From Iphione sp. A-MEVVRFRX5 (Eukaryota), in NCBI GenBank assembly GCA_976226885.1, contig OZ320315.1, positions 51,584,001 to 51,648,000 on the forward strand: a stretch of DNA of 64,000 bases, in the 5' to 3' direction. The notes beneath the pieces are model-generated. The model did no database searches and was not told the DNA's origin. It saw only the letters and a program-made list of their open reading frames with translations. Both the position numbers and the translations under genes were made by a program. Below, piece by piece: positions 1-64,000 of the stretch. Within the stretch, counting starts at the first letter, position 1, and the number at the start of each line of letters is the position of its first letter.

Positions 1-187
1 TTGATACAAAAGAATCAGGGAACCACTGAATTTGAGACATACATACCAAATAGGGTAACTCTGTAACTTTCAAGCATATTCAAATTATTTTAAGAAGATA
101 CACTTTACAAAAAGATGTTTTAACCACATTTTCCATTATTTCAAGTTAAACACTTATGAAAAGCATACTTTTACTCATAAATAATAT

Positions 188-379
188 TGTTCACCCTGAT
201 CAAAGAGACATGACTTGCCAATAAAATTTGATGAAGTTTATTGCTGAATGCTTATCACCCTAATGACAACGAGGGTCTGCCCGGCCTGCCTTTTATACAG
301 AATTGTAACTACGGATGGAGCCCCCCTTGAGATTAACTCTGGTAGACCAGCAGGCTCTGCACTGGCAGAGCCTGCAACA
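188..379 (-). repeat. 3' LTR (192 bp)
   Basis: Minus strand starts TGTTGCAGG and ends GGGTGAACA, contains TATAAAA followed by AATAAA, and is directly preceded by a PPT. No second copy seen, so no TSD check is possible. Confidence 0.75.
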
Positions 380-391
380 TTACCCCCTCCC
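380..391 (-). other. Polypurine tract
   Basis: Minus strand GGGAGGGGGTAA immediately 5' of the LTR-initial TGT. Confidence 0.7.
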
Positions 392-573
392 AAGACAGCT
401 CAGTTCCTGAGCTGATTGCATAATAAACATTAAGAACCTTTCTATAGTCTTGTTCCTACTTGAAACAGGCTTGTACTAGCCAATGTAACTCCAGTGCTTA
501 TCACAAAGGGATAAGGTCTGTACTGACCAACACTTACTTCAAGGATAACGTGAATGGTTAGTCCAACCTAAAA

Positions 574-2978
574 CTAGTCAGCTGAGGGGGCCTGTACTGG
601 CCACAGGGTTACCCTAAATTCCTCTTCCACTGTCAGTTCTACGTGCTCGGTGTCACAGAGTCAAGAGGTAAGCTCAGAGGAGAGGAGTGTGGTGATGAAG
701 GTGGGATCAGTCCTCTCTCTCCCCTGCAACCAAACCTCCAGTTCTGTGGCCTCCTCAGGCTGCAACATGTCCAGCAGCAGCTACACCCCCTGCCGGATCC
801 GGGCACTGGATAAATCCCCCTGGGCTGTCACCGTAGCTGTCCCTTCTGCGGTCATGATCCTCCATCCGGCAGGGGGCAGGGTGCGAGGTGTGATCAGGTG
901 GGCTTGCGCCCACCTGACCACAGCAGCTGGTACCTCTACCGGGTCTAAGTGAAACTGTCTGTATGCCCCAGGCCTGCCTCCCCCTCTCACAGGGCCTGGC
1001 CCTATCCCTGGTTGGGAGGGCCATGCTGAGTCCTTTGGGGGAGCCAGCGTGCTAGTAGCCAGAGGGCCCACTGGTAGTCCTGCTGCTTCAGTGCCAGGGG
1101 GTGCCATCCCAGTAGTGCTGGAGGAATATCCTGAGGTGGGGCAGCCACAGTTGGCCCCTCCTCATGTCGTCCTGGGGGTGCAGGGGGGATATCTGGAATA
1201 ACGGGGGGATATCCTGAGGTGGGGCAGCCATGGTTAGCCCCTCCTCACACCATCCCAGGGGTGCCAGGGGGGTATCTTGAGGTGGAACCGCCACGGTTGG
1301 CTCCTCCTCTCAATGTCCTGGGAGTGCCGGGGGGATATCCTGAGGTGGGGCCTCCTGGTCGCCTGGGTCCTCAGTGGTGGGCCCTCCTGGATGAGCTGGA
1401 GGCATCTGGACATCCCTCACAGGGCACATGATGAAGAGCGGAGCATCTGGAACCACGGGGTGCTCCTTGGGGGGCCTCTTGGTGCCTTGGTTGGGTGGAG
1501 CTTCCTCTTCCCGGGCTCTGCCAGAACTGGCCTCCACTGATGCCAATCCTCCCAGGCTGAGCAGCTGGACATTGGGCTGCACCCGGTCGGTCGTGGCGAG
1601 CTCTGCCAGTGAAGCGGCGGCCCAACCCTCCTAGAGCAGTGCCAAGTCTTCCATATCCGCGGCCTCGGTGGTGGGCGTCCCTCTGGCCATGTCCCATCAG
1701 GTGTAGCGGACTCGGCTACAGGGGGTGCCCACCAGATTTGCGCTCAGCTCCTGGGCCAAGGGCCTGGACGAGGTGGTAGAGTCCCATGGCGGTGCTTTGT
1801 CATCGGTGTCAGGGTATGATCCGATGACCATGACGTCCCTGACCTGATCCTCTCTCTCCACATTCTCCCAGCCCTCCCCCAGCCTCTCATCCAGCTCGCA
1901 GGTGGCCTGGCTGTAGGACGAGCTGGCAGAGGCAGGGATGGACTGGGGTCTGTCCCCAGATGCCCGACATGACCAGGGCCTGGTGGAGGGGGGACATCAT
2001 GGACGTGGCTGACTTCTTGGCGGGCGTAGGCAGGCTGGCCGAGTTGATCGGGGAGGTCTGGGGCAGGTACTTCCTCTTGCATCGCTCCTGCACTTCCTTC
2101 CGCATCGCTTGCAGGTCCCAACCCCAGCCAGGTGTAATGGGATTGTTCCAGTCCCCAGAAGAATCAGCTGGGGGCCTGGAGCAGAGTGTCAGAGGGCCCC
2201 GGACCCAGGTGGCCCCCGGTGTCGACGTGGCAGGTGAGGGGCCTGGGGCTGATGTCCCAGAAGTGTCCGAGGTGGAGGCTTGCTCTTGCCAGCTGGGGGC
2301 AAATGCTGGAGCTTCCGGCCAGCTCGTCTGACTGGAGCCTCCGGCGACTAGTCCAAGCTGAGCAGCATCTATAGAGGCAGATGATGTCAGGGTTGCTGGT
2401 GGGCGGCCTTTCCCTGGGGTGGCTATGGTAGAAGTCACTTGCCCCTGCCCAGCCCAGGGGTGCAGCTGCGGTCCCTCTGCTTCCTCATCCGCCTCTTCCA
2501 CCACCATCTCCTCCTCTGTATCCTCCTCTTCCACCGCCGAAGATCGGCCGGTGGCGGCAGGGGGCTTCTTGCACTTGGGAGGCCTCCTGGCCAACTTGAG
2601 ACGGGGTGGGGGCACCTTGCCCCATATCATGACCCCATCCTTCTGCCTCTCGTAGGCCTTGACCTGCAGCTCTCTCTGGTGCTCCTCCTGCCTGTCCTCC
2701 AGAACCGGGATCACCTTTTCAGTAGCTAGGTCCATAAACATGATATCCACTTCCTGCCTGACGGACAGCGGGTTATCGGTGTCCCCAGAGTGCTTCTTCT
2801 CAATGTGCCGCTGGAAGTCGTCCCGGCTGCCGAAGTGAGCCCCCTGACACCTGGTGACCGAGCACAGGTGCACAAACCCCTGCTATGCATATTTCTTCAC
2901 ATGGCAATCGAAGTTATGGGGTTTGTCGGAGATGTAGCCACACTTATTACAGATCTGCACCCTGCCCCTGGAGGCCAT
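574..2978 (-). pseudogene. Disrupted ~800-codon ORF: two C2H2 zinc fingers, acidic/Pro-rich middle, unknown C-terminal domain
   Basis: GCAGCCATGG start at 2978 gives MASRGRVQICNKCGYISDKPHNFDCHVKKYA*QGFVHLCSVTRCQGAHFGSRDDFQRHIEKKH. Track ORFs 2883..3122 and 1887..2873 share a frame, separated by one TAG. It continues through frameshifts/stops (PPQDIPP repeats; YRQFHLDPVEVPAAVVRWAQAHL...EEEFRVTLWPV) to TAG at 574-576. Confidence 0.65.
1120..1356. repeat. Four imperfect coding repeats (ATATCCTGAGGTGGGG core; PPQD(I/T)P on the minus strand)
   Basis: Core near 1126, 1209, 1272 and 1334, spaced about 60-80 bp apart. Confidence 0.75.
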
Positions 2979-3319
2979 GGCTGCATCTTCAAACTTGAGC
3001 TGTCTTGATGCTCCCTCACCGGTGAGCTCCACTGCATTCAGTTCCCTGATAGTGAACTGGGGCTGTTGCAAAAAGGCAGTAAACTTTTGGGATGGAACTG
3101 CTTCCCATGCAGAAAAGGTCACACCAAGAATGGACTATGGGAAACTATTTGAAATGTGATAGGACTGAACCAGGCACCAAGTTTTTAACACTAAACAGCT
3201 TCAAGTAATCTTTAATCAAGTGCCAGCTAATACTGCTATTTGAAATCTTGCAGATACTTTGGCTAATTTGAGTTTATTAGCACAAAATTTACACAGATTG
3301 TCTGTGAGCATTAATTAAT

Positions 3320-3916
3320 ATGTTGCTCTTACTCTGTTCTAGAACTTATCATGGCACTTGTATTCTTGTCATTTATGGAGCGCTGTTTGAGGACCACTTG
3401 AGAATGTGGCATCTTGACCTTATTTACAGAGTACAACTGATCCAAGCAAGTGGGTCATGGGCTGTCCTATGAATTAAATGATGTGCATCATGGAATCCAG
3501 CTTATCAGGTAACCAGCAATTGATCCAATGCCGAGCTGGTGGCACAACAACTCATGAGATTGCAGTTACAATGAGTTGGCGCTCTCAAAGCCAGGATCTC
3601 ATGTGGCATAAAATGCATTGAGAATATTCCATGACTCAGGACTGCTGAGCAAGGCCAACAGTTCCAAAATGATCAAATGGAATTTTTTGTGTTAGGGAAT
3701 CATATTAAATGCCAAAGGAGTTCGATAATTGCAATTGAGGCCATTGGACGATTTATCCTCATGGCTGGAACTACAACAGTATTTGGCATGGTGGAAAATG
3801 AAATACACATCATTAAACAACAAGTGACCCAACTGGAGCAACAACAGTTGGAGATCATCATGATAATGGGGACATGATGACAGTAATCAATCAAACACAT
3901 GTTGATACAAGATGTA
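3320..3916 (+). pseudogene. env: F-type (class I fusion) envelope-like gene, 5' part
   Basis: One frame from ATG 3320: hydrophobic MLLLLC start, YGALFE motif, then KCQR|SSIIAIEAIGRFILMAGTTTVFG (cleavage-site/fusion-peptide-like) and heptad-like EIHIIKQQVTQLEQQQLEII. Several in-frame stops. Confidence 0.7.
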
Positions 3917-4909
3917 ACATTCTCCCGGAATGCTCTCAGCCTTGTTGAGGAAGTTCTGCAGCAACTTCTTCTTGTAGTGGATCTTGATGTTCTGGATAAT
4001 TCCTTGATCCAGTGGCTGCAGTACTGAGGTGCCCTGTGGAGGAAGGAAGACCATCTTCACATGGCTTAACTTGAGACCATGTGGGTGTGATGGAGCATTA
4101 TCCAAAAGTAGCACCACATGCCTCCCTTGCCTCTTCATCTTATTGTTGAAGGTGTGCAGCCACTCTTCAAACACTGATGCTGTCATCCAAGCCTTGGTGT
4201 TGGACTTCCATGTCACTGGGAGGGATGACATGTCTATGTGTTTGAAGCATCTTGGTTTAGCTGCCTTGCCAATGAATAGTGTCTTTTCAAAGTCTCCCTC
4301 CATGTTTACACAAAGGGACACTGTAATTCTCTCCATTGACATCTTCACACCACTGGTTGAAGATCCCTTGGTGGCAAGGGTCCTATCAGGCATGATCCTG
4401 TAGAACATCTCATCCATGTTGTAGATGTTGGCAGGGCTGTAGCCTTCCAGCTTCTCAGGCAGATGTTGCAGCCAGTCCTCAACAGTGGACTCCTCCACTG
4501 CTCCACTCTCTCCACACACCTTCAAGGCCCCAATGGAGTGTCTAATATTGAAGCGTTGGAGCCACCCCACTGAGGCCTTGAAGTCAGGCAGGTTGAGCTC
4601 CTTGCTCAGGCTGAGGGCCTTCTCCTGAATGGCAGGCCCTGAGATTGGGATGTTCAGGGACCTCATCCTGCTGAACCATTTGAAGACTGCTGTGTCCAGG
4701 GTGGAGAGGTCAGGGGAGTAATGGTGCCTCTTGGCTGAGGGGTCTGGACATTTGTCAAACTCCTCCATGATCTCCCTCTTCCTCTTAAGGATGCATTGCA
4801 CTTGAGTCTTCCCAACCTTGGACTCCTCAGCAAGGCTCCTTTGGCTCCTCCCTGTGGAGACCCTGATGAGCTTCACCTTGTCCCCAAGGGAGAGTTCGTT
4901 TCTGGGCAT
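3887..4909 (-). pseudogene. pogo/Tigger transposase (CENP-B-type HTH, Tc5 HTH, DDE_1), truncated
   Basis: MPRNELSLGDKVKLI...FKASVGWLQRFNIRH...IYNMDE...LLLDNAPSH...QPLDQGII. The likely start is ATG 4909. The last ~10 codons read through into env sequence. Confidence 0.92.
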
Positions 4910-5746
4910 CTTGGTGTGACAGGAGCTGTAACTGGAGATGTGTGTCCTCACTGGAGACCAGGAGAAGAGTGATTTCTGGAGCTGTCTGACCCCCCTTGTG
5001 TATGCTTGCTGCTCCTGGCTTGGCGGGAAATGGCCCGGACCATCCCGGCCGCCCCTCCAGGGTGAGAGAACATCAGAGACATCACAGTTGATGCCCCTGA
5101 CCACTCCCAGCTGACCCTCTCCAAGGTGTGGGCAGATCAGAGAAGTTGCAGATGATGCCCCCGACCACTCCTGGCCGACCCCCTCCAAGGTGGGGCAGAT
5201 CAGAGAAGTCACAGTTGACAGCTTGGACCCTCCCAACTGACTCCTCCAGGGTGTGGGTACATCAGAGAAGTCGCAGTTGATGCCCCCGACCACTCCCAAC
5301 CCACACTTTCCAAGGTGTGAGCAGATCAGAGAAGTCGCAGTTGACGCCTCGGACTGCCCTGGCTGACCCCTCCTGGGTGTGGGTACATCAGAGAAGTCGC
5401 AGTTGATGCCCCCGACCACTCCCAGCCCACCCTCTCCAAGGTGTGGGCAGATCAGAGAGGTCGCAGTTGATGCCTCGGACCGCCCTGGCTGACCCCTACA
5501 GGGTGTTGGTACATCAGAGTTAGAGACTGTCCCAGCTGAAAATGGTCGGAAATCAATAGTAAAATATACAGAAAGCGTCCCTAGGAGGAGTGGTCAGAGG
5601 CTGAAAATGGTCAGAAATCAATATGGTCGGAAATTGTGAGTCAATCATATAGGAAATGTATTGAAATTAATTCCGTTCCAAGGTGAAGTGGTAGGAATGG
5701 CCGGTTTGGTCGGTAATCGAGGTGGTCGGAAATTAAGATTATACTG
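3917..5746 (-). mobile_element. Tigger/pogo DNA transposon, 3'-truncated, inserted in env
   Basis: Minus-strand end TA|CAGTATAATCTT at 5748/5746, repeated subterminal TGGTCGGAAAT motifs, and a transposase ORF. The opposite TIR and the transposase C-terminus are missing near 3917. Confidence 0.9.
5072..5520. repeat. Minisatellite, seven 62-64-bp units, mostly alternating 64/62 (126-bp dimer)
   Basis: ATCAGAG anchors at 5072, 5136, 5199, 5261, 5325, 5387, 5451, 5513. Confidence 0.95.
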
Positions 5747-5748
5747 TA

Positions 5749-6987
5749 CATTCACATTAGTGACCTTATTGTCTCAGTGAAGGCCCTTGAGCAAGATTTG
5801 TGGACCACCTTGCATATCATTAGCAATGTCACCACTCAAGAAATCCAGCACATTCATGGTATTCTGAATGCGGAGTGATACTTGAGTTTGGCTGGATGTT
5901 AGGTAGAGGTCCATTGTCAAGCTGGAGGCATGAATTGACCATTTGTTAGGTGGACATTTGACACCGGAAGTTATTCCTGCCACTGAGGTACAACCTCTGT
6001 TGCCTGCTGTTGAGTGACAACTGCCATCTCAGTTGAGATTCCCTATCTGTCCAAGGATGTGTAGAGCAATTATAACACCCTGGAGGGTACCAGCGTCATC
6101 TTTGAGAGACTCATCATCACTTCAAATTTGGTACCTCTCATTGACCCGCTGGCATCTTACCATCTATGAAGCCATTAATATTTTGGTACCTATACCAGAA
6201 GCGTGTGCCATCCAATTCAACCTTGAATTTTCCTATTTTAGAATAACCAAGGACCACTGGTGGTATGCTGTTGCCACCGCAGAAGAGCTAATTCACTGTC
6301 GATTGCAAGATGGGTCATGTTTAGTGTCTTGCCCAGTGTATGAAATAAATTGGCATTCATATTCTGTTCTAGCCATTTTTCATCAAGAGGTTAAGCATGT
6401 CTCAAAACTGTGTAAGTGAATTGTTTTAGACAATGTAACTATGTCACTGGCTAAGTACTGTACCTTGACCGAGGTAATTCAGTTGTTACCAATCCAGTTG
6501 CTTTAAATATGCATATCTACTGTGTGAATGGAAGTATTTTTTGACACAGTGCACCTGTGTCCTTTAACCTGGTCAAACTTCCCAACGGTTGTGATGTGGT
6601 AGGTCATGAAATGTCCTTACCTTCTTATTATCTACAACGAAGGGGGTATGAGGTTGAACAGGATCCATTGGTTTTACCTTTTAAATAGTTGATCACTGAA
6701 TCTTTGGTGTGGATGCCACCGTTACCTCCCATTCTGAGCACACTTGTGCTCTCAAGCCATTACCTGATCAGGTGGGGACCGACATTGAGGATATCATTCA
6801 ATATGTTAATGTCCTACATGTTGTGAGGAACCCTCTTTTACCAGGTGCCTCTACTATGTCCACTATAATGTAGGTGATTGGTGGGGTCAGTTTGGCTTTG
6901 ATCCTCTGTATGTGTTGCTACTGTTGTCTCTGCAGTCAGGGGCATTGGCGAAGGTTCACCCCACGTGGGTTTGAGCAACGTCGCTAG
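5749..6987 (+). pseudogene. env: F-type envelope-like gene, 3' part with TM segment
   Basis: HISDLIVSVKALEQDL...IDHLLGGHLTPEVIP...LPSQLRFP...Cys-rich ectodomain...VIGGVSLALILCMCCYCCLC...RR* (TAG 6985-6987). Many stops and frameshifts. Confidence 0.75.
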
Positions 6988-7333
6988 AACGGTTATGACA
7001 CACTGTCTGAAGACCATCCATTTATGCTACCAGCTCTCCCAGTGTACTTATTGTGATATCCCAGGGCACTCCATCATTAATTGTGCTCCCACCATCCTTA
7101 CCTGAACTGGAGCACATTGTGGCTGAGTGCACTGTTAGATTTAAGCATGGCCTGAAGGAGTTAGCAGTTTATTCTCCTACCAGTCCCAATGCACCCCCTG
7201 GGGTCCGTCATGGTTATACACATTACTTTTCTATTTTATGTTAAGATGGTTTGAAATACAGTATTGGCAGAGAGAGAGAAGATCTCTTGCTCAACCTGTA
7301 TTTTATGTTGTTGTGTTAAAATGCACATTGTGT

Positions 7334-7339
7334 AATAAA
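7334..7339 (+). terminator. Candidate polyadenylation signal for the antisense env unit
   Basis: AATAAA about 350 bp after the env stop, in the spacer before the pol end. Function is inferred only. Confidence 0.35.
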
Positions 7340-7509
7340 TAATGATTCTCATGTAATCACTTTTGATAAGAGATATAATGGTAAAAGATCTCCTAAATAT
7401 TATGTCCTGTCCAAGGCTTCAAATTGTATTACATCTTTGAAAGTGAATGATCAGGTAATTGTAATGAATGTTGAGCATGGTGCATGCAGGAGAGATATAT
7501 GAGTGTGCA

Positions 7510-8130
7510 TCAAGCTGTACATATTCGTTTCTTAAAGTTGGACTCATGGCTCGTTCCTCGGTCTGGACATGATCCACTGGGTTAACATCTTTTTTCTTCT
7601 TTTAGGTGTGGTGCAGGTCATTCATTCTCATGCCTTAGTTATCAACAGAACTGGGCCACACTTCAATACAACCAACATTCTTCTCTGGGTCTTTTTGGCT
7701 TATGATACAGAAGGCTTTCCGACTGTCCCTCTTCGAGTGTCTCTCAATGCAGGACTTCCTCCACTGGCCATAGGTAGGGTGATGGTTCCTTCCTATCCAA
7801 GCCCATCAGCAGGCGTTTTTGTGTCATCTTCTTCTTGCAACCTTTGGCTTTGTTGTATGTATTAATTAGGACCATACAACTCTGAGAGCCACATTGGCTT
7901 GTCATAAGGAAGGCCACATTTCATGATCTACCTGTATTGGAATATCCAGTTATGCTAGAAAGTCTGCTGCCGCCTTCTCTTAGGATGTCACGAGAAGGCA
8001 AACTGCACTGTGGTAAGCACCTTACAGGCCTTTTTCCATTTTAGTGGTTATACACAGGCTGAGTTCTGTAGAAAACTTTTTCCAATGGAATACATGTGTC
8101 ATGTAAAGTGTATAGTTATATCTTACCAAG
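7510..8130 (-). pseudogene. Gypsy integrase C-terminal (GPY/F-like) remnant and pol tail
   Basis: YSIGKSFLQNS..PLKWKKACKVLT..HPKRRRQQTF*HN..Y..PMWL resembles YxVGDxVxLxNP..PKWKGPYKV..VHHNRLKPY..PxW. The tail ends ..MSRPRN..LRNEYV. Highly degenerate. Confidence 0.55.
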
Positions 8131-9738
8131 TAAAGCCTTGTATGACATACTTAACTGAGACAAAAATTTTTGTCAAGTAATCATGTTCTTGGAATCAGCT
8201 CTCAGCAGAACATGCTCCTAGGTAAAACATTATAACAACTTGTTTCACAGTGTCGTGTCTGATGTGAACAAAGTAACTCTTATCATCTACATCTCATGAT
8301 GTACCCTGTGTACTTGATACTGTGATGTCATTCAGCATAAAACAAAAACAACTATTGCTCGAGCAGTTCTTATTTATGTTTATTTCTGGATCACTGGATG
8401 TTTGTGTGCAGTGTTTGTCATAATGTTTGAGTATATATAAGGAATTGCTCCAATGCTCTTGTTGGACTCAGCACTTGCTGAACTCTACTGTACTATATGC
8501 TGTGAAGAAGAAAAAAGCCTGCAATTGAACCTACTGGTGTGGTGTGCACTTGGTTGTTACACCAGTAGCAGGTAGCATGTTTACTCAGAACATCATCTTG
8601 AACTAAGGTACTGCACATGTCTGACCCAGTAAGCAATCTACTGAGCATCCACATTGGACGGAGATGCTCTGCACAAAACCCTCTCATTTATATCAAAATA
8701 CAAGTTGAAACAGCTTCCAAGTATGTCTGAAAGTTGTCTATGTTAAATTTGAATCCTCCTACTAATTATTTAACTGCAAACACTCTAATCTCTCCACATT
8801 GGACAAAAGTCCAGTCAATACCCATCCAACATTTTGGTCGGGTTAAATTGGAATTTATAAGCCTACTGGGACATCCCAGTGAAGGGTCCACAGACCCTGT
8901 ACGCAAAAACGAATGCTGATGGGTTAACAGCCACTAAAGTGTGGTCTTGACTTTATTCCCTGCTCGATTCTACATATGTATGCCAGAAACATACCTATTT
9001 GGATGCATTTTATGGTCGATTGATTGTCTTTATCGACTCACACAAGGCATGTTCGCTAAAAAAGCATCATATTGAACAATCGTTGTGTGCACATCTGACC
9101 AGAATCTTCAATTAAAATAAGATATGAGTTGAAATGGCTTACACACGCATCAGAAAGGTGTATTTATGATCTATTTAAGTAATTTCTGACTTGGTTTCGT
9201 CCAAAATGGTCTCATCTGTCCATAGTTCTATGGACAAAAGTCCAGTGAACACCAATCCACCATTTGGATTTGGTTAAATCGAACATAATAGGCCTATTAT
9301 GATTTTTCATATTTCACCTTTGACCTCATACCACACGCTTGTGCGGTGTGTGATCACAGACATGCACGGTCTGAGACGGTAGTATTGTGAAAAGTTTACT
9401 GCATGACCGGGGAATAAAATTGAAATACAGCTAGTCCTTGGATTTTTGGGAAGAGCTTGTGACTGTCTACCTCTCTGCTAACTTTAAAGACATGCTCACA
9501 ATGTCGACTCCCTATAAAGGGGTGCCAATTCCGGAGAACAGGGCGTGTTCAGCTGCTCAAGGGCAACCAAAAACCGAGGAAGAAAAACTAATTGTGAAAT
9601 GCCATTGTTTCAAAGTTCGCTCGCATAATGGTAAATTAAAACCTTTCAGCTTTTGCAATGTCTACTCGAGACTATTTAGTATCATCATCTCAGTTTTCGG
9701 TTGTTCACTCTGTGTCTCAATGTGGTCTCGTTATCTAC

Positions 9739-10130
9739 AGATAAGATAAGATAAAATAAGATATGTATTTATTTGGAATCTCTTTGTGTAGCAGTACAAA
9801 GTTCTTCGTCTGACATAAGCCTGTATTTAACTAGCAACATGTCACACTCAACATATAGTATTTCATTCATCTGAGATGAACAGCATATGTGGTTACTAAT
9901 ACAAATTACAGTTACAGTGATAAAACAGTCAATTAGACATCTGAATAACAATGAGATATGTAAATAGTCCATGCAAGATTAAGTATGAAAACTGATGTAC
10001 TAGATGAATAAGAGTGTAAATATTGTAATGTGTCTTGTCTTCCCAACCAATGACTTCGCAAAAGAAAAGCTGTCCACAAGGTGAAATGAGTTTGGTGTGT
10101 TCTCTTTGAAGTGCAAGTGAGAATTATCTT
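9739..10130 (-). mobile_element. LINE 3' end with (ATCTT)n tail
   Basis: Minus strand AATAAA (9768-9773) followed by ATCTT-type repeats (9739-9762). Weak ORF2 C-terminal similarity upstream. Confidence 0.55.
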
Positions 10131-10199
10131 CATTCAACAAATCTGGCCCTTATATACAGATACTGGCTATACAATTAGCCACAATGATGTGACAGTCAT

Positions 10200-10520
10200 C
10201 CTAAAAATAGTAACAGTCAATATCTTTCCTCCAAGATTACTCAAGACTCCCCTTATCCACTCTCTTGTGCACAGGGCACACACATACTACTTTCCAACAT
10301 TGGGGGTAGTCACCACTCACATAAACTCGATCAAATATTTTTTTTTCCACATTTGACCTTTAGACCCTTAACCTTTGACCCCAAAATTCTATCCACAAAA
10401 GTTAACTTAGGTAGCAATAGCAACATAATGATCCAACACAGGCAGTGCTCCTGAAGAAGGTGAACTATCAACCGAAACGTTGAGCCATACTGTACAAAAT
10501 CAGAAATAAAAGCCAACTTA
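10200..10520 (+). mobile_element. Penelope-like element remnant
   Basis: KTPLIHSLVHRAHT resembles the PLE post-RT motif. It is followed by a minimal hammerhead and then AATAAA. Confidence 0.55.
10447..10485 (+). ncRNA. Minimal type I hammerhead ribozyme (Penelope type)
   Basis: GCTC-CTGAAGA-A-GGTG aactat CAACC-GAAAC-GTT-GAGC: stem I GCTC/GAGC, intact core, short stem II, CG palindromic stem III, GUU cleavage triplet. Confidence 0.75.
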
Positions 10521-10549
10521 TAAGCTGGACTCCTGACACTGGGTTTTGA

Positions 10550-11930
10550 TTGATACTTATCATCCTTCGATCAAATATCCTTGAGAGGAGATCAGCAGAC
10601 TGCATCATGATTGCCTTTAAAATTTTTGTGGGAATACCTATTACCCCTGAAGACTTGGTGACATCAATGTAGGAGATCAGTATCCTAACATCGCCGCTGA
10701 CGGCATAGGGATGTCATATTTCCTAACATCAGACACAGTTTCCACATTACCAAAATTTGGTGGCACTGCCAGCTTTTCAATTTCTTCAATGAAGAAGCGG
10801 ATGAAATCCTCTACCACCTTAGCTGGATCTCCCTGTCTATCCTCCCCATGAATTGGTGGAAAGACTGGAGTATCTGCTTTCTTTCCTATTGACTCATATA
10901 TAACCTCCCACAATTTGCGAGTGTCTTTCTTAGCTGACCTAATTTTATGCCAGTAATCTCTTTCTTCAGCCTTGACTTACTTCCAAAGCTTGGTGTTTAA
11001 AAACTTAAAAATCCTAAGGCTGTCCTCGCAGCAATAACTCTTCCACCGGCAGAGAAAGTACTGGCGATCAGCCGCTACCTCCCGTGCCCCATTACACGTA
11101 CTTAGTCTGAAATCATCTCGTCGTACCAACTTGTTCTTAACTAACCCAGGGCACTGCTCATTAAGATTATCTTTGATTACTGTTTCAAAGATCTCCCACT
11201 GCTTCTCATGATCACTCTCATCCACATTGAGTGCAGATTGTACATTGTGAACAAAACCATTTATGTCCGTGTCCCCCAACCTACAGATTGTATGAGGCTC
11301 CTACGCTTTACTTCCCACCCCTTTCTTTATGACTACCCCTACAGGTAATGAGCCAGTGAAACCACCAGAATGTCCACTGAAATCCATCCACACATGGTCG
11401 TTACAGTTAAACCCACCAATCATAGTAGGATCGTTAATTAGTTGAGTAAACCCATAGCCGATTAATAACTATGATATGCCCATTCTGTTACACTCAGAAT
11501 CCCCAAAATTATAATTGAAATCGCCGGCCACTATTGAGTCATCAGTCCCATGTTGGCTCATGATTCCCATCACTTTGCTTAGACTATGTACAGAATCAGC
11601 TACCATCACCTGAACTGGTTTCCGCTTACCAATTTTGACTCTAACCCCCCAAAACAGATCCACAGTCGGGCGATATTCCTCTAATAGGGTGATTTCATCT
11701 TTTGTATAAATAGCCAAACCACCTCCCTTTTTACCTCTGGCACTCTCTCTATCTCTACGTATGAGATTATAACCAGGTATTAGTAAACAAGTGTCGGAGT
11801 AACTACCATTTAGCCAAGTCTCCCGTATACAACATACATGCACATTGTCTGCCTCTAGTGTCATACTAAGTTCATGTAGTTTCTTGTTCAAACTTCTCAC
11901 ATTGTAATACACCACTCTCACACCTCTCAT
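10550..11930 (-). pseudogene. L2/CR1-like LINE ORF2 fragment: APE endonuclease, linker, start of RT
   Basis: YYNVRSLNKK..CCIRETWLN..RRDR..GGGLAIY..VAGDFN..DHVW; linker ..TRKLWEVI..; KSSG..GIPTKILK..LLSRIFD, then truncated. Confidence 0.9.
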
Positions 11931-12131
11931 CTAAGATACTTGTCACACACGTTACTTCAGATACTCTCCCAGTCAGAAACTCACCATCATCACCCACTTA
12001 TCCAACATACCATCACACCCAGGACACTAATCATTGCTGTGTTATTATACCAGATAAAATTACCACGTATAACATAGTTGGCATTAGCTAGCATACAGGA
12101 AAATTAACACCCTTGGCTCTCCTTGAATATA

Positions 12132-13165
12132 CAGACGAACCTCTTTATCCGGAGTACTTATGGATGACGAAAAATCCGGAGTGCAAAAATTTCAAGGAGA
12201 AAGTGCTGAAAAATGGGTATTTCATGGAGATTGAGGCAAATTCCATGGTGAAAGTGCCGAAAAACAACAAATTTCAGGGAGAAAATGGGGTTAAACACAT
12301 ACATGTGTTAGGCCCGGTTTCCATACATGCGGTGCCGTCCGTTGGTATCCGTGTACGTTTCAGTGTGGTAAACGCATCGATGGGGTGTACATGCCTGTTT
12401 CCGCACGGCAACGCACAGGGATGTCCTCAACCAGTGCATAATGGTGCGTGCGTTTGTGTGTGTATATTGACGGGAAAATACAAAAACCGGCAAAAAAACC
12501 GCAGAAAACCGGCAAATTTCATGGAAATTGTCCCGAAAAACACATATTTCATGCAAATTCGGCCGAAAACCGGCAAATTTCATGGAAATTGTCCCGAAAA
12601 ACACATATTTCATGCAAATTCGCCCGAAAACCGGCAAAAATGTGCGGAAAAATTCGGGAACAGAACGTCATTGTGTGGAAATGTGCAGTATCATCAGTCA
12701 AAAGTCAGTCAAAGTCAGTCAAAATGAGGGAAATACAGGTGCGTTGCTGTGCGTGTGCATGAAATTTACGGGAAGGGTCCGAAGACGAGCACCGCACTGC
12801 AACGCACCGCACTGCAACGCACCGCACTACAACGCACCGCAACGCACACAGATGGCAACGCACATAAGGAACACCCCTCGTTGAAATAACCATGACAGTA
12901 AAATCAGTGCGTTTCCCACACCGCAACGCACGCATGGCTACGCACGTAAGGAAACCGGGCCTTATACTTTAGGAGGTCACAGCCCACATCACTCTGTTAT
13001 GTAACCATTTCACAAGTCTGTATTAAACTTTGAGACTCTGTTAGACGCTTTGCACTCTGTTGTTTCTACGTTTATGAGGGTCTGGCCTGCTTTTTGCTCT
13101 TATGTAACTGTTTCACACATCTCTGATGCTTCCTTTGTTCTCCTTACTCCGGTTAAGTGTGTCTA
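12132..13165. mobile_element. Non-autonomous Tc1/mariner(pogo)-like element, copy 1
   Basis: TA|CAGACGAACCTCTTTATCCGGAGTAC terminus. Internal satellite and distal sequence (CTGTTGTTTCTACGTTTA) are shared with 51407-51870. The right end is degenerate and approximate. Confidence 0.6.
12311..12961. mobile_element. PIF/Harbinger-type MITE nested in the previous element
   Basis: Perfect 12-bp TIRs GGCCCGGTTTCC/GGAAACCGGGCC with TTA on both flanks (12308-12310, 12962-12964). Internal 61-bp tandem (12505-12640), AAAGTCAGTC x2+ and GCACCGCACTGCAAC repeats. Confidence 0.9.
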
Positions 13166-14849
13166 TTTCCTATAGTAAAGCATGGAAAAATGTACTTCAA
13201 TACACTCTGGTTATAGAAAATGAATATCCGGTTAAATAGCACATTTTATTAAGAGAAATACTTGGTTTCTTAAAATTGCAACAGTTAGGGAGAAATTCCA
13301 ATTAAATTCCTGTAGACAAGGTCCCTCTGTGCACTTGTCATTGAACAAGACCTGCATGGAACACTTTTGTGTAAAAACTTTTAAAAATTCCGATAAATGT
13401 CAACAAATACAAACTCCTTGCATAATTCGCTGAAGAAAACTCATGTTAAATTGAAAGTGTGCCCATAAATTAAATGACACAGTAAGAAATATAGGAGAGA
13501 CAAACACAATCATAAATACTATAGACAAATCTACACGCAATGTGTAGACAACTAGTCCTGAAAGACATGCAAGAAAACCAATTAGCTTGACAACAACCTC
13601 AGCAAAATGTCATCCTAGTAAGAACACGAAAATTGTTAAGTTTTTAAAAATTAAATTCTGGTTATTATAAAAATGACTGGTCAAAGACAACATGCAAAAA
13701 TACTAACTCTGACGACCTGACAGCTATTACAGCATATTGTCCTCCTTGTGTGAATATATGTACATGATTAATTTCTTCTGATGACATAGACGTGATAACT
13801 GACCCCAGTTAGAAGTTCTGGAATTAATCACAAAACGAAATCTGCTGTCCTCCACAGACAGGGACGATGTCAGTACTTGACCCTTAGATGTCCAGGCAAC
13901 AGGTGTTAATATTAAAACAGGACAGTATTTGTAGTCACTAGGCACAACAATGACCAAAAACATTATTTCTTTCGATTGAACTTATAAACCTGCCAGATAA
14001 GAATGGTAATGTACTTTCTTACAAACTCAAGAAGAAACATATGGATCATGTATGACCAGTCTGAAATTTTTAGACATGTCGGTATTCTATCATTACTTTC
14101 AAGGTGCTGATTGTGTTGCTGCAGCATCCCATTCATGGTCGCATTGATGGGATGGTCTAAGTAGCAAGGTGCCAAATCGTATCTCCTGGCTGACACCTTG
14201 GCAACGTAATTGTGGATAATCACTGCTGCAGTCAGCTTAGCTTGCTCAGTTGCATACTGAATGTCAGGTTCCAGACGTCTCAGATCTGCCCCTGCATCAG
14301 ACACAAACACAAGTTTCGGTCCATTTCCATCTGGACTGCAGACAATGTTGCGGAGACAATTGATGTAGAAGTCCAAGCGCAGAGAGTATGCCCTAGGGGT
14401 ACTGGCATACACACACCACTGGCCAGTCTCAACCTTAATCATATCCGAGAGTCACTTTGCTACCAGTACCAGGTCGTAGGAGAATGTGTCTACAAACATG
14501 CCCTTCTTTGCCAGCCTGTGGTAGGATGGACATTTCACCAGAACCATGTTTACAGTCATGGGAGGAAGCGCTTCCAGCCCTAGTCTAGTACAGCTCTATC
14601 TGTACAGTAATCACACACAGTTAAGATACATAGTCTTAAGGCAGCATCCACACAGATTCCTTTATCTTTGTTGATTTTGTTCATAACCCAACCTTTGGCA
14701 GCTAGAGCTCATCCAGACTTTGACACGTTACACTATATAACATCAGATTGAGAATAATTAAAATTCAGCACTGAAAAACTTTTAACAACAACGTTCCACC
14801 TACATACAATCTTTACTTAATGAATGGTTGCTGGTACTAACACCAAAAT

Positions 14850-16506
14850 ATGGTTTCTACAACAATTAATTAACATGTGAATTCCTTGTTTCCTCATATC
14901 TTTCATCCTCGTAAGAACAATACCCAACTTATTTTTACCACCAGTTGCTGAGTGAGTCGCATTACATGGTATCCATGGGCAATTACCGTTACCGAGATCA
15001 TTATCCCAGTCACAGAAAACAAGATTTCATCCATGCGTTTGTAACAAAGCTTCTCTAGCAGATCTCAACAAGTCATATTTGCTAATAGAACTTCCTCAAT
15101 AATTACCTCGAAATTTGCGTCCCATGATGTTTCCTGAACAATAGACTTTCCAATTCTATGCGCCTCAATGCTGCTTTCACAATTTCGAAGATCACAAAGT
15201 GCACCCCAACTTTTACTTTTTCGTGCCTTTGCTGACTGAAACGCAATCTCAGTGCTCTCATGATATCTCCTACCATGCGAAATCGGACTTTCTTCGAATA
15301 AAGAGAGACCGAATGAGTCATTTGTAAAAAGGTAATTTTCAGTGGATTTATACATGTCAACATCATCTTTTTTAGGTAGGCCAGTCACCACTAATTTTCT
15401 GGATCAGTCATAAATGTCTACACGGGTCAGATCATTTTTTACTTTGTTACGTTTCTCTCTACAAGCACAATTTTTGCCTCTGCACAAGGCATTCACCTCT
15501 CAATAATTGTTACCTTTTGCATACAGTCCACATGACATTTGTTTACATCCCTTGAGTCACCTTATAGTCATTCAATCTCCACTTTTAACCCACAGACTTC
15601 AGTCCTTATTAGAACACGCAGGTCCTCAATCATTTCACGCAAAGTCAACATTGAGTTGATACCCTCCTCATTCGCGCAGGACTCGCCTCCACTCTATGTC
15701 GCATCCCTTGCCCCTGGCTCATCACTCACTCCAGTCGCTTCCATTGATGTTATATCTGACGTCGATGAACTGCGCCTCTTACGCGGCTTCCTAGACTTCT
15801 CCTCATCTGGAAATGAATGCACAATCCTAGTACTGCCATTCATGTTAGCAGAAAGTGCATCCAAACTCGGCTCGTCACCATTGTCTCCGAAAATTATTTG
15901 ATCATGCCTCTCATAGACACCAATGACACTCGGCCTCACCTGCAGTGCTGCTTCATTCTCACACACGTCCCTGTCAGCACCAGTCACAGGCAGCTCATTG
16001 TTATCACACACCGTTTCTAATGTTTTCTAATGTTTTCAATGGCATCCTACATAAGGCACTGTCACCCATACAGGCAACATTGCTGCTTGTAGCACCATCA
16101 CCCGTACAGGCCACATTGCTGCTTGTAGCACTGTCATGTTTGCTTGGTAACTGCGTCGGTGTAAACACGTCCAGATTGAGGTTTGCTGAGTCCACAGGTG
16201 AGACAGTAGCAACATTGGTCACCTGTATGGTTCCACTTGCTCCTCCAATTCAATCTGCAGTGTTATCAGCAGTCAGTGCATCTGAACTTTTGACATTGTC
16301 GACCACTGTTGCTTTGTTTTCACTCTGCTTGGGACCTCATTTCCCACTCTTCTTCGACGAAATTCGCCCACCTTCCCTTGACCTTTGCAAAAATCCATTA
16401 AATCAACCACTGTCATACTCTTAGTCCTCAGCCTCGACATCGATCGTAGTACTGGGGTATTCAAGTTTGTTAGTTTCTTGCTAGTAGACTTCGATTTTGG
16501 TGGCAT
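14850..16506 (-). pseudogene. LINE ORF1 remnant (basic N-terminus, low-complexity region, coiled coil, RRM-like)
   Basis: MPPKSKSTSKK start; coiled coil then SRKLVVTGLP, IEAHRIGK, KYDLLRSAREAL (cf. SRRxNLxIxGLPE, IERAHRIG). Multiple stops and frameshifts. Confidence 0.7.
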
Positions 16507-16819
16507 TGTGGAAAAAACGGTGGTCCTACTGAGAGAGCATCAAGAGCATGTCTCTACTGTTAGATCAACGACTCCCTTAAAGATCGACTCCATCGCGAAA
16601 ACTGGATCGACCAAGCCCAAGCCCTCCAGGCCGAATCAGCATATCCAGTATACCCACCCTGCCTTCCCCTATCTCAGGAACATTAACGTTCCTCTCAAAT
16701 GCATGGTCAGCAAGTTTCCAACATTTCATGACGCAATTCAAAGCAATCCAGGCAGGTGTGAGCAATTCCCCTCTTTCGCAAACCCATCTGAAAGGCAGTT
16801 ACTAGATCAAAAGGAACTT

Positions 16820-17330
16820 ACACCTTGCCATGACTCAACCTGAAAGGGATCCGACAGGTGAAGAATACCTTTCCCCTTTTTATGGCCCTGTTTATAGGTT
16901 TCAAGACATACCTGCCAAATTCCCACCTGTGTAATTCCGGTCCGAATTCCTCTCTGAATGAGCTGGACTCGGACGCCGGCCCCTTCAAAGAGGCTGGGCC
17001 CTTTCTCATCATCCATCCAGTTATCTTTCCTACCCATAAAGCAAGCATTATGATCTTCATGACAGTTTTGGTCCCCTTTTTAGCTTAAACTGACGTTTAT
17101 GGCTCCCATCGGTCTTCGTCAGAAGATTGTGCAATCTCCAGAGCCCCCATTTGTCTTTTCCTGGAATCCCTTTGATCTTTTGGGACCTGCCGTGCGATGT
17201 TTACTTATGTGAGCCAATGGGAAGAGTCCCCTTTCCCAATCCTCCAATCGGAACAGTCCCTTTTCAACCAATAGGAAGTAAGGACTTGGGACAGAGTTCG
17301 TATATAAGAAAGGGTTCCACATCCCCTACA
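16820..17330 (-). pseudogene. Second, unrelated LINE ORF1 C-terminal remnant
   Basis: Across frames: RKDN..KGPSL(F/K)GAGVRV..EEFGPELHRW..PINRAIKRGK resembles the ORF1 CTD pattern LKGTxIxIxEDF..R..A..xGK. Confidence 0.45.
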
Positions 17331-20300
17331 GACACACTCTCTCTCTTGAGACTGAGATGACTCCCTAGAGGGTCCTCCTCCTGAAGGAGAGATAGGATTA
17401 GAAAGGAATCAAGAAAAAGGCTTTCTTGAAGCGGCCGAGACCAGACCAGAGCCCTGCTGGAGGAGTCGTCCACCTTGCAATCCTCATCAAGCACCCACTC
17501 ACTAGGAAGGACTCCGCGTCCAGAAGGACTCTAGCTCTCTATCCAGATGTGCGAATCCACAGGGTCTGGTCTGCCTTGCAAGCCCGCAATTCTCCCCAAC
17601 ATGTAAGCTCAGCTCTGCCACTGATCTGCCACCTAGAAGCCACTGTCAAGGGAGGAGAGTATCATCCCTCTGATGTACTCGGAATAAAGCCCTCTTTAAA
17701 ACTCACACTCGGTTTTAGTGTTCCTCGTTTCCCCCAACATATCACCTCACTCGAAGAGACCGACCAAGAACTCTATGAACACTTAGAATAAAGCAACACG
17801 GGACGTGTGACCTGTCATGAAACTTTATTAGTCCCTATCGAAAAGAGGAATCATCGGATTGGAGGCCCGAGACTGGAATCAGCACGGACCACAGACGAAG
17901 AAGATTATTACGGACTCAAGGACACCTCGAGATAAGAGGTGCTTCATTCAACATTGCCCGCCCCAAACGATCCCCGAGGAAAGTGATATCCTCCCAACCG
18001 ATCAAACAAAAAAGAAGAAGAGGTTTTGCAAACATCACACTACTCCGCCATGTTTTGTCTTTGGGGCGAAAAAAATCATTAACACCCAGGTACCCCTCAC
18101 CTGTTGGCTGCCAACCTGAAGTAAACTTAAGAAAAAAAGACAATTTCCTTTCTGTCTTCGTCTCACAGAGTACAATGTACTTGAAATGCACCTTACGTTG
18201 AGGCATTAGTGTTTTAGAAGTAGGCTAGTATGTACAATTATATGTTTCGAAGACCTGACTGTGTCCAAACCATAATGGATTCAATGTAAGCAGGATTGAA
18301 TGCAAATGATACCTACATTTATCTTCTCGCATTTGGACATTTTTACACATGTTTGAATTGTGACAAACTCAGGGGATACATAATTCTAATTGGGCTCTGT
18401 CCGTTGATTTAGGCGACCTGCTGAAAGGCTTGATAAACAAGATGCTTAAAATAATATGGGGTTAACAAGATCACCTCCGACTGTACCAGGTAGTCATTTT
18501 CCTGTCCTTCTATTCAGACACATCGTAGCATCGACATGAAGGGCGGAAGAGTGAGACTGGATAGACAGAAAAGGAGAAACACAAACGAGACGGGACAAGG
18601 AGAGAGGATGGAAAGGTACAGGTAGGGACATAGATAGGACATAATACAACAGACGTTACATTCTCAAGACTCTTAGCAGGAGAAATATTCGACAAGGAGA
18701 CACACATATATAACATATCTTTTACATATCGTTGATTAATCTGCGTACTGCGAGTTGGATCCGTAATTTCATAATGAGAATCATTCTGATATTGAATGCG
18801 ACTCTGAAGCAGGGTCATGAGATTTATTTCCTGGCAATCAGTTTGTCTTTTGATGGTCCTACCGGAAGTTAAACAAGTATGCACCACGATAACTTCAGAG
18901 GGTAATATGTAGGTATGGTGTGTACATATTAGCTCGGTCTCAACAATTAATCTGTTTTTTTTGCTTTCTATAGCTGGAACGGATTCAGGGCAATTACACC
19001 CATAATAAAGCACTAGACGTGGATGTGGGGTGGCAGTGGGCATCTATATGCCTTCGGTACGGCTGCTATCAGATGGATGCAAATAGATGAGGGCCATCTC
19101 ATTTCCTGCTTTCCTCAACACAAAGCATTAGCACCCTGTACATCTTCTAAGTGTCTAAAAAGTATATTGCCTGTAGGTAATTATATCTAACGCCTGTGCC
19201 TGCCCCGCAGTGTGGCAATAACATAAAAAAAGAATTTCCATGGATTGAGAAAGGCGTAGGGGCCCATAAAAAGTATTATTCACATAATTATCTAAAGGAG
19301 GACCGAGAATGGCTCCCAAAGGCCAAATCCTTTACCACCCAAAATCTCATTTTAATTTCAATAACCTTCCCTATCAAAGAAATTGTAGAATTATGTTTAA
19401 GTTTGGTACTTACAGTTATATTTCTGATAACAGCAATGTGGTTTTAACTTGCGAGAGAGTTATTCATATGGTCCCCTGGCAGCATTACATATTCTACTCG
19501 TGTGCGTTAGATATGGCATGAGTAAGGGATCCAACATATACATGTACACGAACATCGGTTTTCGACCACCCATGCACACAATACGGACTTTCAAGTGTAC
19601 CTGCTGCGCCGTAACTATGAGATCGACCCACTCCATTAGAGAAGTCAAGAGAAGTAAAAAAGATGCATGACTTTAAAGAGAATATTTACAATTAATCACG
19701 TGAATAAATCACGAGGAATTCCATATCACAAATATTTCGTATATCTACTTAATGAAGCGCCCTGGGATCTGCTGTGCGCCAGGGCACAACTGTGTCAGGC
19801 AGGAAGGAGACTATTACTTTTTTAGAATGGTGATATAAGGACACGACACAAGACCCCCTTCCACAGGTCGCGAACAGGATAGCCTGCCGATAGAACCCAC
19901 TATCGCCATCAATTAATGATAAATGTACCGCCTAGGGATGCACAGCAAATTTATAGGAGGGAGTAATCTTACCACGGATTACACGTAATTACGTCGAGGG
20001 TAATAAACGGGAAGAGAAAGCCCAGTCTATGGCACGTGATCTAGGCGAGTAGAGTGTTTATTTACTCAGGCAGAATCCTTCAGTTCCAAAACACTGGTTA
20101 CTGAGAGCGTCTACTTTAGAATGTAATACCAGGAAAATACATTCCTTATCATGCCCTTAATTCGATATTGCAACAGAACGATTGTTACAGTTGTCTATGT
20201 AGGGGATGTGACAACCTTGGGGCATGGTCCCTGTAGATGTGGCTTGATTGAATGTAAAACGATTGGGACATTGCCTTACCTCGGGTATGAATGTCCGAAG

Positions 20301-21861
20301 ACTGCATGTATGTCTTCGTGATATATCTGCCGACTGTCAGATTAGCCCCGTAAAACCTCGTAAGGACTGCGTTGTCTTTCCGGTGAGACAGTTATTATCA
20401 CGACGTCGGGTATTCTGTTCAAGCGTATTTCAATAAAATACCTTTAGAAGTACACCATTGACCTTTTCCATCCACCCCCAACAGAATTAAGTATACTACC
20501 GCTGAGATTTTCTGCATGTATGTTTTCGCTGTGAAATGATAGGCATTTTTATTATCACTTGTTTTGGAAGGAAGTTAGAGCAATAACAATCTCTAGATGA
20601 AACGGACATCTGGTCTTGTAATTTCTAGGACGTATTTTATTTCAAATCCAAGACAATAGTTTTCTAAAAAGAATTTGGTGCCATATATATTGCTGCATCT
20701 GGTGTTTACATTTCCAATATACATTTAAACCTGGTGTTTTCACAGAAGAAATAGAATCGTATAGAAATTTCTCTTTTGGTCCCAATTTGGAAAACACAGG
20801 CTTGAATCTGGGAATTTCGGGGACGCATGAGTATACTGTTGTGTTTTTACAGCTTGTAAACAGCTGCTGGCTGCTCTGATCTCAGTGGAATCCGATCCAC
20901 TAAATACTTGCTAACTATTTATAACTGTGACGAAATGACTGACGAAGCATGTCCTTCTTATGAATATATATTATAAAGACTTTGTAGAAATAATTGTAAT
21001 ATTTATACAACACTTCCACATCGAGGAACAACACGTGCGGGTTTTCAATATATTCATTAGAAGTAGCCTAACTTCTATTAATAGTCATAGCATGGAAACA
21101 TGATCAAGTATTGCAAATACATGTATATCGACCAAAAAATATAGCAACAAAATCTATGAAATCATTCTTTGCTACCGACATGCCTTTCTAATGTATCATA
21201 TTATTTGCATGTATCAGTAGCAGGGTACAATCTGGAGATCTTGAATGAATTATATCTTTTCATTTCTAAATTCATCGTTACATAGAACCCTGGACATATT
21301 ACGTCCGGACTGTGTACTGGTCATACTATCAAATCGTGTTAAGTGCCAGAAGAATTTTGTAATATTTGCAAGCGCTTGTATATGAAAATATAGAAGAATG
21401 AAAGTTAAGCAAAACCAGGAATCTCAATTTACTCATTGGAGGCATTTTTTTTACGAAGACTGCAGTTGAGGTGCAATGAACATTTATCTACTTCTCCTTG
21501 TATTAATTTTACGCGATTGAAGCGTCACACAAATCGCAAATAAAATGGAATGCACGCGGTTGAATGCGACTAAAATAGGGCATCTGTACAACTGATTGCT
21601 TAACTCCATCTGACAAAATATCTCGTATAAAGATTGTACGACATGAACATGTATACATATGTACTTTTTAACGGACGCACACACATACGCATTTAGCTGC
21701 TGGTTACATATTTGGAAGCCAAAAACCAATTCCAGTGTTTTTTTTCTAAAGTCTATCGGAGCATTTTGTGGGACATATAAGGTTTTCATGTCTCTACCAG
21801 CTGAATAAAGCTGATGTGCATGCATTGCGGATAGAACCTTGGATTCTCAGTAAGCCCCAGG

Positions 21862-22097
21862 TCACAACTTGAGAATCCGAGACGTGCGCACACTGCAGTA
21901 CCTCTTCAAGCGGGGCGGCGAGTAGTTCTCCATACCATCCGAGTCCCAGCACTCCAGGCTGGGCGCCGGCTGGTGAGAGGATCCTGGGCTACTGGAGGAA
22001 TGTGTCCGGGAGAGCAGGGCGTGACTGGCGCCAGGGGGCAGACCCGTCGATGGATGGGCGGTGGCAAGGTCGTCTGCCCCGGAAGCGCTGGGCCCTC
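21862..22097 (-). CDS. Last coding exon of an unidentified membrane-protein gene (Ser/Pro-rich cytoplasmic tail)
   Basis: ttttag acceptor; phase 1 matches the upstream exon; open for 78 codons GPSASGADD...RTSRILKL-TGA; GC/CpG-rich against AT-rich flanks. Confidence 0.7.
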
Positions 22098-23825
22098 CTA
22101 AAAATCATATCGGAAATCACATTTACCAGAAAGACGTGGCGTCTTTATTCAAAACCAAATCATTTATCATTATGTATGCATATATTCAATACTCGTAACT
22201 GCTTTTATCAATGTATGTATGTCACACAGCAGCGAATCGCTGTTACGTGGTCGCCCTTATGGTTACGTAGTTTTGTTTTATCAAGCAATAACATAACAGA
22301 AAACGGTCATGTGCTTCCAGTTTCGCCTCATCAGAGATGATTTCTCAATCAAGACTGGTTGGATAAAACCCGTTTGAAAAACTTATCATCATTATCCAGA
22401 AAGCTGTTGAGCAGTGCGACTTGTAATCATTGAAGCCGTTGGGTTAATTTCCGGTGTTTGCCTTAATTTGTGGCGAGAATGAAGTAGCTTTCAAAACTTG
22501 GATTCGTGACGTCATGGTTGAACCCTTCATTTAAGACCTACCACCAGATTGTTAAGTAAAACTGCATTCCATCAATTACAAACTGGTAGTTTTGTGCCTC
22601 ATACAGTTCTATACAAAATGACTAGCTCCTCGTGCGCCCAAACCAATCTTTTAAAAAGCTGTAAAAAGTCGAATAAAATATATAATTTATGTGATGGAAG
22701 CAAATTCTTCATATAGACAGGGAGACGTAGGTCAAAAATTGCTGGTTGAAAAGGTGGCTGTAGGGAAAGGCCACAAGCGTTAAGAGACATGAATAGATGA
22801 AAACACAAACAAATTATCATAAGCGTCAAACTGGCAACAGATCTGTAGCAATGTTTTAACATCCAGCTCAGTTGTATATATATTGTAAAAGATCTAGAAT
22901 GTAGCTTACACACCACACATACCACCGTGAATCTCACTCTAGTTAGATTCGGTCTCACCTTTGATAAGTAATGATATTAATCTTTCTTGTAAAAATTGAA
23001 ATGGAAGAGCATTCAAAAAGGTATTCCCTTCTAATACGGAATGTAAGAGAGTGACTGACAGAAAAAGGTTCGTTTTTTTATCGTAATGGTTGGACAGCTG
23101 GTATAAGGCCGGTCAAAACGAACGATGAATGTGCAGTCCAGTCTCATATATACTAGATGTGTAACCACTGTACGAACACCCTCTTCGAACCATAACAGTA
23201 TGAAGATAATTCTGGTACAGTTGTGTAAGCTTTGGTACTGAGTGACTGAAGTGATTGAAGGAGAAAGCGGTACGCGGACCAAACAACACTTTGGCCTGGC
23301 TTGTTCTGAAGCCAGGCGGGAGAATCGAGGTGAGGGGATGACTGAAGACTTCCCCCTCAGCTTATTTCCCACGTCTTGTTGATAGCCTTTAAAAAACTAC
23401 CTCGAGTCTATAAATCTTACCCTCATAAAGGGTGTGTTGACTTCTCCATCTGTATATATTGTATATACGGCATAAATAGACTATCACCCGGACGCAATTG
23501 CTGAATTCCGCAATCGTATCAGTACGGCTAGGTTTTGTTTCTGTCTAGAAATAGGGACGCTTCTTTGACACAACTCTGGCAGAAAACGCTACAAATATAT
23601 TCAATTTCTATAGCAACCCATAGAAGGAACTTCTCTATTCATGACAAATGACTGCCACAGAAATCAGTGCCCGTCACCTTGGGAATTCCTTTATAGATTT
23701 CTGTCAGACATGACACGGAAGGCGCGCCGACTTTGCGGCAGTGACATGCATGCGTCTGATTCAACATAATCCACGATGGCATGTACGACAAAGAGCCGTG
23801 TATCCAGGAGGAAAGTGACACCTAC

Positions 23826-24041
23826 CCGACGATTGGGCGTTCTCCTGGGAGCAGCCCTCCTGAGAGCCGCCCATCTCCATGGCGAGCAGCGTCTGTTTGG
23901 GATCCTCCGGATCAATCCGGATCACCGGGAGTCTGTCCTCGTATCCGGAGACAACGCACACTATCTTCACGATGACCATGATAACGACGATAGACATGAC
24001 AATCAGGGCTGCAATGCCGCCCGCCGGGAAGGCTATCACCT
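23826..24041 (-). CDS. Internal exon encoding a transmembrane helix
   Basis: ccttccag acceptor, G|GTAGGT donor, phase 1-1; VIAFPAGGIAALIVMSIVVIMVIVKIVCVVSGYEDRLPVIRIDPEDPKQ. Confidence 0.75.
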
Positions 24042-25973
24042 CTGGAAGGCAATGGCTAGATTTGAAAAGTCTCCCCGAGGGTGGAAAACCACTTGGAAGA
24101 ACCAATTGACCTAAAAGAAAATCTGCGATAGCGACATTGTTATTATACAGCACTAGCTCCAAGTCATTAAATCGCAATAGGCTCGCCCGAGGGCTCTTAC
24201 CATATCTGCCTATGAGCTCCAGAGAGAAGAAATAACCAAAACGTGTATGACCCCGAAAATGGTAGAAAGATATACAAGTGCCTGAACTGTAGATGGTACG
24301 TGGAGTGAGGTTTGAACAGTTGTAGCGTGCCTGTTATCAACAGAGAAGACGTTAGAATCATTTGTAAATATAAGTACTACTTAATACAGTATAAACATTT
24401 AGGTGGAAATATATTTCTCTTTAATAAGTGTTCATCTTTAATCCATCTAATCCCGAGCATCAACTCTGCCTTTCCCTAGATGCCCATACACTGTACATGC
24501 CTCATATATATGTGTGTACAAATATTAATAGGAGAATAGTATAACAGGGTTTTTATATATTCGGTTGGATGAACTCAGTATAGGAAGCGTAGCAGAATCA
24601 GCCGAAAGGGCGAGTTCTGTGCAGTTTCCCACACTAAGAGAGCATTCTGTTTATTATATGAACAGGCCAATGTCTGTGGAATGGGTTTAAATACGCTTCG
24701 CTTACCCTTGGTCAGGCTGTCATTTTGGAAAGTACTTAATCTATGGACTTGATATTTGTTTATGTGACCCTTTGAGTCTATGAGTGTGCATGCCGAATAA
24801 ACCGGAAGTTAAAAGAGTAACATGGCAGCAGTGTACATTCGAAGTAGAACAATCAAAACATCTTCAAAGATCACATTTCTGTAAAATTATTGGTCAGAAA
24901 CACATTCAACTACGTATTTTCCTAAATTGGTTGGTATATTCATAAGAGGTTCATCTAGTTCACGAACAAATCTGCTATAGTGCAACAGTCAGGGGTCTGT
25001 ACACTCCTAGGTGGGCCATGCAGGGGTGTGTAAGGACTATTATGTCCGGTTAGAATTTTCCCTTTGTATTGGCATACCATATGAAAAACATGTATACATA
25101 GTCGATTTTTATTTGAACTTGGCAATTAACAGCTTTGTTTGGATGAGCGAAAATATTGTAAGTGAAATGATTGAATGCATTCAGGAAATATATGAGGAAA
25201 ATCATATAGTTAATGCTAAAATAATGCTGGCCGACTATATATATATCGACATTTATTATATGGCTATGCTGATATGAAGGGAAACTATTGTATGAGCATG
25301 ACGATTACATACATACCCTTGTACTGCACACTTTGCATGTACGACAGTGCACGGACCTCCTACTGTCATGCCTGTAGTGGACTTTTTCATGGAACTAGGC
25401 GAAATTATTATAACTTCATTAACCTTTGACAGGAATACGTAGTTATAAGCATTTCTGTGTGATAATGTAGATAAAATAATCACTTTGGTAGGAGTCTTGA
25501 TCGTTCTTCCCCCAAAATATGCTTTCTCCATGTTTAGTTTTATCAACTTCCAGTTGAGTACCCATGCACACTCACAAATTCAAAGGGTCATGTGATCAAA
25601 TAATAAGTCTGTACACAGAGTTTACAGTATACAAGATGGTGGCCAGTGAGAGGAAAGACAAATCGAATTTCGTATGAAAAATAATGTAGGAAGTCATTCT
25701 AGAGAAAATGGCATGGGTAAAGGAAACTACACTGACCTCGCCCGATGGGCTCCACTTTCCATACCTCCTCGTCCGGCCGGTTATATCTACACACTATCTA
25801 CGTATTCCCTTAGTAGATGCCTATATAGACACTGTTTGAACAATGCGACTGTAACTGTGTCTTTCTGTGGTCACGATATATACAAGACGAGCTGGCAAAT
25901 TGTAACATACCGGGCAGTTTATTTTTTCCTAGAATATATAGATTATGATTGATAAAGAGGGACGGCTGCCTAC

Positions 25974-26233
25974 CAGCATATTCGTCCTATCGCCTAGGCA
26001 CGTGTCGTAGACGGCGAGGAAGGGGTCCTTATAAGCCTGATCGCACCACCACTCTACCAGGTTAACGGCCACCAGCCGGTCGCCGAGGTTGACGTTAATG
26101 GTACACTCGGCTGGTCGCCGGGCCCAAGGAGCCCGTCCATGCCAACTGTCTGAGTTGATTATGTACATGTCGCCCTCCTCCAGGTCGTCGTTCCGCACAA
26201 ACACCTCACAACTGGACTCGTCGTCCATGTACA
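25974..26233 (-). CDS. Internal exon, extracellular CUB-like segment
   Basis: ttacag acceptor, GTAGGC donor, phase 1-0; YMDDESSCEVFV..IINSDSW..ECTINVNLGDRLVAVNLVEWWC..FLAVYD..NML. Coding-like C/G third positions. The CUB call is pattern-based only. Confidence 0.6.
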
Positions 26234-29200
26234 CTGTAATGACCAGATGAGGGGACCAAGGTTTCGATTTCCTGTGCTCCTAAAACAGCTTTATTTATAA
26301 ATTCCAAACGAAAACATGCACAGCATTGATCAACTCTGGACATCAGTGACGCCAGTACAACCATGCCTCATCATCATTTAGTCAAGTAAGATAATTCATG
26401 GCAAGACAACCTAGTAATATATGTGCACATGTATAGTAAACCCTCTCATGAAACCAAGCTTAGACTGACCAATTTGGGTCTCTCCTTCAAATTGGTCTCA
26501 TCTGGCAGTTCAGTTTGGTGTCGTATTTGGGTTTGTCTTAAGATAAAGGGGGTTTCTACTCCGCTTGATTATAGGTCTCAAACAAACAAACGCCATTATT
26601 AGCTCGTGATTTAGCAGCAGGTATCATGTACCCAATATCGTGCGGAGTTTGGACCGAATTTGCGAAAAATGTATTTTATTACCTGATCCTTGCCCACGTT
26701 GTGTATTTACAGTAATATTTTACAGTGTTTGAAAGATAAAACATTGCGTATCGGAGGTACCTTAATGTACGTGTACGTGTATTACATTAGCGCCAGCCAA
26801 AATCTCTACAAAGTCGAGGACCAAGTTACAAGTGTATAATATCTTTACCACATCTAGTGCTGCAGGTCTTTAAAACGAAAAAATCTGTTCTCCATGCAGG
26901 GGACCAGTTCCTTCCGCTGTCGATGGTACAATACGATGCCAAGAGAATTATTTAGTCGGATCTCCCATGCCAGAATCGATGCTAGGACTTAAATCAATAG
27001 GTACCCTTTGATGTCTCAAAAGGAAAACGGCCCATGAAAAACCTGTTGAATGTCCGTGGCTGATGTGGACTGAAAGGCACTGCCACGATGTTGGTAGGAC
27101 ACCAAGAATTGCCTGCAAAGAGGCTCTCTGAGTCTGGTATGGCTCAGCCAACTGGAGCACCCTCTAGACTTCTAGAGGAGGGGAGGCAAATGGTCACTGG
27201 ACACGATCGGTCCATTCTCGTTAACTACTGTCATGTAAAATCTATTCTATATAGTTTTTTGCCCTATTATCGTCGGTTCTATCGAATCGTGCGTTTCTTC
27301 GCCAAGCCCATTTCCATAGCGTTCGCCGAGCGCTCTCAACAAATGGCGGCCGGAACATGATTTGCATGTCATAGCGATGGATGAGATTGCTTATGGAATT
27401 ACGGCTTCAAGTAGTGCAGGATAGATTCGGTGATTATGGGAGAATGGGTCAGGGTTTATCCGGCGAAGATCTACGAGGGAAGTGAATGTCATGCCATGAA
27501 TGTTTAAGGTGGCCAGATTATGGTGTTTTCACCGTCGTACCGTCGACCAGTACATGGTAATGCTTACATTGATTGTACTTAATGGATTGGAGACGTTATC
27601 CGGATTTATGGCGTAGCATAGACATATTTTTACGGACTACTCGTTTGATCGTGTTATCTGGCTTCATGCGGTAGGTATACGGTAAAAGGGAGATGTTGAG
27701 CAGCAATGAATGTTCATAATCGAGACGATCTATGGGCCCAGACTGAGCTATTATGCACGGCGCCTTGTGTTTTTCCATCCATTGCATCACATTTTATCAT
27801 GAAGCGTGATATAAAAACAGGATTTCCCTTTACACCGTTTGCAATATTAAAAAAACCGGCTGTTTTCCCAGCGTTCATATTACTAGACCAGTATCTTTGC
27901 TATGCACACCGTGTGTACATAAATCAATATGAATGATACTACCACAAACAGACGTAGAGTAGTTTACCAAAAAGGCACCTAAAACGCGGGCTGAAGCAAT
28001 TGTGTTGGGACATTGGCATTCCGGATGTGGTCATACTCGTATTTTAACCACCTATTTCTGTCATCAATTAATCAATGTTACCACGGGCAGAAGCTGTTAT
28101 CATAATAGAGTGAGGAGAATCTATTTTGCGTAGGACTTCTTGCAGAACAAAGTTTTATGTTCTACACTGACCCCGGGTACGCATTGAAGGAATAGACATC
28201 AGATGATTTGCTTCATTTCTAGAATCATCAGACATCTCGTCGTAAATGTACATGCATAATTTTACCCAAATCCTCAAAATCTGAGTCACTTGTAAAGTTC
28301 ATATATAATCAGCTGTGAACGAAACTACATGTATTGCCAATGTGATAATGTAGTTTTGAAACGAACACAAAATATTGCCCCTGAAAAGTAGATCTTTTTA
28401 CCTAATACGGACCAATTATGCAGAATAAAAATGATTCATGTTCTATTAGCGACTCCGTAGGACAAATAGACAAAACAATCACGCAGCTGCAAGGCAACTA
28501 ATAGAGGACATGACTGGATGGTCCACCAGTTGTCACAGCTGAATGTAAGAATATACGTGAAGAGAAAACATGGGGACAAAGAGTGTAATTGTCGGGTTGT
28601 CAATATTTGGGGATAATACCATGCAGGAACCTAATGTTACATGGCCACGTGTTATCCTCCACACTCTCTTTTTCCTTATTTCTATTACTCATTTTCTCCA
28701 TTTCCATTCATTGTTATCCAATCTCTGCATATTTATCGGATTCCCTAACTACTATCCAATTTTAGTTTCATCTTGAACATAATTTACTCCCGGACCGCTA
28801 CGAGGGGTTGCGCCCTATCGGAGGTGCCTCGTTATAGCAATGAGTGAGTATATCAGAAGGAGCAACTCGACGTGCTCCTCGCCAGAGTAGGAGTCCCTGC
28901 CACTGCACCGGCCGCTTAACTTGGGTGGCAGTGATTGATGATCAACGATTTACAAAGGCCTACGAATCATCACACTCTACAGCTTCATTGGCGCTCATTG
29001 ACTGGAGAGATATTGAAACGTGATTTAATTTTGGGGCCAAAACGCTGGCACACAGAAATCAATATTCCATACAGATAACACATGACTCAAATCGGATTTT
29101 CGATCAATACGTAATATCTCTTCACGGCCGGGAAGGACGTGAGAAGAATTTAACTTCCTCTCAGCATCAACAGGGGCCGAGTACATAGCATGGCAAATCC

Positions 29201-30264
29201 CTGTAGCCAGAGTGCCGGTGTAGCAGCAGGCCAACATTGAACAACATGGAGCCAATAATGGAGGCAGGGATTCAACAACATGATGTTTCACCGAGCGACG
29301 ATTATGTCACTCCACAGTAGGCCTAAAAAGGTATCTGTGTTTCCGGTTACATATTGCAAAAATACGTGTAGGGTGGGTAAGAAAGTGTTTTTTGTTTGCA
29401 ATGTTAGTTCATATTGAAAGCAATAAATATATATGGCAATATCCCTTTTACTGCTTAGATTATAAAGAGACCGATGTCATATGAAAGCCAGTGTTCTAAG
29501 CAACACAATGACGTATTATATATGTCTATATATTTATTTACTCTGAAGATATTTACAAAGCAAGAAAAAGTAGAAAGTTCTTTTTAGACTGAAATACGGG
29601 TCGGTCGGGTTACAGAAAACACATCTAATGTCTAATTTCACATCTAATTTTTAGTAGGCCTTAGGGGTCCTCTACATGTATATAAATAAAAAGATACCGC
29701 TGCGAACGTTTTAACATTTCGTATAAAAATAAACAGTTCCATGTTCCAGGTAATTTTGATAGATGTCATGATACTCTCAGTGCCTTGAAGCTTTCAACTC
29801 ACAAAAGGTATCATTCTGTCTTTGAGGAATACATGCTTTCTCTTCGAGCGAATACCTTCAACGTGTGCTCTTGAAAGAATAATCTCCGCCGTGGTGATTG
29901 CTAGGCTATGAAGTCTAGAAATGTTGCTTGTCGCAAATTCGACCTAGTCCTATTTCCTACTGAGATATCGTCAATACAAAAAAGTCATCCTTCATCAGAG
30001 GACGCCTTCTCGCTTCTGGCATGTTATACTTTTTGCCACCCACATTCCCCACTTACTGGTGTTGCTCTCTCAACGTTATTGGCAATAAAGTTCTATTATC
30101 GGCGCCGTTCTGCACTATAAAAACAGTCTTTGATCACTTGACCACTCATTGTCCGCTTTGCAATCGACCTGAAAATATTGCATGACCAAAACAGTACAGT
30201 AACTAGAAATAAGAGTTACGTAGCATCAATGCAACGGATTCGTCGAAGAGGTACATGTACTTAC

Positions 30265-30493
30265 ATGTCTTCCAAACGCGAGTGTTTGCCGTTAGTTTCA
30301 CTGACACTAAAAGCGTTAAGACAGTTGTCAAAATGTTGGGCCCGCAGGCTGTGAAGACGGACATGATTAATCAGGCTCTTGGCTTTTTTGAAGGTACCAC
30401 TTTCTTGGCATTTGAAATCGTTCCAGACAGCTAGACCAATCCTCTTCTTCGTCCGATTCAACGATGATACCGCATGCTGTAGATCTGGCAGAG
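30265..30493 (-). CDS. Candidate upstream exon of the same gene
   Basis: ctttctcattcag acceptor, AT|GTAAGT donor; only the phase 1-2 frame is open: LPDLQHAVSSLNRTKKRIGLAVWNDFKC...NCLNAFSVSETNGKHSRLED. Confidence 0.5.
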
Positions 30494-33400
30494 CTGAATG
30501 AGAAAGTATAGATTGTGTAGGTGATGTATTGTTGACGCAAATTGTATGTGGATGGCATGGTTAAAAAGAATGTTCAACGTTAACCCTCTCGGTAGGTAGA
30601 AGGATTTGAAAAACGGAACTAGTAAGACAGCTAGCAAAAAACCTTTCTTGTTATCTTCCCGTTTTTCCTACAATGTAGTTGCTTTTCAGAATGGTGCCCT
30701 ATAAAAAGTCTAGCATATTACTATGAGTGTGTTGTCAAATCGATAAGCTAAGAAAATAGAGCTTAAAACATTGGCATGAAAAAATCTTGATGCAGTTTAC
30801 CGTAGCTCTCATTAGAAATTGATAATTACTACTGTGTACATTCCATTAGCATTAAGATTTTACACTAAGACAGACATAACGGTTATCTCTCATAGTTTGA
30901 AATATTTAATCTATAACGTCCAGACTGACACAATTAGCTGTTGAATCCGAAAGTGCTCCGCTGGAGGTTTCTATTTCGTTGCTGATTATCCGCATTGCAT
31001 GCAACTTATTTATTATTTGTATGACGTTCAAATCCATCCACTGTTGTGTTATCAGAAAACCGCATTATAGGCTGTCGTCCAGTTTTTGGTTCGTAGCTGC
31101 TACCAACCCCCGAAATCGGCTCCAAGCGGAAATACCACAGGTTGATCATCATTTCTAGAGGCTGGAATCTGCACGAGAGGAGTTGGTCCATCTCAGCAGT
31201 CTGTCTCATTCTTATCTCGCGGATGGGTAAATAACCAAGCCATGGGTGGACTAGGATAGCTTTGGATTTTCTCTGTCCATGCTGTGATAGCTTGGTTGAG
31301 TGTTGCGTGTGGAAAGGCGCACGCTTGGGTAGCTATTGCGTCAAACATTCTAAATACAGAGGTTCATATTCGCGCAAATCAAGTACCATATATTCCTCTA
31401 ATGTCATTTATAAATATACAGGTCTAAGTGTGTGTTTCGTTTTTTTTATCTCCTTCATACGTCGGATTAATTTTGTCAGTTTTGTATTCAAGAGAGTGTG
31501 TGCCTTTAATAGAAATTAGTATGATTCCTTTTTCTGCAATCAACTTTATATTCAAAGAGATTTCAAACTAGGTGCATGTTTAATTAACAAAAAAATGAGT
31601 TTTTTGATGTGTCGATTTCTCAAAGATTTTGGTGAGTGACTATGCTCCATGTCAGACAGTCGCTCTGTCGAGATTCCACATCGACCGCAATTCCGTTGCT
31701 TTATTGGTGACTCAAAAGTTTCTGTTCATAGACCATTTCACCAAACAAAACACGGAATACATGGGCCCAGATTCAAGGGATTTGCGCCACGTGCTCCCTT
31801 ACACCTTCCTGAAAAAAACACGTCAGCAGTCTAGTACATGGAAAGCATATTATATTCAGGTAAGTGTGCATATAGATGTAAACTAATTGTTCGCATTACA
31901 GATTTTTTGTCGTCAATTACGAAGTAGCAGTATATAAAGTACCGAAATAATTATTCGGTACCAAAGTGTGATAACCTCATTAGAGTGTCATTTCCTCACC
32001 GCCGTGGGGAGTTATACTGTCCATAACGGAGATGTATAGTCGTGACGTTATCGAGCTTGACAGCCGGGCTTGTCATCAAAAACTCGCAGACCCCCGTCTG
32101 CTGGTAAGACTCGCTCTAAGTGGACAATTTCGTGGGGTGCATTCAGCATGGGATTGCCAGGGCCACGCCGATAGGGGGCACATGCTGATGGTTATGTGGC
32201 TCCTCACATTGCAAGGGCGCGGTCCTGAAGCTGCCACCAACGTATAAAGCCAACTTAACCCTTCCCAAGTAGTTTTCTCTTCCATCTACTTCCCCAGTCG
32301 CTTTTAGCTTCAGGTTTGTGACCATTTCTCATAAGGGCAGACTAACTGAGAAGACACCCTACTGACGGTTGGAAAGTCTTTGAAACATTTCTGTAGAACG
32401 TTAAATCAACTGCCTACCACATGAAGTCAGGGATGTTGCTTGTTGATGTATTGTGGGGGGGGGGTCCTGCAACTTCCTTTGCTCTCGTACTTTTTAACGG
32501 GGTGGCTCATTAAGACTAAATATACATGTATTAGGACGGCCTTAAGCCTCCATAACCATATGTATTATTTAACACTCAAAACGTTCTAGGCTACCTGTAA
32601 TTTACTATATTTAACAGGCTGCTGAAGGTGGTTAACGGTTGGTGACCACGTGACAAGGAACCTATGACCCCGGCGCTGCTAGAGGGCATGCCTACTTCGC
32701 GGAAATTCGCAACGGACGTGACAAGCGGCGCAAGAAAAGGCGAAAAGTAATGTCGCGGCCGATGGTCGCTGCGTCAGCGCAAATGGACGTCGGGTTCATA
32801 GTTCAAGCGAATGCGATCAATTATTGCGCGTGCCCAGAAGTAAAGGGAGGCACCGATTGAACATGTGAGGACGAATAAAGGGGGCCGGGGTGTGCGTATA
32901 TTGCGGGGAGGAGGAGGGAATCGCCTGGAACCTCGTCACCGCCCCCTATGGTCCATCAAGAAATCTAGAAAAAAATGGTAGATCTTAGGACTTGCTGTAA
33001 GTTTTCCATGCGACTTAATTGGGAAAAATGCAGTCATACAATTCATTAATGGTCTTGCATTGTTGCCTATTCTGTCGGCATTCATGCTCTTTTCCTATTT
33101 TAATTTGATGTTAATTATCATGAAAATCAGCAAGACCGCCTCTGATACATGGTTAGTTGACTTACCCCTTGATAGTACGACCATGTCAGTGGTTGCAGGT
33201 CAGCAAAGTGCTTTGTTTTATTTCTGACGGGTCCTGTACGCAAATATGTATAGGTCTAGTGTCTAAGGCTCATGGATGATACTGGATGGCAATGAAGTGG
33301 GCTTACTAAGATCCTGATATAATAACACTCTAGTATACGGTTAAGATGGTGCCCACAATAATATGAACAATAATATGAATTATATGAAGTTTATAAAGTC

Positions 33401-35429
33401 TACCATAAAACAATTTCTAGTCCTGTGGAAACAAGTTGATCGAATCCATCGGTGGTCCCCGCTGCCATGAGATCTAATGTTGTCTAGAAAGGTCTTTAGC
33501 TTAAGTTGTGTTTTCTAGGTTTCTGTACTATTAGTTAGGCCATATCTCACTGAACTTAATGCAACATTTTTTTTGTCAACTCTCAACTTCACAATTACCC
33601 TATACCATGAATCCCTAGTGCATAATATTTTCGTGTAAATGTTAGAGCCGCACATTTCTTCGCTCTGTAGTTGATGGCACCGTAAGATTGATAAAAAGAT
33701 ATATTTATGCATATCTTATTTTTGAAGATTTCATATACAAAATCAATCTTGTATACACTACAAAATTGTAGATTTCTCGGTTCATGAGGTTTAGAGACCA
33801 CAATATCCGGACAGAGGGATGACGCAAGTAAAAGGTGTGGTGCTGCCATTGCTAGTGCGCCCCTCCCCCCCACCGTCTGCTTAGATTAAGCAATATCGTT
33901 CGATTTGAGAACAGTGATTGCACTTCACTGACTTGAATACGCATGAAGATATGCTTGTAAATATAATGGATTAAAATTTGGCATGAACGCATCAAACCTA
34001 TCCTAATAACACATGCACAATTTGACTTGCTGAGGTGGCTTCCAGACAACTTCGAACACGAATTCAACATGCTTGAATAACTAAGTATGATAACACCGTG
34101 ATTCTTTGAGTTGTTTTGCCGGTATACAAATCAAGAGTTTTCGAGTTTTGTCGAGGATTTACCGTTTTCGCGTCTACGTTTTATCTGCGTTCATTCAAAC
34201 GCTTAGTAAGAGTGAAACAACATTCGTCAGCGGCTATTTCGAGGAATAAAGAAAAGGTGGTACATTGGAAGGCACGTTCCCCAAACTCTAATATGCGGTG
34301 TCAGCCGGACCGGAGACTATTTGACCTATGAACATTCAGGCTCCCCGGAACGTCTCCGGGAGGCGTCTTGTCTCGTCGACGTCACGTTTAAGCCACATGG
34401 CACGAAATTTGTCACGTGTCAGTTCCAATAACACACTTCGCTCTTCCCTTATAGATGACCAAAAGGTGCGGGGAAGCGAGTTTATACAAGCTATGAATAT
34501 TTTATTATACTCTGCACCAGCTTTTATGGGTTTCTATCTCGACCAGACGCTTCCACCTCCGTGCGCAGGCAAATGTAGGCGCGTTTTGTGTCAATGTAAA
34601 AGACCGCGTCCCTTAAAATACTGCACTTGCGGGATTCTGTCGCTGGTTAACGAGTCTTGGATCTGACATTGTGCTTACGTCCTGTCCGCCTGTGCGAAGA
34701 CTCGGTTTGTTCTATCTGCTGAGGACTGCTATCCAGTGCATGAGCGGCAACTCGAGACTCGGACTCATGCGCACAATGACATTAACAGGGTAGAGTGATC
34801 CCTCGCTTTACGAACGGGGGCAGTTGTGGTCAAATCTGTTCAGAAATAGAGATCTTTCGAGTATGGATCACCATGCCCAAGTTCTGCGTAGGGTGGGGAA
34901 ATGTTGCATATTAGTAAAGTATTGGTGAATTTTAAAATCATAAATAATATCTAGTAGGATGAACAAAGCGGTTCAACTCAATTCTTATTCTTACGGGAGT
35001 CACTTATTAAGACCAAATGATTGCACATAAATGAAAATACATGTGAAAAATGAAAATAATTAATTTTACAAAAATCATGTAGCAAATACAGAAATACATA
35101 CGTCACATATGCATATCACAAATCGATATCATACATACATATCATATCAAATTAGTTTCTGTGGGTGGAAAAAGATCACTGATAGATTTCTGCACTAGGG
35201 TCTTTCATCCCTTAGGCTGGCCTTTCTAGTGTAGCCCCCCTTAGGGTCTCCACTGCTTCCTTATTCCTTCGTCCTCCATAAACCTTATTGCTACCTCCAT
35301 AGAGTTCTGTGTTGTTTCAGAGTGATGGTTTCTGGTTCTGGTCCAGGGTAAGGGTCAGGTTCATCTCTCATATTCTTCTCATTGTGAGGAACGTCAGAGC
35401 GTCCCACCAACTCCATGATGGAGTCAGGG

Positions 35430-36550
35430 GTTAGTTCCTTTGATGTCTCAGCTTTTCCACCACAATTTCATAGTGTTCAGCTACTACCTCCTCTCCTGGC
35501 ATCTTCTTGAGCAACTCCCTCAGTTCTGTCAAGGTTAAATCCTTCTCTGGATCCTCCTCACATTGTAGGTCAGGGAAAATCTTGGTATGGCTCCAGCAGT
35601 CCCTGGTGACAGAGGTGACTGCAGCCCAGGAATCACTTACCATGCAGATGGAGATCCTGACATTCACAGTAGTAGCCACCTCATCCTGAATGCATTGTAG
35701 AAAATGCTTCATGAACATCTTCCTGTAGTAGGACTTGAAGTTGGCATTTATTCCTGCATCCAGATGCTAGAGGTGGTTTGTTGTGTTGGGGGGGTAGGCA
35801 GTGGATGATTAGTTCTTCGGGTTTCTTGCCCTGTTATACAGAGTGTTCAGAATTTCTCTCCACATGGTTGAGGTCATCAACGCCCTTGAATTATGCTTAT
35901 AATGGAAATAGCTAGAGGGATCAAGTGTCCTTCCAAACCATTGTGGTCTAGCCACCTTCCCAATAACAAATAGACAGATTTTGTCTGACCCTGTAGTGTT
36001 ACAACAGAGAATGATTGTGAGACAATACTTCAACCTCTTCTCACCAGGACATGATGGTCTTGTGGAAAGGGTCCACCTAGGTTTCAACTTGAATAATAAT
36101 CCCACCTCATGGATATTGTACACATGCTCAGGGTAATACATGTGAAGTAACACTCGGAGCTAGGAACATCCTTTCTCAATGACTTGGTTATCAGCAGAAG
36201 CTGCCTCACTGTGGAGCTTGAAGGACTTGATTCCATGGCAAGTCTTGAATCTATGCAACCATCCCTTACTTTAGCCAAAATTCTCCATGTTCAGCTTTTC
36301 ACCAAATTCCTTTCCCTTGGCAATGAGGATATCATCAGAAAGAACTACTCCTTTCCCTCTGACATCCTGAAACCACAGGAGAAGAGGAGTGCTCGTTCTA
36401 TGTTGACCTCCTTGTCATCCCGGACTCGCATCAGTTACCTTTCCTCATCTGGGAGATTCAACCAACGCTCTGACTATTTCAAAATATTGCAGACTATTGA
36501 CTTACCATTGGAAATACTGAAATCAGGAAAATTCCTCCTTTTATAAGGCT
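35430..36550 (-). pseudogene. Degenerate Tigger/pogo transposase
   Basis: LSDDILIAKGKEFG..KGWLHRFK..HGIKSFKLHSEA; VYNIHEVGLLFK..CCNTTGSDK..VIGK; NFKSYYRKMF..DSWAAVT..CWSH. Many disablements. Confidence 0.85.
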
Positions 36551-37672
36551 AAGCCCCCTTAGATGGTTGGAGATAAAACAATCTCACCTAACCCATTGAT
36601 TCCTTACTTCAAAGATGAGGTATTAGGGGAGGCTCTCACCCATGGAAGAGGTGTCAACATAATACCATTTGAAAAATCTTCTCACCCACTAAAACATTGT
36701 TGTTGCAATACCTCTGATGTCCTCACGCCTGACCCGGGGGTCACCTATATTGATTCAGCATTTTTTTTGCACTGGACACTCTCACCCTTATTGGGTTGTT
36801 GTGAGGACTTTTGATTTTTTAAAATAATTTCCTTTATCCTGAAGATTTATATATTGAAGTATTTATACTATGAGGTTGTCGTTGGTTTGTCATCATCAGA
36901 GTCATACATTTAATTACACACTATACACAGTTGGATGTGATGGGATTATTGCTATATTCATACATTTGACTATAATGAAGTGAATTGATGTGAGTTGATG
37001 TAATTAAAGGTGGTATACAATATTGATAGATATACCATTTTTTGAAAATTAGATTTTTTTATTGCAGCGATTGTGAGGAGCGGCCAGACGACATGGAAAG
37101 GCCACCCCATCAACATTGGTAGTGCATGTGGGGTTCAGAGATTTCGGCCCCACATCCAAAAGTTGCTGTACACATAGAAAGGACCCCTATGCATGAGCAA
37201 TACAAACCCTTATCATCTAAGGTCTGCTGTGTTTATCGCATGCAGCTGTATATTTCTCTAGAATCATTTCCTTTATACTTAATTTTGTAAAAAAAAAAAA
37301 AAAAAAAGATTAAAAACAAATCAAATTGAATCCAATCAATTATGTACACATTAACAACATTGCGTTCATACCTGTTAGCACATAATGCTCTAACCTTTTG
37401 GCATCCAATCAGTCCACGATCTCTGGTATTCAGCTCGATTTTTTTAAAAAAAAACGTCATTGGCTCTCACACTGGCTATTAACACCTAGGGGTGTGCTTA
37501 GTTGATAGAAAATATGTCACATAACCAAGGCATGTTCCTACTGAGGCTTGGAAAAGTAGGCCGTCATGTCATATGTGTTTTCTGATAGGGTATTCCCTAA
37601 CACCAAATCTGCAGCAATAATTATCTTGATATTACTTCTGAAAGTATATATTGGCCTACTTCATTCTATAGA

Positions 37673-38330
37673 CTATACATTTGCACATTTTCTGGTATGG
37701 CTTGACAGACCTATTTTAGATAGGTATTGCCTGCCACACATACAACAGGTAAGTCCAGGTATCAACTTATATCTCAGATTGCTTTCCTTCTGTGAATTGT
37801 TTGAAGTTGGATTCCAATATGAGCACTCTTTTATGTAGAGATAATCTCCACTTGGTGTGATTCTTTGCCAGGTCTTGCCATGTTTAGGGATTTAAGTTGA
37901 AAGCCCTAAGGTAGCTCTTTGCAATGTCTTTGGAGCGATGCTTCAACCAGCCTATGTGTCTAGCTCCTGAGGCTATTTCTCTGTACAGGATGATCTTCAG
38001 TATTCTCTGGTCAATCCTCCACCATCCCCTGGAAATCCCCACCTCTAACAGCTTACTGGTTTCCTGCCACAGTTATGGTCCAAGACAGAAGTATACTACA
38101 AAGAAGTAACTTTGACTAAAAGGTCTCAGTGTTTCCCATGCAATGATCTTTTTGAAAATTTGCAGTGTAGTAGATAAAACCTTGCTCTTTCCCATTAAGT
38201 TTCTTTCTGAACCAAGTTTCTATCATGTTTATTTCCATTTTGGAAATATTTCAAAGATCTAATGCATAAGCATTCAGTGAGAATGTTATACAACAGAAAG
38301 GGTCATATACCATGAGAAAGCCTGATGTTT
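37673..38330 (-). mobile_element. RTE-clade LINE 3' fragment
   Basis: KIILYREIASGARHIG..RSKD..TWQDLAKNHTKWR.. then CCMCGRQYLSKIGLSSHTRKC*, the typical RTE ORF2 C-terminus. Confidence 0.8.
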
Positions 38331-39329
38331 CAGCCTTAATTTGATGTATAATATGCATATATTGTGTATGAATTAGGTATGAGGGAAGTTAAGTGACAGT
38401 ACCTACCCCCCATTCCCTACATATCCTTTGTTCATAATCAAGCTGCTTGTTTTGTAATTTAAGCTTAATATAGGACAACCTATCATGATGCCACACTTTA
38501 GTCAGTTTTCTGCATTGTTCCTATGGGACAATATTTCACCCAATTCTTCCCTTTTTATGGTATGAAACCTTTTATAATTTAACAACCACTTGTGCAATTT
38601 AAAAACTGCAAAAAGTAAAATAAAGACAAGGGTGTTCTCCATCTACTAGATATAGTTTTAACGTCATAGAAGAAATTTCAAAACGTTATATCACATTGAG
38701 AGGAAATCCTGATTATCTTACTTAACAGATGTAGAAGGTGTTTAGTTTCTGTTGTGGTAAGAATATGTTGTCCAAGTTTTACTACTGTGAAGGAGTGAAC
38801 TCAGGACACAGGCATTGTAAAGACTAATTTTAGTGTATGTACCGGGTACTTAGTTTGTAGTTTTCCCATACTCTGGTTTTGAGTCCTGCTAAAGTACTGG
38901 ATGCTTTTTACTATCTGTCTGTTTAGTTCAATGACCAGGGGGAAAAGTCAAGCACAATGTCTGGCATATGGTCATCAATTTTAAATTTTGTGCTTGGATT
39001 GCTGATGGTGCTCTACATTCAGGTACCGTTTTTAAACGATAATAATGTCAACACTAAAGTCTTTCCCATGTGATGGGATTTTAATCAGGTCATCAATATG
39101 AAACTGAAAATAATAGCCTTTTATAAACAATAGACAATCTTCCTTTGTTGTACCAATGTACTTTTATGACTTTTAAAGTTTATTTTATAACTTTGCTATA
39201 GGTTGGTCTTTTGCATTATTCTGGACATTGTGTGTTTGTTCGCTAGGTCCAATTTAGATGTAGCCATGTCCACTCTCTAGAATAGATCCCAGTCTCAACA
39301 AAAGACCTCGGCAATGGACAGTACCCTCC

Positions 39330-39510
39330 TTGGGTAAAAAGCCTTGCAGGGGCCATTCCGTGTCCAACCCATCATCCATTGCCAAATAATCCTGAGCAGT
39401 AGAGATTGCTACCTGCTCAGAAAGATATCTGAGAAGATTTCTCAACATCTCTTCTGAATCCTGATGCGAATCAGGACCAGAAAATATCTCGGAATGCCTG
39501 CACACATACT
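39330..39510 (-). pseudogene. Tigger-like transposase C-terminal scrap
   Basis: CRHSEIF..TAQDYLAMDDGLDTE resembles the pogo/Tigger tail (CWxHxxI..YVxxDDxLxTE). Confidence 0.45.
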
Positions 39511-42500
39511 ATTGTGTTAGTGGAGACTTCACTAAGAGACTTCCCAGAGGACCTGATTAGTTTTTCTGAGAGTTAAACAACCTGCGGCGTCTTAGCCTTA
39601 CTATAGTTTTGAAATTGCTTTATGCGTCTTTTTTTGTATTTTGCCTTTAAAGACGGAACGATTCCCCGTCCATGGGCTGTATGTGGCCTATTGAGCTTGA
39701 TGCGAGGTGGAGGAAAGTGAGTGGAGATCTGTGCAATGGCTGGCTCCATTATTAAACACTAAATTGAAATACCTACCATGAAGGATGCTATGGAAACCAC
39801 GAGAGAAAGTAATATCTGGTCAAACGTCTGCCATGCCTTTTTTAATTGCAAAGTTCGAAATACACTGAAAGCCAAGTGTCTTTCCAAAACATCTTGAGCT
39901 GAAGGCTTTTCAGTGACAAAAGACCTCATCTGCGGCACAATGTAATTTTTTAGCCTCTCCTTCGTTTGCTACTCTCGCACAGATACCTCGGTAGCGAGGA
40001 ATTCTGTCCATAGGGAAAGAACAATCTTATCTTATAGCTACGGAACGGATTATCAGGATAAATCTGAAGATTAGGTTGACATCTGTAGACAGTGCCTCTC
40101 CATTTAGCTGGAGACTATACTGATGCTATGCAGTAACGTATGTCATTCTACCATAGGGTGGGCGCCAGGATTTGAACAGCTCTGATTGTTACCAGACATG
40201 TTGCTGCTTGCCGCCATCTTGGGAGACTAGTACAAGTAACTATTAGTTATCACATTCTAGAATGCACTTGGCAGATCGTTTCCTAAATTTAAGGTACATA
40301 GTAAATGCAATTTCATTCACAAGACAACTTCAACATCCCTCTCATAGTGGCATTCTTTTGTTAGCTTTTTGTTGACGCATGGCCACTTGGTTGTTGGCAC
40401 TGTGAACAAAAAAATTCGTGTACATTGACCCCAGCACATGATGAATAGTAGTACACGCTTGGTAAAGCGTTCTGTTTGCCTTTATATTATGGAAAGATAG
40501 CTTATCAAAGTTCGACAAATGGCATAATCGAAGCAAAAAATACGAACCTTTTGTAGTGTGTATCTGTCTAAGTTAGCAGTAATGAGCTTCTCAGATATGA
40601 GTTCTCGCAAAGAAGGATGTCCCCACAGGTAACAGGTTGCAAGTACAAGGAACATCTTTATTCAACTCTTATTTTGCTCTTGTATACTCATGTGTCCTAG
40701 TGGCTTTGAGATGCCATTTTGCACTAAACTATATTTTACTATGATTTGTGATCCTATTTTTTACAGTAACACTAACATTTATATAATTCGGAATACTCCT
40801 TGTACCTTGATACTGTATATTGAAAAGATATGCCAGACCATTCTATCTTAACTTAATGGGCCTTTCATCCTTTCACAGTTATAATGAATAACACACCAAT
40901 ATCAGAATATTCCAGGCTACTCTTAGTAACACGATGGGCGAGACCTGCATTTATCACCCTATGAAGAAAACATTTTGTTGCTGCCTCTTGCATTTGAAAA
41001 GTTGAGGACATCAAAGTACATGTACATGTAGCGAGCCCCCACATGTACATTTCTCACTTAAAGCAGACGCCAAGGATTATACCTGATGTTTACTAGAAGC
41101 ATGCACCTTCACTTAATAGGAAATAGGTACTTTTGACATTCCAGCAGGAAGTATATCTAGATATTTACAGGCGAATGCTGATACACTGATTCCCTTTCAA
41201 GGAGATCCCATTTTCAGCGTGCAGCTTTCTTTGAATCTGTGTCAATCACCTAGATGACTCCATCACATCTAGACCCTAAGACGTCCGATGCGTTTCGTCT
41301 CTCCACCCTCAGACTTTAAGTCCCCCCTACCGACCTCCGACCTCCCGTACTCCTTGACTGGACCAGGAGGTGGGTGGCTGGGGCACCCTGCGAGTCTACT
41401 GCAGGAATTCGAATAACGTGACCAGATTGGGAAAAAACTCTGAGGCTGTTACTCTTCAGTTGCCCCGGCTCGTGGTTTACATCCTTCTAGAGTGTAATCA
41501 ATGCAAGTTTATGTAGGATATAGTCACAGCTGATGTACCTGGACTGGCGGGAGCGTTCAGGACATGGGTGGTTGTCTGCTGAGTTCAGGGTGCGAAGAAG
41601 GGCAGTACAGAGATCCTATCCTTTTTTAACCTACAGGACCGGAAAGATCCATCTTGCTGGTCGCTTGGAAGCCCGAGCTATATAGACAGCCTATCAATGG
41701 CGGTATTAACTAAACACAAAAACTCAACCCAACACATTTAGCGAGCCATTGCAACGCGAATATCGAGGAGAAAAACGACAGTTTTATGGCGACTGATGGC
41801 CCTACTAATAGTCCACATTGCCAAGCAAAAACTCCTTTGATGGTTTGTTTCGGACGATGTGTCCAATTATAAAGTGCTACTCCCTGCAAAGATAAAAGGC
41901 TGCCTGGTAGTGGTGAATAGGGCGTTGGGATGGCAGCATCGACCTATCCCCTTCCGTGGTCCATAGGTTGCTATCCCTTATTGGATTACAGGACGGCAGC
42001 CTGCATTACGCAGAGGAAAGGGTGTTGATGCGTTATATCCGAGTGCGCTTGGATCGGCGCGAGCCGCCTCTCGCCAGATCAACCTTCATCGACAGATGTA
42101 ATCGTACATGATCGTCCCAAAGGCATTACTCGTAGCCAGGCGATCCTCTCGGTTTTTTTCCCGGTGAAGCACTCGCACGAGACATATGTACTTTATATGC
42201 TCCCGTTCATAAGAATACGCTTCAGTGTATGACGGTGAGGTACGTCACCGTTCCTCTCATCCAATGATGCGTTATACAGACATGAACGATGATTTCAAAA
42301 CGAAATTATACGTTGTAGAATTTGAGGTTCATGACTAACCGTATTTTCACAAAACTGCGCTTCTGCCTTAGGGGATACTTTCAAAGTGAATGTAAACGAA
42401 TAGAAATTTTCTAGATCTCTCATCAACCTTCAGCACACGGTCTCTACACCTCTTTCCTCCTCGCTGCGCGTCGTTCGACGACACTTTCAGACATGTGGGA

Positions 42501-43903
42501 GAGTTTCAGAGCCAGAGGTGTAGGATCTGGGTGTGAGTAGCCATTACTGGCTCACCTGGGCCACACCTGAGCCTGTAACCCTATCAATAATGAAGAAAGC
42601 ATAGCGCAGCGACTCATTTAACGCGACCTTTGCATGTAGCACCTGTGTTTCCTTTATGCTTATAGTAAAGGTCAATATCAACAGCCCAAGTATGATCGAT
42701 GGCTTGTGTTTATATACGCACATCAGGAATAATATAACGAGTGTTCTACATCATTATGTATGAGGCATGCTCAGATTATATGTCTACATAAAGGTTTGGT
42801 TATCATACTTTTAGCATGCTGTAAATACTATTACATGTAGTTACATGCATAAATCTTTGCAGTCCCACAATAAATTATTTCCTTTGACCTCTACAACAAT
42901 TTTGTAACTGACAGCAATCTTTCCATATGCATGTACTTTTCTCCCGACATATTTTGTTTAATTGTTCACCTCACTGGGACTTTCTCAATAAAAGTGAATA
43001 CAACTCCACAAGACGTGTCATTGATCAATGATAACTGTCAGTGTAGATGCTTTTAACAGCCTCCAATCCGATGATTAAACTGTGGGATAGGCCTTGGTCA
43101 ACAGAGCCGTGTTGTGTTAGGTGACTGTGGAATGCAGCGTAGCGACTATGCCGACCACAGAATCAATGAGTGACTCCTGGTCTGTTACAGATAACCTTAC
43201 CTATAAGGCAGATACCTGTGGGGCCTTGGCTCAGCTAGCGGTCCAAGCGCCTACCGCATATCTGGTTTGCCCCTTACCCAAACGGATGACCTAGTTCTCA
43301 CGCTCCAGCTCATAGTTGATCCCATGATGCCGACTAAACTTTCAAGCAAAATTCCTCTCCTTATGTTGGCGTAGTGGACGTGTACCGTGCTGTACGTCTA
43401 TCTGGGAGATGCATTAAGCAGAGCGCTGTAAACACGGAAGTACGTGAGTACTGGGATCACCGACGGGGGAAATCCAACAAGATGTTCAAGCAAGTCGAGT
43501 ACATGTAAGCTCATTATTTGGATAATTATTTTGGCGTGAACGTAATTTGAAAACATGCAGCACATCTAAAGGGAAGAACGTCATAAGCTACACTCTATTG
43601 ATAAACAACCTCTAATTCCACAGGGCACATCTAAGGCTAGTCTAAATATACAATCTTGACTCTACAGTCAAGGAAAAGCATGGGCTTCCTTTAGTTTCTG
43701 TCGTTTTCTTCCTCCGGTATCAATCTGTTGGACGTAGTTTTTTCCCTTTCGCCAGAGAGTTGCGGGGTTTGGATCCCTATGATCAGCAATTCAGAAAGCC
43801 AGGAGCGGATGTGCCCGCGGGGACCACCTGTGGGGACGATACTTCATGCCGAGAGAGAAACCGCCTCCTGGACTATCCCCGGGGAGATTCACTGGCCAGC
43901 TTA

Positions 43904-43920
43904 CGTCCCCCTAGCGGCCA
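43904..43920 (-). promoter_or_regulatory. CTCF-like motif
   Basis: TGGCCGCTAGGGGGACG matches the CCRSYAGRKGGC core with one deviation. Sequence match only. Confidence 0.3.
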
Positions 43921-46049
43921 GTCAACACTCCACAACAACAGTGGTTTTATTGCTGTAAGAGGCGAAGAAGACGCAGACTGAACACTTGCAACCTGGAGGG
44001 TGACGCCACTGCCGTGCAGTAAACTCTCTAGAGCCCCGTCGACATGTGGTAAGTGGAAGAAAAAGACAGACACACCCTAATAGTTAACATATCAGGCTTT
44101 TAGAGTGCATTTGTAATGCTTGTTTCTCGATAAGTTACATTTTACCTGCGTCCTTGTGACACTATTAAGAGGTTCCAAAGTAATAACCATTTCTGCAAAT
44201 ATTACAGCAATATGATAGAGAATTACTGTGAAAAACAGATTTTAGTGCACTTTTTCCTAAGTAAAGCCTCAAAAAGGGCCCGTTATCACTTAGCGTTTTG
44301 AACAAACTGTAAATCAGTCACAGTTCTATAGTTTTAAATATAGCTTACAATTTCTGTGTTTGAAACATTCATATGCTAGGCAACATTCAAATCTCAAAAC
44401 CTATTTATGCTATAATATATATACAAGAATTCATTTACAGTACAATGCCATAGTTGCTACAAGATACGTGTATTTGTAACGAAGGTGTAATGAAAATCTG
44501 AGGTCTGAATGTATTGAGGTTGGCATTGTGCAATAATGTTGCTTGTTGCAAAAAAAAGATCAAGTTTTAATCCAGATTATGTAGGCAAACTGAAGTGTAC
44601 AATGTTTCTCCTCGGGTAATAAATTCTTACTAATCATAAAATATGTAATCAACCCAGTTGTACTCTCACACGAGTAAGCCAATCTAACACTTTTTAGTGT
44701 CCAAATACCTTGATGCGTTGATGTATTGGTTAGTCCTCATATTCATACAAATGTTTGTGTCCAGCATCAAATTAATTCGGATGGTTGCCTATCCTTGTTG
44801 TCCTACCCGACCGACCAACTGAACCAAGAGAGGCACATGCTCTGCCTCTAGTGACCAGCAGCCACCTTAGCGGGCACTTCGTAGGTCAGCAATATGTATG
44901 AGTCAATATGCTCTGCTACGTAGATCCACTGCCCTTCCCAACAAGAGGCCTCAGACTTGTGTCCATTTAAAGGAAGATGTATATGTAGTAGATATTTATA
45001 TGTATACTAAATAATCCGTGCGGATTTCCATACGTATAACTAGCTCACAGAATTTCTAAAATATATTCCATAGGGACATGTACATATGTGCTGTTATTTC
45101 ATTGCAATGTACTGCTACACCGGTTCCGGATTCCCCATGTGAACGAAATATTTCTTCCAGTGTATCCAAGCAACCTCTAGTTATGAAAATTGGTTTCCAC
45201 TTATGTAAATTATTTTTTGCCCCAGAAACACTCAAGGGTCTTGATTTACGTTTCTCTCCCATTTACCTATAATGACATCAGGGACTTCATGTGTGTTATA
45301 TAGTCCAGAATGACGTGCAGTCTTTAGATCTATTGATGGCTCTGAATAAATTACCAGGTGAGCATTAGAGGCGGAGATGATGTGGTCTGATCTCGCGTGC
45401 AGGTACGTGCTGGCGACAAAGGCAATATGCACTCGTCTGTACCACAGTACAATGTAATTAGCAAATAGCATGACTTCTTGAACTGCTGCCCATGATATCT
45501 GAGAACATGTTGACAACGCAACAAGATACGTCTTCTAACAGACACTTACTGCAGATAAAACTTAAGACGCTATCCTACCTACAGTGTATGTGCTTCATGA
45601 AAGATATACTGTATATATTTAGGTAGGGTTTGTTTCTCATGAAGCTACGGCAAATTGCTTTTGAAGGAGGTCTTCTCTCATTGAGACCAATATCATATCA
45701 TTTTCCGTGTTTATACTTTATCTTGTCCTACTAGCACGATGCCTCATACTTAGAGTTTAAGGGTCAATGACGTTATAATTTTCTGTTCAGGTTTTCCTTC
45801 CTATATTTAGATTATCTGTACATATCTCGACTGATTCGATTACCGGATCCTAAGAGCATGTTTTTGTCAAATGGTTTTAAAACAAGAAGTCCACAACAAT
45901 TAGAGTGGCTTACCTGGATCTCTCCACAAGCGAAGTGTGAGTGATGTGGCTGATAACCCATAACGAAATGGGGGGAACAGTATACCTCAGCTGACTTCAG
46001 CAGTTGCGTCTTTGCCTTCAAAGTCTGTTCCTTACTACCTCCTATTCAC

Positions 46050-46400
46050 ACTGCCTGCCTGGCGCGCAATGCAAGCCCCTTACCATCAACAGAGACTGGT
46101 TTCCATGGGAGCGCGCTGACCGGGGGCACGACCAGGGTGATGGAGTGAGGCAGATCGAGAGGGCGGGCCGTTTTGTAGGAGGCGGATATTGAGATGTGTG
46201 GAAGCGAGAACGAGCGAGCAGCCGGGGCCTAGCTGGCCACCTCTTGGTGCGCTCGGCCTCCGCCGCGTGTCTCCCGCCCAGGAGCAGCTCGCGGATCCAC
46301 GTGAGTGTGTTGATGTGAGTGTTTGTTGTGAATTCCCCTATCGCAGCCAATCCTCAAGTCGGATGGCTGCCGGACGCTGCGGGGGGTTCTTTGCAGAATA
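46050..46400. promoter_or_regulatory. CpG/GC-rich segment, possible bidirectional promoter
   Basis: Local CpG enrichment, GGGCGG GC-box, outward-facing donors GTAAGG (-, exon end 46084) and GTGAGT (+, 46301). Confidence 0.4.
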
Positions 46401-47627
46401 TTTCTCAACCTGATGATCCGTTGTAAAAGTAACGAAATGGTAAGTTTTGCACAAGCCTAATTGCCTAATTATTTGTTCCATCACAGCAATTTCATTCCGT
46501 GATGTTTCTCAGTAGATGTACTTATCCACTACTCAACACGGACTAATGATATGTATATACGACGATGGTAGAACTGCTACTTATTACAAAGCCTACAGCA
46601 GCTTTCAGTTCAAGAATGTGTATGTATGGGCGAGGGGGGGCGACATTCTATTCTATATAATGATTTATTTTAAGGCCTGCATTCACTCATGTGCAATAAT
46701 TGCATCTCTAGTGCGATTGGCTTCCTGTGCTAAGCATGTATGGTTTTGTTGCTCGGATCCTTCCACGGCGGATGGCCTTCCTTGAGTACGATTGACCAAA
46801 ATGGATCTTTGGAGCAAACTCCATTTGGCCAGTAAGCCGACCACATGGCCTCTTCAACGAGTGCCATTGATGCTTTCCCCAGGGCTTAATTGTCCTCATC
46901 ACATGCGCAGTCGATGCCTCGCTTTCCACCCGCCACCGTTTCTGTTACCTTGCCCTTCCATCCCATAATTTCTTCCTTCCATTCTCGAAAGGCCAAGTGC
47001 GCAGGCGTAGGATATTGATTTCCTGTGCCTTTAAGGGGGTTAGTCCTATCTGCCACTAAGCGGTCTCAAAGTCCGCTGAACCACTCAGGTTTGTGTGTCG
47101 TGACTCTTTTCTAGACGAAGAATAGTTCTTCTGTTATACTGTAAGGAACTCCCCGTCTCAGTTGAAGAAGTGACTCGTTCTCCTGCCAATAAGTTTCAAT
47201 CTATCAATGTGCTCTCAAAACTAATCCTAGTTGACTTGTCTCTCTGTGACACATGATACCATTTCTTTCTTTTTGGAACTCATAATCAGTCATTCAACAA
47301 GGGTTTTGCATTGTATCGAATCAGCATCTAGAAGAGAAAATCCATTCTTTATTACATTTTAACTGGTGAAATGCCTGGCAATATCAAGGTAGGATCGGTG
47401 TTAAACTTGGTGCTAAAACGAAAAGGTCTGGAATACCCGCATAATTTCACGTCAAATTACAAAAGATCAAACCGGAGTGGTGGCTTCACACGGGCCATCC
47501 GCCATGTCAGCCTTGCGCGTTTGATGGTAGACAGGAAGTGGGTCTCACACGTCATGCCCACGGCACCGTCATCAATCATGCGCCACCAAGCGGCATGCCG
47601 GCGAATCGCTGACTCGCGCAGACGGAT

Positions 47628-47644
47628 GCCGCTAGAGGGCGCCA
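47628..47644 (+). promoter_or_regulatory. CTCF-like motif
   Basis: GCCGCTAGAGGGCGCCA is a near-perfect consensus match. Confidence 0.45.
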
Positions 47645-48099
47645 GAAGCACTCGCGACCGTAACAGACATGGCGCCTGGGCATTTTTCTCTGCTGTAGCG
47701 CAGAGCACGAATTAAGTGTCTCATTTGGTGATCAATGTGAGGAGTCATACTCGCTTATGATGCCACTAGTGCTATGAGTAATGTTCATCTGTTAGATCTA
47801 TCACATAAGCTGGTCTGTATTAATTTTGCATTTAAATGGAGCGTGTGGCAGACTTGTTTCAGAATTGTTTCGACCTTCATGGCCATTTGAAAAAAAACAC
47901 ATAAGGAATAATTTCGCTAAACTTGATAACTTACTTCAAATGTTTTATATCAAACTAACCCATATCAACCACCAGAAATCAAACATAAATATTATAGACA
48001 AAGAGTAAATCAGTGGCAGATACTTGACATTTATTACATATGTTTCAATTTAAGAGTATGTTCTATCATTTGCGAATAATCAACCTAGAATTAACCTAG

Positions 48100-49930
48100 A
48101 ATTCGTATACGATTCACTTCAAGTTCATCCCTAATAAAACTCATCAACGAAACTAATTCTAGATTCCTTTCGTGTGGCTCGTGAAACGCAAGCGGCTCTT
48201 CTGTGACTTCAATATCCAGTAACGAAGTGCATTAAAATAAGCCGTTTCCCCGCTGAAACGAGCCTTTTTGACACGTCCTTTACCATTTCCCATGTGGGGC
48301 ACCTCATCGGTAGTATTACTGTGTGGCAGAAATAGGCAATTAGTGACATTCTTAGCTTCACAGGGAGAACATAATCACGTCGTTCACGCCATCCTACCTC
48401 GAAGCAACTCACTCAAAAACCAAATGATCCCGACGTGTTATACATGATTATTATATCGTGCCTACTCGAATACTTCATGGTACAAGTCTCTTCGATCGCT
48501 CCCAATTTTCTCCGCCTGAACTGTTTATATATTGTTATATTTACTTCAGTTGTGATGAATCAGGACCATTTAGTCCTATAGGTTCAACTTCAGTATCAAC
48601 ACAGTGTGACAAATTCTCATTGCATTTTTATATGACAGACACTTCATTCTTTTGAACAAATATATACTTCCCGCTGTTCTCTTCCCTATGTATTGACAAT
48701 GCATACTCCCTGTTAGTCGTTCATCAATAACAAAACCCAAATAATTGTAGCCCTCAGATTTGGACAGTGCCTTCTCCCCTATTTTCACTCCTCATAATCC
48801 TTGCCCTTTACCCATCCAAATAAAAAACATAGCATACTTACATTTTTTTAATATTCAAACATATTTACAGTTGAAACCTTATTTACAACCACATCGATAT
48901 GCGACCAAACTGTACTTCAGACGTTTTTAGATGTGAACAGAAGTATTGATTTCTATAATTAAGTTACCTATTTGCGACCAAACTCACCATTAAAACCACG
49001 TTTAACTGGAACCAAGTGATGGTCACAAAGAGTATTTCAACTATATTACAACATGAGTATACCACCTCAAAGTCCTTATTTGTCTCAGCTAAAACCTCTT
49101 CAAAGTACTGTATCTCACACAAGAACCGAATCATCTTTATACAAGTCCGGGTAACAAGCAATTACCTTTAGTCCATGCATAACATGTACCCTGTCCGTCA
49201 AGGCTATAATGGCGTCCCCCGTTGACCTCCCCCCACCCCGAAACCTTTCTGCCCCTCAAAGAGCATACCATTTTCCTCTAGATACATAATTCATCCTGAA
49301 TTCTCCTCCAGCTTTTCTCTGGTTCCTTATTATCATGTCTTTGTAATGCATCCTGCTTTCTTTCAGTGCAAAGCTAACCTTTTTAGATTCCCCTTTACTA
49401 TTCCCACCATTTCCCCTTTTGTGGTGAGTGAACATATATCATTCAGTACCCTCAGTACCTTCTATTGTTCATTCACTCCTTTAAGATGGTCCAGGACACC
49501 CCAATCAAAACTGCGAAGCAGTTTCCTGAGTAGCAGCCTATCATATTTCTTATGTTACGAAGCTTTTTTCTTCTAATACTCTACTCCTTTCTGTACTCTA
49601 GCCAAATCAGGTGGTGGTAACTCACAAACCATTGTGATGTCTATTGCTTCAATGTCTCCGTCACTAATATTGGTTGTTATTTCGCCTCATAAATCAGTAG
49701 TTACATATACCAGCATCCCTCCTCCCGTTTTATCCCTATCCCTATTGAGTCGAAAAATGTCATACACATCCCAGAGTAGCATCTGAAATATTACTATCTA
49801 ACCACGTTTCCTGTAGCATAAGACAGTCATAATTTTTCCAGGCTAAAACCTTTACCCCTGGCTGTTTGTGGAAGAAGCTCCGTACATTTAACATCCTAAC
49901 TTAATTCCCAATTCATCTCCTACCATACCA
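48100..49930 (-). mobile_element. Decayed L2/CR1-like LINE ORF2 with internal deletions
   Basis: LQETWLDSNISD..DIFRLNRDR..GGGMLVYV (APE); YLEENGML..QKGF; LYKDDSVL (YADD); YNYLGFVIDERL..HC; VGWRERR. Confidence 0.8.
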
Positions 49931-51406
49931 GGCATGGTAACAGAATATTAACTCACCAAGATTATTAACATAAATATAAAACTATCGTAAATAGAAGATG
50001 TCTGGGAAATCCAATGGCACAAGAACTGCAACTAAACTTTAGACTGCACAGGAAATGGCCAAACAGTTAGTGCCAATATATTGTTTCTCCTGTATAGACA
50101 TGCAGACATTCTTTTACAAGCATGTACTTTGAACCTTTCTTGGAAAGAAATCGTTAATTCTCACCACAAAACATATTCGTTGTTAAGGTATCGAGCAATA
50201 ACGCCTATTGCTCGCAACACCTGAAATACTTTACTGTTATTTTGAAAAGCACAGCCTGATTGCTTCGTTTTTTTTATAGCGCTGGTAATGTTAACAGGAA
50301 AATAAATGAGGGTCGCGTACGCAGGTCACGAAGTCCCCCTTGATCAGGCTAATCAGTGTAACGTATTACTTCTCGGTTGGTTGGAACACTAATAACGAAT
50401 AATTAATTCCGGGAGATGTGAGCAGAAAGAAACACACTTTAGGCTACTGGTATAAACGTCACATCAAAGTCTTCGATACAATATTATTTTTGTTCATTTA
50501 AGCTTAATTTTGTCATCATCTCTCTATCCCCCAGTCTCAAATGGTGTTTGAAAGAGGCGAGGTTCTACAAAAGGCAGCATAACGCAAAAGCATATTTCTT
50601 CTTAAAACATGCCCGTAAAGTCACCATTAATAGAACTATTCTGTATAAACCGTTCTTTCTCTATGTTTTCCGGTAACTCTTTGTTGTCTTTCTTGGATTT
50701 GACTCAAATATTTACCGGCTTAGGGGATACGGTAGCCAGACTCATTAGTAGGTACAGGTGAGGGGCTTTGCCACCAACTAGGCCCTCGCTGCATAAGAGG
50801 AAGGTCGAGGGTCCATACAAACGAGGGGTCTGCAGCTGCTCGGCTGCCTGTCTCATGTGCTCACATGGTTGTCGAATGAGCTGCTCGCCCTAAATGGGGA
50901 AGTCTTGCTCAGAACAGATAACTGGTCTCCTGCAGAGGACGGTGCTCCAAAGCCAGCTGATTACCGTCTTGGAGGTGCATCCCTGTCGCCATGAATGAGG
51001 CAAACTGACTGCGCCAGACAGTACTCGAGAAGTGTATCCTCCACAGGGGCACGTTACAAAATTCGATGCCAACTTCCAGGGGTGAATCAAGGGGTGCGTT
51101 TGACAGTTGACGGGTTAAGAGCTTTGTACACATTTCCCATCTAACCCATTTCTTTACCTGTGGCAGTTCACAATGTCACAAGCCCGAAGGTCACATTTTC
51201 CTTATTAATGCTAGAGATAAAGATTATTTTTAAAGATGTTTATTATAGTATGTCTTAGTCTAAGGAACAACTAATGGAATGCATTCGTTTAAATCAAAAA
51301 GAAATGTCCACACCAGTGTCATACTCCAAGTACAATAAAGTACCTTATTAAGGTGTTGTAGCTCTTTAATAAAAAGGTGCCTTAATTGTCTGATCTAATC
51401 AGATTA

Positions 51407-51870
51407 CAGAGGAACCTCGCTATCCGGAGTACCTCGGGATTACAATATTTTGTATGGACGGCAAATAATCCGGAATGGGAAAAAGCGACTCATACATCTC
51501 CTGGAGGGGGAAACTGTCATAAAAGTAAAGTATTGGAACCTAATTTATATTGAAGAATATTATTGGTACATGGAGATTGAGGCAAATTCCATGGAGAAAG
51601 TGTCAAAAACAGCAAATTTCAAGGAGAAAGTGACAAAAATGGCTATTTCATGGAGATTGAGACAAATTCCATGGAGAAAGTGCCAAAACAAATTTCAAGG
51701 AGAAAGTGACAAAAAATGGCAAATCTCTGGGAGAAACTGTGGATGAACCCTTGTTAGTCACTCTTTGTTCTCTTACTTTAGGCTGTTATGTAATTGCTTC
51801 ATGCGTCTGTACATATTTGACTTTTAACCTCTGTTAATTGCTCTGTGTTCTGTTGTTTCTACGTTTACCA
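51407..51870. mobile_element. Non-autonomous Tc1/mariner(pogo)-like element, copy 2
   Basis: TA|CAGAGGAACCTCGCTATCCGGAGTAC; same CATGGAGATTGAGGCAAATTCCATGG satellite and distal block as 12132-13165. Right end approximate. Confidence 0.6.
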
Positions 51871-54497
51871 GGACCAGGATGTTTACCAGAAAAACGCTTG
51901 TTAATTTAAAATTATACAATACCACACAATGTGAAATCCTTTGCCAAATAGAGTTATATTACAAGTAGTTATCAAATAGAAAGTCAAATTATGCTTGCGC
52001 CATTTATGAAAATATTAACATAGAGTGTACCTTAATATCATTCGTTCAAAATTAAACTTCTTTCTATTATCCTTTGTACTTAATTTTACAGGGTGCGAGG
52101 ACTGAGACTTGAGTAGGTGTGCGATAGTGAAAACCATATAATCTCCGATAAAGAAACGTTGTATTTTCTCTGTCAGGATCGCTCGTCGAAACTGCTTTAC
52201 TTTGACTTTGATCAAAGGCATTTTTACCAGAGAACCCGATGTCATCAGTGTGGCACTCTGCATCCTTTCTTGTTCTTGTGTGAGACGCCTTGAAGAAGAT
52301 GAATCGTTTCTCTCCCTTCTCTTAAGGGGAAGCTGATGTTAACACTTTACTTTAGCCCCTTCGTCGATGTGTCTGTTGATCGATGCGCCTTTAAATGGGG
52401 AAGCCACTGTATTCCGTCTGTCATCTGATGAAAGAGGATTCAAACTGAAACAAGACGACGTGTACATTGATATTGATCAATGATAAATTTGAACCTGACC
52501 AATAGGCCTGTTGAGATGAATCTCTAAGGTTCACCTCAAATTAACTAGTTATTCGCCGGGCAATAATTCAGCCTCATTGCGTATCCATGGACATGAGAAC
52601 TTTCAGCTGCTTCAGGTGTAAAACCTATTTCTGCGTGCTCGCCTGTCTGGCACCAGGCAATTCTGGCCTACCAAGGCATAAGGCAGTTAATGCAAAAAAG
52701 GAAAACTGAAGAAAAAATCTCACCAAAGTTTTTCCTATGTCTAAGTTTTACTTTTATATGAATAAAAAAGTAACATATTTGACTTGCATTCTGAATGGGG
52801 GAAATTTTTGTTTTTACACTATATTTAGATCTTTTAACGACCCAAATCAGATCTACTGCGGAAGCTACTATCTGCCTTGGTATAAGGGGGCGTAAAGAAA
52901 AAATGTCAAGCCAAAAGGCAGCATCGATCACTTAATGCCTTTTGATTTATAACATTTGGTTCCCCTAGAGTCTGTCGGATAAACAGTATTGTCAGTTATG
53001 TGATCATCAGTTAAGGGGGGGGGGGGCATTACTATAATACAGCATGCCTTATCAAGGTAAAAGCCAGTACTATCAAGTAATCATACAAGGTCAGTTTGAA
53101 GTGTACAATCCTTTTTAAAGTTTACGAATGAAGTAAAAGGGCAAATGCTGTGTGAATTTATTGTGTCGTTCCGTTAACCAAACTGTGTGAATCTGTAACC
53201 ACTATTTTCCTGTTAACTCTTGTATTTTATCATTCATTTTTGAACTGTTCTCTCCAGATTTTCACTCGAAGCTAAGTGCCTCGGCATCTTCTTCGGTGTG
53301 TGAAACATACCATGCCCTATCTTACTGCCGGTCAACTTGCAGATTTGATGAATTATATATGGACTGAGGTTACGGCATCCTGGGCAAGTTACCTGCGTCA
53401 AAGATAATTCTCGTCCTGCTCTATGAACCCAGAGCGTTTGGCATAATCTAATAAAAGTGAGCATCTTCAGAATAGCCTCACATAGTATTATGTATTTTAT
53501 ATCTATAAATACTTTTTTGATCTGGACGCCTAGGCTGACATCGTTTGCCTTCGGACCCTTTCGTGTAGTTGTCTACTTCTAACAAATATATATTGGATGT
53601 TTTCCTAGAAACTAGCTACGGTCTATACGGTCTGTAGGTACAGTGCCTCTGAGGTATGGAGCAGCCCGGGGACCATGAATGATATATAGGCCTACTAAAA
53701 GCAGATGATAGCACCCGACAAGTAGTGACAAACGTACTCTGGAAACATGTACGGAAATGAAATTTATTCAGGGTGGGGTGCGCTCTGGGCCATCGGTATT
53801 CTTATCCTGTTCAACACATTTTTCTTCATTAGTGGAACATATCCACCCTCCGCTGCCCTTTTAACACAATGTCACCGGTATCCTGCCATCAGATGATTGT
53901 ACAGGGACATCGGTCATGGACTGGATGGGCCACATTGAGAAAACTGCCCATGCCTGACTTTGTGCACAGAATCGAGAAGGGCTCAGTCATTTGAAATCTT
54001 TTTCATGGAGCACGTTTGGCTGTAAAAAGACTTGCTTTTCTCATACAGCTGGTGAAGAAGGAACTGGAGAGCGATGGTCATTCTTCGTCTTCATTGTCGT
54101 CTATTTCCATCTATCTTATCCTCTGACACCATTGATAAACATTGATTTTACATTCAGTGTATACTAGAGTTGACCTGTAGAAGATCTACAGGTATCAGGC
54201 ATATAATCTAAGTTGATTCCTCGCAATCTTTAAGTATCTATAGGCATTTGTACTTAGATGTGATGCATATATATATGTATATATTGGTAGACAACAAGAC
54301 ACAAATTGGAGGTATAAGATGCACACAATTTAGGCTATATTAAGGACAAAAGTAAAAGATTTTTCAAGTGAGTGGCGGTTGAATGGGAACATTCCACCAT
54401 ATAGAGACTGCTTCACAGATAAGACCATTGTAGCTAAGTGACCCTGGTATATTACTAGGTTGTCCTTACAATATACAAATAAACACCTTATTTGTGG

Positions 54498-54520
54498 ATA
54501 TATATATATATATATATATA
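54498..54520. repeat. (TA)n microsatellite at the Ngaro 3' junction
   Basis: Direct reading. Confidence 0.95.
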
Positions 54521-54799
54521 TTTAGACAGACTACACACCGACACACAAATTGGGTAGACATACACAATGAGGTTTTATTCTTACAAAATTTAAATCTGAA
54601 TGACGGTTCAGTAAAGATCGTATTCTATACTAAGCAAGACGTCACATCGTTGTCTAGGTGAATGGTACGTGCAGGTTTCACCATCATAACAATATTCACA
54701 TAAATGCCTTATATAGAATATTGACAGACTACACAGCGACACCCAAATTGGGTAGACATAAACAATTAGGCCAACCCAAGAGAAGAAAAAAAAATTATC

Positions 54800-55530
54800 C
54801 TGCTTCAACTGTTGGGCATCTGAATTCTTAATATATTTAAACACTGCATTACTGGACCAACCTCAGCTCTCCTTAATGGAATACAATCGCAAACCTAACC
54901 TAGCCATAGGAGTAGCACCCCCCCCCTCAATGAATGAGAGGATAACCTCACAGCTAAACCTGCAGAAGAAGAATTAGTCTTCAAACTACCTTGGAAGTTT
55001 TTATAATCAAAACAAACTGTCTTGCCTGCAACGATATAGGACAAGGCTGGACAATCATCACCACACCTATTCAAAGAAAACATCAAACGTAACCAATACA
55101 CCAAACAAAATCTCCTATCATCGCAGGACGAAACCATAATAGACCTAGGCTTCAGACACATCTGATCTATTTTTAAACGCCTAATCAAAATCCTGACACC
55201 CTTCTGCACAAATGTGATATCTCTCCTCTGAATCCCTCCATAGCCCATGAAGTGGTTTTTCCTGAGTAGGTATCTTAAACCTAGTAGAATATCACACGAA
55301 AAAATCATCCAAAACATTGAATCAAATCTCAATCTATTAATAATAGAAACTAAATCCTCAACACTAATATCAAGCCGCCTACGACCAGCCAAAACCCACT
55401 TTACTTTGTAATCATTAACATCTGGAGACACCAAGCTCCTAATTTTATGAGAAAAAACTAGACCACTAAGGTAAGTAGGAATAGAGCCAACTCTCAATCT
55501 GAAACTCATATATGCACAATATCTTCTCAA
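54800..55530 (-). pseudogene. Tyrosine recombinase (YR)
   Basis: ..YLLRK..SSHSLRGG/GAT..GWSSNAVFKYI carries the R..HxxR..W..Y tetrad; frameshift in the G-run. Confidence 0.88.
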
Positions 55531-55559
55531 CTACATACATGACTTGACAAATCCCAAGA

Positions 55560-56500
55560 AATAATCTTCCCCACTCCATTGAACATACTTGTAAACGAAG
55601 ACCACCACTTCAAGCCATCTACTACCAAACTAGATGAACTAATAGGACATCTTTGGCAGGTCCTCCATAAAATCATATTGTATTGTTCACAGGGGGGGGG
55701 GGTCAAGGCTTAGCTAATAACGCTTCACCAAGAATTCAGATCATCTGTAACGCTTAAGAAGTAGGAAATAACGCTTCATCAAGAATTCATTCTGTGATAA
55801 TGAATCACTAGTAATTGCTCCTTAACGTTTCACCACTATTTAGAAGGAGTAATAATGTTTCACTCTGAATTAAGATCAATAACGTTTCACCAAAATAGTT
55901 GACACCCCCTGTTTGTTCTCCAAGCAACTTTCATAAGAGTCAACAACTACCACAAAATCATCCATGTAATTCACCATTGTCTGGCCTTTCTTGTCCTCAA
56001 ATTCACCGGCAATAAAATCAGATATCTGCGTGAAATATATGACGCACAACGTAGACCAAATGTAAGAGTATTACTAACATAAAAACTCCTACGATCATCT
56101 TCCTCCGAAGAGAAACCTTGAAATTTTCTGCATTCGGGTTTCACTGATACTGAACAGTATGCATTTGTCCACCACTGACAAAAAGTCCCCTTCTCGCAAA
56201 AAACCCAAACATCCTTGACTGACTTATAAGAGAATTCTTCAAATAAACCTTCCATGTTGTTGTTAATACAGATTCCCGCTGGCCTGGAACAATAGGGCGT
56301 GGCGAACCATCATCCTTGGGAAACCCCCATGGCACAAACACACTGGGCCTTTTTATCTACCTCTTTTATGAAGCTCTGGATCAACTCCTTTCTAATTTTG
56401 CTGGTCATCTACTCCTGGAACTGATCAGACTCAATTGACCTGTAATTTCTACAGAAATATGTATTTTCAAAGCTATCATTTACAATTTTGAAGCCCCTGC
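55560..56500 (-). pseudogene. DIRS/Ngaro reverse transcriptase remnant (RNase H largely deleted)
   Basis: GFKI..NYRS; PKDDGSPRPI; LTFGLRCASYI; VNYMDDFVVV; LKWWSSF..FNG. Confidence 0.85.
55689..55912. mobile_element. 224-bp MITE with a 6-bp TSD inserted in the Ngaro RT
   Basis: TIRs ACAGGGGG(G/T)G..TCAA / TTGACACCCCCTGT; TTGTTC at 55683-55688 and 55913-55918; internal AATAACG(C/T)TTCA repeats. Confidence 0.85.
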
Positions 56501-56899
56501 AAATACCGGCCCAGATATATGCCTGTTTTTCTAGAATGTGCGAACCAAAACCACACCCTTTAAAGAATCTGCATGGAAATAGTTTACTCTTCACTCCTTT
56601 AAGGACGTATTCAGAACTACACACATTCAGAAGACATCTCATATACTGGAATAATATGAACATCATCCAAAACCACATATACAGGCTTTTTACTAACCAC
56701 AACGGGGTGGACAGCATCAGAACATGAATCTTTAGCACACATGTCAAGAGTCATCCAGTTGATACCATCTTTTTGATGGTTATCAAAATAGTCCAACACA
56801 CCTGAAAATGAATCATCACAATGAGTCTTGACAAACATAGTTCTCCTCCAACCTCACAAAATCTGGAAAGAAACACCTCATAGCATTAGCCAGAAACAG

Positions 56900-57800
56900 A
56901 ATGGTTGGACTGCTCCACTTCCACTCATTTTTTGCCTTGCTTCGGGTCCTTCGACTTGGCAGTTTTGTTAATGTTCGAGGGGTATTCAGATACACCACAT
57001 ACCAAGCAGGCATGCTTAAAATTACAGGCATTTTCATGGCAAGTGCCATTATCAAACTGATAACACACCTTTTCCGATCTCTTGGCATAGTCCATAGAGC
57101 GTTTCGATTTCATTCTTGACTACCCCCCCGACTGCTACCAACACCATCTTAGGTCATCATATCAAATGAGAAGTGGCTATGAATCAAATCATCATCACCA
57201 AATTTAAAGTGACGAATACCCTTTTTCACTGCCCTCTTGCGGTTGTCAGTATCATAATTGATGAAAGAAGGATCCTTGTACACATTTTTGATATGCTTTT
57301 ATAACACAAACAGGATGTGATCCAGATAACCAGAAATATTTGCACCTCTTTGAGAGTCGTGCTGTACAAAGTTCACCGACTCATCAAAATTACTAACTTT
57401 TTTAACTTTAGCAGGCGATGTGATGTTAAAGTCTTTATTCTTACCCTTCGGTCTTTTCCTCTTGCTTTCATCCACATCCTCGCTATCAGAGGATCCTGAT
57501 GATGAACTCTCCCTAGAGCCAGACGAGATGTCAACATCTGCCTCCTTGTCAACTGTGCCATTAGACCCTTCCTTCAACAATGATGATTTTTTCCTTGCTC
57601 ATAGAAGCAAGGAACATTGTGAACATGTCCTCAAGATGGCCAATCCTAGATGACATATCATCGGCAACACCATTACTAGGCCCTTTGACATGGTCAGTAC
57701 CATTCAACGGGGCAAGAGAAAATTCATCACCAGACTTGACATCAAAATCACACCAATCCAACGATGGGTCAGCATTTTCCTTGAAACAAAACGACATTTC
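56900..57800 (-). pseudogene. Ngaro gag-like ORF1 remnant with CCCH-type zinc finger
   Basis: VCYQFDNGTCHENACNFKHACLVCG, preceded by a Ser/Asp/Lys-rich region. Confidence 0.75.
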
Positions 57801-58439
57801 TTCCCCACTCGGGCACTAGGCCAGTGTCTACCCATCCTGATATAATATGGTAGGCTAACTAAGCACTAAGCCAACACACGTCTTGGTGCCACAAAAAAAT
57901 CAATCTGAATGACGGTTGAGGGAAGATCGCATTCCATACTAAGCAAGACTTCACATTATTGTCTAGGTGAGTGGTACATGCATGTTTCGTCATATAACAT
58001 TCATATAAATGCCTTACATGGAATATATACCATATCCCATCCACGATTCCCCATGTTGTCTCGCTCTCGTGTACAATGTGCTTTAGCTATCCGAGATATT
58101 TCGAAATTTTTGTGCTATAGTGATATATGCAAAGAGAAATAACGATTGCGGTCATGCATTAATTCTTGTAGCACACCAGTTGTCTGTTTCTACATAATCC
58201 CCACACTGAAAAACATCATCCTAGGAAATAAATGTGATAGGTGTGGATGAGACACATGACTTAGTTTACTAATTCGGCCATGTTGATATTATAATACTGC
58301 CACGTGCGCAAGTCGCCATCATTGTGAAATAATGGTAGATGGAGGGATATTCTGCTATCTCTGCTATTCTGATGATCGTTCTATCTTCCATATCCATGCA
58401 GTCCAGAAACACTACATTTCATACCATTTTATTTGCTGC

Positions 58440-61400
58440 ATGGAGTGAATACTTGAAATCCAAACACAGACCGTTTCAGACAAAAACGTTCGGATTTCTG
58501 ATATTTCAGATTTCGAATAGTGGCCTAATGATGCCTCGAGTACCTCTCCTGTTGAAAAATTCAGACTAATTAATCCGAAAATTGGCAAAACTCAGCCAAA
58601 CTCGTTCAAAAATCAGCAAAACTCAAGCAAATTCATATGAAAATTGCCAAAACTCTGGCAAATTTATCCAAAAATTGCTAAAGCAGCCAAATTGGTGGGA
58701 GAGCAGTGAATGGTGACCAACATGTGGAGGAGGCATGAATTTCAATGAGTAGCTTAACCCTTTGGTTCATAACAAACTTGGGGGAGAGCGGCCAATGGTG
58801 CATGGCCATCACATGGAGGAGGTGCACATTCTTCAATGAGTATAGCTATCCCTTTGATTTATAAAAAACGTGTGGAATCCTTCGAGGGGCATTTGGTTTT
58901 GGGGTATTATTTTAATGTTTTTTTTCACAAAATAAGAGCATTTAGATTTGGAAATCGAATATTTGGTTATACGAGTAGCTATTGAAAAACAATTCGGTGC
59001 AGGACAAAGTCTCCAGATTTAAGAAAATTCGATTTTGGAGTTTGCTGTTTTTGAATATGCTCTGTAGATGATTGAATGCATCATGCATTTTATTAAAAGA
59101 CAAAAAGAAATTATTTTGTTTATACAGTATGTGTATATCATTAGAAACTATATGTAAAGATGTTCATCAGTTACGATCATAACGAAAGATTAGAGAAAAA
59201 TAATAGAACATCCCCCTGTTACCGAGTCCACTTAGTGATTCTAGGAGCGTGCTGGGTTGGAGTTGACTGCAGTACTTCTGCTCCATGGAGAAGTCATTAT
59301 CCTATTAAAAAATACTGATGATGTCCTTTCAAAATATATCCCGCGCAAAAAATCATGTACACATTTCCAAGTTAAAGTCAAGATCAGAGAGTTGAGACCA
59401 TACCCCCCAAACACACCAGACGGGTTCATGGTGATATGTATTCACAGATTGTCTGGAATATTCCAGTCATGAAATACAGTCTTCAACCATTTAGAGAACC
59501 TCATTAAAATATCATCAGGTTTATCGATAATATGCAAAGTTACAGTCGAAAATATCAAATCACAGCAGGATGTATGCCTTGAAATGCACTCCAGCGAGTC
59601 ATCGTGTACACTTGTATCTTGCTGAATTCTTGTATGCATGACAAGTGTAAGGATACTTGCCGTCATCAAAGGGTTAATACAGGAGAACAACATCTATCGA
59701 GGTACAAAACGGTATTAGACCGCAAATTGTTTAAAGCAGAAAATGAGGTTTGTATGATTTTGACAAATACTACCACTACCTTTCATGCCAGGGAAGGTAT
59801 TGCTATTTAAAATCATCTACGAGCAGGACTTTCCAAAATCATCCTGCCTTTCTATTGAACACTTTGGTAATACTGCCTTTCTTGTTAAGCACTTTGCTAA
59901 AGAATTCCCAATTACCAACCTTTAAATTCATTACAGAACAGGTCAGCTTCCAAGTAATGAAGAAATGACCCTAATATATTCTAATTGATCGAATAAAATA
60001 CTCACCCAATTAATACGAGATCTAATAAAAGGAACTTGAAGGAAGGGCATTGTGTGCCCATGGGCAGTTTTTGTCAAGAATTCGATTTACATAAGTTTCA
60101 ATTTAGGGCAGCCGTATACAGTTTTATGGTCGTGGTCTAAATCATAATAGAAGGATTGAAGGAAACGATATTGCTTCTTTGATTTAAGGTCGATGAACTT
60201 AAATTGATTGCGCCGTTTCTGGGATAGGAGAAGAAATCCCTGCACCTTTCTTTACTTTCCCAATTGTGGAGACAAGTGTTCCGAGTATAGTCACCAGGAG
60301 GCAGCCTTGTGAAGTACACGTGCAGCCAGGTTCACATGGAATTGTTTGGTGACGCCACAATCGACATTTTCTCGCCATGAGTTATGGTGCAGCCGCCAGG
60401 TGGCAGACCATCGACCCGCAGTCTACGCCAAATGATGGCTATTTGATGTGATTGCCTTTATTTCTGCGTCAAAAGAAAATCAAGAGTGACATGCGTTGCG
60501 ATTTCTTGAAAAAGTAGATGATATTGTAATGTGTTTTAGATCTTGAGCTCTGGAAGCCACAGAGCTAAAAATAAGATGTCAGAGTTAAAAATAACCATTG
60601 CATTTAATGCAGTTTCATATGAAACAGTTCCATATGACACAGTGACATGACGCAGTTACTCCAGAACATTCCATGGTCTGGGACTTGTCCCTGATCCGGG
60701 GTAAACTATTATGGATCATGGATCATAGATCATGGGTCATGGATTACGGATAGCATATCATATGGTGTGGCACTACACACGCCACAATATCGTACTTTTT
60801 TAGTGGTTGCCCCTGGTCACAGCACTTTTGGAAAACATCAAACAGCTAAACTATCTCTTTTGTGGTATAATTCTTTTTCAATTTCAACCGCTAAAATCTG
60901 CCCAGAGCGACTTTGAATGAAATCAATGTTGAAGTAGTTTAAACAAATATCACTCTCAGCCAAAATTGCATGGGACAGAGGAAAGTCGAAATCCGAACAC
61001 TTGAAAACCAAATTTTCCAAAATCGGAACGATATTTCTGGGAACCAAATGTTTCTCTCTATATAGATATTCATATAACAGAAATATTCACTGTCCGAATC
61101 CAAACGGTGTTATTTTTTAAAATACATAGAAATTATATTCAAAAACCGAATGCTCTGAGGCAAACTGATGGCTCGGCCCAGTCGCTCTCCCCCAAGTTCA
61201 TTATAAATCAAGGGGAAACGCTGCTGTTTGATGAGCTCGCACCTCGGCGAGCTGTCAGCTCTCTCATGTTGCCCCCCCCCACAAGTTTGTTATAAATCAA
61301 AGAGAGACATTACTGTTTGATGAACTCGCACCTCAGTGAGCTGATGGCAAACGCTGATCACTCTCCCTCAAGTTCGGTACCATTTGATGATCTCAGGTTT

Positions 61401-61692
61401 AGAATGGTTCAAAATAATTACATGATTTATGTCATTTTTTAGAGGTATGCATGGTCAAAAGTAAGTTTACAGAGGTTTTTTCAACATTATTTCAGGTTTA
61501 GAATAGTTCACATTAATTACATGATTTATTTCATTTTTGTAGGTATGGAAGGTGTTGAGGTAGGGCCTAGGGCCCCACTTAACTGATTGAAAACGACAGC
61601 TGCCTCAGGCCACTGTTCAAAATCCAAATTTTCCGAAATCTGAACGATTTCGGCGGAAACGGCGATTGTTCAGATTTCAAATATCCTCTGTA
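58440..61692. mobile_element. Possible foldback-like non-autonomous element with long, modular, imperfect inverted arms
   Basis: The reverse complement of 58445-58500 aligns by eye to 61635-61690. The ~85-90-bp tandem at 58695-58870 has an inverted relative at 61170-61380. The right end reads CTCTG|TA. Confidence 0.45.
60390..60406 (+). promoter_or_regulatory. CTCF-like motif
   Basis: CAGCCGCCAGGTGGCAG is a close consensus match. Confidence 0.4.
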
Positions 61693-64000
61693 TGTACATG
61701 TATATATCAAAAAATAATCATTGCACTTTTGTAAGATTGCAGATTATTCAGCGTTGGATCCAGTCTCAGAATGTGTTCCTAACTGTGCGAGAAAACTGAG
61801 GTCTTTCTAATTCTTGATGTAGCCTGGAATGCTCAGGCTCACTCTAATTATTTAAAACCAAGATAGAGGAAAACATCCATCTATAATGCTCTCATTGATC
61901 TTCTGACCACCTACGTACTTTTGTTATATAGATGTACAATAAACGAGTAAATCAGACTTTGAACTTTGAACTTTGAAATCACATAAACAGTCGAACTTGG
62001 TGGGGGCGATCACCTGGTGGACCTGGTGAAAGTGGTCACCTCCGTGAGGGGGTTGCCCCTTGGTGATGGATTTCCATTCTCCCTGTCTCCCACCAAAGTA
62101 ACTTAGACATGTTATATTATTACCCTCCCTCTTTTAAAACGGCTGCCGGAAACAGGTTGCCCAGTGTGCCACTTCCTTCCCTCTAGACCAACCAATGAGT
62201 GTCCTTCTTACAAAAGGGTTTAGGGTTTGTTTTGGAATTCCCCAATGATGACGTCATCATGGGAAAGCCCTAAAGCAGCAGGACAGGGCTGGGTGCCCAA
62301 GAAGAACCTGTCGCAGTTTTTAATACCTGTGTCGCATCCCCCCCCTAAAAAAAAATTCAGCACTAAATCAGTGGTTAAAGAATGGGGAGATGGAAACAGA
62401 GAGAGAGAGAGGGAGAGTGAGTGTCTATCAACTATGAGTGCAAGTGCAGAAGGTGCTTGTTAAGAACAAAACGAGCACTTCTCACACACGGAGGTGACCA
62501 AATCGCTCCCGACACCTGGCGGAGCTCCGATTCTCGTTCCTTTAAAGGGATACCATACCTGGGAGAGGTGTGACCTCGCTTCCAAAAACCTTGGAAGAGT
62601 CGCGATTCCTGCTCTTTTGTCTAACGAATAATAATTGCGTTCTTTCACTCATTAAATTCAGCCCTTTTAGACTTTTTTACCCCCACTCATCAAATTCTCT
62701 TACTCGTCAAATCCAACACTTTAAGAAGTCTTTACATATATAGCATGTCTAAGGCAAATGGTCGCGACGGGCTGTTGGTCATTAACTGGGTATCGACTGT
62801 ATAAATATGCCATCACTCCAAGGTTGGAGCCATTCAAATGTACCTGTATATATGCGAGTATCTACATGTACTGAAAAGGTCAATGTTATGTCTCTCATTT
62901 TTTAGAAATGACCGCAGCCTAGAGCACATCGTACTCACATTTAACACAAATTGATCTGTGGATCAAAATATTCTTGAACCAATAAGGATACAATACATAC
63001 GTAGGCGTATGACTTTGATGTCAACCCTCTATACAATTTTCTTTGGGTCGGTTAGATACACATTAAACGATGGTATATAATGGCGTTCACTGCGCTATGC
63101 ATAATTGATATAAGGCCGGAGAGAATGGTCTCGTACGTGAATCAGCATGACAGGATGGGGATCACTGCGGAAAACTGTCTCACATAAATTATGGACAGCT
63201 GCTTAAAGGTCATAAGAGATTAGGCCAAAGATGACCAAAGGATACCAAAAATAGGCACCGCAAAATGTCTTTATCTGTATTGTTCTAAAACATAGGTACT
63301 TGATGGACAATTGTATAAAAAAAAACTTGCTGGTAAGGTGCTCTTTTGCAGGTGGTTGGTTCTAATCTTGGGACAGCTGTTCCCCATTTGGTAGACAAGA
63401 CCAAAAAAAATTACAGAATACAGTGCCACATTCATGATATAATTAAGTTTGACCCTACAGCCAGATTTATTGTATTATTGACTTGAAGCAGTGGTCTGTA
63501 CGAAATGCACCTGACCAACGCATCCTTCTCTTCCCCGTCCCAGTCAATCAGAAGGGTAAAAATAGAGTCCAATATCAGTCTACCGCACCTCAACTGTTCT
63601 CAGACGTAGTCCGCCTTGACACTCTGCCTGACAAATGGTGCTACAGGTGCAGCCCTGACTGTCGTGTGCCTTGGTTTCAGCTTAGTTTGGCCCATCTCAA
63701 TGACTCGCCAGCCTTCGGCATCTTGACCTTTACAATCAGTTGAACGATCTCGATAGATTAGCCTTTGAGGCCGATGTTGGCGTAATGGTCCTGGCACATT
63801 GGTTGTCCTGCTAATCACTGCAAAGATAGGAGGCAAAATGGATGTCCGGCATGTCTACTGATGGGGCTTTCTATACTGCACTACAAAAGTGACTACTGTT
63901 CTCAATAAATGCTATGCTCAATCCATGCTGCCCTCGGCTCTCGGCATTCTTGCACATGCCTCCTCATTCCAACCTGTTTTCAATATCCAGTATAATATGT

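Follow-up and report, generated by a model that had tools for sequence, protein, structure and literature searches.

A zinc-finger extension of Pol in Ty3/Gypsy elements of Iphione sp. and its putative family-specific DNA words

Results

A dead element fragment joined to a foreign repeat

The window, by which we mean the whole 64,000-nucleotide stretch of Iphione sp. DNA that was analysed, carries at 188-3034 of its minus strand the decayed 3' end of a Ty3/Gypsy element (Table 1). This dead fragment is a member of an older family, C (the family letters A to K2 are labels of this analysis), and its nearest relatives are old, one of them with LTRs 89% identical. An earlier note on this DNA had described an ATG at 2978, a pair of C2H2-like fingers, a middle region of acidic and Pro-rich sequence and a C-terminal domain ending before the polypurine tract (PPT). 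Each of these is present on the minus strand: the ATG in GCC-ATG-G context, the fingers at 2951-2790 with finger 1 lacking its last His ligand, and the domain running to the stop at 576-574, before the PPT at 391-380. The reading frame is broken by stops at 2885-2883, 783-781 and 663-661 and by at least two frame changes besides, the family's GCGGAG sites are decayed in the 3' LTR, and nothing of the element's gag, pol or 5' LTR was found within the window. The CpG observed/expected ratio of the copy is 0.34, against 0.76 in a young copy, a depletion that only suggests that copies get methylated.

Table 1. Features of the window around the zinc-finger fragment
Feature	Position	Strand	Remarks
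ATAT adjoining the LTR end	184..187	-	family's preferred target site
3' LTR, 192 bp, TG...CA	188..379	-	TATA 297-291, AATAAA 242-237
Polypurine tract (PPT)	380..391	-	
Zinc-finger ORF, decayed	574..2978	-	C-terminal extension of the family's pol frame
C-terminal domain, ~125 aa	574..965	-	kept across families; two internal stops in the window copy
63-83-nt repeats	1120..1343	-	encode the Pro/acidic region
C2H2 finger pair, CX2C and CX4C types	2790..2951	-	in-frame stop 2885-2883 between the fingers
Junction of zinc-finger element fragment and foreign repeat	3034..3040	.	family homology stops at 3034
Different LTR element, decayed 3' part, env-like remains	3040..7390	+	opposite to the finger ORF; env-likeness judged by eye
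Pyrimidine-CAG splice-acceptor string	3063..3078	-	inside the foreign repeat
pogo/Tigger-type DNA transposon	3917..5757	-	inserted in the foreign repeat; 568-aa open frame

Family homology ends short of 3100-7100, a stretch that had looked by eye like decayed pol of the element itself, and that reading was rejected. The same end point bears on the 3' splice site at 3063 from which the note had proposed a spliced RNA: the string exists, but it belongs to the foreign repeat. From 3039-3041 upward the DNA is that of the foreign family, whose copies share a similar pyrimidine-CAG string and then continue into unrelated sequence (with seven loci examined, five copies reach about 3040-3060, and one more ends at 3039). 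The window is probably a chimera of two repeats that arose by deletion. Taken alone, the copy in the window is a dead fragment of an ordinary kind, with a splice site next to it by coincidence; what it points to is a live radiation with an unusual candidate signal of self-recognition.

The foreign repeat has, by eye, a fusion-peptide-like stretch near 3720 and a TM-like stretch near 6900, and Pfam gave no support for env-likeness across 3040-7390; other copies of its family have an integrase upstream. A possible LTR remnant lies alongside it at 8091-8561. The frame of the inserted transposon encodes CENP-B_N, HTH_Tnp_Tc5 and DDE_1 domains and is preceded by 126-nt repeats. A decayed LINE-like element with an endonuclease/exonuclease/phosphatase domain occupies 10677-11930 (minus strand), and about 6-8 kb before the window start lies another fragment of the zinc-finger clade, an LTR joined to partial pol (L039:2104-4082).

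The finger ORF is the end of a long pol frame

The earlier note placed the ORF in the position usual for env. Since gag, pol and 5' LTR are all missing from the window copy, this position can be seen in other copies only, where the ORF is in frame with pol. Young copies have it not as a separate ORF but as the final, C-terminal third of one pol frame. Eleven families of the Iphione sp. genome each have one open frame of 2171-2740 aa, in the order protease, RT, RNase H, integrase, SH3-like region, linker, two C2H2 fingers, acidic/Pro region and C-terminal domain (domain order from Pfam). A gag frame precedes protease-RT-RNase H-integrase, which is the Ty3/Gypsy order, and young copies have an LTR pair, a primer-binding site (PBS), a PPT and a target-site duplication. 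Family A has a pol-finger frame of 2413 aa between LTRs that are 99.5% identical and family B one of 2643 aa (LTRs 99.2%), while nine further families (D to K and K2) have frames of 2171-2740 aa with linkers of 79-391 aa and a homologous C-terminal domain. We fetched 31 loci and picked the long-frame copies from hit lists, so these numbers establish that such frames exist in each family and not how frequent they are. All families form one clade in a quick tree (SH-aLRT 98).

The extension after integrase is 900-1500 aa long. No stop separates pol from the finger region, the frame being open from protease to its end, and neither a transmembrane segment nor a signal peptide was seen in the extension, where the maximum 19-aa hydropathy is 0.76 (A) and 1.05 (B). 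The lack of a transmembrane segment indicates that the extension is not env, in agreement with the note, which had proposed an accessory protein. Searches of the same genome returned at least 150 matches for the finger region and at least 150 for the C-terminal domain, so the ORF is not missing from other copies. It is element-encoded and conserved (150/150 among the matches listed; finger-pair dN/dS 0.25) and not a single captured host fragment. The fetched finger matches are all element-linked except one, a lone finger pair at L161:1486-1938 (minus strand) with no pol within 10 kb upstream, which is closest to that of P0113 (see below) and could be a fragment or a domesticated copy.

Among the 120 matches listed for Pol relatives, one from another organism (P0113, from an ENA assembly), 2315 aa long, shares this layout, its finger pair being in the equivalent position. 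In a quick tree of 23 rows P0113 falls together with A, B, P0064 and P0115 (SH-aLRT 98; 91 for that split in a later tree), the last two of which have short tails; a further related Pol, P0112, ends in a chromodomain. The fingers of P0113 align weakly to those of the families (E 0.01-0.02), its C-terminal region gave no alignment to their C-terminal domain, and its tail matched a related finger pair in the Iphione sp. genome, which then matched many more families. The pol-finger layout may be widespread, and it may have been missed because the tail hides inside pol.

Several features of these elements were noted in passing. The gag ATG lies within U5 of the LTR, 16-32 nt before the PBS, in all families (as at L086:1-1030), so that the PBS is read as gag codons. 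Within the linker, ahead of the internal promoter-like site and after integrase, a basic helical segment is conserved in families A, B and C (L086:5997-6270), and in family A 73-bp tandem repeats of variable number lie between the ORF stop and the PPT (L022:440-620).

Selection and structure of the extension

Comparison of families A and B gave dN/dS of 0.25 for the fingers, 0.26 for the post-finger region and 0.13 for the middle, and pN of 0.33 against pS of 0.82 for the C-terminal domain. On these values the extension is under purifying selection, and the open frames of young copies together with dN/dS of 0.13-0.26 across it answer the check that the earlier note had proposed, an intact ORF with dN/dS below 1.

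The fingers conform to the pattern C-x2/4-C-x12/13-H-x3/4-H with a beta-beta-alpha fold. They match zf-H2C2_5 at E 8.6e-6 and 25.7 bits, below the 27-bit cut-off, and CTCF and BCL11A at E of about 1e-3. A model of the finger pair (pLDDT 68.7) has helices at 20-33 and 52-64, a register that agrees with the count from the His residues. They are classical C2H2 fingers by this pattern, and from the helix residues and the motif arrays described below we infer that they bind DNA in a sequence-specific manner. No homologues of the finger region were found among proteins of 1249-3976 aa or of 224-2000 aa. The acidic blocks that follow reach 27 D/E per 60 aa.

The C-terminal domain is about 20% identical across families, with three Trp and one Glu invariant. 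A narrow A/B/C profile gave 0 matches in 1.84 billion representatives, no Pfam family was assigned (one member at E 0.16), and no PDB sequence matched under E 0.2. One of five models was confident (pLDDT 84.6; the other four 35-59), and Foldseek returned no match to it at E 0.001. The best structural match is to phage neck proteins (VIA Z 7.1, rmsd 4.2, 99 residues aligned), which is the level of a common arrangement and not a clear fold match. Our guess is that the domain is a cofactor-binding or oligomerising end.

Candidate signals for separate expression

The linker of families A, B and C contains two CCAAT boxes with a spacing of 30 bp, and a TATA-like box follows 33 bp beyond the second one. 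Third-position identity at this promoter-like site is raised, at 0.65 against 0.43-0.51 in RT, RNase H and integrase. CCAAT and TATA are also found in families I and J, and such a site was not seen in D-H and K. Of 45 non-duplicate rows, 43 have an ATG at 24 or 27 nt ahead of finger 1; in young copies no other ATG falls between the TATA and this one. The distance from TATA to the fingers varies from 250 to 317 nt among the 35 rows with a TATA match (10 rows have none), with the pol frame kept in 31 of the 35 rows and in 9 of 13 distinct lengths.

For the lineage of the window (A, B, C, also I and J) the internal promoter-like site would take the place of the spliced RNA proposed earlier. The splicing idea survives in the sister families D, E and H, which have acceptor-like signals consisting of a branch point and a pyrimidine tract, all in one phase and in D 2-11 nt before the ATG; no consistent splice donor was found in gag of the acceptor-bearing families. 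Families G and K showed neither a TATA/CCAAT site nor a clear acceptor. Together these signals suggest that both a short finger product and the Pol fusion may be made.

Finger helices and words in the regulatory arrays

According to the tables in PMC7317221 and PMC5260015, RSDDLVR binds GCG and xxGNLVR modules read GAN. The finger 2 helix is R-x-x-D-x-x-R in all families and resembles RSDDLVR, and the family A finger 1, KPGNFDR, resembles xxGNLVR; combining the two gives the predicted word GCGGAN. An Arg at helix position +3 is expected to read G.

GCGGAG is the top hexamer of the LTR and internal promoter in families A and B, with 19 occurrences in 883 bp against 45 in 17,199 bp (p 1e-10), and in none of 2000 shuffles of each of the four regulatory pieces was its count matched. 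It was noticed there, as a GC box, before the fingers were decoded. The sites occupy fixed positions across 67 LTR rows and have decayed in the old ones; they flank the TATA box, and in most LTRs the U3 end has words no more than about 4-18 bp away.

The LTRs of families with Asn at +3 of finger 1 (A, B, C, D, I, J) hold 2-10 GCGGA, those of the Arg+3 families G and K2 hold 5-7 GCGGG and 0-1 GCGGA, and that of K (Arg+3, Lys+6) has four GCGAG. In E, where finger 1 is degenerate, the LTR has no enriched GCG word and no array. A second array precedes the fingers, with counts per 600 bp of 11 (A) and 9 (B) GCGGAG, 5-12 (G) and 9 (K2) GCGGGG, 6 GCGAG (K) and 12-16 GCGGCT (F). Thus the word in both arrays tends, on these counts, to change with finger 1.

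The general prediction was made first, and for eight families the proteins were examined before the DNA. The five-base word was predicted correctly for five of the eight (D, G, I, J and K2, with D differing at base 6) and half correctly for K, which differs at base 4. For F (HQSNLNR) it failed, the arrays showing GCGGC and not GCGGA, and for H (LQSNLNR) the LTR has no enriched GCG word. Since J and K2 repeat the helix types of I and G, only some four changes on the tree count as independent: G/K, K alone, F/H and E. GCGGAG is already present at 3.7-5.4 per 600 bp in the pol core of I and J.

As a control we examined a finger-less Gypsy family, which has 5 GCGGA in its 834-870-bp LTR, 3-4 of them within 250 bp; this is the one control LTR family recovered, in two copies, when five pairs among four elements were compared, against a background in which 5 of 243 windows reach 3. 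Such a family could use a host factor or borrow a finger protein in trans. It is young and env-bearing, with an extra ORF before gag (L227:3432-4264, L165, L170).

Discussion

Judged from these sequences, it is likely that the elements encode their own sequence-specific gene switch. We hold it to be somewhat probable that the finger protein binds its own family's word in both arrays and activates its own element or keeps it unsilenced, and the arrays give real, though indirect, support to the earlier suggestion of a transactivator or anti-silencing factor. To a wider picture we would give about even chances: an animal Ty3/Gypsy radiation in which each element encodes a private two-finger factor, from its own mRNA and as a Pol tail, that co-evolves base by base with its own arrays in an activation or anti-silencing circuit and ends in a terminal domain of no known family. 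In such a circuit a short mRNA, made early from the internal promoter (A, B, C, I, J) or by splicing (D, E, H), would give a finger protein of about 840-1120 aa, whose binding to both arrays would bring about positive feedback and then activation of the LTR through its acidic regions. Action could consist of recruiting the transcription machinery or of blocking CpG methylation of the CpG-containing word. Because the same protein would also be made as a Pol tail, that form might accompany integrase and work on the copy just inserted.

Another way to view the fingers is as part of Pol itself. Reading their own word within Pol or integrase, they could hold the cDNA LTR ends or the genomic RNA during replication or integration, and both the integrase-to-finger frame, open in 11 families through changes of length, and the words so near the U3 end would fit this. 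However, the second array sits at an internal promoter-like site far from the ends, the LTR sites flank the TATA box, and the conserved ATG or acceptor of the finger region points to a Pol-independent product, so that we regard such a role as unlikely. The fingers might alternatively direct integration beside GCGGAG sites of the host genome, being fused to the integrase C-terminus, where chromoviruses carry their targeting domain. Among 44 3' flanks, all of family A, though, none has GCGGAG within 100 bp and two have it within 300 bp, the background level; it occurs in 1 of 10 5' flanks, and the target site in the 44 young 3' flanks is simply RTAT. We regard sequence-guided integration as most improbable.

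It could also be that the arrays serve GC-box factors of the host (Sp/KLF-like or others), with the fingers doing something else and the match partly a matter of coincidence or shared ancestry. The word GGGCGGAG, which we take to be also a classical Sp1-type box, overlaps the GCG-based word; GCGGA is also repeated in the LTR of the finger-less family, F and H depart from the code, and independent changes on the tree are few. Against this, 19 of the 31 GCGG sites in the A and B regulatory pieces are GCGGAG and one is GCGGGG, several lack a GGG 5' flank, the words of both arrays change along with finger 1, and family E, with its degenerate finger 1, has lost the array; we therefore think the host-factor account rather doubtful. 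Nor do we put much weight on the idea that the protein binds its own word and represses, as a control of copy number or timing. Sites on both sides of the TATA box would allow binding to block initiation, but acidic blocks fit transcription activation and the families are young and abundant. Activation or anti-silencing by an element-encoded factor is the reading we prefer.

The usual view of simple LTR retrotransposons is that they borrow transcription factors from the host. If the preferred reading is true, an element-encoded C2H2 factor aimed at its own promoters would mirror the zinc-finger proteins with which hosts repress transposons, and the dozen families of a single genome, differing in finger-1 helix and in word, would provide a natural series for the study of protein-DNA co-evolution and transposon counter-silencing. 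Chromoviruses and others carry add-on domains after the integrase SH3 region; the extension here differs in its 900-1500 aa, its own start signals and the lack of flank enrichment of the predicted word. We found no paper on such a system in a literature search to which Repbase, Dfam and supplements were external, so that a library entry may exist, and the available portions of PMC13524379, PMC2774666 and PMC13269885 do not describe it.

Among known additional ORFs, those of plant (PMC7264820) and rotifer (PMC5408684) LTR elements likewise place extra coding sequence in the env position; as far as the available text of these papers goes, they are env-like, antisense, GDSL esterases or DEDDy exonucleases, with no C2H2 pair in the pol frame. 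[quoted passage not shown]

Two systems resemble ours in their logic, and a Tas- or VANC-like strategy in animal Gypsy elements is what the preferred reading would amount to. VANDAL is a plant DNA transposon. Its VANC is a sequence-specific factor encoded by the transposon, with repeated targets that are not the same in related TE families, as set out in the sections seen of PMC5735166. The elements of Iphione sp. share with it family-specific repeated words that differ between relatives, a likeness drawn from sequence arrays; demethylation is a feature of the VANC side, and no homology is expected. Tas/Bel1 of foamy viruses, in the portion of PMC4929722 at hand, is an accessory gene near the 3' LTR with an internal promoter, and its protein binds both LTR and internal promoter. 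Here too the same word occurs in the LTR and at an internal promoter-like site, as known so far from sequence, but in Ty3/Gypsy elements without the env gene that membership of Spumaretrovirinae entails, with classical C2H2 fingers and with the gene in frame with pol. By analogy, the finger system would work like Tas and VANC while belonging to neither family.
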